DNA of 64,000 nucleotides from an uncultured delta proteobacterium (GCA_963802945.1 CAWDKY010000015.1:475413-539412); one strand, 5' to 3'; positions 1 to 64,000 are shown, numbered from the stretch's first letter. Made by a program: numbers and translations. Notes: generated by a model from the sequence alone, not told the origin.

Positions 1-515
1 GGCTGTCCATCCTCGGTTTGATGAACAAGACCATCCAGCAGCCCAGGACCAGCATCTCCGATTATGCCCCCAAGATCACCACCATAGAAATCAATCCGGA
101 AAAGATCAGGGAAGTGATCGGCCCGGGCGGAAAGGTCATCCGGTCCATCGTTGCCGAGACCGGGGCCAAGATCGAGGTGGAGGATTCCGGAAAAATCATC
201 ATCGCCTCTTCTGATAGCAAGAGTGTGGATCGGGCCATTGCCATGATCAAAGAGATCGTTCAGGAGGTAGAGATCGGGCAGCTTTACATGGGCAAGGTGA
301 TCAAGATCATGGACTTCGGGGCCTTTGTCGAGGTCTTACCCGGCACCGAAGGTCTGGTCCATATCTCCCAACTGGACAATCATCATGTCAAGAAGGTGAC
401 CGATGTGCTCAAGGAAGGCGATGAAGTCCTGGTCAAGGTCCTGGAAGTGGACCGGCAGGGCAAGATAAGGTTAAGTCGCAAGGCCGCCTTGGGCCAGACA
501 CTTCCCCAAAAAATG
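1..515 (+). CDS. pnp: Polyribonucleotide nucleotidyltransferase (PNPase), C-terminal KH+S1 part; 5'-truncated by the window
   Basis: KH motif [16 protein letters not shown] and S1 domain [21 protein letters not shown]...GKIRLSRK. Reads in frame into the next gene through an A6 run at 508-513. Confidence 0.93.
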
Positions 516-1778
516 ACATCTATAGTCCAAAAAACCGTATTACCTAATGGGCTCCGGATCGTCACCGAGACCCTGCCATATCTATATTCGGTCTCGGTAG
601 GCATCTGGGTGGAAAACGGCTCTCGTGATGAAAGCCCTGATGAAAACGGGATCTCCCATTTTATAGAACACATGATTTTCAAGGGCACCCGTAATCGGAC
701 GGCCCTTATGATTGCCAAGGAGATGGATGCCATTGGAGGAATGTCCAATGCCTTCACCTCTAAGGAACAGACCTGCTTCTATACCCGCGTCCTGGATAAT
801 CATCTGGAGCAGGGGGTCGAAATACTCCTGGATATCTTTCTGAACTCCCTGTTCGATCCCGAAGAATTGGAAAGGGAACGGCTGGTCGTTCTCCAGGAAA
901 TCAGCATGGTCGAAGATACCCCGGATGAACTGATTCATGTGCTTCTGGGAGAAACGGTCTATCAGGGAAACTCTCTGGCCCAGCCGATCCTGGGGACCCC
1001 GGAAACCGTTCAGGCGATTAATCAGCAAAAGATCCTGAATTACCTGGGGCGGTCCTATGGTCCGGAAAAGATAGTGGTGGCCGCGGCCGGAAAGGTGGAT
1101 CATGAGGCCTTTGTAAATCTGATGGCCCCTGAACTGAACAAGATTCAACCCACCACCCCTGTGGTTAACCGACTTGATCCGATCCTGCGTTCAAAATCAA
1201 AGGTGTTTCCTAAAGATTTGGAACAGGTTCATGTGGCCTGGGCCGCCAAGGCCCCGTCGGCCATTGATCCCAGAAGATATGTCATCACCCTGCTGAATGT
1301 CATTATGGGCGGAAACATGAGTTCCCGCTTGTTTCAGGAGGTCAGGGAAAAAAGAGGACTGGCCTATGCCATCTATTCCTTTCTCTCTGCCCACCAGGAC
1401 ACGGGTCTGTGGGGCATCTATACCGCCGTGGCCAAGGAGACCATGACCCAAACTCTGGAAGTGATCGGAGAAGAGCTGCGGAAACTCAAGAAGGGAGAAC
1501 TCGATTCAACGGAACTTTCTGCAGCCAAGGAATTTGTCAAAGGCGGGATCCTCCTGGGGGCCGAAAGCAGCGATAACCGCATGACCCGTATTGCCAAAAA
1601 TGAAATGACGTTCGGCCGGGACCTTACCTTTGAAGAAGTTCTGGATGATCTGAATAAGGTAACCACCGACGAGCTGGTTGCCCTGGCCGATGAGATTCTC
1701 CAGCCTGACCAATTTTCCCTGGTCTCTCTGGGGCCGGTGAACGATGGTGATCTCCCCACTCCGGCCATAGCCCTGTGA
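513..1778 (+). CDS. M16 family zinc peptidase (insulinase-like)
   Basis: LPNGLRIV start, inverted zinc motif [21 protein letters not shown]; usual pnp-M16-dut synteny; ATG at 513. Confidence 0.9.
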
Positions 1779-2233
1779 TGACCAAGCTGATCCTTCAAAT
1801 CCGGCGTCTGAATCCTGAAAGAGATAGGGATATTTCAATTCCCAGATACATGAGCCCCGGCTCCTCCGGACTGGATCTGCCGGCCGCTATTGAAAACGAA
1901 ATAACCCTCTCTCCAGGAGAAATCCGCCTGATCCCAACTGGCCTGGCCATGGCCATACCCATTGGATTTGAAGGCCAGATACGGCCCCGCAGCGGACTGG
2001 CCCTGAAACACGGCATCAGCTTGATCAACACTCCGGGCACCATCGATTCCGATTACCGGGGCGAAATCGGACTGGCGGTCATTAACCTGGGGCGAAAACC
2101 TTATACCATACGCCGCGGAGACCGCCTGGCCCAACTGGTGATCCATAAGGTTTATCAGGCCAATATTCAGGTGGTCGAGGATTTGGATCCCACCGACCGG
2201 GCCAACGGCGGCTTCGGCCACAGCGGCATCTAA
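1775..2233 (+). CDS. dut: dUTP diphosphatase
   Basis: Motifs [31 protein letters not shown]. Confidence 0.96.
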
Positions 2234-2249
2234 TCCCTCCTTAATTTTT

Positions 2250-2487
2250 TCTTCGAACTCCGAACTCAACACTCCGAACTTCTTCCCCGCCTCATCCCTC
2301 GTTCCTCGTGCCTCATCCCTCATGCTTTTTATCGCCGAACGCTAAACGACTATTGTTTTTTATTTTTCCTTGACTCCCCCCCTTTTTCCCTTTATTTACT
2401 TATAATTATTTTTGGGCCCTCAGTTTTGAAGTTCAAGTTTTTTTTCGCCGAACGACGAATGCTGAACGTCGAATGTCCTTTTAAAAG
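2250..2487. repeat. Short (7-mer-like) tandem-repeat tract; 2420-2487 resembles, in reverse complement, the repeat family at 40.9-44.9 kb
   Basis: cgaactc/ccgaact iterations; reverse complement gives ...cgttcagcattcgtcgttcggcgaaaaaaaaacttgaacttcaaaa, versus gtcgttcgtcgaaaaaaaactttcaaagttcaaaa at ~41012. Confidence 0.5.
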
Positions 2488-2726
2488 TTTCTCACCCATA
2501 TTTGTGAAGCTAATATTTCCTTGCTTTTTGAAGTAAGTTACCCGACCAAAGGGCCGATTGAATGGATAGCTGAACAGATAATCTTTTTTATTAATAAGTA
2601 TTCAGCCTGTTTGTTATTTTAACAAGTTTGTCCCATTGAATAAACGAGAGAAAGAGTCAAGAGCTGACTTGACACATTTTGACCAAAAAGAATCTACACA
2701 GACAAATTCAATAAGGAGGTGCTTAA

Positions 2727-3618
2727 ATGCCCAAAGTAAATGCCAACGGGATTCAAATTGAATATGAAACCTTCGGAAACGCATCAGGCCGACCGCTGCT
2801 TCTGATCATCGGGTTGGGCGGGCAATTGATCCACTGGGACGACGATATTTGCCGAGACTTCGCAAAACGCGGTTACTATGTCATTCGATTTGACAACCGG
2901 GATGTCGGGCTCTCCACCAAATTCGAGGAAGCCGGCGTGCCGGACCTAATGGAAATATTCGGAAAGCTCATGCAAGGGCGAGAAGATCAAGCCGCCATAC
3001 ACAGTGGAAGATATGGCTGACGACGCGGTAGGCCTCCTGGACGCCCTTGGAATTCAGAAGGCCCACATCTGCGGTATGTCCATGGGGGGAATGATCGCCC
3101 AGACGATCGCGATCCGGCATCCTTCCCGCGTCCTGAGTTTGACCTCCATTTACTCAAACACCGGCAATCCGGAACTTCCTCAACCGAAGCCGGAGGTGAT
3201 GGGACTGCTTATCACCCCTCCTCCCATCGAGCGGGAGGCGAACATCGAGCACATGCTTAATGTCTTTAAAACCATTGCCGGCCCTGGTTTTCCAGTGGAT
3301 GAAAAGTGGACCCGCAAGATCCTGGCTGAGGGCTACGACCGCTGCTTTTACCCCCAGGGCGAAGCCCGCCAGCTCGTTGCCATTCTAACGCAAGACAACA
3401 GGGTCCCCGCCCTTGCTTCAGTAAAGGTGCCGACCCTGGTGGTTCATGGAACCAAAGATCCTCTTGTCCCGGTAGAGGGAGGTAAGGACACGGCCAAAGC
3501 GATCCCGGGAGCTCAACTGATGCTGATCGAGGGCATGGGGCACGATCTCCCGCACGGCGGGGCTTGGCCCCGGATCATCGAGGCCATCGTTGCCCACACG
3601 CAAAAGGCCGTTGTTTGA
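2727..3618 (+). CDS. Alpha/beta-fold hydrolase, split by one frameshift near 2975-3005
   Basis: RBS aaggaggt; FDNRDVGLS; nucleophile motif GMSMGG; HGTKDPLVP; GMGHD. The two ORFs (2727-3020, 3004-3618) join into one protein. Confidence 0.88.
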
Positions 3619-3950
3619 TAAGGAAGTTGCTTTTTGACTGACACGTTATGACAGAGGTCTTAGGGTCACCCTTCAAGAGAGCTTTGAAAGGCCTCTCTCA
3701 GGGGGAAAGGCGACCCATTTGTATACGGGGTCAAGGTTCAGGCATTAGTCATTAAGTATTTCCCAGATTCCTTTTTTATCTCTCAATATTAGAATCAATT
3801 CTTTTATCTTGTCGTTATCCTTCGGTCTGATGGTATCACTTGTTGTGGATGACTGCGCGCCTAGGGTCGAGGCGATCCCACAAAACCAATATCCTTTTAT
3901 CGTTAGCCCGAAACACCAAGGCAAACTTTCTCAGGTGACGGGATCTGATA

Positions 3951-3979
3951 AATACCCCCGTGCTCCCGCACGGGGTATT
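3951..3979. repeat. Strong GC hairpin (terminator-like or IS200/IS605-type end)
   Basis: aatacccccgtgc-tccc-gcacggggtatt near-perfect inverted repeat. Confidence 0.55.
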
Positions 3980-4277
3980 AAAAATCAAACACTGACTGTT
4001 TTGGATTTTTCTATGCGTCTTTGATGCTCATATCAAATTATGTCTGGTGTCATCTTCGGTATGACTGGTCCTTTTTATATTTATCGAATTTCCTCTTGAA
4101 GAAGTTGTCACAAGGGAAGGGAGCCAAGCCTCCAACAGGTCTTGAAAGCCGATAAATTTGGTTTGTTTTTTCTTGAAAGAAGCATTATATTCCATAAAGA
4201 ACTCCTGTTGCCCGCTTTGGAGTATCTAATCAACCAGTAACATTCATCAAGGTATTAAAATTCAAAAATAAGGGGGA

Positions 4278-5699
4278 ATGTCTTTGGGTTTTAAAACACC
4301 GAAAATCTCCTATTCGGGAAAAATAAACGAGGTGACCATCGGGAAAGCTTCTACCCTCACTGTTGGGGGAGAGAGTTCTTATCCCTTTCATTTATTTGAA
4401 GGGCAAATGCCGAATCCTCCTAAAATTGCCATGGAAATATGGGACACGCAGCCGGATGACTGGCCAATAACCGCAATGGAGCCTTTTGCCGATGGTCTGG
4501 CTGATCCAGCGGCTTGGGCCAAGAAATGCGTGGAGGAATTTGGAGCGGAAGCCATTGTTATTCAACTTAAAAGTACGGACCCCAATGGGTTGGACAAGGG
4601 TCCGGAAGAGGCCTCGGCCGTTGTCCGAAAGGTTTTAAAGGCAATAAAGGTCCCCATTATCGTCTGGGGATCAGCCAACGAAAATAAAGACACGGATGTC
4701 TTAAGAAAGATCAGTGCGGATTGCGAGGGGGAAAATCTAACCCTTGGGCCGGTGTCCGAAGGAAATTTTAGGCAGATCGGAGCCTCGGCCTTGGGTTATC
4801 ATCATACTCTGATCGCTTCCACCCCGATAGATGTCAACCTGGCCAAGCAATTGAATATCTTATTGGAAAATCTGGGGATCCCCAAAGAAAAAATTATTAT
4901 TGATCCGACTACCGGCGGACTTGGATATGGTCTGGAATATTCTTATTCGGTGATGGAACGGATCCGCATGGCTGCTTTGGCTCAGGAAGACGAAAAACTT
5001 CAATATCCGATAATCAACAACCTCGGCAACGAAATCTGGAAGTCCAAGGAAGCTAACCTTACCCAAGCCGAAGCCCCAACTCTGGGAGATGCTGCCAAAC
5101 GAGGAATCCTTATGGAAGCGGTAGGGGCAGTATCTTATCTCCTGGCCGGATCGGACATTCTGATTTTGAGACACCCCGAGACCGCTAAGCTGGTCAAAAG
5201 GTTAATGGCCCAATTGATTAGCGGGGATTTGGATATGGGCCCATTGGATCTGAAGGCAAAACTTGCTGCTTTAAATGTAAAACCCAAAGGGGATTATCCT
5301 GAAATAACCAAAAAAAAGGCGGCTGCTGTCCAACCAAGAAAAGAAGAAAAGAAAGCGGCTCCGCCTCAAGCCAAGGAGACGGCTCCCAAAGCTGAAGCAG
5401 AGAGAAATGCCAAAGCCGAGGAGAAAGCCATGTCCGAGATTGAAGCCAAGAAAAAAGTAAAGGCTGAAGCGGAGGCTAAAATAGAGGCCGAGAAGAAACC
5501 TAGGGACGAGGCTAAGGCCAAGGCCAAAGCTGAGGAAGAAGCCTTGCAAGCCGCCCGGTCAGCCGAAAGGGCAAAGAGGGTAGTTAGAAAAGAAGCCGTT
5601 TGTAACGAAGAACCGAAAGAGATGAAAGTGGCTGAAATCCAACTTTCTCCGGTGGACAAGCTCTTGGCCAAAATCAATCGGGTGAATAGAAGAAAATGA
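4278..5699 (+). CDS. acsD: Corrinoid Fe-S protein small subunit (ACS/CODH complex delta) with a long Ala/Lys/Glu-rich C-terminal extension
   Basis: DPAAWAKKCVEEFGAE, PIDVNLAKQLN, IDPTTGGLGYGLEYSYSVMERIR, LILRHP. Confidence 0.93.
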   Translation: MSLGFKTPKISYSGKINEVTIGKASTLTVGGESSYPFHLFEGQMPNPPKIAMEIWDTQPDDWPITAMEPFADGLADPAAWAKKCVEEFGAEAIVIQLKSTDPNGLDKGPEEASAVVRKVLKAIKVPIIVWGSANENKDTDVLRKISADCEGENLTLGPVSEGNFRQIGASALGYHHTLIASTPIDVNLAKQLNILLENLGIPKEKIIIDPTTGGLGYGLEYSYSVMERIRMAALAQEDEKLQYPIINNLGNEIWKSKEANLTQAEAPTLGDAAKRGILMEAVGAVSYLLAGSDILILRHPETAKLVKRLMAQLISGDLDMGPLDLKAKLAALNVKPKGDYPEITKKKAAAVQPRKEEKKAAPPQAKETAPKAEAERNAKAEEKAMSEIEAKKKVKAEAEAKIEAEKKPRDEAKAKAKAEEEALQAARSAERAKRVVRKEAVCNEEPKEMKVAEIQLSPVDKLLAKINRVNRRK

Positions 5700-5790
5700 G
5701 AAGGCAGGGGTCAAGGATTCAATCCCGCTGATGGCGGGACTCCTTTTTCATGCTTCGTGGCGCCGACCGCAGGCGGGCATGAGGGTTTAG
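5700..5790. repeat. Intergenic palindromic repeat elements
   Basis: atcccgctgatggcgggac hairpin plus tttcatgcttcgtggcgcc...gggcatgag; relatives at ~18920, ~21878 and ~58321. Confidence 0.55.
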
Positions 5791-5851
5791 ATAGAAGTTA
5801 ATGCGCACCTAAGGCAATCCTAAAGCCGGTTAGTCCAAGGAGGGCACTACA

Positions 5852-7894
5852 ATGGCATCAGAAGAAGTCGAAGAAACATTGACGGTTGGCGCAAAAGAAA
5901 AAAAGAAGATAAGACCTGAAGACCATAGTGTGGATCACGCCACCGTTAGAATGCTTTATAAGGCTCAGCAGGAAGGGGTGTCAACAATCTTTGATCGGGC
6001 TGAAACCATGAAAGCCTGTAAAATCGGCCTCCAGGGGACCTGTTGTAAGATGTGCGCCCAGGGTCCTTGCCGCCTTCCTTTAACCAAGAAAGATCTGGAA
6101 GGAAAGGATACCCGTATGGGCTTGTGCGGGGCCACTCCAGAAACCATCGCTGCCCGGAATTTTTCCCGCATGATCGCTGCCGGGGCGGCCGCCCATTCCG
6201 ATCATGGCCGGGGGGTGGCGGAAGTCTTCCTGGCCGCAGCTCGAAAACAAACTGAGGATTACAAGATTAAAGATGAAGTCAAACTGAAAGAAATCGCCAA
6301 AGATTTTGAGGTGGCCACTACCCTAACCGTCGACGGTGAGGAAAAAGATCGAGACCTTTACGATATCGCCGAAGAGGTCGGCGAAAAGATATTAGGGGAA
6401 TGGGGCAAACAAGAAGGCGAAATCTACTATGCCAAACGCGCTCCCCAGACGCGCTATGCGTTGTGGAAAAAATTGGACGTCATCCCCCGCGGGATCGATC
6501 GGGAGATCGTCGAGATGATGCACCGGACCCATATGGGCGTGGACCAAGACTATGAAAACCTGATGAAACAAGGCTCCCGCACCGCTTTGGCCGACGGTTG
6601 GACCGGCTCCATGATGGCCACGGATATGCAGGATATCCTTTTCGGGACCCCTTATCCGGTTCAAGGTGAAATCAATTTGGGGGTTTTAAAAAAAGATCAT
6701 GTCAATATCATCGTCCATGGTCATGAGCCCCTGTTTGCGGAGATGATCGTCGTGGCCTCCCAGGACCCGGAGATGCTTAAGTTGGCCGCTTCCAAAGGGG
6801 CCAAGGGGATCGTCCTGGCCGGTATGTGCGGTACGGGCAATGAGATCCTGGTCCGCCACGGCATGCCCATTGCAGGTAATTATTTACAGCAGGAACTGGC
6901 CATCATTACCGGGGCCGTGGAGGCCATGGTGGTCGATGTTCAATGCATCATGGAAAATCTGGCAAATGTCGCTGCCTGTTACCATACCAAGCTGATCACG
7001 ACCAACACTCGCTGCAAAATCGCCTCCGGAAATACGGTCCATATCCAGTTTGATGAACACCATGCCCTGGAAGACGCCAAAAGGATCGTCAGAACAGCAA
7101 TTGAGAATTTCCCCAATCGAAGGGCCGAAGTCCTAATCCCCAACGAAAAGGAAAAGATGGTCGTCGGGTTTAGTTATGAAGCCATCAATTACCATCTGGG
7201 CGGCACCTTCCGCGGTTCTTATGTCCCATTGAATGACAACATCATTAACGGACGTATCAGGGGCATCGCCGGAGTGGTCGGCTGTAACAATGCCCGGACT
7301 ATACATGACAGCGCCCACCTGGTCGTCGTTAAGGAACTTTTAAAAAATGATGTCCTGGTCCTGACCACGGGCTGTAATGCCATGGCCTGTGGTAAGGCAG
7401 GTCTGCTTGCACCCGAATCAGCCAAGGTCTATTGCGGCCCGGGCTTGGCTGAAGTCTGTGAGACCGTGGGTCTCCCGCCGGTTCTGCACATGGGCTCTTG
7501 CGTGGATAATTCCCGGATCCTCATGGCCGCCACCGAAGTGGTCAAGGCCGGGGGATTGGGAAACGACATTAGTGATCTTCCGGCTGCCGGCTGCGCCCCG
7601 GAATGGATGAGTGAAAAGGCCATCTCCATCGGGCAGTACTTTGTGGCTTCCGGAGTCTATACCCTTTTTGGGGTCGACCTCCAGGTTGAAGGGGCGCCGG
7701 TCTTTAAAGACTATCTATTTAACGGGATGGAGAAGTTGTATGGCGGAAAATGGGATCTGGTTGAGGATCCCTATGAGATGGCCCGCAAGATGATCGCCCA
7801 CATCAATGCCAAGCGCAAGGCCCTGGGGATTGATAAGGCCCGTGAGCGTGTGCTCATGGATATGTCTGACCGGCAGAAACTGGAAGCGGTTTAA
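5852..7894 (+). CDS. cooS: Anaerobic Ni-Fe carbon monoxide dehydrogenase catalytic subunit (AcsA/CooS)
   Basis: CCKMCAQGPC, GAAAHSDHGR, HGHEP, GMCGTGNE, DVQC, GCNN, TGC, HMGSCVDNSR, APEWMSEKA. Confidence 0.97.
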   Translation: MASEEVEETLTVGAKEKKKIRPEDHSVDHATVRMLYKAQQEGVSTIFDRAETMKACKIGLQGTCCKMCAQGPCRLPLTKKDLEGKDTRMGLCGATPETIAARNFSRMIAAGAAAHSDHGRGVAEVFLAAARKQTEDYKIKDEVKLKEIAKDFEVATTLTVDGEEKDRDLYDIAEEVGEKILGEWGKQEGEIYYAKRAPQTRYALWKKLDVIPRGIDREIVEMMHRTHMGVDQDYENLMKQGSRTALADGWTGSMMATDMQDILFGTPYPVQGEINLGVLKKDHVNIIVHGHEPLFAEMIVVASQDPEMLKLAASKGAKGIVLAGMCGTGNEILVRHGMPIAGNYLQQELAIITGAVEAMVVDVQCIMENLANVAACYHTKLITTNTRCKIASGNTVHIQFDEHHALEDAKRIVRTAIENFPNRRAEVLIPNEKEKMVVGFSYEAINYHLGGTFRGSYVPLNDNIINGRIRGIAGVVGCNNARTIHDSAHLVVVKELLKNDVLVLTTGCNAMACGKAGLLAPESAKVYCGPGLAEVCETVGLPPVLHMGSCVDNSRILMAATEVVKAGGLGNDISDLPAAGCAPEWMSEKAISIGQYFVASGVYTLFGVDLQVEGAPVFKDYLFNGMEKLYGGKWDLVEDPYEMARKMIAHINAKRKALGIDKARERVLMDMSDRQKLEAV

Positions 7895-7900
7895 AAAAAA

Positions 7901-7993
7901 TAGGGTCCGAGGATTCTAGGTTTCAAGGATTCAAGGGTTTTAACTTCTATGCCTTTCACTTGAAATCTTGACCCCTCGACCCCTTGAATCCTA
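7901..7993. repeat. Inverted array of 8-mer-like repeats forming a long intergenic hairpin
   Basis: gggtccgaggattctaggtttcaaggattcaaggg ... cttgaaatcttgacccctcgaccccttgaatcc; relatives at 10288-10387, ~47576 and 58214-58315. Confidence 0.65.
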
Positions 7994-8061
7994 AAAGTAA
8001 TTTTCATTTTTCCTGGTGCTTAGAGAGCTTAACACTTTATAAGAAAGCAGGAACGTGTGTT

Positions 8062-10277
8062 ATGTCTAAATTTATTGCCGATGCCGCTATTCAAGGTGCC
8101 TACAACATCGTTTCCAAAGCGGAGGAGACTTTAATAAAGGCTTTGGGAAAATACGGGCCGGATCAGAAGATCGAGTTTCCCAATACCGCCTATTATCTGC
8201 CGATCATTTATTCCATCCTCGGTTTATCGGTAAAGACCCTTGGCGAAGCCCAAAAACCCATGAAGGTGGCCAGAAAACTCTTGCCTGCACACATCAAGAA
8301 CGAGTATCACTTGCCTTATTTGGGGCCGTTACTCGATGCCGGTATGGCCGCTATTTTTGCCGAAGAGATCTCCGAGGTCATCCGCTATCTTGAAGATCCA
8401 AATTTTTATCTGGTCAGTGAAGATATTGACGAGGCCTCAGGCAGGATCTGGCTGGGTGCGGCCGAAGATACGGTCTTCCGAAAACGAGGGGTGGAATTTG
8501 TGGACGGCACGGCCCCGGGTTTTGCCGCCATTGTCGGTGCCGCCCCGGATCCGGAAACGGCCAAATGGATCGCCGAGGAATATCAGAAAAAAAATCTCTA
8601 TGTCTTTATGTGCGCCAACCAGAACGGCACCACCTTTTCTGAACAACTTCTGGAGGCCGGTGTGCAGATCGGCTGGAATACCCGTCTGGTCCCCTTTGGC
8701 CCGGATATCTCGGCTGCGGTCTTTGCCCTGGGTTTTGCCAATCGGGTGGCCATGGCCTTCGGCGGAATCAAACCCGGCGACTATAAAAAAATGCTGCTCT
8801 ATAATAAGGATCGTATCTTCGCCTTTGTCAATGCCCTCGGCGCCGTCAGTGCCGAATGGGCGGCCAATGCCGCCGGTTGTTTCAACTGGGGCTTTCCGAC
8901 CATCGCCGATACGGACATCCCGGAAATCCTGCCCACCGGGGTCTGCACTTATGAACATTTAGTGGCCAATGTGCGTCATAAGGAAATGCCGCAAAGATCT
9001 ATTGAGATCCGGGGACTCAAGGTCAACGTGGCCAATGTGGATATTCCTTTAGCCTATGGCCCAGCCTTCGAAGGGGAACGAGTTCGTAAGGAAGACCTCT
9101 ATCTGGAAATGGGCGGTGGAATAAGCCAAGCCACCGAACTAGTCCGGATGGCTGATATGAATGCCGTTGAAGATGGGAAAGTGGAGGTCATCGGCCCGGA
9201 TGTTGGTGATATCAAAAAAGGGGCCTCTCTACCATTGGGGGTTATGGTCCAGGTGGCTGGCCGGCAGATGCAGGAGGATTTCGAGCCCATCCTGGAAAGG
9301 CAGATCCATCATTTGATCAACTATGCCCAGGGTGTTATGCACATTGGGCAAAGGGACATTGCCTGGATCCGTGTCGGCGAATCGGCCATACAAAAAGGAT
9401 TCACTCTAAAAGATATCGGGGTCATCCTTCATGCCAAATTCCATCAGGACTTCGGGGCTATCTTGGATAAGGTCCAGGTCACTCTTTACACCAAACAAGG
9501 AAGATGTGGAAAAACTGACTCAGGAGGCCCGTCGGATCTACCGCACCCGGGATGAACGGGTGGAGCAGATGACCGATGAGAGTGTGGAGACCTATTATTC
9601 CTGCACCCTGTGTCAGTCCTTCGCCCCCAACCATGTCTGTATGATCAGCCCAGAACGGACCGGACTCTGCGGGGCCTACAACTGGATGGATTGCAAGGCC
9701 TCTTTTGAGATCAACCCCACCGGCCCGAACCAGCCTGTTTTGAAAGGGGAATGTCTGGATCCGAAGCTGGGCCAATGGAAAGGGGTCAACGATTTCGTCT
9801 ACAAGGCCTCCCGCCAAAACATTGAAGGGCTATAATTTATACAGCCTGGTCTATGATCCCATGACCACCTGCGGCTGCTGCGAATGCATCGCCGCGGTCT
9901 TGCCGTCCTGTAACGGGGTTATGACCGTCAACCGGGAGTATACCGGCATGACCCCTTCGGGCATGAAGTTCACTACCCTGGCCGGGATCATGGGTGGCGG
10001 GGTCTCCACCCCCGGGTTTGTAGGCCATGGTAAGTTCAATATCACTCAAAAGAAGTTCCTTTCCGGGGACGGGGGTCTGCTACGCATGGTCTGGATGCCC
10101 AAACAGCTTAAAGAAGAACTACGTGATCGATTGATTAAACGCGGAGAAGAGCTGGGCTGCCCTAATTTGATAGACCTAATCGCCGACGAAACTGTTGGCG
10201 AGACCGAAGACGAAATCCTGCCCTGGCTTAAGGAAAAAGGACATCCGGCCCTGTCCATGGAATCGATTGTAGGGTAA
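8062..10277 (+). CDS. acsB: Acetyl-CoA synthase (ACS), frameshifted near 9497 and 9825
   Basis: FPNTAYYLP, DGTAPGFA, FEGERVRK, CTLCQSFAPNHVC, PMTTCGCCEC, HPALSM across ORFs 7984-9555, 9431-9835 and 9822-10277. Confidence 0.95.
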
Positions 10278-10287
10278 TGGAAAAAGA

Positions 10288-10387
10288 AGGGGTCTAGGAT
10301 TTGAGGATTCGAGGACCGCAGGGTCGGAGTGAAAGGCATGGAAGTTGACCCCCTTGAATCCTTGACCCCTTGTCTCCTGGAATCCTG
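10288..10387. repeat. Inverted 8-mer repeat hairpin between acsB and acsC
   Basis: ggggtctaggatttgaggattcgagg ... ttgacccccttgaatccttgacccct. Confidence 0.6.
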
Positions 10388-10453
10388 GTACAGTATTTAG
10401 AAAAAAATCCACTCGTGTTTTCGGGTGACACCAATAAAGTTAAGGAGTTTTTC

Positions 10454-11820
10454 ATGGCATTAACGGGAATTCAAATCTTTAAACTTTTGCCCAAAACCAA
10501 CTGCGGGGAATGCGGGGTGCCGACCTGCCTGGCCTTTGCCATGAATCTGGCCGCCGGCAAGGCGGAACTGGCCTCATGCCCCTATGTTTCCGAAGAAGCC
10601 AAGGCCCAACTGGCCGAGGCTTCAGCCCCACCCATTCGCCCCATAACCATCGGCGCCGGAGATCAGGCAGTAAAGATAGGGGGGGAGACGGTTCTCTTCC
10701 GACATGAAAAGACCTTTTCTAATCCTACCGGCTTTGCAGCCCTGCTGACCACCGATATGGAAGAGGACGTTGTTTCGGCTAAACTGAAAAAATGGGACAC
10801 CTATCAGTATGAGCGGGTCGGCCTGACCTTACGTCCCGAAATGGTGGCCATAAAAGATATGACCGGTGATAGCGCAAAATTCAAAAAGACGGTTCAACAG
10901 GTTTTTGAAACCAGCAATTTTAATCTCATCCTGATGAGCGAAAAACCTGAAGTCCTGAAAGAAGGCCTTTCGGCCTGTCCCGGCGGCAAACCCCTTACTC
11001 TATGCGGCAACCCATGAAAACTGGGAAGCCATGGCTGAATTGGCCAAAGGGGCCAAATGCCCTCTGGCCGTCAAAGCAGACGGTTTGGAGGGATTGATTT
11101 CCCTGACCGGAAAGCTGACTCAGGCCGGCCTGAATGATCTGGTCCTGGATTCCGGGGCCAGGAGTATCAAGCAGGTTTTTGAAGACCAGATCGCCATTCG
11201 CCGGGCCGCCCTTTCGGGAAAAGAAAAAGGCCTTGGGTTTCCCTACGATCTGCCTGCCTTTTGAAATGGCCAAGGATTTGGAAATGGAAACCCTGATGGG
11301 TGCCGTGATGGTGGCCAAATACGGCGGGCTGGTGGTCTTTTCCGATTTTGAAGGCGAGACTATCTTTCCCCTTTTACTGGAGCGGTTGAATATCTTTACT
11401 GATCCACAGCGCCCCATGACCGTGACCGAGGGGATCTATGAGATCAACGGGCCGGACGAAAATTCCCCGGTCTGTGTGACCTCCAATTTCTCCCTGACCT
11501 ATTTTATCGTTTCCGGGGAAATTGAAAGCAGCCGGGTGCCTACCTGGTTGTGTATCATGGATACGGAAGGCCTGTCGGTCATGACGGCCTGGGCGGCCGG
11601 TAAATTCGTCGGCGACGCCGTGGGGATTTTTATCAAAAAAAGCGGGATCGCCGATAAAATCAAACACCGCAATCTGATTATCCCCGGATATGCAGCGCCC
11701 ATCGCCGGGGATCTGGAAGAGGAATTGCCGGGCTGGACGATCAAGGTCGGTCCCAGGGAAGCGGCCCATATTCCCAAGTATCTTAAGAGAGCTGAAATAA
11801 ATTTTAAGGCTAAAGGCTGA
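10454..11820 (+). CDS. acsC: Corrinoid Fe-S protein large subunit (gamma), frameshifted near 10995 and 11220
   Basis: LPKTNCGECGVPTCLAFA, GGETVLFRHEK, NIFTDPQRP, TSNFSLTYF, SVMTAWAAGKF, VGPREA. Confidence 0.95.
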
Positions 11821-11890
11821 AGACTGAAGGCTCGAAGCTCAAGTCTAAAATGAAAAACTTTTGAGCTTTCTGTGGAAAAACTCATTTTTA

Positions 11891-12079
11891 CAGGTTGCTC
11901 AAAAAGGTACAGATACAAGGCGCCCGAAGTCCCGAGGAATGAGTCGTACATGGAAGTACGTCGCAATGACGAGGGACGAGGGCAATCCCGCCGTTGGCGG
12001 GATAGATGGGCCTTTTTGTTCGCCCCAAATCTCGGCTCACTCCCACTCCTTCGGAGCGGTGCCCAGTTTCAGCAAACTG
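11891..12079 (+). mobile_element. MITE-like palindromic element, copy 1 (long form)
   Basis: Ends caggttgctcaaaaagg ... tttcagcaaactg; homologous to 24694-24818, 46639-46745 (reverse complement) and 55211-55395. Confidence 0.75.
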
Positions 12080-12094
12080 ATAAGGGAAAACAAT

Positions 12095-12974
12095 ATGATT
12101 ACCATCGGAGAGAATCTCAATCTAATCAATAAAGGGATCGGCCGGGCCATAAAAGAAAAGGATCCCAAGCCCATTCGAGAAATGGCCGAGAAGTTGGCTG
12201 CCGCCAAGATGGATTTTATTGATATCAATCTCGGGCCGGCCAGAAAAGGCGGGGAAGAGCTGATGACCTGGGTGGTTCAGACTGTTCAGGAGGTGACCGA
12301 TATCCCCTTGTCCCTGGATACCTCCAATATTGCCGCTATCGAGGCCGGCCTTAAAGTCCACAAGGGCAAGGCCATCATTAATTCCATCATGGCCCGGCCG
12401 GAACGGTATTCGGTCATGATCCCCATTTGCAAACAATATGAGGCCTACATGATCGCCCTGATGTGGGGGCCGGAAGGCTTACCTCGGGATGAGAACGAGC
12501 GAGGGGCCTTGGCTGCCGAGCTTTTGTATGCCGCCAATGAAGGCGGCATTCCCAACGAAGATATCTTTGTGGATCCCATTATCACACCGGTCAACATCCA
12601 GCAGCAACAACTGATGAGTACCCTGACCTTTATGAGTATGCTTCAAGACATCGCCCCGGGAGCCAAGTCCACCTGCGGCCTTTCCAATAACTCCAATGGG
12701 GTCCCCGATCATCTGCGGCCTATTCTCAATCAAACCTACATGATCATGCTGGAAAGAAACGGCATGTATTCCTGCATCCTGGACGGGTTTGATGCCAAGA
12801 TTCTGGAAATCGCCCGCGGGCAAGCGACCGGACATTGTGGAGATCGTTCATAAGGTCATGGACGGGGAAAGTTTGGATATGGGCGGTCTTAGCCAAGAGA
12901 TGCAGGATTATGTCAAAACGGCCAAGGTCCTTCTGGGCCACACCCTTTTTTCCGATTCCTGGCTGGAAATATAA
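12095..12974 (+). CDS. acsE: Methyltetrahydrofolate:corrinoid Fe-S protein methyltransferase, frameshifted near 12815
   Basis: Pterin-binding TIM barrel: IGENLN, IDINLG, LSLDTSN, IINS, GLSN; last gene of the acs operon. Confidence 0.9.
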
Positions 12975-13151
12975 ACTATCCTTCTGATTTCGAGGAAAGT
13001 TAGGATTTAACTCAAGCAGATTTTGTTAAGAGTGATGGAGACTTCTTCCTTGTACTCTTCAAATTTCCCTTTTTGAAAAAATACAAAAGTACAAACTGAC
13101 CTTCCCCCGAAAAAATGGACACCACTAAGAATTTGTATTATTAGGAAGGAG

Positions 13152-13454
13152 GTGTCTATGGGGGAAAGTCATCGTTATTTTAGCCGTGAGTTCAAACGAG
13201 ATGCCGTACAGTTGGTCACCGAGAAAGGGATGCCGGTGGGTAAGGTGGCACGAGAGCTGGATATTCATCCTAATCTGCTTCATGGATGGAGGAGGAGGTA
13301 TTTAGCCAACGGGGATCAAGCCTTTGTCGGGAAGGGTCGTGTCAAGCCAGAGGAAGTGGAAATAAGGGGACTCCGGAAGGCCTTAGGAAAGGTAAGGGAA
13401 GAGAGGGACATTTTAAAAAAAGCCTTGGCCGTATTCTCCAAACAAAACCCATGA
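13152..13454 (+). CDS. IS3 transposase OrfA (HTH)
   Basis: FSREFKRDAV...VARELDI...ERDILKKA; A-rich slippery run at ~13415-13422. Confidence 0.92.
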   Translation: MSMGESHRYFSREFKRDAVQLVTEKGMPVGKVARELDIHPNLLHGWRRRYLANGDQAFVGKGRVKPEEVEIRGLRKALGKVREERDILKKALAVFSKQNP

Positions 13455-14306
13455 AGTATCGGTTTATAGAAGAGCAGCGGGAGGGTTACAAGATCAAGAG
13501 TATGTGTAAAGTGTTGAAGGTATCCCGAAGTGGTTATTGCCTGGGAGAGACGTCAGCCGAGCCTGCGCCAGAGAGGCCATGAGGAACTGCTGAGGCAGAT
13601 ACGGGAGATCCACCATCAAAGTCGAAGTCTTTATGGGAGTCCGCGGATTACCGCGGAACTGAAGAGACAGGGGTATCGATGTGGGAAGAAACGGGTTGCC
13701 AGGGTCATGAAAGAGCACTCGATAAGAGCCTCGGTGAAGAAAAGGAGATTCAGACGGACCACCGATTCACGGCATCCTTATGCCTTGGCTTCTAACTTAC
13801 TGATTGACCGGAGGCAGACCGATGGGGTATGGGCATCGGATATGACGTTTGTGCCTACTTCTGAAGGATGGCTCTATGTGGCCGCGGTGATGAAGGTGAA
13901 AAGTAGGAAGATCATCGGGCTTTCCATGAGCGACAAGTTGTCTCAGGAGCTGGCTTCTGCTGCGCTCAGGGATGCTGTGGGCAGGCAAAGCCCCACGGAA
14001 GGGTTGATTCATCATTCCGATCGAGGCCGGCAGTATGCCAGCTATGCCTATCAGGAGCTTTTAAGAGAATACGGCCTGATCCCGAGTATGAGCCGAAGCG
14101 GCAATTGCTATGATAATGCCTATGTGGAGTCGTTCTTTGGTACCCTGAAAACGGAACTGGTTCATGGGGAGCGGTACCGTTCAAGGCTGGAGGCCAGGCT
14201 AAGTATTTTTGAGTACGTGGAAGTATTTTATAATCGTCAGAGGAGTCATTCGGCCTTAGGGTACAGAAGCCCCGAGCAGTATGAAAGGCTCCTTAATGAA
14301 ACTTAA
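13451..14306 (+). CDS. IS3 transposase OrfB (DDE integrase core), extra frameshift near 13535
   Basis: MKYRFIEE..., YGSPRI, WASDMTFV, HHSDRGRQY, GNCYDNAYVESFFGTLKTE, YNRQRSHSALGYRSP. Confidence 0.9.
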
Positions 14307-14359
14307 CCATGTGTCCACTTTTAGGGGGAAGGTCAAACGGTAATCAACAAATATAACCA

Positions 14360-14500
14360 ACCAGCGATCCCCACCCAAATGGCCTAAATCTTGTCGATAC
14401 TCGTTTGCCCTTGGGGCTCTCGACAAGTTCCTGGTCCTCGATGATACTGATAATCCGCATAGCCTCTCCAGGAAGCCGCCGACCTCCTGGCCGATGAACA
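14360..14500 (-). pseudogene. Remnant resembling the C-terminus of an IS91-like rolling-circle transposase
   Basis: Minus-strand translation GEAMRIISIIEDQELV...LGHLG resembles the M-R-I-I-x-x-I-E-D...L-x-H-L-G tail of IS91-type transposases. Confidence 0.45.
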
Positions 14501-14504
14501 TCTG

Positions 14505-14725
14505 TGGGCCAGGAATTTTTCCCTAGAAATCGATCACCCGGAAGTGGGTCCCATAAAATATTGTGGCCTGCCAATCAAATTTTCAGGTCAACCGGTTTTT
14601 CCAAGCAGACACCTCCTGACCTTAGCCAACATGTAGAATATATTATGAAAAAACTCCTTGGTTTTTCAAAGGAGGAAATCGCCCAATTTATAGAAAAAAA
14701 TATTATCGGAAAAATACCGAATTAG
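14505..14725 (+). pseudogene. 3' remnant of a family III (CaiB/BaiF) CoA-transferase
   Basis: Two frames give EIDHPEVGPIKYCGLPIKFS and PPDLSQHVEYIMKKLLGFSKEEIAQF, the typical CaiB C-terminus. Confidence 0.7.
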
Positions 14726-14806
14726 AAATTCCCTAAAAAATTTTTTCTTGACATAATATAAAAAAGATACTATCTTATTTATACTAAATCTTGAAAGGCG
14801 AATTCC

Positions 14807-15553
14807 ATGACTCAAACCTATGGGCATTTTTGTCCGGTGGCCCGGACCCTGGAAAAAATCGGTGACAAATGGTCTTTGCTCATTATTCGCGATCTCTTAA
14901 CCGGACCGCAGAGATTCACAGACCTGCTGGGTTATTTAAACCATATCACCCCCAAATGGCTCACCCAACGTCTTCGAGAATTGGAATCGTCTGGGATCAT
15001 AGAACGGGACAAAAAGGCCGGACGGCGTCAGGTCTGGTACAAGTTGACCACCGCTGGAGGCGAGTTGGGTCCTATAGTGGACGCTCTGGCCACCTGGGGA
15101 TTTCGTTATGCCATGCGGCCTCCGATCCCGGGTGAGGTTGTCCATCCAGATCTGCTGATGAGAGCGCTGACTTCATCACTCAACAAAAAAGGTAAACGTT
15201 TACCACGGCCGGCCAAGTGGTTGATGCAGTTCCCTCAAGCGCAATATTCCCTATCTTTTAATAATGACTGGTCAAGTTGCCGGGAAGAGGACCCCAATTC
15301 CGACATAAAAATTACCACGACTCCTGAAATTTGGGCCACCGTTTTTACAGCACCGCGGTCGGATCGAAGTCGCTTGGCCAAGACCATCCAGATTGACGGG
15401 GCTCCGGATCGGATTGAGGAATTTCTGCATACATTCGGAATTCAAAACCAAGAAGACAAACCGGTTCCTGATTCTATCGATACAGGCAATAAACGAAAAA
15501 ACCCTAAGCTTACTAAAGAAGGAAAGAAACATGAAGGTATCAGACAACAATAG
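14807..15553 (+). CDS. HxlR-family winged-helix transcriptional regulator with a C-terminal extension
   Basis: YGHFCPVARTLEKIGDKWSLLIIRDLL..PQRFTDL...LTQRLRELE. Confidence 0.9.
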   Translation: MTQTYGHFCPVARTLEKIGDKWSLLIIRDLLTGPQRFTDLLGYLNHITPKWLTQRLRELESSGIIERDKKAGRRQVWYKLTTAGGELGPIVDALATWGFRYAMRPPIPGEVVHPDLLMRALTSSLNKKGKRLPRPAKWLMQFPQAQYSLSFNNDWSSCREEDPNSDIKITTTPEIWATVFTAPRSDRSRLAKTIQIDGAPDRIEEFLHTFGIQNQEDKPVPDSIDTGNKRKNPKLTKEGKKHEGIRQQ

Positions 15554-16529
15554 ACCGGGCAAGCTCTATCCCTCGGGAACCATCAAAGAAATCTGCATCA
15601 AAGCAGGGGCCGATGATGCCGGCCTGGTGGAGATCAATCGTAATCCACTCAAAGGGGAAAGGGAAGGTATTTTACGCGTCTATCCCCGCACAAGGAGCAT
15701 TATTTCATTGGTCAAGGTCAATAATCGGGAAAATATTCAGAGCCCGGCCCGCTACGTAGCCAATGAAGAATATCATCACACGGGAGATAAAATTTCCAGC
15801 ATTTCCAGGGAAATTCTCCATCGTCTGAACGAACTCGGCCTTCGGGGGGTCGCTGTCAATAAATCCTGGCCCATGGATTTGGGACGATGGCCGGGCAAGA
15901 TCTGGGATGTCAGTCACAAAATCATGGCCGTGGAAGCCGGTCTCGGGCAGATGGGCCTTAACCGATTGGTCCTGCATCCGAAGTACGGTAGTTTTATCCA
16001 ATTGACCAGTATCTTGGTCGATGGTGAAATAGACGTCTACGATCATCCCATGGAGGAAAACCCCTGCCTAAACTGTAATCTGTGTGCGGCCGTCTGTCCA
16101 ACCGGAGCCATCACCAAAGGGGAACCATTCGATTTATTGACCTGCAGCACCCATACCTACCGGGACAACATGGTGGGCTTCCTAAACTGGGTGGAGTCTA
16201 TGGTGACTTCTCAAAACATGGAGGAATACCGCTCCCATTTCAACGATCGGGAGACGTCTTTTATGTGGCAGTCCCTGATGTTTCGAATGAGCTATCGCTG
16301 CAGTTATTGTATGGCCGTGTGTCCAGCCGGGGAAGAGATCAAAACGGATTACCTTAAAAATAAGAAGGGCCATGTTGAAAGAATATTGAAGCCCCTCCGA
16401 GACCGGTGTGAACCGGTTTACGTTATGGCCGGATCCAAAGCGGAAGCGAGGGCCAAACGCAATCCCAATAAAGAAGTGAGAATTGTACCTGGGATAATAC
16501 GGACGCCACCAAAGGTAAAGCAAACTTGA
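15531..16529 (+). CDS. QueG/reductive-dehalogenase-superfamily 4Fe-4S protein
   Basis: SHKIMAVEAGLGQMGLNRLVLHPKYGS, CLNCNLCAAVCPTGAI, CSYCMAVCP. Confidence 0.75.
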   Translation: MKVSDNNRPGKLYPSGTIKEICIKAGADDAGLVEINRNPLKGEREGILRVYPRTRSIISLVKVNNRENIQSPARYVANEEYHHTGDKISSISREILHRLNELGLRGVAVNKSWPMDLGRWPGKIWDVSHKIMAVEAGLGQMGLNRLVLHPKYGSFIQLTSILVDGEIDVYDHPMEENPCLNCNLCAAVCPTGAITKGEPFDLLTCSTHTYRDNMVGFLNWVESMVTSQNMEEYRSHFNDRETSFMWQSLMFRMSYRCSYCMAVCPAGEEIKTDYLKNKKGHVERILKPLRDRCEPVYVMAGSKAEARAKRNPNKEVRIVPGIIRTPPKVKQT

Positions 16530-16634
16530 TTTACATTTAGGCCTAAAAGAGAAGAGGGATATCCGGTCGAACAATTGGTTGGTTGTAGGAAATTAAATCA
16601 CTTCAACCTATTAGAAAATAAAGAAAGATGAGCT

Positions 16635-17192
16635 ATGGAAATGAATTACAAAAATTTTATGAGGGAAATAATAAAAAAAAATCCGGTTACCGTCAGTCCG
16701 GAGGCAACATTTTTTGAAGCTCGGGAAATTATGCAGGACAAAGAAATCAGGCATCTACCCGTGGTCGATAAACACAATAACCTGGTCGGCATTGTGACCG
16801 ACAGAGATATTCGGGAAGCAGGGCCCTCGGATGCTTCGTCTTTGAGCATCCAGGAAGTCAACTACCTGTTAGTGCGCCTGAAGGTGTCCTCCTTCATGAC
16901 CCCTCAGGACAAATTAATCACCGTCAATCCCGAAACCCTGGTCGAGGAAGCGGTCCAACTGATGCATGATCATAAAATCGGGGGGCTTCCCGTAGTCAAA
17001 GACGGAAAGCTTTACGGTATTTTTACCGAAACGGATGCCCTGGGCATACTGGTCGATTTGTTCGGTAGACTGCCAACTCTGAATGAACCTTCCCGCACCA
17101 AAATGCGGGAGGGCACCTTAATAAAGATGAAAGTTTCTAAAAGGTTATCCAGTACTAAATCTTTGACCGATTCATTTTTGAGCGATTTTTAA
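16635..17192 (+). CDS. CBS-pair protein (AcuB-like), probably C-terminally truncated
   Basis: IRHLPVVD..LVGIVTDRDIREA.PS.ASSLS, KIGGLPVV..GIFTETD. Sequence diverges after LVDLFG at a hairpin (~17088-17113). Confidence 0.8.
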   Translation: MEMNYKNFMREIIKKNPVTVSPEATFFEAREIMQDKEIRHLPVVDKHNNLVGIVTDRDIREAGPSDASSLSIQEVNYLLVRLKVSSFMTPQDKLITVNPETLVEEAVQLMHDHKIGGLPVVKDGKLYGIFTETDALGILVDLFGRLPTLNEPSRTKMREGTLIKMKVSKRLSSTKSLTDSFLSDF

Positions 17193-17225
17193 AAACCTTA
17201 AGTGAAAAATAAGGAGGAAATAAAC

Positions 17226-18305
17226 ATGAGTCAGGAAGTGTATAAACAATTGTTGGAAGTCATGAAAAAACGGGGAGGCGGTTATGCCGGAATGGATATA
17301 CCCGAGTTCTTCTCTTTGGTAGAAGAACTATTTACCCCAACGGAGGCCGAAATCAACAATGCAATGCCCAAGGGTTTTTTTACAGCCAAAAACTTGGCTA
17401 CAGCCATGGGCGGGGATGAAAAAGAAATCGAGGCTATTCTGGAGGCCATGGCAGACAAAGGCCTATGCCTGGCCCTAGATATGGATCAAAACCGGGTTTA
17501 TCAGTCGGCCCGGTTTATGCCCGGCATATTGGAATTTCAATTCATGCCGGGAAAAACCACCGACAGGGATAAAAAGATCGCCAAACTGATTTACGCTTAT
17601 GAAAAGGCTTTTGATCAAGTGACAGATCGATCGGCAATGACCTTTCCCACCACCCGGGTCATCACGGTGGACGCCCTGATAAAAACAGGCAATTCAGTTC
17701 ATACTTATGATCAGGTCCAGAGCTTTATCGACCAAACCGAGTCCATTGCCGTAACTACCTGCTACTGTCGTCATGCGGCCTTCCTACGAGGTGAAGACAT
17801 CCACGGGATGCCCAATGATGTCTGTATGCAGTTTGGCCAGTGGGCCCAATTTGCCATTGATCGATTGGGGGCCAGGAAAGTGAGCAAACAAGAAGCCCGG
17901 GAGGTCTTGAACCGGGCTGAAGAAGCCGGCCTGATTCATATGAGTCAAAACATGGCCGAAGGCATCAGCTTCATATGCAACTGCGACCGCTGGCACTGTG
18001 GTGCTGTACAAAATGCCCTGGCCAAACCAAAACCCGGATTGTTTTTCAACTCCGGTTTTGAACCGTGCATTGACCCCGATCTATGCGCATCCTGCCAAAC
18101 CTGCATTGATCGCTGCCCTGCTGAAGCCCTAATCATGGGGGAAGAGGATCATCCCGTGGTTAATCTGGATCGCTGTTTTGGGTGTGCCGTATGTGCCACT
18201 GGCTGTCCTTCCGAAGCCATTGCCATGAAAAACAAACCCGACTTCCCCATGCCTCCAAAAGACGCCCAGGCATTGGGGGAGGCTATAAAAACCAGCAGGG
18301 TTTAA
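17226..18305 (+). CDS. 4Fe-4S dicluster protein with N-terminal helical/HTH-like domain (paralogue 1 of 3)
   Basis: CYCR, AEEAGLIH, ICNCDRWHC, CASCQTCIDRCP, CFGCAVCATGCP; RBS aaggagg. Confidence 0.85.
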   Translation: MSQEVYKQLLEVMKKRGGGYAGMDIPEFFSLVEELFTPTEAEINNAMPKGFFTAKNLATAMGGDEKEIEAILEAMADKGLCLALDMDQNRVYQSARFMPGILEFQFMPGKTTDRDKKIAKLIYAYEKAFDQVTDRSAMTFPTTRVITVDALIKTGNSVHTYDQVQSFIDQTESIAVTTCYCRHAAFLRGEDIHGMPNDVCMQFGQWAQFAIDRLGARKVSKQEAREVLNRAEEAGLIHMSQNMAEGISFICNCDRWHCGAVQNALAKPKPGLFFNSGFEPCIDPDLCASCQTCIDRCPAEALIMGEEDHPVVNLDRCFGCAVCATGCPSEAIAMKNKPDFPMPPKDAQALGEAIKTSRV

Positions 18306-18458
18306 CGGTAGAGATTATTTATCGAATCCAAAACAAGTTTGGCATTTGTTGATTCTTATTTTAATGAAACCGGTCGGGTGAGACCTGAAAAAGGGGGCCA
18401 AGGACCAATTTTAAGGATATCAAAAATACTTGAATAATTGTTCAAAGAGGAGATTTTT

Positions 18459-18878
18459 ATGAACGAAAAGCTAATGAAATATTTTAATAAACAGCCACGC
18501 CTGGGCACTCTGAGCACGGCCGGCAAAGACGGTAAGGTTAATGTGGCCTATTTTGGTTCCCCGATAATGACCGATCCCAAGACCATATTTATGGGTTTGG
18601 GGAATAACCGAACCTTAGCCAACCTTAAGGAAAACCCATGGGCCGCCTATCTGATTATGGAACCCGGTAATACACTGCCCGAATGGAAAGGGGTTCGTCT
18701 GTACTTAAAGGTCACTGAAATTGAGACAGGAGGGAACAAGTTGGAAAAGATTCGGACGCTCATCGCTGAAAAAGCAGGTCCCAATGCTGCAAAAGGTATC
18801 CAAGCGGCTGTGACTTTTGAAGTGCAGGAAATTAGACCCTTGGCTGATTTTGGCCAGGGTTGGGAAAAATCCATTTAA
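18459..18878 (+). CDS. Pyridoxamine 5'-phosphate oxidase-like FMN-binding protein
   Basis: GTLSTAGKDGKVNVA...NRTLANLKENP...GVRLY. Confidence 0.8.
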   Translation: MNEKLMKYFNKQPRLGTLSTAGKDGKVNVAYFGSPIMTDPKTIFMGLGNNRTLANLKENPWAAYLIMEPGNTLPEWKGVRLYLKVTEIETGGNKLEKIRTLIAEKAGPNAAKGIQAAVTFEVQEIRPLADFGQGWEKSI

Positions 18879-19042
18879 AAAGAAAATAGGATTCGAGGTC
18901 ATCCTTCGATCAGCTTATTTTCATGCATCGCGGTGTCACGCCCCTGGCCGAGTACCGCCATAGCCCTTGGTACAGTGGTCCTTGAGGTGCTTGGTAAGCA
19001 GGAGGAAATGAAGAACTTCTTACCTTAGGAAAGGAGCATGTT

Positions 19043-21269
19043 ATGGGAGAATGGAAAAAGACATCCTGTGTATTATGAGGCAATCGGTGCGGGCTCGAGG
19101 TTCGAGTCGAAAATAATAAAATCGTAAAAGTCCGCGGAGGCAAGGACAACCCGATCAGTGAGGGATATATATGCAGAAAAGGTACGAATGTTGCCTACCA
19201 TCAGCACAATAAAGACCGGGTGCTCTTTCCGCTTAAGAAGGTTGGAAATGGTTTTCAGCGGGTCTCCTGGGACCAGGCCATCAGTGAGATTTCCGAAAAA
19301 CTAAAAGCTATCCGCGACCAGCATGGCCCCCGCGCTTTAGCTTCTCTGGTCGGCGGCGGTGAATTTGCTTTTCTGAGTGCGTCTTTCCCTATTCGATTGG
19401 TGCGTAGACTCGGTTCACGCTATAACTATTCCGCTGCAAACCAGGAGTTTGCCGGTAGGTATTGGGCACACGGCTTGACCTTGGGAAGTCAAAATATTCA
19501 GATGGAATCTGATTTTGAGAACTGTGACATGCTGATGCTGGTTGGGAAAAATTCCATGATGAGCCATCATTTCCCCCAGGCGCGGCGAAGATTGACGAAG
19601 ATGTCCAAAGACCCTGACAGGCTTCTGGTCGTAGTGGATCCGCGGGTTTCCGAAACCGCCAGAATTGCCGATATTCATCTGGCGATTCGCCCCGGCACCG
19701 ATGCCCTCCTGATCAAGTCGATGATTTCTATCATCCTCAATGAGGGTATTTATAACAATGAATATATTGACAAACATGTGGACGGGTTCAACGAGATCTT
19801 GCCCTGGTTTTCCGGCTTTGATGTCAAGATCGCGCTAAAGGTTTGTGATCTTGATTATAATCTGGTGTTTAAGGTCTGCCGGGAACTCGCCACCCGACGT
19901 TCGAGCATTCTGGATGATCTCGGGATATTGATGAACCGGCACAGTGCGTTGGTATCCTATCTGCTGGTCATGTTGCTGGCCCTTTGTGGTCGTATTGGCG
20001 TGACGGGCGGAAATTATTTACTCGGGGGGGGATTGGGGCCGGATCCCAGAGATCCTAAAGTCTGGAGAACACTATTGACGGACATTCCCGCCATCAATGG
20101 CAATTTTCCGCCTAATGTTTTGCAGGAAGAAATCATGTATGATCATCCGGACCGACTGAGGGCCGTGCTCTGCTACGCCTCGAATCCATTGCGTTCCTAC
20201 GCCGATACGACGGCCTATGAAAATGCCTTTCAACAGCTTGATCTGCTGGTGGTGGCCGACATTGCCATGAGCGAGACAGCAGCCCTGGCCCATTATGTCC
20301 TCCCCTGCAAAACCGCTTTTGAATCCTGGGAAGGGGATCCCGGTGGGGGTTTTTCGAAGGTCTACGCCCGGATGAGGTCTCCGGTATTGGAAGCGGAAGG
20401 AGAGCAGAAAGAAAATGCCGAGATATTCACCCTGCTGGCCGACGCTATGGGGCTGGTTCCCCCCATTCCTGAACCACTGTACGAGGCGGCCGGAAGCGGC
20501 AACCTCAAGGAATACGGTCAGAAATTAGGGGAATATATGAGGACTTCCCCGGAAAGTGGGAAGGTCCTAAACTTTATTATAGCGAAAACCTTGGGCAGTG
20601 CCATGGGTTCGGCGCATCTGGCCAGTATCTTCCCCTTGTTTATGCAATTATCTTCGGATCGCCAGGAAGAGGCAGCCAAAGCAGGTTTTCCCGTAGGACC
20701 GGACCAAGGCCTGTCTATGTATCAAGCCATCATGAGCCATCCTGAAGGGATACTGATCGGCATACGCGATCCAGAGAAGAACCTGGAGGTCAATATAGCA
20801 ACCAAGAACAAGAAAATACAACTTTTTAATCCGGAAGTGGTTGATTGGATAAAGAAAATAAATCCTATGGATGAAGAAGAACCAGCTCAAGCCCGATGAG
20901 CATTTCCCTCTGATCCTGATGGCTGGAAGGCATATGGACATGAATGCCAATACAGGCATGAGAGACCCGGCTTGGAACAAAGACAAAAGAGCCTGCACCC
21001 TGGCCATAAATCCTTCTGATGCAGAAACGCTGGGCATAGTTGACAAACAGATGGTCAGGGTCATCACAGAAGCAGGCGAGGAAACCCTAGAGGCCGAAGT
21101 AACCCAAGATGTCAGAAAAGGCCAGGTCATTATACCGCAAGGGTTTGGCCTGGTCTACGATGGTGTTGCCTACGGCGCTAACGTCAACCGATTAGCTAAA
21201 AACACCAACCGGGACTTTGTCGGAACCCCTATGCACCGTTATGTTCCCTGCCGGGTGGAGGCGGTTTAA
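19043..21269 (+). CDS. Molybdopterin-dependent (DMSO reductase family) oxidoreductase; in-frame TGA at 19076-19078 (probable Sec); frameshift near 20880
   Basis: RBS aaggag, ATG 19043, N-terminal TSCVL*GNRCGLEV...GYICRKG Fe-S motif in frame with ORF 19220-20899; VVVDPRVSETARIADIHLAIRPGTD; SETAALAHYVLP; C-terminal molydop-binding domain in ORF 20871-21269. Confidence 0.88.
19092..19108 (+). promoter_or_regulatory. Candidate bacterial SECIS hairpin
   Basis: GGCTCGA-GGT-TCGAGTC stem-loop with an apical G 21 nt after the TGA. Confidence 0.6.
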
Positions 21270-21937
21270 TGAACATCCGGAATTATACCTTCGAAGAATT
21301 TGTGGAACGAGTAAAGGCGTTTCACGGCTATGAGGCGCCCGGCGTCATCATTGGAGGCTTTATGATTGACCTTGCTTATCTCCACCTGCCAGAAGTAGGG
21401 CTTTTGGATGCCCTCAGTGAGACTCCGAAATGCTTGCCTGATGCGATACAGCTATTGACACCTTGTACGGTGGGTAATGGCTGGCTCACCGTGGTGGATG
21501 TTGGGCGGTATGCCCTGACTCTTTATAATAAGGAGAGTGGGGAAGGGGTAAGGGTGTTTGTGGAGACAGAGAAACTGGATCCCTGGACGGAATTAAAGAC
21601 CTGGTTCTTCAAGCTGAAACCGAAGAAAGAGCAAGATACGGCCCTGCTTTTATCACAAATTAAAGAAGCAGGATCTGGAATCTGTGGGGTGCAGAAGGTG
21701 AAAGTAGCAGACCAATTCATCCAACGTCGCCCCCGTGGCAGCCTCACCGTTTGTCCAAAATGCCGTGAAGGATATCCGCTGGATGATGGACCTTTGTGTT
21801 TGATTTGTTCCGGCAAGGAAATTTTATATTTATCCTTTAGTTCGAAAATAATGCCCGCTCACTTAATAAGCACTGTTTTCATTTCTGATGGTGCCACGCC
21901 CCAACAAGCGGGGCAGGGCGGTTTAACAAGAATTTGA
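21269..21937 (+). CDS. FmdE/FwdE-family protein with C-terminal zinc ribbon
   Basis: FHGYEAPGVIIGGFM, CLPDAIQLLTPCTVGNG, CPKCREGYP..CLIC. Confidence 0.85.
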   Translation: MNIRNYTFEEFVERVKAFHGYEAPGVIIGGFMIDLAYLHLPEVGLLDALSETPKCLPDAIQLLTPCTVGNGWLTVVDVGRYALTLYNKESGEGVRVFVETEKLDPWTELKTWFFKLKPKKEQDTALLLSQIKEAGSGICGVQKVKVADQFIQRRPRGSLTVCPKCREGYPLDDGPLCLICSGKEILYLSFSSKIMPAHLISTVFISDGATPQQAGQGGLTRI

Positions 21938-21966
21938 CTTACATTTAATAGAGAAGGGGGAAAGTT

Positions 21967-22840
21967 ATGCTGCAAACGAAAATGACTGAAATTTTGGGGA
22001 TAAAATATCCTATTCAATGCGGGACCATGCAGGGCATTACAACAGCCGAGTTGGTAGCCCCGGTGGCCAATGCTGGCGGATTATGCTGTATTCCCGCCGC
22101 AACCTTTCAGACCAAGCAGGCCTTCATGGATGAGATTAAAAAAACTAGAGACCTGACTGACAAGCCCTTTGGGATCAATGTGGGGCTGTTTCCAGAAATG
22201 ACAACGACTGTCACCGCAGAGGAAAGAATAAGCTGGGTGATTGAATCGGGCGTTAAAATCCTGGAAACCTCAGGGCGCAGTCCGGCCCCTTACCGGGAAC
22301 AAATTACCAAAGGGGGATTGATTCATATCCATAAATGCGCCCGAGTGCGGGACGCCGTGAAAGTAGACGGTCTGGGGGTGGACATTGTTTCCATCGTGGG
22401 CACGGAATGCGGCGGTCACCCGAGTATGGAAGAGGTGGCAACACTGGTTTTGGTCCCGGCGACACTCGACCGGATCAAAAAACCTTTGATTGCCGGAGGT
22501 GGTTTTGCCGATGGAAGGGGTTTGATGGCGGGTTTGGCCCTCGGGGCAGTCGGTGTTAATATGGGCACCCGTTTTATGGCCACCCAGGAATGTCCCATTC
22601 ATCCCAATATCAAACAGAAGATGATCGAAATGCAGGAAACGGAAACGGTCCTGGTAATGAAATCATTAAATAACCCCAGCCGGGTATTCAGGGCTCCGGG
22701 CTCGGAAAAGATCTTGGCCTTGGAGGCCAAAGGGGCCAACTTGGAAGAACTCGCACCTCATATCAGTGGCCGAGTTGATGCAGCGGATTATTGATGAGGC
22801 CATGGAGGTGAAAAAAAAGATAGACAGCTTTTTTAAATAA
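21967..22840 (+). pseudogene. Nitronate monooxygenase / FabK-like flavin enzyme with an apparent internal deletion near the 3' end
   Basis: ILGIKYPIQ, GTECGGHP, IAGGGFADGRG, GVNMGTRF. The ORF stops at 22794; another frame from 22772 gives ELMQRIIDEAMEVKKKIDSFFK*, the normal family C-terminus. Confidence 0.75.
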
Positions 22841-23229
22841 ATAAGAAACTATTAATTTCCCTCTGACCCTCCTCAAGGAAGGAGAGGATTAGAGGAAAAG
22901 GTAATATCAATTAAATCTTAAATCTTTCTCTAAAATTTAAGTCTTTATCTTATTAAAAAACCTGAGGCAGTGTCAAATGGCTCTGTCTTTTTTATGCACA
23001 TTTCAAATGGTAATCGGCTATTTTTGTTGCCAGTCTTTTTGCATAGTAGTAGGTGAAGTCCACGAGCAAGAAAGATCTACCGGTTATTTTCCCTTTATCA
23101 CTTTCCGTTTTTCTTCTTGATCCTATCTTTTCCTTTCCTTATACTCTAGCCATTAAAAAGCCATTTCCTATTAAAAGGTGTAATCATAACTAAGGTCGAA
23201 GAAAGAAAACATATTCCCAGGAGGATAAA

Positions 23230-24669
23230 ATGGCCTTAAAAAGTCCGGAAGAGTATATTTCCAGTTTGCGTCAGATGAAGCCCAGAATTTTTGTTCAGGG
23301 CAAAAAAGTGGAAAGTGTCGTTGACCATCCCTTGTTGCGGCCGGCAGTCAATACCTTCTGCTTAACCTACGAGATGGCTCAAGACCCCGAATACCGCGAG
23401 CTGATGACCACCACCTCGCACTTGACCGGCGATCTCATCAATCGATTCAACCATCTTTATCTCAGTCCGGATGATCTGGTCAAGAAACTCGAAATGGTCC
23501 GAACCTGTTCCCAAAAAGCCCTTTGTATCCTGCGCTGTATGGGAGGTGAAGCGCTGAACGGCATTGCCGTCGGAACTTTTGCCATTGATAAGAAAAAAGG
23601 GACAAATTATTACCAGCGCTTTGCTCGCTTTGCCAAACATTTTCAAGAAGACGATCTGATATGCGCCCAGGCCCTGACTGATGTCAAGGGGGATCGATCT
23701 CTGCGCCCCTTTCAGCAGGCCGACCCCGACCTTTTTGTAAAAATCGTTGACCAGCGTTCTGACGGCATTATCGTGCGGGGGGCCAAAGACCATATCACCG
23801 GGGCCGCCGCCTCGCACTATATCTTTGCCATGCCGTCCCGCACCCTTACCGAAAAAGATAAAGATTATGCCGTGGCCTTCGTTGTACCCTGTGACGTCAA
23901 GGGACTCACCCATATCGTCAGTCCAACGCTCAAGACCCCGGACCTCAAGGAGGATCGTCCGGCCAGTTCAAAATACAGTACGGTGGAATCCATGCTTATC
24001 TTTGATGATGTCTTCGTGCCCTGGGAAAACGTCTTTATGTGCGGCGAATGGGATGCCATGGAACCGATGCTTTTGTCCTTTGCCACCACGCACCGCCACA
24101 GCCGTTGCGCTTGCAGCAGTGGGGTAACCGATATTTTAACCGGAGCCAGTTCTCTCATCGCCAAGTATAACGGTTTGGAAAAGGTCAGTCATATCCGGGA
24201 CAAGCTGATTGAACTGTCGGCCGCTGCCGAGACCTATTATGCCTGCGGCCTGACCTCTTCGATTCTGGCCACCAAGACGGAATCGGGCTATTATTCACCC
24301 GATATGCTTCAGGCCAATGTCGGAAAACTTTGGACCTCCAAACTTTTTCACGAGTCGGTGAAAATGGTTCAGGAGATTGCCGGCGGTTTGATTGATACGG
24401 TGCCTTCGATCAGTGACTGGAGAAATCCGGAATTGCAGCCCTTTCTTGAAAAATACCTTAAGGGCAAGGCCGATGTCCCCACGGAATACAGACTCCGCCT
24501 TTTCCGCCTTCTTCAGGACTTGACCACCTACGGCATTGCCTGCTACTGGCTGACGCTTTCTGCCGTGGGTGCCGGTTCTCCTCAAGGCGCCAAGATCATG
24601 ATCCAAAGAGAAACAGACTACGGCTTTAAAGAAGGATTGGCCAAGGCCCTGGCCGGTATCCCGGATTAA
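23230..24669 (+). CDS. 4-hydroxybutyryl-CoA dehydratase-like (AbfD/HpaB family) FAD/Fe-S enzyme
   Basis: CILRCMG (CxxxC), TDVKGDRSLRP, QADPDLFV, RGAK, FDDVFVPWENVF, HRHSRCAC, GAGSPQ. Confidence 0.85.
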   Translation: MALKSPEEYISSLRQMKPRIFVQGKKVESVVDHPLLRPAVNTFCLTYEMAQDPEYRELMTTTSHLTGDLINRFNHLYLSPDDLVKKLEMVRTCSQKALCILRCMGGEALNGIAVGTFAIDKKKGTNYYQRFARFAKHFQEDDLICAQALTDVKGDRSLRPFQQADPDLFVKIVDQRSDGIIVRGAKDHITGAAASHYIFAMPSRTLTEKDKDYAVAFVVPCDVKGLTHIVSPTLKTPDLKEDRPASSKYSTVESMLIFDDVFVPWENVFMCGEWDAMEPMLLSFATTHRHSRCACSSGVTDILTGASSLIAKYNGLEKVSHIRDKLIELSAAAETYYACGLTSSILATKTESGYYSPDMLQANVGKLWTSKLFHESVKMVQEIAGGLIDTVPSISDWRNPELQPFLEKYLKGKADVPTEYRLRLFRLLQDLTTYGIACYWLTLSAVGAGSPQGAKIMIQRETDYGFKEGLAKALAGIPD

Positions 24670-24693
24670 GAATTTGCAGAAAAACCCTTTTTA

Positions 24694-24818
24694 TAGGTTG
24701 CTCAAAAAGGTACAGATACAAGACGCCCGAAATCCCGAGGAATGAGTCGTACAGAAAAGTACGTCGCAATGACGAGGGATGAGGGCAACGCAGTAGATGT
24801 GCCTTTTTCAGCAACCTG
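24694..24818 (+). mobile_element. MITE-like palindromic element, copy 2 (short form)
   Basis: TIR aggttgctcaaaaaggtaca ... tgtgcctttttcagcaacct; TTA on both flanks. Confidence 0.8.
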
Positions 24819-24842
24819 TTAAGCATAGTACGGAGGAAAATA

Positions 24843-26408
24843 ATGAAAATGCAGGAAGCCATCAATGAACTGGAATCACGTCGTGAAAAAGCAAAACGGA
24901 TGGGTGGTGAAAAGCGGGTGGCCAGACAGCACGCCCTGGGCCGACTTACCGCCCGGGAACGGGTGGATAAATTATTGGACCCCGACAGCTTTATGGAACT
25001 GGGTCTGCTGGCCCATGCCGATATCCCTGAACTGGAAGAGCAGAGTCCCGCAGACGGCAGGATATGCGGCACCGGAACCGTCCAGGGAAGACCGGTGGGC
25101 ATTGTTTCTCAGGACCGGACGGTACTCGGTGGAAGCGGAGGGGCCGTGGGATCCCTGAAGGTCACCATCCAACATGAATTCGCCGTGGAAGGGGGATACC
25201 CTTTAATCGAGTTAGGGGATGACCTCGGTGGTGTCCGGATTCAAAATGTTATGGGTTCAAGAGGATGGGTGGGGGAATATCAGGGACGCGTTTCACGGTC
25301 CCGTCCAGTCCTGCCCTGGACCCGTCAGGTTCCTCGCATTGCCGCCATTATGGGAGAGTGTTTCGGTGAACCCTCCTGGAATGCGGCCTGGTCTGATTTT
25401 AATGTGATGGTCAAAGGCACGGCCATGGGGGCCGCCGGACCCAAGGCCCTGGAAAAAGCCATTGGTCAGAAAATAACCCCCCAGGAACTTGCCGGCTGGG
25501 AGATTCAATCCCAAATCACCGGACAAGCCGATGCCATTGCCGAGGACGATGAGCGCTGTCTCGAGATCATCAAAGAGTTTTTGAGTTATATGCCTTCGAA
25601 CTGTCAGGAAGAGCCGCCGATCCTTCCCACCAAGGATGATTCCTATCGAAAATTGGACCGGGTGGAAAAAATTGTCCCGGTGGAATTGAACCGCGGCTAC
25701 GACATGTATCGGTTTATTAAACACCTGGTGGACGATGGAAAATATTTCCCCCTGAAGCAGGCCTATGCCCCTTCTTTGGTAACCTGCCTGGCCCGGATGG
25801 GAGGAAGAGTGGTCGGCATATATGGCAATAATCCTATGTATAATGCCGGCGCGCCGGATGTCCCGGCTTGCGAGAAAGGGACTCAGTTTCTCTGCCTTTG
25901 TGATTCTTTCAATATTCCTCTTATTTCCCTCATGGATATTCCCGGTATGTTTCCCGGGAAGGAAGCTGAAAAATTAAAATTGCCCACCAAGATCATCGTC
26001 TGGCTGCAGGCGCAAAACATGGTTACCGTACCCAGAATCCATGTGGTCATGCGAAAATATTTCGCTATGGGTATTGTGGCCATGCATGGTTTTCGAAGAA
26101 GGACGGACATCACCGTCGCTTGGCCGAATGCTAAGATGAGCTTTGTAGATCCGGATATAGGTCTGAACCTGGCTATGGAAAGCCGGATCGCCGGGGCGGC
26201 CGATCCGGAGGTGGAAAAGGCGCGGGTCCTTCAGGAATGGACGGAAGGAAGTGCTCCCTGGGGTGCTGCCGGTCTTTACGGGATACACGACATCATTCAT
26301 CCGGCCGACACCAGGAAATTCATTTGCCAGGCCCTGGATAGGCTCAGAGGGGCGAGAAAAAAAGTGCTTAGTGAGCATCGATTGCAGAACTGGCCCGTGG
26401 GTTTCTGA
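24843..26408 (+). CDS. Acyl-CoA carboxylase/decarboxylase carboxyltransferase (beta) subunit
   Basis: MGGEKRVARQHALGRLTARERVDKLLDPDSF, DRTVLGGS, LCDSFNIPLISLMDIPG, DIIHPADTR. Confidence 0.9.
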   Translation: MKMQEAINELESRREKAKRMGGEKRVARQHALGRLTARERVDKLLDPDSFMELGLLAHADIPELEEQSPADGRICGTGTVQGRPVGIVSQDRTVLGGSGGAVGSLKVTIQHEFAVEGGYPLIELGDDLGGVRIQNVMGSRGWVGEYQGRVSRSRPVLPWTRQVPRIAAIMGECFGEPSWNAAWSDFNVMVKGTAMGAAGPKALEKAIGQKITPQELAGWEIQSQITGQADAIAEDDERCLEIIKEFLSYMPSNCQEEPPILPTKDDSYRKLDRVEKIVPVELNRGYDMYRFIKHLVDDGKYFPLKQAYAPSLVTCLARMGGRVVGIYGNNPMYNAGAPDVPACEKGTQFLCLCDSFNIPLISLMDIPGMFPGKEAEKLKLPTKIIVWLQAQNMVTVPRIHVVMRKYFAMGIVAMHGFRRRTDITVAWPNAKMSFVDPDIGLNLAMESRIAGAADPEVEKARVLQEWTEGSAPWGAAGLYGIHDIIHPADTRKFICQALDRLRGARKKVLSEHRLQNWPVGF

Positions 26409-26420
26409 CAGGCCATATTT

Positions 26421-26615
26421 TCCCTCTATAAAGGGAAAAAATGAAAACCGGCAATCCTCTGTAAAGAATTGACCCTTTATGACACCTTCTGTTTGAACGT
26501 CCCGTTCCACTTTCTTTTATTTTGTATTGGATGATAAAAGGGATGAGAAGGATCGGGTTAAATCAAAACCAATTGGACTAATGAAAAAATAAGTTAAAAA
26601 CAACATCCCATCTTA
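26421..26615 (+). repeat. Junction repeat family 1, modules A+B
   Basis: tccctctataaagggaaaaaatgaaaaccggcaatcctct...gtttgaacgtcccgttccac nearly identical to 29778-29870; the B tail matches 28320 and 37266. Confidence 0.85.
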
Positions 26616-26677
26616 TTAGAAAAACTCTTTGTATAAAAATGAAAAGGAAAACATGATAGACCTGATCCCCTTCTACC

Positions 26678-28195
26678 ATGAAAGAACAACCAAAAAAATC
26701 TCCTGATTCCCATTTACCGGTCATAGTCGGCATCGGGGAAATCAGCGATCATCCCCCGGATCCAACTGCCGGGCTTGAACCTCTGGCCTTGATGAAGGAA
26801 GCCTTAAAACGGGCTGAACAGGACTCCGGAAAACCGTTGCTGGCGCGGATCGACTCTCTGGATGTGGTCTGCTTGGTGAGTTGGCGTTATAACGACCCCG
26901 TGGGTGAGTTGTCCAAACGGCTCGGCCTTAAACCGGCTCACGCCGCTTACGGCCCGGTGGGCGGTGAAACCCCCCTGCGTCTTCTCCATGACGCAGCCCA
27001 ACGCATTGCCGCCGGCGAGAGCCAGATTGCCGCGATCTGCGGCGCCGAAGCCCAAAGCACTGTGAACAAAGCCATGAAGGCCGGCCTCAAGTTACCGTGG
27101 ACACCCTATGCCTTCGATGCACCCGATCCCACACGAAACTCAGTTTATCAACGGCCTTTGGCCCTGGCCCTCGGAGTGGCCCTGCCGACTACCGTCTACC
27201 CTTTTTACGAAAACGCCTTCGTTGCTCATTGGGATCAAACGCCGCGTGAGGCCCGGCGTGAATCTGGTATCCTCTGGTCGACCTATTCCAAGGTTGCCTC
27301 AAATAACCCGAATGCCTGGCTGAAACACTATTTTCAGCCCAAAGAAATCATCAATCCCACAACGGACAACCGGATGATCTCCTGGCCATACACCAAGTTG
27401 ATGGTGGCCAATCCGACTGTCAATCAAGGAGCGGCGGTTCTCATGACCAGCCTGGCTAGGGCGCGGATCGCCGGCATTCCTGAGGACCGCCTCGTCTATC
27501 TTCACGGCGGTGCCTGGGCGGAAGAGCCGTTCGACTATCTCGAGCGCGACGTTTATTTCGAGAGCCAGGCCCAGAATGCGGTGCTCGATTCCGTACGGGG
27601 GTTTGTCGATGGCCATCTGTCCTTATTTGAGGCGATTGAACTCTATAGCTGTTTTCCTTGCGTTCCAAAAATGGCCCGCCGGACACTGGGACTGGATGAC
27701 CATGTCCAGCCGACGGTAACGGGAGGACTCACTTTTTTTGGGGCGCCACTCAATAATTACATGACCCATGCGACTTGCGCTATGGTCCGCTGTCTGCGCG
27801 CTGGAATTAAGCTTGGACTGCTCTACGGACAGGGAGGGTATGTCACCAAACATCATGCCCTGGTGCTTGCCTCTCAGCCTCCTCCAGGAGGTTTGATGCA
27901 GAACAGGGACGTACAGGCCGATACCAACCGTCGACGGCGTCCGGTGCCTGATTTTTTGATGGAGGCAACCGGTCCGGGCTCTGTCGAAACCTTCACCGTC
28001 GTTTACGATCTCAAGGGAGAAATCGATCACGGGGTCGTGATTCTTCGCTTGCCTGAAGGGGCAAGAACGATAGCCCGTGTCCCTCGGCAAGATCAAGGAA
28101 CGATCCGGCGTCTCATTGATCTCGACCGGACTCCGGTTGGAACCTGTGGCCGGATCAGCCGGGCGGATGACGGAATTCTGGAATGGAAGATATGA
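26678..28195 (+). CDS. Thiolase-like acetyl-CoA acetyltransferase
   Basis: PVIVGIG, GPVGGETP, CGAEAQST, YPFYENA, ELYSCFPCVPK, TVTGGLTFFGAPLNNYMTHA. Confidence 0.88.
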   Translation: MKEQPKKSPDSHLPVIVGIGEISDHPPDPTAGLEPLALMKEALKRAEQDSGKPLLARIDSLDVVCLVSWRYNDPVGELSKRLGLKPAHAAYGPVGGETPLRLLHDAAQRIAAGESQIAAICGAEAQSTVNKAMKAGLKLPWTPYAFDAPDPTRNSVYQRPLALALGVALPTTVYPFYENAFVAHWDQTPREARRESGILWSTYSKVASNNPNAWLKHYFQPKEIINPTTDNRMISWPYTKLMVANPTVNQGAAVLMTSLARARIAGIPEDRLVYLHGGAWAEEPFDYLERDVYFESQAQNAVLDSVRGFVDGHLSLFEAIELYSCFPCVPKMARRTLGLDDHVQPTVTGGLTFFGAPLNNYMTHATCAMVRCLRAGIKLGLLYGQGGYVTKHHALVLASQPPPGGLMQNRDVQADTNRRRRPVPDFLMEATGPGSVETFTVVYDLKGEIDHGVVILRLPEGARTIARVPRQDQGTIRRLIDLDRTPVGTCGRISRADDGILEWKI

Positions 28196-28319
28196 TAATG
28201 AGGCACTAAGTTAAATAGTCGCTCATTTAAGATATAATTTTGCATTTGTACAGGTTAGGAAAACCTCACCATCTTATCTGGAAATTCTCTGGTCGTGCGC
28301 AGTTTATTGAACTCACCTT

Positions 28320-28428
28320 TTTTTAGGGTGGATGATAAAAGAGAAGGGAATGATCGGATTTTTTCAAAACCGAGGGTTAAATCAAAAACAACCGGCCTAA
28401 TGGGGGTAAATAAGTTGTTTTAGAACCC
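28320..28428 (+). repeat. Junction repeat family 1, module B
   Basis: gggtggatgataaaagagaagggaatgatc...accgagggttaaatcaaaaacaaccggc...gttgttttagaacc. Confidence 0.8.
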
Positions 28429-28443
28429 AAAGGCCTCGTTTTA

Positions 28444-29736
28444 CTACGGCAGTTCAGATTGCAACAGCCATTTCCATAAGGGAACGATTCGGATTTTGTT
28501 TTTGCCGGTTACGATTTCATCCTCCACCTCTGCGGTAATAAGGAGGGCAGAATGATTTCCCGTGGCAGCCATAGCCTCTACCAGACCCTGCACCTCCCTT
28601 TTTTTCACAGCCGGATCACTTATGTCATAACAAACATTGATGAGGGAATGTTTCCCCTGATCTGTAAAAAAGAAATCCACTTCTTGTTTTCCCTTAAAAT
28701 AATATATTTCTTTACTCTGCCTCCTGAGTTCAAGGAAAACCAGATTTTCATAAACATGGCCGATATCAAGGGTCGGAGAGGGGTCTAAAAGTCGCTTAAA
28801 TCCGTGATCGACACAATAGATTTTTTTGGGATTTCTCATCCCCTCCCGAATGGACTTTGAATGAACGGGAACGGTAAAAAGGGCGTAGGCATCTTCCAGA
28901 TACCCCATGTAATCGTATATCGTATTCTTAGAAAGTTGAAGCCCCTGAGAACGCAGGTCATTAAAAAATTTATTATAACTTAACAGGCTGGCCAAATTAA
29001 CAAAACAGTATTTCATCAGAAACCGCAGGACAAAGGTGTTTTTCGCTCCATGTCTTTCAACAATGTCCCGGTACATAATCAGTTCCATATATTCATGCAG
29101 GACTTTATCGCTGAATTCCGGTTTCAGTCCGATGGTTTCCGGGAAACCGCTATGGGTAATATATTCGGAAAGGGCGTGTTTGATCTTCGCTTCCGACCGG
29201 GAGGTATGGTCGTAATCCGGAATTTTCCAAAAACGAAGGAATTCCCTGAAGGAGAGCGGGAAGATCTCCAAGGGGATGGTGCGGCCTCGGAGCGAGGTGG
29301 CTATCTCCTTACTCATAAGTTTTGAGGAAGAACCAGTGATAAAAATCCGCGATTTCTCCGTATCGGCAAGCCGTCTTAGAAATTTTTCCCAGTTCGGAAC
29401 ATTTTGGATTTCATCAAAAAAGAAAAAGACCAGCTTATCTTTCTGGTCCGGATAGAGCTCATAATAACTCTGTAAAAATTCGTTCATATCGGAAAGTTGG
29501 AGGGGGAAAAGCCGGTCATCCTCGAAATTGATATAGACCATGGAATGGGAGTCTATCCTCTCCCTTAACCGGCGAATAAGGGAATATAAGAGGTGGGTCT
29601 TTCCGCTGCGACGAACTCCCACGAGAGAGATAATTTTTTTAAGATCGAGGGGGATCTCTATATCACGGGGAATCACGTAAGAAAGTTCTTTTCCCTGGAA
29701 ATCGGCAATCACCCTTTTCCAAATATCTTTTTTCAT
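28444..29736 (-). CDS. AAA+ ATPase (AAA_14 + DUF4143-type C-terminus)
   Basis: Walker A GVRRSGKT, YINFEDDRL, Walker B FFFDEIQ, ITGSSS, PKKIYCVD.G, ENLVFLEL, EVDF. Confidence 0.9.
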   Translation of the reverse strand: MKKDIWKRVIADFQGKELSYVIPRDIEIPLDLKKIISLVGVRRSGKTHLLYSLIRRLRERIDSHSMVYINFEDDRLFPLQLSDMNEFLQSYYELYPDQKDKLVFFFFDEIQNVPNWEKFLRRLADTEKSRIFITGSSSKLMSKEIATSLRGRTIPLEIFPLSFREFLRFWKIPDYDHTSRSEAKIKHALSEYITHSGFPETIGLKPEFSDKVLHEYMELIMYRDIVERHGAKNTFVLRFLMKYCFVNLASLLSYNKFFNDLRSQGLQLSKNTIYDYMGYLEDAYALFTVPVHSKSIREGMRNPKKIYCVDHGFKRLLDPSPTLDIGHVYENLVFLELRRQSKEIYYFKGKQEVDFFFTDQGKHSLINVCYDISDPAVKKREVQGLVEAMAATGNHSALLITAEVEDEIVTGKNKIRIVPLWKWLLQSELP

Positions 29737-29777
29737 ATTATTCTCCCTTTCTATAAAGACAATTTAACTCATTATTG

Positions 29778-30008
29778 TCCCTCTGTAAAGGGAAAAAATG
29801 AAAGCCGGCAATCCTCTTTAAAGAATTGACCCTTTATGACACGCTCTGTTTGAACGTCCCGTTCCACTCTCTCTTATTTTGGGGTGGATAATAAAAGGGA
29901 AGGGAATGATCTGATTTTTTTAAACCCATTGGGTTTAACCGAGGGTTCAATCAAAAACAATCAGCCAACCGGGAAAAAAGTTGTTTTAGAACCAGCGTAC
30001 CGTCCTAT
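29778..30008 (+). repeat. Junction repeat family 1, modules A+B
   Basis: Direct repeat of 26421-26615 and 28320-28428. Confidence 0.85.
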
Positions 30009-30019
30009 AAGATTTATGA

Positions 30020-31069
30020 TCAGACCTTGAGATCACCCTCATAAAGGGACCGGAGTTCCGGATCCATGGCGGCTAAACGGTTTTTGGCCTCTTCCGGAGA
30101 CACTGCTTCCAGAGTCCCATCTGTATTCTGAACAATGACCCCGCCCTTGGTTAGAAGTTTGAGCCGTCTCTTCCTTTCTGCCTTATCCGGAACGCAGACG
30201 ATCTGACAGTTTCCGCAGGTGGTGTACAACTTATGATTCATCATGGAATGATAGCGGCCGCCTTGACCTTCCGGCCTTTGGCCATAGGGGACACTGGAGG
30301 CGATTAAAAGATTCAGGAAAGGGGCATCTTCTTCCGGAATTGGGAAGCGCCCCGGAGACCAGGTAGACCATTTCCCTGAGCGATGAAGGCCGGTGTATCC
30401 TCCGCAGACATATTGGCACCTGGTGTAGGCCCGTCTTGCCGAATAGTAAAAGGTCCGGCCTCCGAGATGCAATTCCGTCATTTCTTCAGGATTCATCAGC
30501 CCCGAGGCACATACGGCCATACATAACCGACATCGGTCGCAATAATTATCCTCCTGGTTCAGCGGCGGCGTTGGGCTAAGCTCGGCACTGGTGACCACGG
30601 CACCTAAAATGATAGCGGCGCCAAATTGATTGTCGATCACATTTCCGGACCAGCCGAAAGAGGCCACACCGGAGGCAACGGCCAAATATCGAAGGCTGAT
30701 GGGGGGAAACATATCAATCCGGCCCATTGGGGTGTCATCCCGATAGACATCATTTGCCGCCAGGGCGACAGCCGGGAAGCCTCTCTGGGATAAATTGTTG
30801 GCCAGTTTGACGGCAATACCGCTTGAAATGCTGTTGACCCTATTGTACTCTCGCTCGTAAGAAAGACGGTCCTTCTTGGCAAAGTAATTGGGAATTGTTT
30901 TCTGGTCCAGGGTCAGGGAAAAAACGATGGCCGATTTGGCCTCCGGTAGAACATAGGTTAAATCAATAGACGGCGGTCCCCCGGCCAGGGTCTCCAAGGT
31001 GGCGATCCCGGATTTGTGGGCACCTTCCAAAAGAGGATATTCCAATACCAGAGATTGTAAATCTTTCAT
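30020..31069 (-). CDS. QueG-like (epoxyqueuosine reductase superfamily) 4Fe-4S protein
   Basis: LPEAKSAIVF, ISLRYLAVASGVASFGWSGN...FGAAIILG, CDRCRLCMAVC, TCGNCQIVC. Confidence 0.75.
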   Translation of the reverse strand: MKDLQSLVLEYPLLEGAHKSGIATLETLAGGPPSIDLTYVLPEAKSAIVFSLTLDQKTIPNYFAKKDRLSYEREYNRVNSISSGIAVKLANNLSQRGFPAVALAANDVYRDDTPMGRIDMFPPISLRYLAVASGVASFGWSGNVIDNQFGAAIILGAVVTSAELSPTPPLNQEDNYCDRCRLCMAVCASGLMNPEEMTELHLGGRTFYYSARRAYTRCQYVCGGYTGLHRSGKWSTWSPGRFPIPEEDAPFLNLLIASSVPYGQRPEGQGGRYHSMMNHKLYTTCGNCQIVCVPDKAERKRRLKLLTKGGVIVQNTDGTLEAVSPEEAKNRLAAMDPELRSLYEGDLKV

Positions 31070-31497
31070 TTTTTTCTCCTGCTGCCAAACTTCTCCGCGC
31101 AGGCAATACCCGCGCGCAATGTGCTCGAAACGAAGCTCTTCTTGACTGGGGGTCAGGTCAATTTTTTTAGGTGGCGAATTTCCTCCTTAAGGTTTGAAAA
31201 GAAATGTACCTAAAGTAATTGGGTAACAATCAGTTTATAAGAAGGTAAAGGGGGGGAAGTCAAGGGAAAAGGAAAAACGTTCGTCGTTCAGTCTTGGTAA
31301 ATCTGGGGGTACTATGTTTTTTCAGGTTCAGGAAATTAGTATGTCCCCGGATTCGACGGATTTCGAAGTTTGACGAAATACAATAACAAACCGCCCCAGT
31401 TGGGCGGGTCGGTCTTCACGACATAGGCCTTGGCGTTGGTAAGTTTCATTTTTTCACCCTCTGATGGAAATAAGGTGTTTTAGGAATCGAAGCGGGC

Positions 31498-32268
31498 TTA
31501 TCGGCCCTTGAACACGGGAGGCCTCTTCTCTATGAATGCTCTAACCCCTTCTCGAAAGTCTTCCGTTACTGCAGTGACGATTTCACCTTCATCGGCACTC
31601 TGAAGACCCGTTTGGAAATCAGACTCAAGCCCCTCGTAGACCCGGCGTTTGGTCTCCCTTATGGCTACAGGCGGGCCCTGGGCTATCTTGGTCGCCAGGG
31701 CCATCGTCTCCTTCTCGAGTTCATCAGCCGGGACAAGCTTATTAAGCACACCGATACGCTCCGCTTCTTTGGCCTCCAGAATATCACCGGTAAGCAGAAT
31801 TTCCAGGGCTTTGCCCAGACCCATTATTCTCGGGTAGAGCCACGGTCCTGCCCAGCCTGAAGACAGCCCTCTTTTGATAAAAGCATTCATGAATCTGGAA
31901 TTCGGCGAGCCCACCCGCATGTCGCAGGCCAGCGCCAGTGCGCAGCCGCCCCCTACGGCGGCGCCGTTGACCATGGCGATAATGGGTTTGCGGATCATAT
32001 GCAGTCTCCGAATGATGGTCGAGCCCATAACGTCTTGCCGGGGGGCACCGCCGCCGGGCATCTCGGTGACATCAGCCCCAGAACAGAATCCTTTCCCGGC
32101 CCCGGTGATGATCACGACTCTCACCTCATCGTCTCGATCAACCTCCTCAAAGGCCGAAACCAATTCTTCAAGCGCCTTCTGGCTGATGGCGTTCATCCGG
32201 TTGGGCCGATTCAGGGTAATGACAGCGATGTGGTCTTTACAGGATAGAATGATGTCTTCGTAGTTCAT
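31498..32268 (-). CDS. Enoyl-CoA hydratase/isomerase (crotonase family)
   Basis: ITLNRPNRMNA, TGAGKGFCSGAD, KPIIAMVNGAAVGGG.ALALACD, EDFREGVRAFIEKRPPVFKGR. Confidence 0.93.
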   Translation of the reverse strand: MNYEDIILSCKDHIAVITLNRPNRMNAISQKALEELVSAFEEVDRDDEVRVVIITGAGKGFCSGADVTEMPGGGAPRQDVMGSTIIRRLHMIRKPIIAMVNGAAVGGGCALALACDMRVGSPNSRFMNAFIKRGLSSGWAGPWLYPRIMGLGKALEILLTGDILEAKEAERIGVLNKLVPADELEKETMALATKIAQGPPVAIRETKRRVYEGLESDFQTGLQSADEGEIVTAVTEDFREGVRAFIEKRPPVFKGR

Positions 32269-32454
32269 TTGATCCTCCTGGAATAAAGGTTTTATGGGTT
32301 CATGCTTACTTAATAGGAACTTATATCAAGTATAGTGAAGTATATCTAGAAGGCTACTTACTGGCAAGAGGAATTGTCCACTTTAAGTTGTAAGTCGGTT
32401 AAGCAAATTCTTTTTAATTTTTGCCAAAACAAGACCAGACCCCATTTTATTTTC

Positions 32455-32720
32455 AGTGGGGTACGAATCATTTTGGGTTCTGGGTGGATGGGGATTTCGA
32501 CAAGTTTGCGAAGAACACAATATCGATTGGCGTGTGGTATTAGTGTCGCGCTTAACAGCTTTTTTTTAAGGATAAAAAAGCCAGTTTAAGCCCATTTTTA
32601 CCACGCATTTATCAAACAGTTCCCTATGAATCCAGTTTTTTCGTCTGGTAAGACCCCAATCCCTTTGTCCGGTCCAACCCCCATTCAACCCAGGAAGGTT
32701 GATCCCCTGACCTGACCCGA
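32455..32720 (+). repeat. Junction repeat family 1, modules C+D
   Basis: gtggatggggatttcgac...aatatcgatt...gcgcttaa..agctt...cgcatttatcaaaca..tcctatgaat...tcgtctggt.agaccccaatccc matches 36925-37105; the start matches 34882-34930. Confidence 0.8.
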
Positions 32721-32890
32721 ATTCCGAGGAGATGATTGAAAAAGATGATTGACAGAGATATGAGGAAATGACACATATAAAAATATATTCAGTCCTTAAA
32801 GCATCTATGTCTTCGAAAGGATGGATAGGGTGGAAAGGCGGTATTTGCCGTATCATTGAATTTATTCATAACCCATGAAAGGAGGAGAGC

Positions 32891-33664
32891 ATGTCACTGA
32901 CACTTCGTCAAATCTGCCTGGTGGCCAGAAAGCTTCAACCTGCTATCGAAGACTTAAAGTCCATACTGGGGATCGAGGTCTGCTACGTCGATCCAGGAGT
33001 CGGGAAATTCGGTCTGGAAAACGCCCTGATGGCCGTTGATACGAATTTCATCGAGGTTGTTGCGCCAATTGCTGAAAAGACAGCCGCTGATCGGTATCTG
33101 GACCACCGGGGAGGAGAGGGGGGATACATGGTTATAACCCAGGCCGATAATGCCGAGATACAGGGCGCCTGCCGTGGCCGGGCCGAAAAGATGGGCATCC
33201 GGGTGGCCTGGGAAAGACAGCATGAAACAGGTCGTACCATGCAGCTCCACCCTGCTGATACGGGCGGAAGCTTTTTTGAGATTGATTCGGACGAGAGCAA
33301 TGATCCACGGGGCAACTGGGCGGCTGCTGGAGGGAAGACCTGGATGAAACATATACGCCGGGATGTGGTTGAGGCCATCAAGGGGGCCGAACTCCAGTCG
33401 GATGATCCAACTCGCCTAGCCGAAAGATGGAGTGCCATCGCCGGTATTGCATTACAAAAGGATGCCTCCGGCCTTCTGGAAATGCCGTTAAACAACGCCG
33501 TGATCCGTTTTGTCCAGGCGATCGATGGACGGGGAGAAGGCCTGGGCGGCATCGACATCAAGGCTGTGGATAAAGTGAGATTACTCAAGGCCGCGGATGA
33601 GCGAGGTCTTAAAGTGTCAGAGGCACAGGTGATGATCTGTGGCCTTCGGTTTAATCTGGTTTGA
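32891..33664 (+). CDS. VOC/glyoxalase-like domain protein
   Basis: LRQICLVA, DPGVGKFGLENA, FIEVVAP, GGEGGYMVI, QLHPADTGGSFFEID. Confidence 0.82.
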   Translation: MSLTLRQICLVARKLQPAIEDLKSILGIEVCYVDPGVGKFGLENALMAVDTNFIEVVAPIAEKTAADRYLDHRGGEGGYMVITQADNAEIQGACRGRAEKMGIRVAWERQHETGRTMQLHPADTGGSFFEIDSDESNDPRGNWAAAGGKTWMKHIRRDVVEAIKGAELQSDDPTRLAERWSAIAGIALQKDASGLLEMPLNNAVIRFVQAIDGRGEGLGGIDIKAVDKVRLLKAADERGLKVSEAQVMICGLRFNLV

Positions 33665-33727
33665 GGGAATCATAATGTCAAAACATTGGATCATTGAACC
33701 TGGAAAAGATGAGGAGGGAATGGAACC

Positions 33728-34810
33728 ATGTCGGATGAGATTTATTACCAGTTGAGGGATATTCTGGACAAGTTTCCCAGGGGATTTCAGCAAACAGAAT
33801 CCGGAGTAGAAATCAAAATCTTAAAGAAACTTTTTTCTGAAGAGGATGCCAGACTGGCGGTTCAACTTTCTACGGCTCCCGAAGAACTCGGGGAGATCGC
33901 CAGCCGCCTGGAAGGGAATATCGATGATCTGAGGCAAAGGCTGGAGGAAATGGCCAATAAGGGATTAATATTCCGACTAAGACGTCAGGGTAAGACTTAC
34001 TATCGGGTCGCCCCCTATGCGATCGGGCTTTACGAATATGCGGTCAAACGGATCGACAAGGAACTGGCTTCCCTTTTTCGGGGATATTATGAGGAATCCT
34101 ATCTCAAGACCCTGGGATTCCATAACATTCCAGGATTCAAAGTCCTTCCGATTGAGCGAGGGATCAAGCCGGATAGCGTACTTCTGCCTTATCAAATGAT
34201 TGAAGAAAGCATTCGGGGGGCAAGAAAGATCGCCGTTGCCGACTGTATGTGTCGTAAAGAGGCCAGACTGCTTGGGGAGTCATGTCAACATCCGATTGAA
34301 AACTGCCTCAGTTTCGGCGCTGCCGCCGAGTATTATATCGAATCAGGGCTTGGCCGTGAAATAACCGCAGACGAAGCGATTAAGATATTAAAAGAGGCCG
34401 ACGACTCAGGGCTGGTTCATGCCGGGGCCAATTCAAAGCATCTTTCCAATATCTGCAATTGCTGCCCCTGCTGCTGCCTGGGGTTAAAGACCCTTACTCA
34501 AAAGGGAAGCTATCGGGAAAGACACTTCAATCCTATCTTTGAGCCCCTGATCGATGCGGATGCCTGTACGGCCTGTGAGGTCTGTGTTGAACGCTGCCCG
34601 GTTAAAGCCATATCCGTGGAAGAATTTGCCAGGGTGGATAGAGATAAATGCCTCGGATGCGGGCTATGCACCGGCCCCTGCCCGGTGGAGGCCATCAGCA
34701 TGATGGTGAGGAAAGACGTTCGGCATCCCTTCGACAACGTGGCCGAACTTGGAGGCGCAGTCCTTAAGGCCAAGGGAAAAGCACCGCTGACCGTCAAGCA
34801 AAAAGGTTGA
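33728..34810 (+). CDS. 4Fe-4S dicluster protein with N-terminal HTH-like domain (paralogue 2 of 3)
   Basis: TESGVEIKILKKLFS, CMCRK, ADDSGLVH, ICNCCPCCC, CTACEVCVERCP, CLGCGLCTGPCP. Confidence 0.88.
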   Translation: MSDEIYYQLRDILDKFPRGFQQTESGVEIKILKKLFSEEDARLAVQLSTAPEELGEIASRLEGNIDDLRQRLEEMANKGLIFRLRRQGKTYYRVAPYAIGLYEYAVKRIDKELASLFRGYYEESYLKTLGFHNIPGFKVLPIERGIKPDSVLLPYQMIEESIRGARKIAVADCMCRKEARLLGESCQHPIENCLSFGAAAEYYIESGLGREITADEAIKILKEADDSGLVHAGANSKHLSNICNCCPCCCLGLKTLTQKGSYRERHFNPIFEPLIDADACTACEVCVERCPVKAISVEEFARVDRDKCLGCGLCTGPCPVEAISMMVRKDVRHPFDNVAELGGAVLKAKGKAPLTVKQKG

Positions 34811-34881
34811 TGATAAAGGGGCCACCGCTATTGTTCGCGGTTAGAGGACAGAAGAATAGGTTAATGAGAAAAACGGAATAG

Positions 34882-34930
34882 AGTGGGATACGGATTATTT
34901 CAAGTTACGAGTGGATGGGGATTTCGATAA
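34882..34930 (+). repeat. Junction repeat family 1, start of module C
   Basis: agtgggatacggattatt...gtggatggggatttcgataa versus agtggggtacgaatcatt...gtggatggggatttcgacaa at 32455. Confidence 0.65.
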
Positions 34931-34932
34931 AC

Positions 34933-35433
34933 TCAATTCCTTCGCTTGGTCCGACCCCCTTTAATCCAAAACTTCCCTTGTGAAAAGGGGAGTCGCGCAT
35001 TGATTTGAAAGGCGATTTCCTCCGGCAGCTTCAATTTTTTAATCATCCGCACACCTGGCCGCCACTGATACCGATTCAAATCAATGGTCCCATCCAGCCT
35101 AAATAAAACTCCTTCTTCTTCCAGCAAAACCCATTGCAATTCCCCGTGGCCAACCTTATAGGTCGAAATCCCGCCGTAATGATTAATGACCCGCTGCCAG
35201 GGCACTACATGCCCATAAAAGAAGAGAACACGCCCTACTTGGCGCGCTGCTCTCGGTGTATCGGCCAGCAAGGCCACCTGCCCATAAGTCAGAACATGTC
35301 CGCGAGGGATGGCCCGTATAATCTCCAACACACGCTGCTGAAAAGAATTTATTGGTCGCTCCTGATTATTTATTTTCGGATGCCGTCTGCCCCGACTTTT
35401 TTTTAGGATAAAAAGTGGGGTGTTTTTTTTCAT
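34933..35433 (-). CDS. Alkyltransferase-like (ATL, MGMT-family) DNA-damage binding protein
   Basis: IPRGHVLTYGQVA, PRAARQVG, and PWQRV in place of catalytic PCHRV. Confidence 0.85.
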   Translation of the reverse strand: MKKNTPLFILKKSRGRRHPKINNQERPINSFQQRVLEIIRAIPRGHVLTYGQVALLADTPRAARQVGRVLFFYGHVVPWQRVINHYGGISTYKVGHGELQWVLLEEEGVLFRLDGTIDLNRYQWRPGVRMIKKLKLPEEIAFQINARLPFSQGKFWIKGGRTKRRN

Positions 35434-35540
35434 ACACCAAAATTATACAAAGATCTTGAACAAAAGCAAGGACAGCGGCCTACTGGTTTGGCAGTTTGGC
35501 AATAAAACAGGAAGGGCAGTGATATGGTAGTGATCAAAAA

Positions 35541-35702
35541 TCAAACCTCCTCTTCTTCCAACATAAGCTGATAGGCTTCACGGATATTTTCCTCTAACTC
35601 TTGAAGTGACTCTCCCTGACTGAAAACGCCGGGGACCTCTTTGAGCCTGCCCACATACCAGTTATCATCAACCCAATATTCCAAACTGAAAACCCTGTCC
35701 AT
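35541..35702 (-). CDS. Short HicB-like antitoxin (53 aa; not in the ORF track)
   Basis: RBS ggaggga; MDRVFSLEYWVDDNWYVGRLKEVPGVFSQGESLQELEENIREAYQLMLEEEEV*. Confidence 0.8.
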   Translation of the reverse strand: MDRVFSLEYWVDDNWYVGRLKEVPGVFSQGESLQELEENIREAYQLMLEEEEV

Positions 35703-35820
35703 TTTAATCCCTCCCTCCAATTTTATCTTATTCTAACGATAAAATTTTTTTAGCAAGACGAGAAAATTTCATAAATTCCTTTCTCCTGGTCCGCCCCCCA
35801 TTAAAAATGGTTTTATGAGG

Positions 35821-36582
35821 TTAAAGATACCCGTAGGCTTCCCAGCCGCCGTCGATATTGACCACCGATCCCGTCATAAACCCGGCCTCATCGCTGGCCA
35901 TGTAGACGGCCAGACCGAGCAGTTCCGGAACCTCGCCGATACGCCCCAGGGGTGTCCGCTTCTCGATGGCTCCGATGGGGAGCATGCCGCTTTCAATCAC
36001 CTTGTCGACGAGTTCGGTGCGAAAGTATCCGGGCGCGATGGCATTGACCCGGATGTTCTTCTTGGCCCATTCGATCGCCAGGACTTTGGTCAGCATGTTC
36101 ACGGCGGCCTTGCTGGCGCAATAACCCGCCCTTCCCGGCGCTGCCACGATGCCGTAAACGGAGCTGATATTGATGATGCATCCTCCTCCCTGAGGGATCA
36201 TTCGGCGCGCCGCTGCCTGGCATCCGTAGAAGACTCCGGACAGGTCCGTATTGAGAGCCCGCTGCCAATCCTCGGGAGTAAGTTCTTCGGAGGGTCGGGC
36301 CATGGAGATCCCGGCGTTGTTGACCATAATATCCAGGCGGCCAAAATGGGCCCCGGTCTTCTCGACCAGGTTATTGACGCTTTCAGGGTTGGCCACATCT
36401 AATTCCACGGCCAGGGCACTTCCTCCTGCCCGGACAATCTGCTCGGAAATGGATGAGAGCAGGTCCATGGACCTGCTGGCGACAACAACTGCCGCGCCCT
36501 CCTCGGCATACCGGACGGCGATCCCCTTTCCGATGCCTTTGCTGGCGCCGGTGATGACGGCGACCTTCCCTTTCAATTGCAT
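35821..36582 (-). CDS. Short-chain dehydrogenase/reductase
   Basis: TGASKGIG, NNAGI, catalytic YCASK, IRVNAIAPG, DGG. Confidence 0.94.
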   Translation of the reverse strand: MQLKGKVAVITGASKGIGKGIAVRYAEEGAAVVVASRSMDLLSSISEQIVRAGGSALAVELDVANPESVNNLVEKTGAHFGRLDIMVNNAGISMARPSEELTPEDWQRALNTDLSGVFYGCQAAARRMIPQGGGCIINISSVYGIVAAPGRAGYCASKAAVNMLTKVLAIEWAKKNIRVNAIAPGYFRTELVDKVIESGMLPIGAIEKRTPLGRIGEVPELLGLAVYMASDEAGFMTGSVVNIDGGWEAYGYL

Positions 36583-36780
36583 GTAAAACCCCCTTTCTCA
36601 TTAGGGTCTCGAAATATCACTTTTTCATTACCCTACCTCTTTTATCGCCGTTTAATCTTAACACAAAGCATTCCCCAATAAATAAAAATCTTTTTATGAA
36701 TATGGGATTCGGGCAAAATCCTCAGCTGAGCGAATTACCGGCATGATAAAAAAATTATGTAGGAAGAAGTCCGCCAAAAG

Positions 36781-36900
36781 ATGCGACAAGCCCTATTCTT
36801 CGAAAGCTACGGACAAAATCTTGTTCGCGGAACCGACGACCAGAAAGAAGCGGTGAAAGAGTTTATGAAAAAAAGAGTGCCGGTATTTAAGGAGTGTTAA
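36781..36900 (+). pseudogene. 3' remnant of an enoyl-CoA hydratase
   Basis: MRQALFFESYGQNLVRGTDDQKEAVKEFMKKRVPVFK*, a crotonase C-terminal signature. Confidence 0.65.
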
Positions 36901-36924
36901 ATAAGAGGGCCCATCGGTTTCCAA

Positions 36925-37432
36925 ATGGATTGGGATTTCGGCGGGTTTTGCGGGGAACGAAATATCGATTAACGCGCGGCAATAATGCTGCGCTTAAAAG
37001 CTTCTTTTTAAGGGTATAAAGATCACTTCAAGTCCAGTTTTCCCCCGCATTTATCAAACAATTTCCTATGAATACTTTTTCTTCGTCTGGTGAGACCCCA
37101 ATCCCTACAAACCCTTATAATTTACAAAATTATAGGCCTGATGTCCTACCCGTTATACCAAGATAAAAGACCTGACCCTCGACCCGCAATCCCTTCGTCC
37201 GATCCGACTCCAATCCCATCTGGGAATCGATATAAGTATTATGTCCCCAGAATTACCAGAATTACAAAAGGGAAGGGAATGATCCGGTTTAGCCGAGGGT
37301 TCAATCAAAAACAACCGGCTCAATGGGAAAAAATAATTTTAGAACCAGCGTCCCATCTTACGCATTTTCCCCCTGCATTTTTCAAACAATTTCCTATGAA
37401 TCCAACCCTTCCGTTAGGTCCGACCCCCAACC
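36925..37432 (+). repeat. Junction repeat family 1, modules C+D followed by B+D
   Basis: 36925-37105 matches 32485-32655; 37266-37360 matches 29893-30005; 37370-37405 repeats module D. Confidence 0.8.
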
Positions 37433-37467
37433 AGACCAATCACAAGCCTACTGAACCGGTAGAACAA

Positions 37468-39729
37468 TTAGGCAGCAAGAAGTAATGAGTCACATTCATG
37501 AAGAAAGAACCAACTATCTGGAAGGGTATAACTAGTTTGTCGTCTGTAACGCGCTGCCAATGCTTCTCGGAGTTTTATAACGACAGGCGCTGCTGTATCT
37601 CGAATAGATTCATAAGATTGGTTGAACTGAGGTGTATCACCTAATTCACCAGAGGCATGCATAATAAGTACATGAGCAATTGGCTCAATAGATGGATGAA
37701 TTACTTCCTGCACTAAGGGAATCACCTCTCGATATTGTTTCTGCTGAATTCGAAGACTCGCAAGAGCTGTTTTGAAGTATGCACAATGAGATACCCAAGG
37801 ACACTCTATTGATCCCCAATCGAAAATATTTTCTGCCTTTTTTAGTTGACCCGAACGCATTTGAGCCATCCCCTTGATATGATAAGCAATCCATTCATTT
37901 TGACTTGCTGGTAAGTTAGTCGGGAGAAGACTCAAGGCGTTTGGGTAATCACCCATAGCCACCAGCACAGATGCCTTTCCATTTCGACCCACCATGCTAC
38001 GAGGGAATTTACTTATAACTAGCTCATATGCCTCCAGTGCCTCCGGTAGTTTTCCTATCTTCCTATAAGTTTCGGCGATACCATGGTATGACCAGGGGCT
38101 CAAAGGGAATTGCATAATAATTTTCTTATACTCATCTAGGGCATCAGTAAAACGTCCTAAATCTCGAAGTATTTTTGCATGTGAAGCCAGTGTATCCGAA
38201 GCCAACGGAAAGCGCTCAACTAAATTAGCGAAAGTCATCTCAGCATCTTCCAGTTTGCCGAGTTCCCGTAAAACTTCTGCACGGGCGTTCTGTGGAATTA
38301 TTTCTTCAGGGTAACTCTCAGCAATCTTACCAAATTCTTCTAAGGCTTCGTTGAGTCGGCCCATGTCTCGTAGCACTTGGGCACGACCACTAGAAGTAAT
38401 TAAATCAAAGGGCTCTTCGCTCAATATTTGGTCATAAGCTTCTAATGCTTCGTTGAGCCTACCGTAAGTTGCCAATGCCGCTGCACGACCATTGCGTGGA
38501 ACAATGTTTTCAGGAAATTCATGCATACACTGCTCATAAATTTGAATTGCTTCTTCTATCTGCCCGAGATCCTTCAATACCTCCGCACGACCATTTAGTG
38601 CCACACAAGCATCTCCAAGCACACCCGCTTCATGGTAAGCATCTTGAGACTTTTGGTACTCAGCAAGCGACCTGTAGGCGTCTCCAAGGGTTGCATATGA
38701 CCAAGAGTCTTTAGGAGCTTCCGCAACAGCTTTTGAAGCAAATTCTAATTGGAGTTCTGGACTACCCAATCTCTTAGCAAATTGTGCCAGATCACATAGA
38801 GATTTGGCTATATGTTCAGGTTCACTAACTCGACGTTGACTAATAATAAGTTCTTCAGAGTATCGCAGCGCTAACTCCTGTTTCCCCTCTTTAAGAAGCT
38901 TTTTAATAGCCTCCTTCTGTTTTTCGACATTCTGAAAAACATCGAAGCTACTTATAGAACGTTTTTTGTATGCATTATCAATTCCACTATTGGTATCATC
39001 GTCAATCTCCTCACTTTCAAAGTCGATATTAGTAATAGATTCTTTGAAAGGAGCAGCCCATGTTTGAAATATCGTTCGAGCTTTACTGCTACCTCGGAAA
39101 TAAGGGTGAGTGAGAAGATCAATGATAGCTAAATTCTTTTTCTGGCGCTGAGTAACGAATAGGCGAAATGCTCCATATCTAACAGCTTGATAATAAAAAT
39201 TTCGTTTGCTAGCTGGATTGCCAAAGAGACTGATTGGTAATGCTTCCCACGCAGCAACCCTTTTTGATATTTCCTCTTGGTCACTCTGAAGTATACTAAG
39301 GAATTGCGTTATATGAGCTAATGATGAATCCGCACTTAGTTGAATTGCACCATTCAAGTCTGCAGTTGAAGGCAATGGCGCTGAATATATGTAGTTCTCG
39401 ACATATCTTCTCACCTCATCTTGATCGAGAGAATCATCCAAGCATTCTGCAGCCTCAAGGCGGGTTTGCGATTCCTCTTCATGATCTAACAGTATTAGAA
39501 TAAGCTGCAGACTTCGGTTCTGTACCCATCCTAATTTCAACTTTTCTAGTACTTCTGATCGCGATGTATTCTCAAGTTGAATGATATCAGTGGCATCGGC
39601 AAATAAGTGAGGTAGTTCCCATTCGTGCCGTAGAGTCCAGGATTCTGGTGAATTCAGACTAATAGAGTACAGCTGTTCAGGCTCTATGCAAACTGCAACA
39701 GCTGATTGCCCTGACAAAATCGCATTCAT
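37468..39729 (-). CDS. 753-aa protein: unknown N-terminal ~260 aa followed by many tandem TPR motifs
   Basis: Repeated NGRAEVLKDLGQIEEA / SGRAQVLRDMGRLNEA / NARAEVLRELGKLEDA units with 34-aa periodicity; ATG overlaps the upstream TGA (ATGA at 39726-39729). Confidence 0.88.
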   Translation of the reverse strand: MNAILSGQSAVAVCIEPEQLYSISLNSPESWTLRHEWELPHLFADATDIIQLENTSRSEVLEKLKLGWVQNRSLQLILILLDHEEESQTRLEAAECLDDSLDQDEVRRYVENYIYSAPLPSTADLNGAIQLSADSSLAHITQFLSILQSDQEEISKRVAAWEALPISLFGNPASKRNFYYQAVRYGAFRLFVTQRQKKNLAIIDLLTHPYFRGSSKARTIFQTWAAPFKESITNIDFESEEIDDDTNSGIDNAYKKRSISSFDVFQNVEKQKEAIKKLLKEGKQELALRYSEELIISQRRVSEPEHIAKSLCDLAQFAKRLGSPELQLEFASKAVAEAPKDSWSYATLGDAYRSLAEYQKSQDAYHEAGVLGDACVALNGRAEVLKDLGQIEEAIQIYEQCMHEFPENIVPRNGRAAALATYGRLNEALEAYDQILSEEPFDLITSSGRAQVLRDMGRLNEALEEFGKIAESYPEEIIPQNARAEVLRELGKLEDAEMTFANLVERFPLASDTLASHAKILRDLGRFTDALDEYKKIIMQFPLSPWSYHGIAETYRKIGKLPEALEAYELVISKFPRSMVGRNGKASVLVAMGDYPNALSLLPTNLPASQNEWIAYHIKGMAQMRSGQLKKAENIFDWGSIECPWVSHCAYFKTALASLRIQQKQYREVIPLVQEVIHPSIEPIAHVLIMHASGELGDTPQFNQSYESIRDTAAPVVIKLREALAARYRRQTSYTLPDSWFFLHECDSLLLAA

Positions 39730-40565
39730 CTGGAAATCACCATTGTGGCACCAATCTCTTTTAACTTCCTAAGAACTGATTTGAGTATGACCTTGTCTTC
39801 TCTTTGGCGCGGCTCAGGCCCGGATAAATGTTCAATTGCGCGACGATGAATTGGGCCATATATGTGTACCTCTATAAAATCGGAATCGGTAGCATCTGAA
39901 TTGGCCAAGAGTCCACTAAAATCAGACCAAGTGGTCATAGGGGTTAGTCGCTTTCCAAGCTTTGCTACTGCCAGTGATCCTCGTTTCATCCAGGGCGCGC
40001 GGTACCCAAAAGGTAATTTATCGCCAGGGACAATTCGATGCCTTTTAATAAACATAGTTGAATTTTCTTCAAATACGGTTGCACGATCCCGTATGGCCAT
40101 CTCCTTTAATACTATACAGTAGTCTCCGTAACCTGAAATGCCGGTACGGTCAATAGATAATGAACCAAAGCGTATATGCTCAGCATAGTACGGAAAGAGC
40201 AAACTATCAACCGCCTGTCTTATTTTATCCCATTCATTATTTTCTGGTATTCGTGCCTCGCAACCTACAGCTTGATAAAAAGTTGCAAAAAGCTGGCTGT
40301 CACTTGAAAGAAACTCATTGATTTTACCGAGAGATCGATTGATAAGCACTGAAGACTGGGCGACAGCACCGTAAAATTCTTTTAAAATACTTTCGTATCC
40401 TCTCAAAGCAGCATTCTCTTCTGCTTCTTTAACTCTAAGTTCGAGTGTACTAACTTCTTCTTTACGAAGTGCCGCACGCACGTTTGGAAATCCAGCATCG
40501 GCTCCACAGACCACACAAAAGCGCACATGCTCAGGTATCTCTTCGTGACAATTGAGACATTTCAT
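39726..40565 (-). CDS. Zinc-ribbon protein with a DUF3626-like (putative ADP-ribosyltransferase-fold) domain
   Basis: N-terminal CLNC-x10-CVVC; motifs IRFGSL, GYGDYCIVLK, DRATVFEENS, DFIEVHIYGPI. The CDS is secure; the family call is tentative. Confidence 0.7.
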   Translation of the reverse strand: MKCLNCHEEIPEHVRFCVVCGADAGFPNVRAALRKEEVSTLELRVKEAEENAALRGYESILKEFYGAVAQSSVLINRSLGKINEFLSSDSQLFATFYQAVGCEARIPENNEWDKIRQAVDSLLFPYYAEHIRFGSLSIDRTGISGYGDYCIVLKEMAIRDRATVFEENSTMFIKRHRIVPGDKLPFGYRAPWMKRGSLAVAKLGKRLTPMTTWSDFSGLLANSDATDSDFIEVHIYGPIHRRAIEHLSGPEPRQREDKVILKSVLRKLKEIGATMVISR

Positions 40566-40927
40566 GGCGTATATCAAGCCTGGTATTGTATTCGGCAACA
40601 GAAATGAATAATACTAAAAAAAATCCCACCTTAAATTCTGATTAGTTACTTGCCACCAACAACCAATAATCAAACTTCAAATTACAATTTCTAAAAATAC
40701 TACACCTATCAGCGGATTTTGTCAAAAAAATATCATCGTTTTAATATATCTTATTGGTGCAACAATTTCTATCTATTTATGTCACTTCGCTTACATGGGC
40801 TCTAATGATATGGGGGTCAAGTCTGCTCCTTACTCTTTCTACCAATTATTCGTTACCGTAAACTTCTCACTATAAAAGAATGAGGACTGATATTAACCGC
40901 GTGAAAAAAAGAATTATCTACTCAGTT

Positions 40928-41093
40928 ATCACTTCAACCGGCAATCAGGCCCGAGATTTCTTAAAAAACGTCCATCGGTTGGTGCCTGCCCTGCAGACCC
41001 GCAGGGGCATGGTCGTTCGTCGAAAAAAAACTTTCAAAGTTCAAAAAGAAAATAAAAGCTCAAAATTAAATCGGAGGACAGCAGTTTAAAAAC
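40928..41093 (+). repeat. Junction repeat family 2, copy 1
   Basis: atcacttcaaccggcaatcaggcccg...cctgccctgcagacccgcaggggc...cagtttaaaaac; near-identical to 41291-41455. Confidence 0.92.
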
Positions 41094-41290
41094 TGAAGAA
41101 TCCGGGGTCAGGTCTATTTTCTTTGCATTCCGCTTTCTGTCGCCCATCCCTCAGCTAAATCCTCAACCCCTTCAAGGCGGGTCCCACCCTAATTGGGTGA
41201 ACTTGAAGTCGCAAATTGCGATCTCAAGTTTCAAACCTTCTTTAATAAAAAATTCTTACCCGTTTTAAAAAAAGAAATGTCTGTTCAGCT

Positions 41291-41455
41291 ATCACTTCAA
41301 CAGGCAATCAGGCCCGAGATTTTTAAAAAACGTCCATCGGTTGGTGCCTGCCCTGCAGACCCGCAGGGGCAGGGTCGTTCGTCGAAAAAAAACTTTCAAA
41401 GTTCAAAAAGAAAATAAAAGCTCAAAATTAAATCGGAGGGCAGCAGTTTAAAAAC
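41291..41455 (+). repeat. Junction repeat family 2, copy 2
   Basis: Direct repeat of 40928-41093 with a few differences. Confidence 0.92.
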
Positions 41456-41458
41456 AAC

Positions 41459-41814
41459 TTATATCGGGAACCCTTTTGCAAATCGTACTTTTGTCTCAGT
41501 AGCAATTACAAACTGGTCAATAATTTGATCAGGATAGGTCTTCAATAATCTTTTAATGGTCTCGATTTTAATAACAGCCCGTTCATCCTCAAGACGCAAC
41601 AGAATAACGCCGTGATGAGGACGCCGATCTCGATTTTTCCTCCAAAATCCTTGTCGTTGGTTATCAAAATCCAACTCTCGACGGAAGCCTTTTGGATAAT
41701 ATCGTCATCACTCATTCCCCGAGCTTCTTCATAGACTGAAAAAACTTCCTATCTTTCATCCCTTAACCATTCAGCCACGGCTGGACCGGTGCATTCGTCT
41801 ATGAGAAAACGCAT
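41459..41814 (-). pseudogene. DUF5615-type PIN-like toxin, inactivated
   Basis: MRFLIDECTG...WLRDER*EVFSV (premature TAG), ILITNDKDFG then a frameshift, HHGVILLRL; downstream of the DUF433 gene. Confidence 0.8.
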
Positions 41815-42063
41815 TTAGGTCATTTCCGCCACCAAGGGCATAAAGGCGGTATCCTCAAGAGATTTGGTAGCGAATAAAATACAGGCTTGAACATCCTCCA
41901 ACATAAGGCCCTTATACTTTTTTATTATTTCATTTGCTGTTGATCCGTGGGCCAGAAGATTCAAAATGTATTCCACTGTCAAACGAGTCCCCTTTATAAC
42001 CGGCTTCCCTACCATAACTTTAGGATCAATGGTTATTCGCTTAAGTAGTTGTTCGTCTTTCAT
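41815..42063 (-). CDS. DUF433-family antitoxin
   Basis: RITIDPKVMVGKPVIKGTRLTVEYIL...EDVQAC. Confidence 0.92.
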   Translation of the reverse strand: MKDEQLLKRITIDPKVMVGKPVIKGTRLTVEYILNLLAHGSTANEIIKKYKGLMLEDVQACILFATKSLEDTAFMPLVAEMT

Positions 42064-42205
42064 GATTTTAATCCCCCGCAAGAGAGGCTATTATTCCTAA
42101 AGCAACTTGTTTCTCTCCATCCATCCGATCGCTTTTAATTTAACTTAATTATTATACTACCTATTTTCAATTTACCCCAACTAAAAAATCTGGTTCTCCT
42201 CCCCA

Positions 42206-42336
42206 ATCACTTCAACCGGCAATTAGGCCCGGAAACCTATATCAACAAGCAAGGAAATGCTGAGGTCTTTAAAAGACGTTTGGCGTTCAGTGCCTGCCAT
42301 GCAGACCCGCAGGGGCAGGGTCGTCCATCGAAAAAC
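42206..42336 (+). repeat. Junction repeat family 2, copy 3 (diverged)
   Basis: atcacttcaaccggcaattaggcccgg ... tgcctgccatgcagacccgcaggggcagggtcgt. Confidence 0.82.
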
Positions 42337-42391
42337 AAAACACTTAAATGAGGTCAGGGTAAACCAAAAAAGTACTTCCTGTTTCGTCAGT

Positions 42392-42799
42392 TTAACCAAC
42401 TAACCAGTTTTCAACGGTCAATCCATCAATTTTCAAAAAGTGTTTTACGTTTGCTGTGACTAAAACAAGATTATGAGCAATGGCTGTGGACGAAATCAGG
42501 ATATCTTCTAATCCGATCGATTGGCCCTTCTTTCGCAACCGTGCCAGGAGGTCTCCAGCTATTAATCCCTCTTCCGGACCCAGTGAAATAACCTGAAATT
42601 GGGAAATAACTTGTTTTACTATTTTCGGCCAAAAGGAATCAAAATCATTCCGCAGGGCGCTTCCATAGCGTAATTCCATAAGGCAAATAATCGAGGTGAA
42701 CAGGTAATGGATAGGAAGGGACGATAAACGGGAAAGCAAATAGGTATTGGACTTCTTCTTAACTAATTCGCTAAGGATATTCGTGTCCAGTAGGAACAT
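42392..42799 (-). CDS. vapC: VapC-family PIN toxin
   Basis: FLLDTNILSE, ELRYG, GLEDILI, LVLVTANVKHF, VENW. Confidence 0.92.
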   Translation of the reverse strand: MFLLDTNILSELVKKKSNTYLLSRLSSLPIHYLFTSIICLMELRYGSALRNDFDSFWPKIVKQVISQFQVISLGPEEGLIAGDLLARLRKKGQSIGLEDILISSTAIAHNLVLVTANVKHFLKIDGLTVENWLVG

Positions 42800-42804
42800 T
42801 CGAA

Positions 42805-43068
42805 CTATTTTCCCCTTTTTAAGACTCTCGGCTTGTGTTCGGCCCGTTCTTGAACGATTCGGTCAATGGAGGAAAAGAAGGGATCATATCCGTTGAGCCA
42901 ACCCTTGAATTCGAAAATAGGGGAATCGTTTTTTTCCGGCGGAGATAACAAGGCCATTGGTTTCCCCCTTTTAGTGATTACAAACCTTTTTTTCCCGTAG
43001 GCCACTTTCCCCAGTAGTTCGGAGAAAGTTTTTTTGGCCTCGGCGATACTGATGGTTTCTTGATTCAT
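42805..43068 (-). CDS. Phd/YefM-family antitoxin
   Basis: ISIAEAKKTFSELL...FVITKRGKPMA; directly upstream of the PIN toxin. Confidence 0.9.
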   Translation of the reverse strand: MNQETISIAEAKKTFSELLGKVAYGKKRFVITKRGKPMALLSPPEKNDSPIFEFKGWLNGYDPFFSSIDRIVQERAEHKPRVLKRGK

Positions 43069-43204
43069 GGTGTTCCCCTTAAATAGGTCATTTCGGCAAT
43101 TATAGTCATTATGTCCTGTTTGTCAAGGATAACCTGAAAGTGCAAAAAAGGGCAAAGATGAAAGGGTAAAGATAAAAGGTTAGGAAAAACAAGTTCAGAG
43201 GGGG

Positions 43205-43335
43205 AGACTTCGACGAGCCCATCGACAAGCTCTGGGCCTTGAGTATATCGAAAAGGCCCATCGACAAGTTCAGGGCCTTGAGCGATTCGACTTGAGCTCG
43301 TCGACAAGTTTTATCGAAAGGCTCAGTCGAGTCGT
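43205..43335. repeat. Nested REP-like palindromes (tcgacaagctc...gag..gtcga type)
   Basis: Repeated cccatcgacaag(c/t)tc(t/a)gggccttgag units and cttcgac...gctcagtcgagtcg flanks. Confidence 0.65.
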
Positions 43336-43446
43336 TCGGATTTCGGAAAAGAAGATCTGGGGTCAGCCTGATTTATGATTGGTAGATGGTAACTTATCAA
43401 GGTTGACCCCAGATCTATTCAAATCAATGGTTGCCGATCACCCGAA

Positions 43447-44532
43447 CTAGCCCGTTAAGTCTCCCAGTTCTACGTTGGATGCGCCGGGATCGCCAGGTGC
43501 GGGAATATAATCCGGAGGGCGAACCAGCTTCATTTTACGAGCCTTTCCCGGACAAGTAAGCACACAGAGACCGCACCCGAGGCAATCATCCAATATGGTA
43601 ACAGACTGCTTTTTACCGGATTTCCCATCCTCTTTCAGGCTGATGGCCTTAACGGTGCATCGATCAACGCATGTTCCGCAGCCGAGGCATTTTTCCGGGT
43701 CAAGCTCGACAATAAACCGACTTTTCGCAATGGGCGACTGATTCAAAGTGGGCTTGGTATAGTCGTATATATGAAACATTCCACAACAGCAATTATGGCA
43801 ATGACACATCTGTAAAGGCATACGGTTGGTGTTGTCCGTCAGATTGATCAGAGGATATTCCTCCATTTTGTCAAGGAACTTCATAGCCTCGTCCAAAGTA
43901 ATTTCCCGCCCACTACCGCGCGCCAGCGTAAATTCCCCTAATTTGCCGAAGCTGAGACAAACCTCCCGGGGAAGATCACTTTTGCACTGCCGGCCTCTGT
44001 GAAGGGTTTTACAGGTGCAATTGAATAAGACGATAGGAGGCGCATTCTTCAATATCGTTCGCATCTCTTCATTGGGGAGCACACCGGGTATGTCCTGAAT
44101 GGTTTTCCACTTGGGAACAACTCTCATACCCTGTCTCACATTGACTGCCTCACCTCTGGCCACCCTATCCGCCAGATTCTGGATTTCTTCCCGGCTCATG
44201 GCCATAGCCAGATCAAAATATTGGTCATCGTCAAACTTGGAATCAGCCGATCCCGTCAAATCATGCAGTATGAGCCAACTCGTAACCATTTTCCAGCCGC
44301 GTTTGCCCACGGTAACGACACCTTTTTCTAAAAGTAAATTTAATTGTTTCAAAACCGATTCCTGATCAAGGCCGAGTTTTTTGGCGATTTCTTCCGGCGG
44401 GGACGGGAGCTCGCTCAGTATTTTGGCCTGTTCAAGCGTCACCAGCCTTTGCAGCAATTCCGGTAATACTTTTGATTTCGGCTTTTTCATTCTCGCCGCT
44501 AATTCATGATACACAGGATCTATGGTACTCAT
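43447..44532 (-). CDS. 4Fe-4S dicluster protein with N-terminal HTH-like domain (paralogue 3 of 3)
   Basis: CTCK, MCHCHNCCC, CLGCGTCVDRC, CLGCGLCVLTCP, VRPPDYIP; RBS aaaggag. Confidence 0.85.
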   Translation of the reverse strand: MSTIDPVYHELAARMKKPKSKVLPELLQRLVTLEQAKILSELPSPPEEIAKKLGLDQESVLKQLNLLLEKGVVTVGKRGWKMVTSWLILHDLTGSADSKFDDDQYFDLAMAMSREEIQNLADRVARGEAVNVRQGMRVVPKWKTIQDIPGVLPNEEMRTILKNAPPIVLFNCTCKTLHRGRQCKSDLPREVCLSFGKLGEFTLARGSGREITLDEAMKFLDKMEEYPLINLTDNTNRMPLQMCHCHNCCCGMFHIYDYTKPTLNQSPIAKSRFIVELDPEKCLGCGTCVDRCTVKAISLKEDGKSGKKQSVTILDDCLGCGLCVLTCPGKARKMKLVRPPDYIPAPGDPGASNVELGDLTG

Positions 44533-44810
44533 TTCCTCTCCTTTCGAGTTTTCCTTCATCTGAAAAATGATTATCCGCACCGCCTCCGCAGATTTTCTTC
44601 AATTTTAAAGTATCATTTTATAATAGAGGGAGTCAATTGTCATTAACCATGGCGTTTTGCTGAATCTTCTTGGCAGTCAAGAACTCTAAGGGGTAAAGTC
44701 TGTTCTTGACTCTTTTTCAAATTTTATTCAACTGAAAATATTTTGATAAAAGACTAAATGCTTGCCTGATCAAAAAATAGACTGGCTGCTCGGCTATCCA
44801 TTTAACCGGT

Positions 44811-44905
44811 TAACCGGCAATCAGGCCCGGAAACTTATTTCAACAATCAAAGAAATGATAAAGTCTTGAAAAGACGTTCGGCGTTCAGAGTTCGGCGTTC
44901 GACGA
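44811..44905 (+). repeat. Junction repeat family 2, copy 4 (lacks the internal GC hairpin)
   Basis: aaccggcaatcaggcccggaaac.tat.tcaacaa.caa.gaaatg...aaagacgtt.ggcgttcag matches copy 3. Confidence 0.78.
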
Positions 44906-44996
44906 CCAAACCAAAGGGGTGAAAGACCAAATAACCCCAATTTTTTTGAAGACCCTTGCAACTTTGCCCATGGATAAAATGGTCTATTTCCCACTA

Positions 44997-45025
44997 TTGA
45001 CATTTGTAAATTATGGGATTATAAT
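44997..45025 (+). promoter_or_regulatory. Consensus sigma70 promoter of the AbrB/RelE-like pair
   Basis: TTGACA-17 nt-TATAAT, 31 nt upstream of ATG 45057 (RBS aaggag). Confidence 0.85.
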
Positions 45026-45056
45026 AATATTCAAATTTTATTAAGGAGAACCATCG

Positions 45057-45332
45057 ATGTCTGAAATCAATATCTTAAAAACAGACCATCGGGGGAGGGT
45101 TACCCTTCCCGCCCCTTTTCGAAAAGAGCCTTTGTTTGAATACATTATCGAGGGGGAACAAATCATTCTTTATCCCGTCCAGACTGTTCGTAAATTCCCG
45201 GACATGTCCGACCTTCCGGAAGAAAAACTTTCTCCCCAATGGGAACAAAAAGAACAAAAGGTAACCAAGGATACCCGTAAGGGGATAGAGGCCTCCTATG
45301 CTTCGGAGGCCTTGAAAAAGTTCAAAAAATAA
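45057..45332 (+). CDS. Putative AbrB/MazE-like antitoxin
   Basis: KTDHRGRVTLPAPFRK swapped-hairpin motif; upstream of a small toxin-like gene. Confidence 0.7.
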   Translation: MSEINILKTDHRGRVTLPAPFRKEPLFEYIIEGEQIILYPVQTVRKFPDMSDLPEEKLSPQWEQKEQKVTKDTRKGIEASYASEALKKFKK

Positions 45333-45338
45333 TCCTCT

Positions 45339-45650
45339 ATGCCCTTCAAAATCCTTCCATTTCAGTTTTATTTTGAACCTTTTTTTCTGGAAAGTTATGC
45401 CATTTTGTCGCCTAAGGAACAAAAAACCATCAATAAGGCCCTGGATTACTTGGCCGGCAACCCTCGTCATCCCTCTCTTAACGTACATAAAACTAAAAAT
45501 GTGTTTGCCAAATATCCGGTCGGGGGCAATGAAGTATTCATTGCCTATGCCTCCCGGACTCTACGGTTTACCTTTGAGTATGGGCCTGAGCCGGGAATGA
45601 TTGCTCTTCGAAATTGTGGTCATCACGAATCAAGTGAACGAAAAATCTAA
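45339..45650 (+). CDS. Putative RelE/ParE-superfamily toxin
   Basis: F..SY..LSPKEQKTINKAL..LAGNPRHPSLNVHK...LRFTF...LRNCGHH. Confidence 0.72.
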   Translation: MPFKILPFQFYFEPFFLESYAILSPKEQKTINKALDYLAGNPRHPSLNVHKTKNVFAKYPVGGNEVFIAYASRTLRFTFEYGPEPGMIALRNCGHHESSERKI

Positions 45651-45742
45651 TCCTTTCCGAGGGGCAAAAAAATAGTTCAAGGCTGAAAGCTCAAAGGGGG
45701 GATAGAGAAAAAAGGTCGGAATCCTGTTTTTCATCCCCACAA

Positions 45743-46483
45743 TTACTGGATGATGGCCGAGGCCTCGGGATCAAAGGGATTTTTTCGGACCTCGAGGGAA
45801 AAGAGGTAGGGATAATCTTCTTTTAAATGTTTTAAATAGACCAGCCATTCGGAAATCAGCAAAGCCAGAGCCCGTTTCATATCCACTGCTAGATGGGCCA
45901 GGTCGTTCGCCGGCAGACCGGTCAAGGTCTCCCGGCAATCCAATTCATCGGTCAAATGAAAAACAGCCCAAAGCAGATCGGTAAAGGAATCGTGCTCCAG
46001 CAAGCTGGGATTTTCTAAGAGGCGAAGCAAAAAGACTCGTTGGCCCAAAAGAAAGACCTTCAATTCTTTTAATAAATCTATGTTAACTTCTAAGTGATAA
46101 TTAAATTCCTTAAAAATTTTACTCTCAGTTATGAAGTGTTGTCCCGTCCATCCATCCTTAAACAAAAGCCTCTTTCTGACGGTTTCATCGTCCGGCTGGA
46201 AGGCATAGAGACGTTTTAAAAGAAGAGTGCCCACTTCACCAAAGAAGACCCCGATAACCATATTCATCTTCTTTAACAAGGCCTGTTTTTCCCGGACTGT
46301 CAGTAACTGATTAATGATTAAGGTGACCAACAAAACTTGAATAGGCACAAAAGCCAAATCCTGGAATAAATAAAAGAAGGTTTCTCGCGGGGTATGAAAA
46401 ATGTCGATCTGGACCAGATAAAAAAGGGCCGACAACAGCAAGAACCCGGCCCCTAATAATAATTCCCAGCGAAATCGTTTCAT
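45743..46483 (-). CDS. Conserved hypothetical membrane protein (two N-terminal TM helices)
   Basis: Hydrophobic N-terminus; DLAFVPIQVLLVTLII, LLENPSLLEHDSFTDLLWAVFHL, YPYLFSL. Confidence 0.78.
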   Translation of the reverse strand: MKRFRWELLLGAGFLLLSALFYLVQIDIFHTPRETFFYLFQDLAFVPIQVLLVTLIINQLLTVREKQALLKKMNMVIGVFFGEVGTLLLKRLYAFQPDDETVRKRLLFKDGWTGQHFITESKIFKEFNYHLEVNIDLLKELKVFLLGQRVFLLRLLENPSLLEHDSFTDLLWAVFHLTDELDCRETLTGLPANDLAHLAVDMKRALALLISEWLVYLKHLKEDYPYLFSLEVRKNPFDPEASAIIQ

Positions 46484-46638
46484 CGTGCCTTTCCTTTGAA
46501 CATGACTATTGCGCCACACACCGATTCACGAAAGATAACTTTTTGTTTTTCCTCGAAAGCCTTTCTCCATAGAAAGGGGATTTGGGAGAATCATAACGTT
46601 TTATCGTTTTACAAGCAACCCTTTCTTTGGGTGACTAA

Positions 46639-46745
46639 CAGGTTGCTGAAACCGGGTACCGCCCCGAAGGGGTGGGAGTAAGACGAGATGTGGGGCGAAC
46701 AAAAAGGCCCATCTATCCCGCCAACGGCGGGATTGCCATCATCCC
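46639..46745 (-). mobile_element. MITE-like palindromic element, copy 3 (partial, inverted)
   Basis: Reverse complement matches the right half of 11891-12079 (atcccgccgttggcgggatagatgggcctttttgttcgcccca...tttcagcaacctg). Confidence 0.78.
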
Positions 46746-46801
46746 CTTTTTTAAGACCTTGGGTAAGATTTAATATGAGTAAGTTGCTAATTATATTTTA
46801 T

Positions 46802-46830
46802 TTGACAAAAGCAAAGACAAAAAGTATTAT
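46802..46830 (+). promoter_or_regulatory. sigma70 promoter of the rpsF operon
   Basis: TTGACA-17 nt-TATTAT. Confidence 0.75.
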
Positions 46831-46837
46831 AATAATT

Positions 46838-46880
46838 TCCCCTTGCTCCCAGTAGGGGGGCTTTATTATCCATAAGGAGG
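46838..46880 (+). ncRNA. Probable S6:S18 (rpsF) leader RNA
   Basis: ccttgc-tccc-agta-gggg-ggc...aaggagg; the pyrimidine anti-SD can pair with the RBS, as in known rpsF leaders. Confidence 0.55.
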
Positions 46881-46884
46881 AAGT

Positions 46885-47313
46885 ATGAGGAGATATGAGC
46901 TTATTTTTATCGTTCAGCCGGAGCTGAGCGAGGAGGAAACCAAAGCCATTACGGATCGTTATCTTCAGATCATTACGGCCCAAAAAGGAACCATCATTAA
47001 AACGGAGGACTGGGGCAAGCGCCGTCTGGCCTATGATATCAAAAAGCAATCCAGAGGGAACTATATCCTGGTTGATTTTTACGGCCAGGGTTCCATGATT
47101 CAAGAGATTGAACGGAATCTCAAGATCGACGATAACATCTTGAAATTTATTACGGTCAAGACCAGAGACCCCTTCAATCCTGAGTCTCTGGAAGAAGAGC
47201 GAAAAAAGGAACAGCTCCTTCAGGCAGCCCAGATCGCCCCCGAGGAACTTGAGCCGGCCGAAACCCAGGAATCGGTTTTGGAAGAAATCGATTCGGAAAA
47301 GGAAGGAGAATAG
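46885..47313 (+). CDS. rpsF: 30S ribosomal protein S6
   Basis: MRRYELIFIVQP, WGKRRLAYDI, acidic tail. Confidence 0.97.
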   Translation: MRRYELIFIVQPELSEEETKAITDRYLQIITAQKGTIIKTEDWGKRRLAYDIKKQSRGNYILVDFYGQGSMIQEIERNLKIDDNILKFITVKTRDPFNPESLEEERKKEQLLQAAQIAPEELEPAETQESVLEEIDSEKEGE

Positions 47314-47316
47314 GCC

Positions 47317-47568
47317 ATGCTGCAAGCAAGAAGAAAAAAAAGGATTTTCCCCCGCCGTAAGGTCTGCCGTTTTTGTGCCGACAGTTCGATGATCATTGAT
47401 TATAAAGACTCTAAATTGTTAAAGCACTTTACTTCTGAACGGGGGAAGATCATCCCCAGGAGGATCAGCGGAAATTGTGCCAAACATCAACGGGAATTAA
47501 CGGTAGCGATAAAAAGGGCCCGCCAGATCGCTTTACTCCCTTATCTGGCCACCTCTATTCAGCATTAG
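47317..47568 (+). CDS. rpsR: 30S ribosomal protein S18
   Basis: [37 protein letters not shown]. Confidence 0.98.
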
Positions 47569-47775
47569 CATAGTTGGGTTCGAAGATTCGAGGATTTTAA
47601 TGTTTTAAGTTTGTCGTTCGGGGTGGTTAGTTATTATTGGGAACTACCTACTCGAACTACAAACCTGTCCCAGGCCCATTTCTTTTTTCCATTAGCCAAA
47701 ACCGCCATCCCAAAAGCTTGCCTTGGACAGAAAAATCAGATAAGATCATCCCATCATCTCCAGGAGGTTCGAATT

Positions 47776-48222
47776 ATGAAAGTTATTTTAAAAGAAGATA
47801 TTTCCACTTTGGGAAAGGCCGGTGACCTGGTAGAGGTGGCCCGAGGTTATGGTAGAAATTTTTTAATTCCTCACGGGAAAGCCCTGGAAGCAACTCCAGA
47901 TCAACAAAAACAGTTGGAAGAGCACAAACGGATTATCTTAAAGAGAAAAGCCAAAGACATGGAGGCGGCTCGAATGCTGGCTGGGCAATTTGATGCTTTG
48001 AGCCTGGAGCTGTCCCGCAAGGTACAGGAAGAAGGGAAAATATTCGGATCGGTCTCGGCCAAGGACCTGGCGGAAAAATTGGCCGAGCAAAATATCTTGC
48101 TGGACCGGAAAAAGATCCTCCTGAAGGAGCCGATCCGCACCGTGGGCAACTATGAAGTGCCTATTAAACTGGAGGCCGGGGTTACGGCCCTTTTAAAAGT
48201 ATCGGTAGTCGAAGACAAGTAA
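47776..48222 (+). CDS. rplI: 50S ribosomal protein L9
   Basis: MKVILKEDISTLGKAGDLVEVARGYGRNFLIP; RBS caggagg. Confidence 0.97.
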   Translation: MKVILKEDISTLGKAGDLVEVARGYGRNFLIPHGKALEATPDQQKQLEEHKRIILKRKAKDMEAARMLAGQFDALSLELSRKVQEEGKIFGSVSAKDLAEKLAEQNILLDRKKILLKEPIRTVGNYEVPIKLEAGVTALLKVSVVEDK

Positions 48223-48229
48223 TATCCCA

Positions 48230-49600
48230 ATGAGCAACGAGGATTTCACCAACCTGAAAATCCCGCCTCAGAACATTGAGGCCGAGCAGTCGGTTCTGGG
48301 AAGTGTTTTACTGGAACCGGAAGCCCTGTCCCGGGTCCTGGAGGTCATGACCGGGGGGGATTTCTACCGGGAGGCCCACCGAAAGATTTTTGCCTCCATG
48401 GTGGAGCTTTATCAAAAAGGGACCCCGGTTGATCTGGTTACCCTGATGGAAGCTCTTCGAAACAAAGGACAGTTGGAGGAAATCGGAGGGGCCAGCTATC
48501 TGACTTCGCTGACTGATGCCATCCCTTCGGCCATCAATGTGGATGTCTATGCCCGGATCATCCGGGAAAAATCCATCCTGCGCCGCCTGATCAACCGGGC
48601 CAGCGAGATTGCCAGCAAAGGGTATGGTTTTGCCGGCGATGCCGAAGACCTGTTGGATGAGGCCGAAAAATCCATTTTCGAAATCTCAGAGGACAAGATC
48701 AATCCCCTGGTCTATCTCCTCAGTGACGTTATTAAAGAAGGTATGGGCACCCTCGAACAATTGTTCGAACGTAAAGAAATCGTAACCGGGATTCCAAGCG
48801 GATTTACCCAGTTGGACAAGCTCACCTCCGGTTTCCAAAACTCCGATCTGGTTATTATCGCCGGCCGCCCCAGTATGGGGAAAACGGCCTTTGCCTTAAA
48901 TATCGCCCGAAACGCCGCAATCGATCATGAAATACCGGTGGTCTTTTTTTCCTTGGAGATGTCCAGGCAACAACTGGCCTTGCGAATGCTTTGCAGCGAA
49001 GCCTGGGTGGATTCCAATAAAGTCCGGACCGGGTTTTTCGGGGAAAGGGAGTGGCCTAAGCTGACCGCCGCCGCCGGGAAGTTATCCGAGGCCCCGATCT
49101 TTATTGATGATTCACCGACCCTGTCCGTTTTACAGATGCGGGCCAAGGCCCGACGTTTAAAATCCGAAAAAGGTCTGGGTTTGGTTGTGGTGGATTATCT
49201 CCAGCTCATGAAGGGAAGAGAAGGGAGCGAACGAAGGGAACAGGAAATATCCGAAATTTCCCGATCGTTAAAGGCCCTGGCCAAGGAATTGAGTCTTCCG
49301 GTTGTTGCCTTGTCTCAGCTCAATCGCCGTCCTGAAGGTCGGGATGACAAAAAACCGGTCCTGGCCGATCTCCGGGAATCGGGAGCCATTGAACAGGACG
49401 CCGATGTCATTTGTTTTCTTTATCGCGAAGAAATGTATGAAGAAAATTCCAAGCAGAAAGGGATCGCCGAAATTTTACTCCGGAAGCATCGCAACGGCCC
49501 CACCGGCTCGGTTTCTCTGAAATTTTTCCCCGAATTCACCCGGTTTGAAGATCTGGCCCAGGACTTCGAAGAACCCTTTGTCAAAGGAGTCGAGGATTAA
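48230..49600 (+). CDS. dnaB: Replicative DNA helicase
   Basis: PPQNIEAEQSVLG, AGRPSMGKT, VDYLQL, LSQLNR, DLRESGAIEQDAD, KHRNGPTG. Confidence 0.98.
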   Translation: MSNEDFTNLKIPPQNIEAEQSVLGSVLLEPEALSRVLEVMTGGDFYREAHRKIFASMVELYQKGTPVDLVTLMEALRNKGQLEEIGGASYLTSLTDAIPSAINVDVYARIIREKSILRRLINRASEIASKGYGFAGDAEDLLDEAEKSIFEISEDKINPLVYLLSDVIKEGMGTLEQLFERKEIVTGIPSGFTQLDKLTSGFQNSDLVIIAGRPSMGKTAFALNIARNAAIDHEIPVVFFSLEMSRQQLALRMLCSEAWVDSNKVRTGFFGEREWPKLTAAAGKLSEAPIFIDDSPTLSVLQMRAKARRLKSEKGLGLVVVDYLQLMKGREGSERREQEISEISRSLKALAKELSLPVVALSQLNRRPEGRDDKKPVLADLRESGAIEQDADVICFLYREEMYEENSKQKGIAEILLRKHRNGPTGSVSLKFFPEFTRFEDLAQDFEEPFVKGVED

Positions 49601-51212
49601 CCGCATTTTTGGGCAAACATTCGGTCTCAAAGCCCTTCATTTAAAAAAACTCCAATCCCTGTTTCGCCGACAGATAAATCCCTCCCAGATTGTTTCTCCC
49701 GAATTAGCCAATTTTTTAGCCCAACTTTCCTTTGAGCTCAATCGTCAAATAGGTCTGTTAATCAACCGTAAAGGCGGGATCGAAACCGTGATCCTGGGTG
49801 ATGACCAATCCATTGTTATTCCATCGCTGTCTCAATTCCGGATTGCGGCCGGCCGGCTCAAGGGCCTTCGTTTGGTTCATACCCATTTAAAAAGAGAGCC
49901 GATCAGCGAAGAAGATAAGATGGACTTGGCCTTGCTGCGTCTGGATATGGTAACCGCCATCGCGATCAATACTAATGGTCAGGCAGGGTGGCTATATACG
50001 GCCCACCTCCTGCCCAATAATCCGGAAGGCCGGCAATGGATGATCCTGGAACCGGAACCTGTTGGGCAATCCCATGTGGACGTCGTAGGTTTGATCCGTT
50101 CCCTCGAGGAAGAATGGGGAAGAAAAATCGTTTCTAAAAAAATTCATCCCCCGGGAGAACGGGCCATTCTGATCAGTGTGACCACCCGGCCCAGGGCAGC
50201 CGTCCAGGAATCCATGCAGGAATTGGAGGAACTCGCCCGTTCGGCCGGTCTTTGGGTTCTGGAAACGGTGATCCAATCCAGAAAAGAGATCAGCCCCAAA
50301 TTCCTCATGGGCAAAGACCGCTTAAGCAGTCTGTCTATCCGGGCCCTCCAACTCGGGGCCACCTTGTTGGTCTTCGACCAGGATCTGAATCCGTCTCAAG
50401 TGAGATCTCTGACCGATTTCACGGATCTTAAGGTGATTGACCGCACCCAATTGATCCTGGATATCTTTGCCCAGCGGGCCAGGACCCGGGAAGGCAAACT
50501 CCAGGTGGAGATGGCCCAATTGAAATATATCCTGCCCCGTCTGGTCGGCAGGGATGATGCCTTGTCTCGTTTGACCGGAGGTATCGGGGGCCGGGGCCCT
50601 GGAGAAACCAGACTGGAAATCGACCGCCGCCGGGTCAGGGATAAAATTCATCGTCTCCAAAAAGAGTTGGAAGCCATACGGGGCCAGCGTAAACAACGCC
50701 GGGGAAAAAGAAACCGTAAAGGCTTGCCGGTGTTTTCCATTGTCGGCTACACCAACGCCGGGAAATCCACCCTCTTAAACACCCTGACCCACAGCCGCCT
50801 GAAGGCCGAAGACCTCTATTTTGCCACCCTTGATCCGACCAGCCGCCGGCTCAGGTTTCCCAAAGATCGAGAAGTGATCATAACCGATACCGTGGGCTTT
50901 ATTAAAAACCTGCCTCAAGATTTGCTGACCGCCTTCCGGGCCACCCTGGAAGAGTTGGAGGAGGCCGACCTGCTGGTACATGTCATTGATATCAGTCATC
51001 CCCGCTTTGAAGAACAGATGCTGGTGGTGGAAAGTCTTTTAGCCGAGTTGGAACTGTCCCGGATCCCGATTGTGCGGGTTTTCAACAAAGCAGATCTGGT
51101 TTCCAGGGAATATGCCGACATCCAGTGCTCCCGTCATCAGGCCATCCCGGTCTGCGCTCTACAAGAAGAGAGCTTGAGGCAATTGCTGGTAGCTATGGAA
51201 CAGGCCATATGA
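49596..51212 (+). CDS. hflX: GTPase HflX (long form), probable ATT start
   Basis: VIDRTQLILDIFAQRA, GPGETRLE.DRR, VGYTNAGKST, FATLDPT, DTVGFI, NKAD; RBS aaggag 6 nt before ATT at 49596. Confidence 0.92.
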   Translation: MNRIFGQTFGLKALHLKKLQSLFRRQINPSQIVSPELANFLAQLSFELNRQIGLLINRKGGIETVILGDDQSIVIPSLSQFRIAAGRLKGLRLVHTHLKREPISEEDKMDLALLRLDMVTAIAINTNGQAGWLYTAHLLPNNPEGRQWMILEPEPVGQSHVDVVGLIRSLEEEWGRKIVSKKIHPPGERAILISVTTRPRAAVQESMQELEELARSAGLWVLETVIQSRKEISPKFLMGKDRLSSLSIRALQLGATLLVFDQDLNPSQVRSLTDFTDLKVIDRTQLILDIFAQRARTREGKLQVEMAQLKYILPRLVGRDDALSRLTGGIGGRGPGETRLEIDRRRVRDKIHRLQKELEAIRGQRKQRRGKRNRKGLPVFSIVGYTNAGKSTLLNTLTHSRLKAEDLYFATLDPTSRRLRFPKDREVIITDTVGFIKNLPQDLLTAFRATLEELEEADLLVHVIDISHPRFEEQMLVVESLLAELELSRIPIVRVFNKADLVSREYADIQCSRHQAIPVCALQEESLRQLLVAMEQAI

Positions 51213-51288
51213 GTTTGAAATTGGCATTTTTTAGTCAATTTGCCTTGACACAAAAGTTTCCCTTTCAATATACTCCAATCAAAAATAA

Positions 51289-51484
51289 AGTTGAGGACGA
51301 TATCCTCAAGTTCCTTCAGGCCGAGGGCGTGGATAAGGGAAAAATCACCAAGTGGATGCTTCCGGTGTATGTCGCCTTTGTAGATGATATCCCCAAGACC
51401 AGCGTGGGCAAGTACGATAAGATAGCCGTCAGGAAGAGGATGGAAGAGTTCGTCTCCAAGGCTAAGAAGGTGCGCCTGGCCTAA
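51289..51484 (+). pseudogene. 3' remnant of an AMP-dependent acyl-CoA ligase
   Basis: ITKWMLPVYVAFVDDIPKTSVGKYDK, the AMP-binding C-terminal signature; no N-terminus. Confidence 0.72.
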
Positions 51485-51822
51485 CCGGTCTTGTGAATTA
51501 TGATTAGGGTTGCGGCTCATCCGGAAACAAAAGTTTTCGGATACGCCCACTTCGCCGACTGCCTTCTAAGGCAACGATACTTGTCATCCTTTTTCGAAAA
51601 GTGCACTCGACGAACCGATTTGGCCCGACACGTCTCGCGCTTCAGCCTATCGGCCAAGTCCTGGAGATTCTTTCCCCGAAAAGATTTGTCTGGAAACATA
51701 ATGCATCGTTAAGTGATAATTCAAGATCCTAATCTCTTTTAGAATCAGGTAGTCAGGTTGAAGGTAAAAGACCGAGGATCTAAGGTGAAAGGAATCCTCA
51801 ACTTCCAGCCTTACGTCCTAAA

Positions 51823-52545
51823 TTACAAGGGAAAGCGAACTCCTAGACCAATCACCAAAGTTTCCGGTCCAATCAGTCTTTTATTAGTCGGGATTATCGT
51901 ACTCCAGAACATCTCCCCGTTACTGAAATGCTCCGCTCTTACAAAAGTATAAAGGGGTATATTACATATCTTAAAATTCAGGCCCAGGCCAGCATATAGG
52001 GAGAAGTTCCATCTTGTTCCTTCTTCGATTAATTCGTCTATTAACCAGGTAAATCCGGCCCCCAGCTCGAAGTAAGGGCGAAGATCCTTCGTTAAGGGAT
52101 AATAAAGGCGATACATGGGGGTTAAACCGAACTGGTAGGTATCCCAGTTAGTGACTGGCTCCTTCACGCCCTGCATTAAAAGACGATTCTTTGTTGTATC
52201 GCTTACCTGATCCCAGCACAGAGGAATATCTTTTCCATAAATATGGGAAACCCTCCCCTCCAGGACCCAGGATTCCGATAGCCCTATTTTCTTCATAAAA
52301 GGCAGGAGGCTGAATTCCTTCTCATAACCAAGGGCCAGGGTGGTTATGTTGAAGTTATTATAAAGTTTTTGAGAAAAATAACGGAACTCCGGCCATCCAT
52401 ATTGAAAGTGGAATAAAATGGTCCCTGACTCATCATTGGGTTTGTCTTGATTTATTTGTTCCTCAGACCATCCAGACAGAGGTAAAAAAAAGGTGAAGAG
52501 GACCCCCAAACTCCATAAAGAGGCCTTTTTATAAAATCCACTCAT
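51823..52545 (-). CDS. Outer-membrane beta-barrel protein, PagL/acyloxyacyl-hydrolase-like
   Basis: Signal-like N-terminus; RPYFELGAG, GTRWNFSLYAGLG, catalytic-type EHFSNG motif, near-terminal Phe. Confidence 0.72.
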   Translation of the reverse strand: MSGFYKKASLWSLGVLFTFFLPLSGWSEEQINQDKPNDESGTILFHFQYGWPEFRYFSQKLYNNFNITTLALGYEKEFSLLPFMKKIGLSESWVLEGRVSHIYGKDIPLCWDQVSDTTKNRLLMQGVKEPVTNWDTYQFGLTPMYRLYYPLTKDLRPYFELGAGFTWLIDELIEEGTRWNFSLYAGLGLNFKICNIPLYTFVRAEHFSNGEMFWSTIIPTNKRLIGPETLVIGLGVRFPL

Positions 52546-53252
52546 GGAGGAATGGTGGTTATCGTTGAAATTGAGATGATTGGATCGAAAAACTTTTAAC
52601 CGAAAAAAAAATAAAAATCTTTTTAACATGAGATTCCAAAAGTTGTTGCAGGTTTATTTAACACACCTTTCATTAAACTATTTTTGACTTGATGGCAAGA
52701 ATTTTCTACCTGGTTCATAACTAAGATTACTGATAAGAATTCCTTTTTTAATGGGATGAGCATGAGCATAAGGAAAGAAAAAGGCACGGGCAAGGAGAAA
52801 AACGGGGCGGAAGGTAAGGGGACAAAAGGGGCCATAAGAAGAAAAGGTGGCTTCATAGGTCTGGACTTTTCAGATCCCTCTACCTCCTGGATTTCCCTTA
52901 AACGGTGGAGTGATCTACGGAAGCCCCGAAACCCTAGTCTGGGGGCTCCTGATAGAAAGGGAGTTGGGGGTCCGAATAGTCTATCTGAATTTTCTTTTTG
53001 ACGAAGCCCCCGAGAGACGTTACTATAAAAATGGAAGAAAAAATCACCAAATTAAATTCTTGTGTTTCGTGGCGACTCGTGAGACTTCAATCGTGATGTC
53101 TGCCGTTGTGCGGTTCGCCTCGACTTCCTCTGTTCGGACGGGGGCAGCTTTATCGGGTTTCGTTGTGCCAGGAGTTAGACTTTTTACTTTTACGTTTTTA
53201 CCCTTTTATTTTTTTCTGTTTTAATAAATTCGGGGATAAAGAAATTTCAAGA

Positions 53253-53771
53253 ATGCCAATTCATATCCTTATTGACGGTTATAATTTGATTCGAAACTCT
53301 TCACCTTTGTCCCGGGCGGAAAAAGCCGATTTTTCCCAAGGTCGGGAGAGGTTATTGGAATGGCTCTCGCTATACCGCCGAAAGATCCCCAACCCCATTA
53401 CCGTGGTATTTGACGGGGGCCAAGGGGATGCTTTGGCCGAAGGGAGGGATATTTATAAGGGGATTAAAATCCTATATTCTTCCCAGGGGCAGACTGCCGA
53501 TGATATCATCAAACGGTTGGTGAAAAAAGATGGCGGGAAAATCCTGGTGGTCACCTCCGATCAGGAGTTGGGCTCCTATTGCCGTTTCTTCAAGGCCGGA
53601 TGGATTCGATCCGAAGAGTTTGCGCATAGAGTTCAGGATCAAATATGGACTTTGGATCAAAAACCGTTAAAAGAAGATGATCCTGCGGACCTGCCTAAAA
53701 AGAAAAAAGGGAACGCTTTCAGACCTTCCAAAAAGGCTAAAAGAGAAAAAAAATACTGGGAACACCTATAA
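53253..53771 (+). CDS. NYN-domain (YacP/Rae1-like) ribonuclease
   Basis: ILIDGYNLI, VVFDG, TADDII, VVTSD. Confidence 0.88.
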   Translation: MPIHILIDGYNLIRNSSPLSRAEKADFSQGRERLLEWLSLYRRKIPNPITVVFDGGQGDALAEGRDIYKGIKILYSSQGQTADDIIKRLVKKDGGKILVVTSDQELGSYCRFFKAGWIRSEEFAHRVQDQIWTLDQKPLKEDDPADLPKKKKGNAFRPSKKAKREKKYWEHL

Positions 53772-53781
53772 GATAAGGCCT

Positions 53782-54402
53782 TCACTTCCGGCTTGCCTTT
53801 CCTCGCCAAGTTTTTTCTTCTCCCTTGATAAGACGAAGGATATTTTCTTTGTGCTTGAGAATAATAGCGGCAACAATGATGACGGACAGCCATACGGCAT
53901 ACTGGTTATAATTAAATATAATCAATAGAACAGGAAATAAACCGGCGGCAACTAAAGAGCCCAGGGAAACATATTTCCCCAAATAAACGACTAAAACAAA
54001 AATAAGAATGGCTACCAGGATGGCTTTGGGTCCCAGCAGGATAAATATTCCCAAGCCGGTGGCCACGCCCTTCCCTCCTTTAAAGTGCAAAAAGACAGGA
54101 AAAAGGTGGCCCAAAAAGACAGCCAGGGCCATGAGGCAAACCAGGAAAAAGGTCGGGGTGCTTTCTCCTCCGAAGACCGCCCAGCCTATCCAGACGACCA
54201 GCATCCCCTTCAGTGTATCACCGAGCAGAGTCAGGACACCCCATTTTATTCCCATCAAGCGAGATACATTGGTGGCCCCGATATTTTGACTGCCTTCCTT
54301 TTGAAGATTCCCCTCTCCGAAAACTTTAGACAAGACCACCCCGGTCGAAATAGAACCGACAAGATAGGCTAAGACCGTAAAGAGGATAGCTTTGATGACC
54401 AT
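53782..54402 (-). CDS. plsY: Glycerol-3-phosphate acyltransferase
   Basis: YLVGSI, GSQNIGATNV.R, DTLKG, GHLFPVFLHFKGGKGVAT, KHKENI.RL. Confidence 0.95.
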   Translation of the reverse strand: MVIKAILFTVLAYLVGSISTGVVLSKVFGEGNLQKEGSQNIGATNVSRLMGIKWGVLTLLGDTLKGMLVVWIGWAVFGGESTPTFFLVCLMALAVFLGHLFPVFLHFKGGKGVATGLGIFILLGPKAILVAILIFVLVVYLGKYVSLGSLVAAGLFPVLLIIFNYNQYAVWLSVIIVAAIILKHKENILRLIKGEEKTWRGKASRK

Positions 54403-54428
54403 AATTAATCCTATATAACTATTTCAAG

Positions 54429-54525
54429 TCAGACCTTTTTAACGATTTTTCTAGTCGCCTTCAGAAAGAATTCGATTTCTTTCTCGGTGTTGAAAAATCC
54501 CGGGCTGACCCTGACCGTCCCCTCC
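54429..54525 (-). pseudogene. 3' remnant of a cysteine desulfurase-family (class V aminotransferase) gene
   Basis: EGTVRVSPGFFNTEKEIEFFLKATRKIVKKV*, abutting plsY upstream. Confidence 0.7.
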
Positions 54526-54556
54526 CTGCTCACCGGGCTTAAAGACTTTAAGGCTA

Positions 54557-55189
54557 TCAAAGCCCGGAGCTTGAATATCCTTCAGCCAAGGAACTCCTCA
54601 TTTTTTCGAATAAAGTCAGATCTGTCTGGTTGTTTATGTTGAAAAAAGAAATCAGGTCGGGATCGATTTGCCTTAATGTTTCCTCGGCGATTTTTCTAAC
54701 TTTGACTTTGGAAAACAATTTAGAAATTTTCATATCCCCTTTTTTAAATTGTTCTTCAATGACCTTCAAACACCTTTTAGAGTAAACGGCACAAAGAGGC
54801 TGATACCCTTCTCGGGTCACGGGGACAATCACATCCCACTCAGGTTCCAGTTCTTGAACAACAAGCTGGATCATCTCGGTCTTCAAAAAAGGCATGTCGC
54901 AGGCCGTTATAAAGGCATGAGACAGCCGGGTGTAAAATAGGCCGGCATGAATCCCGGTCAACGAGCTTCGAACCGAAAGTAAATCGCTGACAATCGTGCA
55001 TTCCCAGGAAACAAAGTCCAGGGGCTGATTAGTGACCAGGATCACCTGATCGAACAATTTCTGAAATAAGGCCACCTGTCTTTCAATAATGGGCTGATCT
55101 CCCAAGGAAAGAAGGGCTTTGTTTTGGCTGGCCATCCTGCGGCTCAATCCGCCGGCTAATATGATTCCCGCACAAGGATACTTCGACAT
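54557..55189 (-). CDS. mobA: Molybdenum cofactor guanylyltransferase
   Basis: GIILAGGLSRRM..NKALL, ACDMPF, QPLCAVY, FFNIN. Confidence 0.92.
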   Translation of the reverse strand: MSKYPCAGIILAGGLSRRMASQNKALLSLGDQPIIERQVALFQKLFDQVILVTNQPLDFVSWECTIVSDLLSVRSSLTGIHAGLFYTRLSHAFITACDMPFLKTEMIQLVVQELEPEWDVIVPVTREGYQPLCAVYSKRCLKVIEEQFKKGDMKISKLFSKVKVRKIAEETLRQIDPDLISFFNINNQTDLTLFEKMRSSLAEGYSSSGL

Positions 55190-55210
55190 ATTTTATCAGG
55201 TAATCTTATT

Positions 55211-55395
55211 CAGGATGATCAAAAGTGCCCGGATGCAAGGCCTGCCAGTCTTGAGGAATGAGGTGTACATTACACGCCGCAATGACGAAAGACAGAGCAC
55301 AATCCCGCTTACAGCGGGACTGACGGGGTTTTTGTTCGCCTCACTTCTCGGCTCACTCCCACCCCTTCGGGGCGGTGCCCGGTTTCATCATCCTG
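55211..55395 (+). mobile_element. MITE-like palindromic element, copy 4 (diverged long form)
   Basis: caggatgatcaaaa ... tttcatcatcctg ends; shared internal gaggaatgag...cgcaatgacga and ttttgttcgcc...ctcggctcactccca blocks. Confidence 0.75.
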
Positions 55396-56802
55396 TTATT
55401 CTAATCCATATCTTCTGATCTTGTTGAGCAATCCCCGGCGGCTCAAGCCCAATTTTTGAGCCGCCCGAGTCCGATTGCCGCCTGCCTCTTCCAAAGCTTT
55501 CTGAACCATAGATCTTTCCAGACGATCAGTAACGGCCTGAACCGACCCATCCTTGTCATTAAGAGGGGTATCGATGGTAAAACGAATGGAATCCGAAAAT
55601 AAATCCGGGGTAATAGTTCCTTGGTCCGGGGCCAGGGTCAAGGCCCGGACTATTTCATTTTCCAATTCCCGGATGTTTCCTGGGAAGGAGTATTTATCCA
55701 ACAAGGTCAGGCTGTCAGGGCTGAATTGACATTGCTTTTCCAACCGCTGACAATATTTTTTTAAAAAATGTTCTGCCAATAAGGGAATATCTCCAACCCG
55801 TTCCCGTAAAGGCGGCAAGGGTATGGGAAAGGCCTGAATTCGATAATAGAGGTCTTCCCTGAATCTTCCGGCCTGAATCTCTGCCTTTAAATCATGATGC
55901 GTGGCGGCGATTACCCGAACATCCACTCTGATAGGGCTCACTTCTCCGAGGCGACGAATTTCACCTTCCTGCAGGACTCTTAAAAGCCGAACTTGTAAGG
56001 ACATGGGGGTGTCTCCCACCTCATCCAGAAAGATGGTCCCTTTGTGGGCCATTTCAAAGAGGCCCTTTTTATCAGCCACCGCTCCGGTAAAGGCCCCCTT
56101 CTTGTGACCGAAGAGTTCGCTCTCCAAAAGGCTCTCGGGCATGGCGGCACAATTCTGGGCCACAAAAGGCTTGTCCTTTCGGACGCTGTTGTAATGGATC
56201 GAACGGGCCACCAGTTCCTTGCCGGTTCCTGTTTCCCCTTGGATCAGCACGGTTACCGGACTTTCAATGGCCTTTTCCATCAGATAAAAGGCCTTTTTTA
56301 TGGCCGGACTGTAGCCGATTATGTTTTCAAAAGAATATTTACCCTGGATCTCTTTTTTAAGGAGAATATTTTCCTCTTTGGATTCTTTCAATTTGGCCCG
56401 CGTAGAAGCCAGATCCACATACATCTTCCGGATTCTGAGCATCGACCGCACCCGGGCCAACAATTCAAAGGTTTTAAAAGGCTTGGTGATATAATCATCA
56501 GCGCCGGAATCCAGTCCTTTCACCCGTTCATCCATATCAGCCAGGGCCGTAACCATGATAACCGGGATAGTACGGGTTTTGGCATTGGCCTTGATTTGTT
56601 TGACTACCTCAAATCCGTCCATTTTCGGCAGAATAATATCCAGTAAGACCAGATCGGGCAGGGATTTTTGGATAAGTTGTAATGCCTTTTCCCCGTCTTC
56701 GGCCCATTGGGTTTTATACCCATGATCTGCCAATTCTTGAGAAAGAAGGTCGGCTTCCAAAGGATCGTCTTCTACAATCAGGATCTGAAAGGGTTCTGGC
56801 AT
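55396..56802 (-). CDS. Sigma54-dependent response regulator (NtrC family)
   Basis: REC domain (ILIVEDD, DLVLLD, KPF), GETGTGKE, GAFTGA, FREDLYYR, FPGNIREL, Fis HTH. Confidence 0.95.
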   Translation of the reverse strand: MPEPFQILIVEDDPLEADLLSQELADHGYKTQWAEDGEKALQLIQKSLPDLVLLDIILPKMDGFEVVKQIKANAKTRTIPVIMVTALADMDERVKGLDSGADDYITKPFKTFELLARVRSMLRIRKMYVDLASTRAKLKESKEENILLKKEIQGKYSFENIIGYSPAIKKAFYLMEKAIESPVTVLIQGETGTGKELVARSIHYNSVRKDKPFVAQNCAAMPESLLESELFGHKKGAFTGAVADKKGLFEMAHKGTIFLDEVGDTPMSLQVRLLRVLQEGEIRRLGEVSPIRVDVRVIAATHHDLKAEIQAGRFREDLYYRIQAFPIPLPPLRERVGDIPLLAEHFLKKYCQRLEKQCQFSPDSLTLLDKYSFPGNIRELENEIVRALTLAPDQGTITPDLFSDSIRFTIDTPLNDKDGSVQAVTDRLERSMVQKALEEAGGNRTRAAQKLGLSRRGLLNKIRRYGLE

Positions 56803-56893
56803 GGTTTTCGGCCCCTCCGTTTACCTGTTTTTTTAATCCAGCTAGCCAATATTGCCAAACAGAGTCATTAATACTTGCAGATCCGACTAGGAT

Positions 56894-57217
56894 TCATTTC
56901 TCCTGATAAAAAGCTACCATCTTATCCACTAGTTCTCGTAGTCGTTCGGCACTCTGTATGACTTTTTCCAAGTTCTCTTGCTGTTTTTTCGGGATCTGAT
57001 CCCTGGTCTTCCTTAAGACCAGGCTGGTATATCCCATGATGGCATGCAGTGGGTTACGCATTTCATGAAAAGTTTTAAACAGGAATTTCCGGTCCTGCTG
57101 ATTTTCTTCTTGGACCGAACACGGATCGTGCTCCCCTAGAAATGGGTTTCCTCCAAAGTTCTTTGTATGCCCCAGGGTCTCTTTCTGCCGAGGAATACGT
57201 TTGTTTTGCAGTTTCAT
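56894..57217 (-). CDS. Stand-alone HisKA (phospho-acceptor/dimerisation) domain protein
   Basis: H-box FHEMRNPLHAIMGY...SAERLRELVD; no HATPase domain follows. Confidence 0.7.
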   Translation of the reverse strand: MKLQNKRIPRQKETLGHTKNFGGNPFLGEHDPCSVQEENQQDRKFLFKTFHEMRNPLHAIMGYTSLVLRKTRDQIPKKQQENLEKVIQSAERLRELVDKMVAFYQEK

Positions 57218-57365
57218 GGTCTTTTCTGGCTTTTTCTGATCCGAACCATTGACTTGCCCTTATCGAAGGACAAAAGAAGTATAACGGAAAAAGGGGAAGG
57301 AAGCAAGTTGTATACCTGTAAGGGATGTAAAATTGGCTAAAAGGGTTTAAGGATTTATGTTACCA

Positions 57366-58179
57366 TTATCGATATTGGTTGATTTCATCCCTTAGCCGGA
57401 CGGCAACTTTCCGAGCTGCTTTCGCAAAATTTTTTCCATCACCGGCATAGATGACAGACTCGAGAGGAATTTATGATCATCCCGGTCCCATTTCCATCCT
57501 TTCCATTGATCACGGCCATCTCGATATCGCCGCCCTGCGTCCCAATACCGGGCACAAGGAAAGGCATGTTACCCACAAGGGACCTGATCTCCCGAAGGTC
57601 CTGTGGGTAGGTCGCACCAATAACAAGAAGAACATTGCCGTTTCGGTTCCATTCATGGGCTGCCTTGTCGGCGATGACCCGATAGAGCTTCTCTCCCTTT
57701 ATTTCCAAATCCTGGATATCGGATGCTCCTGGATTGGATGTCCGGCAAAGGATAATCACCCCTTTGTCGCTTCGATCGAGAAACGGTTCAAGTGCATCAC
57801 CCCCCAGGTAAGGATTGACTGTAACCGCATCCGCTCCATAACGATCAAACACCTCCCGAGCGTACATTTTTGAGGTCGATCCGATATCCCCCCGCTTGGC
57901 GTCCAAGATAACGGGAATGTCAGGATAGTTCTTATGAATGTAGGCGATGGTCAGCTCAAGATCATGTTCCGAACCCGAAGCGGCATAGTAGGCCATCTGC
58001 GGTTTGAAGGCACAGACGAGGTCTAAGGTACTGTCGATGATCGCTCGGTTGAAATCAAAAAGCGGTGCCCTGGCTGTTCGGAGATGATTTGGGATCTTCT
58101 CAAGGTCAGAATCGAGGCCCACGCACAGCAGGGAGTCATTCTTTTGCCAAGCTGCGGTCAAGGCTTCTATAAATTTCAC
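57366..58179 (-). CDS. pyrF: Orotidine-5'-phosphate decarboxylase, frameshift near 57455
   Basis: LLCVGLD, ILDAKRGDIGST, TVNPYLG, RTSNPGA, LVPGIGTQGGD, INSSR; tail IYA...LRDEIN in another frame. Confidence 0.93.
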
Positions 58180-58213
58180 GGAATTGATGCCTCCTTTTAT
58201 TTTAAAAGAAAAA

Positions 58214-58360
58214 AGGGTTCGAGGATTCCAGGATTCGAGGTTTCAAGGGTTTTAACCTCCAGGCCTTTCATTTGAATTCGCTCGGCTGAACTCGCCGCAA
58301 GCTTGGCCCCTTAAATCTTTTCTCATGCCTCGTGGTGCCCGTGGCAAGCGGGCATGAGCA
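58214..58360. repeat. 8-mer inverted repeat element plus tcatgc...gcatga palindrome
   Basis: gggttcgaggattccaggattcgaggtttcaagggttttaac..gcctttca.ttgaa matches 7901-7965; ctcatgcctcgtggtgcc...gggcatgag matches ~5748-5783. Confidence 0.65.
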
Positions 58361-58857
58361 TTTTGTACTATTACCACGGATATTACCAAGATAAAAAAAA
58401 AATAGCAAAAAAATTGATGATATTAATCATTTATCACTAGAGGACCAAGTAATAAAAAGAAAGATGGTGTCGGCGAAATGACGTTTTGTTGTCTGAAAAA
58501 TCGTACACCACGGATGTGTTATCCACTTATTATCACAGAGGGGGAAAATATTTAATAATGATATCAAGCTAGTAAACAACCCCGTGCTTCCACACAGGGT
58601 ATCCAGGAGATTTTGATATAAAAACCGAGTTTGGCGATAACAGAAGTGTACACCCTGGCTTATCTAAGCATCTTTTTACCTCCTTAAAAAATGTTGTTGA
58701 ATTTAATGGTGGTATTATCAAATGGTCCTTTTCCCCGGCAAGTCGTGAATCGGCACCCTTCCGCCTTGACAATTATCGGTAACATGGTTAATTTTGAAAG
58801 TAAATTGACTACAATTGAATAAGAAATAAATTCAAGTGGCTAAAGTTGGAGGTTGCC

Positions 58858-61450
58858 ATGCGTTTTGATAAATTCACCATCAAGGTTCAAGAGGCCATAC
58901 AATCAGCCCAGTCCATGGCCGATGGTATGGGACATCAACAGATCGAACCCGAACATCTGTTGACCACCCTTTTAAACCAGCCCGATAATATTATCTTGCC
59001 CTTGCTTCAGAAGCTGGGGGTAAATCCCAATCAGGTTAAGAATATCCTGAAGAATCAACTGGATCATGTACCAAGGGTATCAGGTACAGGGAAAGGACAG
59101 AGTTATCTTTCCCCCAGACTCAATACTGTATTGGACGGCTCTTTCAAGGAAGCCTCGCAGATGCGGGATGAGTACGTCAGTATGGAGCACATCCTGATTG
59201 CTCTCATGGATCAGAAGGGTGATCCTTTGACTCAAGCCCTGCGTTCTTTGGGAGTAAACCGGGAAAATATCTTGAAATCGTTAAAGGACATCAGGGGTAG
59301 TCAACGGGTCACCGATCCCAATCCGGAAGACAAATATCGCCCCCTGGAAAAGTTTGCCCGGGACCTGACCGATCTGGCCAGAGAAGGGAAACTGGATCCG
59401 GTTATCGGCCGGGACGATGAAGTTCGCCGGATTATCCAGGTCTTATCCCGGAGGACCAAGAATAACCCGGTTCTGATCGGAGAACCCGGGGTGGGGAAAA
59501 CAGCCATTGTCGAAGGATTGGCCCAGCGAATCGTTCACGGCGACGTTCCGGAAGGATTGAAAAACAAACGGGTTGTGGCCCTGGACATGGGGGCCTTGAT
59601 CGCCGGAGCCAAATACCGGGGAGAATTTGAAGACCGTCTCAAGGCCGTGCTGAAAGAAGTGACCGAATCCCAAGGGCAGATCATCCTATTTATCGATGAA
59701 CTTCATACTTTGGTAGGGGCCGGCAAGGCCGAAGGGGCCATGGATGCCGGCAATATGCTCAAACCGGCTTTGGCCCGGGGGGAATTGCGTTGCGTCGGGG
59801 CTACCACCATCAATGAATACCGTAAGTATGTTGGAAAAAGATGCCGCCCTGGAGCGGCGGTTTCAGCCGGTCCTGGTCAAGTGAACCCACGGTGGAAGAT
59901 ACAATCGCCATCTTAAGGGGGCTGAAGGAAAAATACGAAGTCCATCATGGTGTGCGAATCAAGGATTCGGGCATTGTGGCTGCGGCCACCTTGTCCCATC
60001 GTTACATCACCGACCGTTTCCTGCCGGACAAGGCCATTGACCTGATCGATGAAGCCGCATCCAAACTCCGGATCGAGATCGACAGCCTGCCCCAGGAGAT
60101 CGACGAACTGGAACGAAGGATCCTTCAGATGGAGATCGAGAAAGAGGCCCTGAAAAAAGAGGTGGATCCGGCATCCAAGGAACGATTGAATAAAATCGAA
60201 AAGGATTTGAGGGAACTTAAAGGGCAAAGCGCAGAGATGAAGGCCCATTGGCAGAAGGAAAAAGAAGCCATCCAAAAGATCCGGCAGATCAAGGAAGAAA
60301 TTGAACAAAAAAAGACCGAGGCCGGCAATGCCGAAAGGCAGGGAGATTTGACCCGGGCGGCGGAAATACGCTACGGGGTGCTCCTGAACATGAACAAACA
60401 ATTGGAGGAAGAAAATAAGAAATTGGAGTCCTTCAACAGGATCGAAAAATGTTGAAGGAGGAAGTGGATGATGAGGACATCGCCGAAGTGGTGGCCAAAT
60501 GGACCGGCATCCCTGTGGCCCGGATGATGGAAGGGGAAAAACAGAAACTAATCACCATGGAGGAACGGATCAAGGAGAGGGTCATCGGCCAGGAAGAGGC
60601 CATTCGGGCAGTGGCCAATGCCGTGCGTCGGGCGCGTTCCGGATTGCAGGATCCCAATCGTCCCATAGGGTCCTTTATCTTCATGGGCCCGACCGGTGTG
60701 GGCAAGACCGAATTAGCCAAGGCCCTGGCCGAGTTTCTCTTTGATGATGAACAGGCCATGGTCAGGATCGATATGTCCGAATACATGGAGAAGCATTCGG
60801 TCTCCCGTTTGATCGGAGCCCCTCCGGGCTATGTCGGTTATGAAGAGGGAGGCTATTTGACCGAAGCGGTAAGACGAAGGCCCTATTCAGTGGTGCTTTT
60901 TGACGAAATCGAGAAGGCCCATCCTGAGGTCTTCAACGCCTTATTGCAGATATTGGATGACGGAAGGATGACCGACGGACAGGGAAGGACCGTAGACTTT
61001 ACCAACACCCTGGTCATCATGACCTCCAATATCGGTAGTCAATTCATTCAGGACCTCACTGAACGAGAGCGGGAAGAGATGGTCCGGAGGGTCATGGAGG
61101 CCTTGCGGGCCCATTTTAAACCTGAATTTTTAAACCGGATCGATGAGATCGTGATTTTCCATGCCCTTAATCGCCAACAGATCAAGGCCATTGTCGATAT
61201 CCAGATCCGTCTGCTTCAAAAACGGCTGGCTGAAAAACACCTTGCCATTGAATTAACCGATAAAGCCCGGGATCTGATCGCCCAAGAGGGTTTTGATCCG
61301 ATTTACGGGGCACGGCCTTTGAAACGGGTCATTCAACATCGAATCCAGGATGCCCTGGCCTTGAAAATATTGGAAGGAGAATTCAAGGAAGGGGAAAAAA
61401 TTATCGTGGATGCCGACAAGAAAGGAGAGATCATTTTCAAAAAAGGATAA
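58858..61450 (+). CDS. clpB: ATP-dependent chaperone ClpB, frameshifted at ~59830-59885 and ~60435
   Basis: [26 protein letters not shown], coiled-coil M domain, [36 protein letters not shown]. Confidence 0.96.
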
Positions 61451-61599
61451 CCGACCGGTTTTTCTTGACAGAGGTTTAAAGATAGGTACCATACTAAAAA
61501 TACAGTTTTCGGGTTGCGGGTTGCGCGTGAGGAGATGAACGCTTTTTATTTTATAACCCATAACCCACAACTCGCAACTAGAGGCAGGAGTTAAAAAAT

Positions 61600-62456
61600 A
61601 TGTTTTCCAATACGATGAAGACTGCATTGCTATTGGGTCTGATGACCGTCCTGATCATTTTTATCGGAGGGGCAGTAGGAGGACAAAGCGGAATGATTAT
61701 GGCCTTTTTTCTGGCCGGGATCTTGAATATTGGAAGCTATTGGTTTTCTGATAAAATCGTTCTGGCCATGTATCACGCCCAAGAGATCTCTCCACAGGAC
61801 CATCCGGAAATCCATCAAATAGTCATGGAATTGGCCCAGCAGGCCGGTCTTCCCAAACCGAGGATTTTTCTCATAGAAGATGATTCACCCAATGCCTTTG
61901 CCACAGGAAGAAATCCGCAGCATGCCGTGGTGGCTGTAACCTCCGGAATTCTACGTATCCTTTCCCGTCAGGAGCTTAAAGGGGTCCTGGGCCATGAACT
62001 GGCCCATGTCAAACACCGGGATATCCTTATTGGTTCTATTGCCGCCACTATGGCCGGGGCCATTATGATTCTGGCTAGAATGGCCAGCTTTGCAACCATG
62101 TTCGGAGGAGGTCGGGATTCTGAAGAAAGAGGTGGCGGGGGGGGATAATAGGTCTTCTGGTCATGATCATAGTGGCCCCTATTGCCGCCATGTTGATTCA
62201 GATGGCCATCTCCCGTTCCCGGGAATATCAGGCCGATGCCTCCGGGGCACAGTTTTCAGGAAACCCCCTGGGACTGGCCGGGGCCCTGGAAAAATTAGAA
62301 ACGGCTTCCAAACAAATTCCCATGGAAGATCCGAAACCGGCCACGGCCCATATGTTTATCGTCAATCCCCTGTCGGGCCGCAGCCTGCTCAACCTGTTCT
62401 CAACCCATCCGCCCATCGAAGAACGCATCGCCCGGTTGAGGGCTATGAGGTATTGA
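61600..62456 (+). CDS. htpX: Zinc metalloprotease HtpX, frameshift in the G run at ~62137-62144
   Basis: [45 protein letters not shown]. Confidence 0.95.
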
Positions 62457-62596
62457 AAAACAAAGGATTCCAGGATTTGAGAAAAAAATATTAAGCCACG
62501 TCAATGAATACTGAATGTTAGGCCCTGATGATCCAGTAATGAGTTGACTTTTTCCAGCCGGTAGCATAAAACCCCCTATAAACCCAAATCAGTTAG

Positions 62597-63901
<1,305 letters not shown>

Positions 63902-64000
63902 TTGGATCAAGCCTGTATTTCTATTTATTCTCCTGAAGGTCCTTTTTGAAGAGGACCACAAATGGTCCTTAATCATCAAGAAAAAATCGGTGCAACCAAA

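What the first reader, a model, noticed from the sequence alone, without database searches (positions are those of the whole stretch)
37468..40565. Two-gene island: Zn-ribbon/DUF3626-like putative ADP-ribosyltransferase coupled to a 753-aa TPR protein; candidate undescribed defence system
Seen: the two ORFs overlap by ATGA (39726-39729), which suggests translational coupling. The block is visibly AT-richer than the core genes and sits beside three TA modules between repeat-marked junctions. The 279-aa protein has CxxC..CxxC followed by IRFGSL, GYGDYCIVLK, DRATVFEENS and FIEVHIYGPI, which I recall as parallel to the YGAL / G-x5-L / R-x-T-F..DS / IEAQVHG motifs of DUF3626, a proposed ART-like fold. 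The partner has an unassigned ~260-aa N-domain and a long TPR solenoid. Established: TPR arrays act as phage-protein sensors in Avs and other systems, and NAD-using/ART effectors are common in anti-phage defence. Inference: a TPR sensor/inhibitor plus NAD-dependent effector. I do not recognise this pair as a named system.
Basis: partly seen in the sequence, partly recalled or inferred. Interest (0 to 1): 0.8.

Follow-up and report, generated by a model that had tools for sequence, protein, structure and literature searches.

The report
SopF-like ADP-ribosyltransferase with docking partner
Two overlapping genes encode an uncharacterised enzyme, shaped like the ADP-ribose-transferring Salmonella protein SopF, and a partner protein predicted to clamp onto it; the pair travels together in many soil and sediment bacteria, but nothing here shows that it defends against phages.

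Summary
A 279-aa gene (39726-40565, minus strand) and a 753-aa gene (37468-39729, minus strand) overlap by ATGA in a GC-poor stretch beside toxin-antitoxin genes.

The small protein has an invariant four-Cys zinc ribbon and a confidently modelled ADP-ribosyltransferase (ART) fold. Its closest solved structure is SopF, a DUF3626 protein (Z 14.3), followed by OspC3/CopC, Tpt1 and DarT. Pfam's DUF3626 model does not detect it. Glu232, His234 and Arg161 are kept in 135-136 of 136 relatives.

The large protein has a roughly 230-aa N-domain with no solved look-alike, a disordered linker and a TPR array. That N-domain lies directly downstream of the ART gene in 65 of 68 genome loci and 68 of 68 testable metagenome loci. 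No other neighbour recurs. A complex is predicted (ipSAE 0.87, best control 0.01).

The partner's C-terminal part is interchangeable. It is TPR in 77 of 95, but also sigma-54 activator, receiver, radical SAM, sugar transferase or ribosomal protein S2.

The cassette is rare and patchy. It matches no PADLOC system, and defence-island enrichment was not shown.

Best reading: a two-subunit ART whose partner docks and directs or gates it. Anti-phage defence remains a rival.

The parts
39726..40565 (-). Gene A, 279 aa: zinc ribbon plus ADP-ribosyltransferase-fold protein (stop codon 39726-39728)
   Evidence: ORF. AF2 model has pLDDT 92.9 and pTM 0.89. SopF is the best structural match, Z 14.3 and Foldseek E 5.6e-6.
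40497..40565 (-). Zinc ribbon, residues 1-23 (Cys3, Cys6, Cys17, Cys20)
   Evidence: Pfam Zn_Ribbon_1, E 1.3e-5. Cys17 and Cys20 are kept in 136/136, Cys6 in 135/136 and Cys3 in 129/136, the other 7 being 6 gaps and one Ser.
40470..40487 (-). Conserved PNVRAA motif after the ribbon, residues 27-32
   Evidence: Asn28 136/136, Pro27 128/136, Arg30 124/136. Its role is unknown.
39729..40358 (-). ART-fold core, about residues 70-279
   Evidence: VIA alignments to DarT and Tpt1 start at model residues 58-70 and run to 278-279; the SopF alignment spans 11-278.
40167..40169 (-). Phe133, the candidate nicotinamide-stacking aromatic residue (middle position of the triad)
   Evidence: Phe in 105 and Tyr in 19 of 136. 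It aligns with the Tyr of KYGAL in DUF3626 (weak). CopC has Phe at this triad position and SopF has Tyr (PMC9239266; PMC10333799).
40071..40085 (-). R-A-T-V-F strand, residues 161-165
   Evidence: Arg161 136/136; residue 163 is Thr or Ser in 136/136. It aligns with R[ST]TF of DUF3626.
39864..39872 (-). Glu232-Val233-His234, the putative catalytic Glu in an E-x-H motif
   Evidence: Glu232 136/136 and His234 135/136. It lies on a predicted strand at 232-236. Glu326 and His328 are essential in OspC3, and Glu325 in CopC (PMC9239266, passages).
39726..39729 (-). ATGA overlap between the stop of A and the start of B
   Evidence: Read directly. In one search, 35 of 62 related loci with a called downstream ORF have it starting 1 or 4 nt inside A (gap -4 in 25, -1 in 10).
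37468..39729 (-). Gene B, 753 aa: docking N-domain, linker, TPR array and C-terminal cap
   Evidence: ORF. Pfam finds TPR families only, between about residues 330 and 640.
39034..39729 (-). B N-domain, residues 1-232: five N-terminal strands followed by helices; no Pfam family
   Evidence: AF2 pLDDT 91. No solved look-alike: Foldseek best E 0.28; the best VIA Z, 6.7, covers only 42 residues of the TPR start. It lies directly after A in 65/68 and 68/68 loci. It is predicted to bind A.
38965..39033 (-). Disordered linker, residues 233-255
   Evidence: pLDDT below 50 over residues 233-255. The region is poorly conserved and gap-rich in alignment A2.
37810..38949 (-). TPR array, about residues 261-640
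   Evidence: Pfam TPR_2 2e-23, TPR_14 3.6e-22, TPR_1 2.2e-21. Helices start at residue 261 in the model.
37471..37809 (-). C-terminal region after the TPR array, residues 641-753
   Evidence: tblastn finds it in 19 of 68 genome loci. It has no Pfam family.
40697..40725 (-). Promoter-like site, TTGACA-17-TAGTAT, about 130 nt upstream of A
   Evidence: 10 of 12 consensus positions. The number of such sites in the region is no higher than in shuffles, so this is position-based only.

Best explanation
The operon encodes a two-subunit, NAD+-using ADP-ribosyltransferase. Subunit A is the enzyme: an N-terminal zinc ribbon followed by a SopF/OspC-like ART domain with a strictly kept Glu-x-His, an aromatic residue at position 133 and Arg161. 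Subunit B is made by translational coupling. Its own N-terminal domain, a fold with no solved relative, docks onto helices 79-101 and 255-266 of A and onto the rim of A's catalytic cleft. A flexible linker then carries a C-terminal module that is interchangeable in evolution. Here and in about four fifths of relatives that module is a TPR array; elsewhere it is a sigma-54 activator, a receiver domain, a radical-SAM enzyme, a sugar transferase or ribosomal protein S2. I read B as the docking subunit that directs or gates the enzyme. The TPR would hold a client protein in trans, much as the ankyrin domain of OspC3/CopC holds caspases in cis, and the fused modules of the variants would be clients in cis. 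The cassette is accessory and moves horizontally. Shown here: the fold, the residue conservation, the strict gene linkage, the variable C-terminal modules and the patchy distribution. Predicted: the complex. Inferred: catalysis, the kind of target, and that B directs rather than only inhibits.
For: ART fold. The AF2 model has pLDDT 92.9. VIA-align against 48,161 chains gave 9 with Z>=8, all of them ART-fold, NAD-using enzymes: SopF Z 14.3 (rmsd 3.7, 224 aligned), OspC3 11.2 and 10.5 (two entries), CopC 10.9, Tpt1 9.0, and four DarT/DarTG chains at 8.7-8.8. The next hit, CteC, scores 5.2. Foldseek ranks SopF first, E 5.6e-6.

Catalytic residues. Glu232 136/136, His234 135/136, Arg161 136/136, and Phe or Tyr at 133 in 124/136. 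These parallel the H-F-E triad of CopC, the essential Glu326 and His328 of OspC3 (PMC9239266, passages) and the I-Y-E triad of SopF (review PMC10333799, passages).

Linkage. A profile of the B N-domain hits directly downstream on the same strand in 65 of 68 genome loci; the 3 misses have a truncated A. It also hits in 68 of 68 metagenome loci that have at least 400 nt downstream. Among all neighbouring ORFs, only A (60 loci) and B (53 loci) recur; the next cluster occurs in 6 loci.

Complex. ipSAE 0.87, 0.87 and 0.88 in three runs, against 0.01 for the best of 3 controls. That mark was reached by 58 of 80 solved complexes and 2 of 110 mismatched pairs, but these counts hold only roughly because my own alignments were used. 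The runs agree in at least 80% of contacts, and partner pLDDT is 87-88. The interface on A covers residues 75-103, 110-119, 132-133, 143-148, 168-171, 174, 227-228 and 252-266. The B N-domain has no solved look-alike, so the pass is unlikely to come from a memorised complex.

Modularity. Of 95 complete B frames, 77 are TPR, 3 sigma-54 AAA+ (one with HTH_8), 2 receiver, and 1 each sugar transferase, radical SAM and full-length ribosomal protein S2. Three have a C-terminal part with no Pfam match, 6 are N-domain only and 1 was not tested. The S2 fusion is one 510-aa ORF in a finished Rhizobium plasmid. Non-TPR forms are scattered in the leaf order of the A tree.

Accessory status. Found in 1 of 21 genomes of the window's own order and 3 of 121 in another family.
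Against: No biochemical evidence exists: no activity, target or phenotype is known for any member, and the sources name the homologues only as hypothetical or zinc-ribbon proteins. The link to SopF is structural. Sequence profiles find no solved relative (best E 0.39), and hhalign against DUF3626 is not significant. The complex is a model. Its interface touches Phe133, Gly147, Asn168 and the loop before Glu232, which fits an inhibitor as well as a director. Most non-TPR architectures are each seen in one locus, and all but the Rhizobium plasmid fusion come from MAG or metagenome contigs. The 2 receiver cases probably come from one population. Fusions could be by-products of deletions rather than functional designs. 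Six partners lack any C-terminal module, so that module is not essential for whatever the core pair does. The low GC, the TA neighbours in the window and the patchy spread suit a conflict system as well.
Confidence: 0.55

Rival explanations
1. Anti-phage defence or a toxin-antitoxin-like abortive system. A is a toxic ART held inactive by the B N-domain. The TPR array senses a phage protein and releases or activates A, which then ADP-ribosylates an essential host or phage component.
For: The cassette is a self-contained two-gene unit in variable neighbourhoods. It is patchy among close relatives, and some genomes carry two copies. In the window it lies in a GC-poor stretch with TA genes and dispersed repeats. 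Among 148 neighbouring ORFs there are 4 phage-type integrases, one DDE transposase and a few defence-like hits: DrmD 5e-33, a type IV restriction enzyme 8e-27 and mad3 6e-27. The predicted interface reaches the rim of the catalytic cleft. Related ART folds act in conflict: DarT and phage proteins including a DUF3626 protein appear among the fold matches. Gene order with the enzyme first is, from my recall, the same as in darT-darG.
Against: No PADLOC model matches A, and B gives only generic TPR hits. Most of the 148 neighbours are ordinary metabolic or regulatory genes. No defence family recurs in more than 2 of them, and no background rate was measured. There is no match in 50,697 phage records, and one distant match in 72,556 plasmid records. 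B has no NTPase, macrodomain or other known antitoxin or sensor module. Variants with a sigma-54 activator, radical SAM, sugar transferase or ribosomal S2 in place of TPR are hard to read as phage sensors.
Confidence: 0.27
2. A writer-receiver signalling pair. The B N-domain is itself the substrate of A, so ADP-ribosylation would play the part that phosphorylation plays in two-component systems. It would switch the attached output: TPR scaffold, sigma-54 activator, enzyme or ribosomal protein.
For: In L055, L048 and L111 the B N-domain sits where sigma-54 activators, by my recall of their usual layout, carry their regulatory input domain, ahead of the AAA+ domain (with HTH_8 in L055). The partner's most conserved stretch is its N-terminus, M-x-A-x-x-S-G, with Ser6 invariant in 37 sequences. 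Residues 2, 4 and 8-15 touch A in the model. The pairing is strictly one to one.
Against: No acceptor residue has been identified. Ser6 itself is not among the low-error contacts, and neither are Glu232 and His234. The interface is large (151-168 contacts), which looks more like a stable complex than an enzyme-substrate encounter. In the receiver variants the receiver domain lies C-terminal to the N-domain, which does not fit a simple input-output order. No ADP-ribosylhydrolase gene recurs beside the pair.
Confidence: 0.13
3. A is not a transferase. It could be an NAD+ glycohydrolase, an RNA 2'-phosphotransferase-like enzyme, or an inactive scaffold whose conserved residues serve only to bind.
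For: The ART fold also serves Tpt1, which scores Z 9.0 over 108 residues. The zinc ribbon could bind nucleic acid; one source's automatic name for a homologue is 'predicted nucleic acid-binding Zn ribbon protein'. CopC shows substrate-free NAD+ hydrolysis (PMC9239266, passage).
Against: The best and longest matches are protein ADP-ribosyltransferases. The Glu-x-His motif and the aromatic residue are kept as in the active enzymes. The Tpt1 match covers only part of the model.
Confidence: 0.05

Closest known systems
SopF of Salmonella (Pfam DUF3626; PDB 7DN8, 7DN9)
   Same: It is the best structural match over nearly the whole protein: Z 14.3, 224 residues aligned, model 11-278, and Foldseek E 5.6e-6. 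Four motifs fall in the same order as in DUF3626. A catalytic Glu lies on the matching strand, and an aromatic residue occupies the middle triad position. SopF depends on a bound partner protein, an ARF GTPase (PMC10333799, passages).
   Different: Identity is 12%. The Pfam DUF3626 model does not detect A or its relatives. A has a zinc ribbon and is not a secreted effector. Its partner is encoded next to it and is a bacterial protein of unknown fold. The target is unknown, whereas SopF modifies Gln124 of the host V-ATPase subunit ATP6V0C.
OspC3 (Shigella) and CopC (Chromobacterium) ADP-riboxanases
   Same: ART-like domain with Z 10.5-11.2. The E-x-H motif corresponds to Glu326 and His328 of OspC3. 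CopC has Phe in the triad, as A does. A repeat domain recognises the substrate, and a bound protein (calmodulin) activates the enzyme (PMC9239266, passages).
   Different: In those enzymes the repeat domain is ankyrin and is fused in cis. Here it is TPR and sits on a separate subunit that docks through a dedicated domain. The two Asp residues needed for riboxanation were not mapped. Those enzymes are eukaryote-directed effectors.
DarT-DarG toxin-antitoxin and defence system
   Same: ART fold (Z 8.7-8.8). It is a two-gene cassette and, from my recall, the enzyme gene comes first. It has an accessory distribution.
   Different: B has no macrodomain or NADAR domain, so the modification would not be reversed enzymatically. 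The PADLOC search gave A no hit at all. B is roughly 750 aa with TPR repeats.
TPR-bearing immune sensors such as Avs/STAND proteins
   Same: A long TPR solenoid is linked to an effector activity.
   Different: B has no STAND or other NTPase domain. The effector is a separate protein. In 18 of 95 relatives the TPR is replaced or absent.

Membership tests
Pfam DUF3626 (PF12294), the SopF family | Match to the family HMM at or above its gathering score of 27 bits | tested here: not met
   No DUF3626 hit for A at E<=1. There were no hits at E<=0.01 in 5 genomes that carry A homologues. The same search does find true members, 4 of 401 genomes.
Pfam DUF3626 (PF12294), the SopF family | SopF-like ART fold | tested here: met
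   7dn9_A: Z 14.3, rmsd 3.7, 224 aligned. Foldseek E 5.6e-6, TM 0.60. A phage DUF3626 protein is also among the BFVD matches, E 2.4e-7.
Pfam DUF3626 (PF12294), the SopF family | Motif series KYGAL ... PRFGSSYF.L ... R[ST]TF ... IEAQ[IV]HG | tested here: inconclusive
   hhalign places IRFGSL, YGDYCIVLK, RATVF and FIEVHIYG in register with these motifs, but probability is 1.8% and E 0.028, and the template has only 4 sequences. The ESM Atlas lists a cluster in which 15% of members carry DUF3626, at score 0.85, which is a lead only.
OspC family ADP-riboxanases | Catalytic Glu with His two residues later (OspC3 Glu326 and His328) | tested here: met
   Glu232 136/136 and His234 135/136. Equivalence to the OspC3 residues rests on fold similarity and motif position, not on a residue-level superposition.
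OspC family ADP-riboxanases | C-terminal ankyrin-repeat substrate-binding domain on the same chain | tested here: not met
   A ends with the ART domain at residue 279. No longer fused forms were found among 5,315 candidates, which is weak evidence.
OspC family ADP-riboxanases | Two acidic residues needed for arginine riboxanation (CopC Asp172 and Asp230) | not tested
   No residue-level superposition was available. Asp113 and Asp229 are conserved (113 and 125 of 136), but their positions in space were not compared.
DarTG | Partner with a macrodomain or NADAR ADP-ribosylglycohydrolase | tested here: not met
   Pfam finds only TPR families in B. The N-domain has no solved look-alike.
Named anti-phage systems in PADLOC-DB v2.0.0 | Match of the component proteins to a system's HMMs | tested here: not met
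   A matched 0 families. B matched 4 weak, generic hits, the best being 'TPR' at 5.1e-6. DefenseFinder and later PADLOC releases were not available.
STAND/Avs-type TPR sensors | P-loop STAND NTPase domain between the effector and the TPR | tested here: not met
   No NTPase family is found in B by Pfam or NCBIfam.
Type II toxin-antitoxin pair | The toxin is neutralised by direct binding of the adjacent gene product | tested here: inconclusive
   Binding is predicted (ipSAE 0.87 against a best control of 0.01; that mark was reached by 58 of 80 solved complexes and 2 of 110 mismatched pairs). Toxicity and neutralisation cannot be tested with these tools.

The most novel reading that the evidence does not exclude
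A previously undescribed signalling or targeting principle in bacteria: a zinc-ribbon, SopF-like ADP-ribosyltransferase 'writer' with a dedicated docking or receiver domain that evolution has plugged onto interchangeable modules (TPR scaffolds, sigma-54 transcription activators, receiver domains, radical-SAM and sugar-transferase enzymes, even ribosomal protein S2). ADP-ribosylation would then be aimed at, or would switch, a chosen cellular machine. The family would also mark the environmental source from which the SopF/OspC type of pathogen effector was drawn.
Probability: 0.3. Interest if true: 0.85.

Novelty: new variant of a known kind. Interest (0 to 1): 0.68.

Why it matters
SopF and the OspC family are known only as effectors that pathogens inject into animal cells. 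This work finds a large, unnamed sister family inside free-living bacteria: 1,218 cluster representatives at E<=0.001 and 437 at E<=1e-30. Every member examined has an obligate partner of unknown fold.

If the pair is active, it offers three things. The first is a new bacterial ADP-ribosylation system with a built-in handle for finding its targets, because the fused variants name candidate targets: the ribosome, sigma-54 transcription and envelope sugar transfer. The second is a test of whether partner-dependent activation, as with ARF for SopF and calmodulin for OspC3/CopC, is ancestral to this branch of the fold. The third, if the defence reading is right, is a new effector-sensor design.

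Six literature searches found no description of the pair.

Tried and rejected
Sequence routes to a named family all failed for A. Pfam gave only the zinc ribbon. NCBIfam and PADLOC gave nothing. A profile of 41 homologues against all PDB sequences gave nothing better than E 0.39.

Fold searches for the B N-domain gave no convincing match. Foldseek found 0 matches at E<=0.001. VIA-align found no chain with Z>=8; the top rows cover only the 42-residue TPR hairpin, and the helical part 65-150 gave HEAT/ARM-like rows at Z 5.4-5.9. This does not prove the fold is new.

A search for longer, fused forms of A found none among 5,315 candidates, which is weak evidence. A word-based search with B residues 1-235 reached only 33 close relatives, all with TPR, so it could not show whether the N-domain ever occurs without A.

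A scan of metagenome contigs with the B N-domain alignment was not possible because no stretch was conserved enough. I scanned with the A alignment instead.

For expression, no RNA holder was listed for the stretch, and two DNA runs held only 6-7% of its words.

Earlier notes of this scan held nothing for this place or sequence. No tRNA gene lies within 25000-55000, so a tRNA-site island is not indicated.

I rejected a secreted polymorphic toxin with immunity protein. A begins with a zinc ribbon, not a secretion or Rhs-type domain, and none of the 25 Pfam families listed for the 148 neighbours (145 families matched) is a secretion-system component apart from Por_Secre_tail in 2.

Defence-island enrichment could not be settled. 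The PADLOC hits among neighbours are mostly generic domains, and I had no matched background set.


Full report
**1. The observation**

Both reading frames are present on the minus strand as described. A lies at 39726-40565 and is 279 aa from the ATG. B lies at 37468-39729 and is 753 aa. A TTG at 40598 would add 11 residues to A, but the homologues aligned begin at M-x-C, so the ATG is the likely start. The sequence around the junction reads AGATGAATG, so A's stop and B's start share ATGA at 39726-39729.

The pair has 42.5% GC against 48.2% for the window. That places it in the lowest 5% of 3.1-kb windows.

The neighbouring small genes are toxin-antitoxin types:
- DUF433, next to two overlapping ORFs, one of which gives a weak DUF5615 match.
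- Phd/YefM with a PIN toxin.
- A weak HicB-like fragment.

Dispersed repeats mark the intergenic junctions. A 200-nt query from one of them has 13 matches in the 4.37-Mb genome. A promoter-like TTGACA-17-TAGTAT lies about 130 nt upstream of A, but such sites are no more frequent here than in shuffled sequence.

**2. Protein A**

Pfam sees only a zinc ribbon at residues 2-23 (E 1.3e-5). It sees no DUF3626. NCBIfam and PADLOC see nothing.

The family is large and unnamed:
- 306 proteins at E<=0.001 in the word-indexed search, named by their sources only as hypothetical or zinc-ribbon proteins.
- 1,218 cluster representatives at E<=0.001, 980 at E<=1e-10 and 437 at E<=1e-30 in the exhaustive search.

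An AlphaFold2 model built on 41 homologues is confident, with pLDDT 92.9 and pTM 0.89.

Against 48,161 solved chains, 9 reach Z>=8. All are NAD-using ART-fold enzymes:

| Chain | Z | rmsd (Å) | Aligned residues |
|---|---|---|---|
| SopF | 14.3 | 3.7 | 224 (model 11-278) |
| OspC3 | 11.2 | 5.5 | 218 |
| CopC | 10.9 | 5.1 | 216 |
| OspC3 (MBP fusion, 7wr3) | 10.5 | 5.9 | 211 |
| Tpt1 | 9.0 | 2.5 | 108 |
| Four DarT/DarTG chains | 8.7-8.8 | 3.8-4.1 | 165-177 |

The next hit, CteC, scores 5.2. Foldseek agrees: the SopF entries score E 5.6e-6 and 7.1e-6, and only these two pass E<=0.001.

In the viral structure library, 16 proteins pass E<=0.001. They include large phage proteins and one annotated DUF3626 protein.

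**3. Relation to DUF3626**

SopF carries Pfam DUF3626 at residues 178-338 (PMC6682159, passages). I fetched four natural DUF3626 proteins from 4 of 401 sampled Pseudomonadota genomes.

Profile-profile comparison puts A's IRFGSL, YGDYCIVLK, RATVF and FIEVHIYG in register with these motifs. However, it gives probability 1.8% and E 0.028. The Pfam model finds nothing in five genomes that do carry A homologues. The ESM Atlas places a cluster partly annotated as DUF3626 at score 0.85.

So A is a structural relative of DUF3626/SopF and probably a remote homologue. It is not a member by the family's own test.

**4. Catalytic residues**

Conservation was counted over 136 sequences, the window plus 135 from fetched loci:
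- Glu232, Arg161, Arg116, Gly147, Gly187, Trp192, Asn28 and Glu37 are invariant.
- His234 is kept in 135.
- Residue 133 is Phe in 105 and Tyr in 19.
- Residue 163 is always Thr or Ser.
- The four Cys are kept except where the start is missing.

CopC has a His-Phe-Glu triad, and only the Glu is indispensable there. OspC3 needs Glu326 and His328 (PMC9239266, passages). SopF has an Ile-Tyr-Glu triad and needs a bound ARF GTPase (review PMC10333799, passages).

The pattern in A fits an active enzyme of this branch. Residue equivalence rests on motif order and fold, because I had no residue-level superposition.

**5. Protein B**

Pfam finds only TPR families, between about residues 330 and 640. The first roughly 230 residues form a family of their own. 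Its conserved features are an N-terminus M-x-A-x-x-S-G (Ser6 invariant in 37 sequences), then DRALxLxLILLD, AAECL, NRLYSAPLP and Q..I...AWD.LP..LFG.

The model has pLDDT 91. It shows five N-terminal strands, helices to residue 225, a disordered linker at 233-255, and then TPR helices.

No solved structure resembles the N-domain. Foldseek's best E is 0.28. VIA-align finds no Z>=8, and its top rows cover only the TPR hairpin.

**6. Linkage**

Among 68 loci from species-representative genomes, a profile of the B N-domain hits directly downstream of A on the same strand in 65. The 3 misses (L043, L065, L068) have a truncated A.

Among 80 metagenome loci, 68 have at least 400 nt downstream of A, and all 68 carry the N-domain there. 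Both IMG/VR contigs and the one plasmid hit also carry it. Starts overlapping A's stop by 4 or 1 nt are the commonest arrangement, in 35 of the 62 loci where called a downstream ORF.

Clustering all neighbouring ORFs shows that only A (60 loci) and B (53 loci) recur. The next cluster is in 6 loci. The unit is therefore exactly these two genes.

**7. Predicted complex**

A with B residues 1-240 scored ipSAE 0.87, 0.87 and 0.88. The best of three controls scored 0.01. That mark was reached by 58 of 80 solved complexes and 2 of 110 mismatched pairs, though these counts hold only roughly because my own alignments were used. The runs share at least 80% of contacts, and partner pLDDT is 87-88.

The tightest contacts join A's C-terminal helix (255-263) and helix 79-86 to B helices 69-96. 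The B N-terminal sheet and loop 35-49 touch A 132-133, 143-148, 168-171 and 227-228, which is the rim of the presumed NAD+ cleft. Glu232 and His234 themselves are not among the low-error contacts.

This supports a stable heterodimer. It does not show one, and it leaves open whether B blocks, opens or aims the active site.

**8. The partner's C-terminal module varies**

Of 95 complete B frames with a near-full N-domain, 72 have a TPR region like the window's. Of the other 23, 20 were scanned with Pfam:

| C-terminal module | Loci |
|---|---|
| Other TPR types | L027, L119, L121, L124, L128 |
| Sigma-54 AAA+ | L048, L055 (with HTH_8), L111 |
| Receiver domain | L026, L129 (probably one population) |
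| CoA-binding plus bacterial sugar transferase | L037 |
| Radical SAM | L144 |
| Full-length ribosomal protein S2 | L078 |
| 240-280 residues with no Pfam match | L036, L117, L147 |
| No Pfam family, N-domain only | L040, L046, L047, L064 |

L049, L125 and L150 were not scanned. L049 and L150 are N-domain only by their length, and L125 resembles L119.

The S2 case is a single 510-aa ORF that overlaps the end of the A homologue in the finished plasmid pRL9b4 of Rhizobium leguminosarum. The record annotates only the rpsB part. In L046 the short B is followed by a separate 958-aa ORF with TPR and Sel1 repeats.

In a FastTree of 136 A sequences, the non-TPR forms are scattered through the leaf order. 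Branch support was not assessed. Leaves labelled 'tpr' include incomplete frames whose architecture was not verified.

**9. Distribution and context**

- The A profile hits only the window's genome among 21 genomes of its order: 0 of 13 in the same genus and 0 of 7 in other genera.
- It hits 3 of 121 genomes in the family of Methylobacterium longum.
- Two genomes carry two copies.
- Carriers span Nitrospirota, Acidobacteriota, Alpha- and Deltaproteobacteria, Planctomycetota, Zixibacteria, Gemmatimonadota and others, going by record titles.
- There is no match in 50,697 phage records, one distant match in 72,556 plasmid records, and two IMG/VR contigs.

I annotated the 148 ORFs nearest the pair in L001-L042. 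These were taken from the 239 ORFs listed as the up-to-two nearest ORFs of at least 110 aa on each side of the pair across all loci. Pfam shows a broad mix of metabolic and regulatory genes, with phage integrase in 4 and a DDE transposase in 1. PADLOC models hit a scatter of families, each in 1-2 ORFs. Many hits are generic, such as radical SAM scoring as pVip and sigma-54 activators scoring as RtcR. A few look real: DrmD, a type IV restriction enzyme and mad3. Without a background set I cannot call this enrichment.

**10. Interpretation**

Well supported:
- A is an ART-fold protein of the SopF/OspC branch, with catalytic residues under strict conservation.
- A is always encoded with a partner whose N-domain is predicted to bind it.
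- The cassette is accessory and moves horizontally.

Open: the role of B and the biological use. I favour B as a docking subunit that directs or gates the enzyme, for two reasons. Its C-terminal part behaves as an exchangeable module that includes enzymes, a transcription activator and a ribosomal protein. The nearest characterised enzymes also use a repeat domain for substrate capture and a bound protein for activation.

The defence reading remains possible. It explains the patchiness, the TA-rich and GC-poor setting in this window, and an interface close to the active site. It explains the non-TPR variants poorly, and no context statistics support it so far.

A bolder reading has the N-domain as a receiver that is itself ADP-ribosylated. 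The sigma-54 variants suggest this, but no acceptor site supports it.

**11. Novelty**

PADLOC v2 holds no system matching A. Six full-text searches found no description. The two papers I checked for this by passage search (PMC9503650 and the DefensePredictor preprint) do not mention such a pair in the passages shown. Supplementary tables were closed, so candidate lists there could not be checked.

I classify it as a new variant of a known kind. The ART fold and the two-gene cassette are known. The sequence family, the docking domain and the modular partner are not.

Noticed in passing
L078:8818-10350 (Rhizobium leguminosarum plasmid pRL9b4, record positions about 447222-448754): A single 510-aa ORF joins the partner's docking domain to a full-length ribosomal protein S2 (Pfam Ribosomal_S2, positions 1-216 of 216, E 1.4e-96). 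It lies directly after a distant homologue of the ART gene. The record annotates only the rpsB part.
   Followed up: partly
L051:8077-8502: In a Pseudomonadota MAG, a short partner (N-domain only) is followed about 450 nt downstream by a ribosomal protein S12 gene. With the S2 fusion this makes two small-subunit ribosomal genes next to variant pairs. It may be chance.
   Followed up: no
window 40893-41093, 41256-41455, 42171-42338, 44812-44888: A dispersed intergenic repeat containing a G+C-rich hairpin (GCCTGCCCTGCAGACCCGCAGGGGCAGGG). Two near-identical 200-nt copies lie 362 nt apart. A 200-nt query has 13 matches in the genome, and a core of about 50 nt occurs on seven other contigs.
   Followed up: partly
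window 37035-37111, 37363-37439, 34922-34959: A second short repeat family lies in the spacer downstream of gene B and again after the MGMT-like gene. The 131-aa ORF called at 37090-37485 on the plus strand lies within this repeat region and is probably not a gene.
   Followed up: no
window 41459-41715: Two overlapping minus-strand ORFs of 57 and 71 aa lie next to an intact DUF433 gene (41815-42081). Only the 57-aa ORF gives a match, a weak one to DUF5615 (E 1.7e-4, profile positions 35-60 of 110). The toxin gene of this pair looks frameshifted.
   Followed up: partly
window 33728-34810 (+) and 43447-44580 (-): Two distantly related 4Fe-4S proteins (28% identity, E 2e-32) flank the GC-poor stretch in opposite orientation. 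Their 3' parts form a 61-nt inverted repeat that is 72% complementary (34643-34703 and 43635-43695).
   Followed up: partly
window 34933-35433 (-): A 166-aa protein has only the DNA-binding domain of O6-methylguanine methyltransferases (PF01035, E 6.7e-21). Whether the active-site Cys is present was not checked.
   Followed up: no
L046:7445-10321: Where the partner is reduced to the docking domain, the next ORF (958 aa) carries TPR and Sel1 repeats and a weak AAA_31/VirC1-type P-loop match. This may be a split or three-gene form of the system.
   Followed up: no
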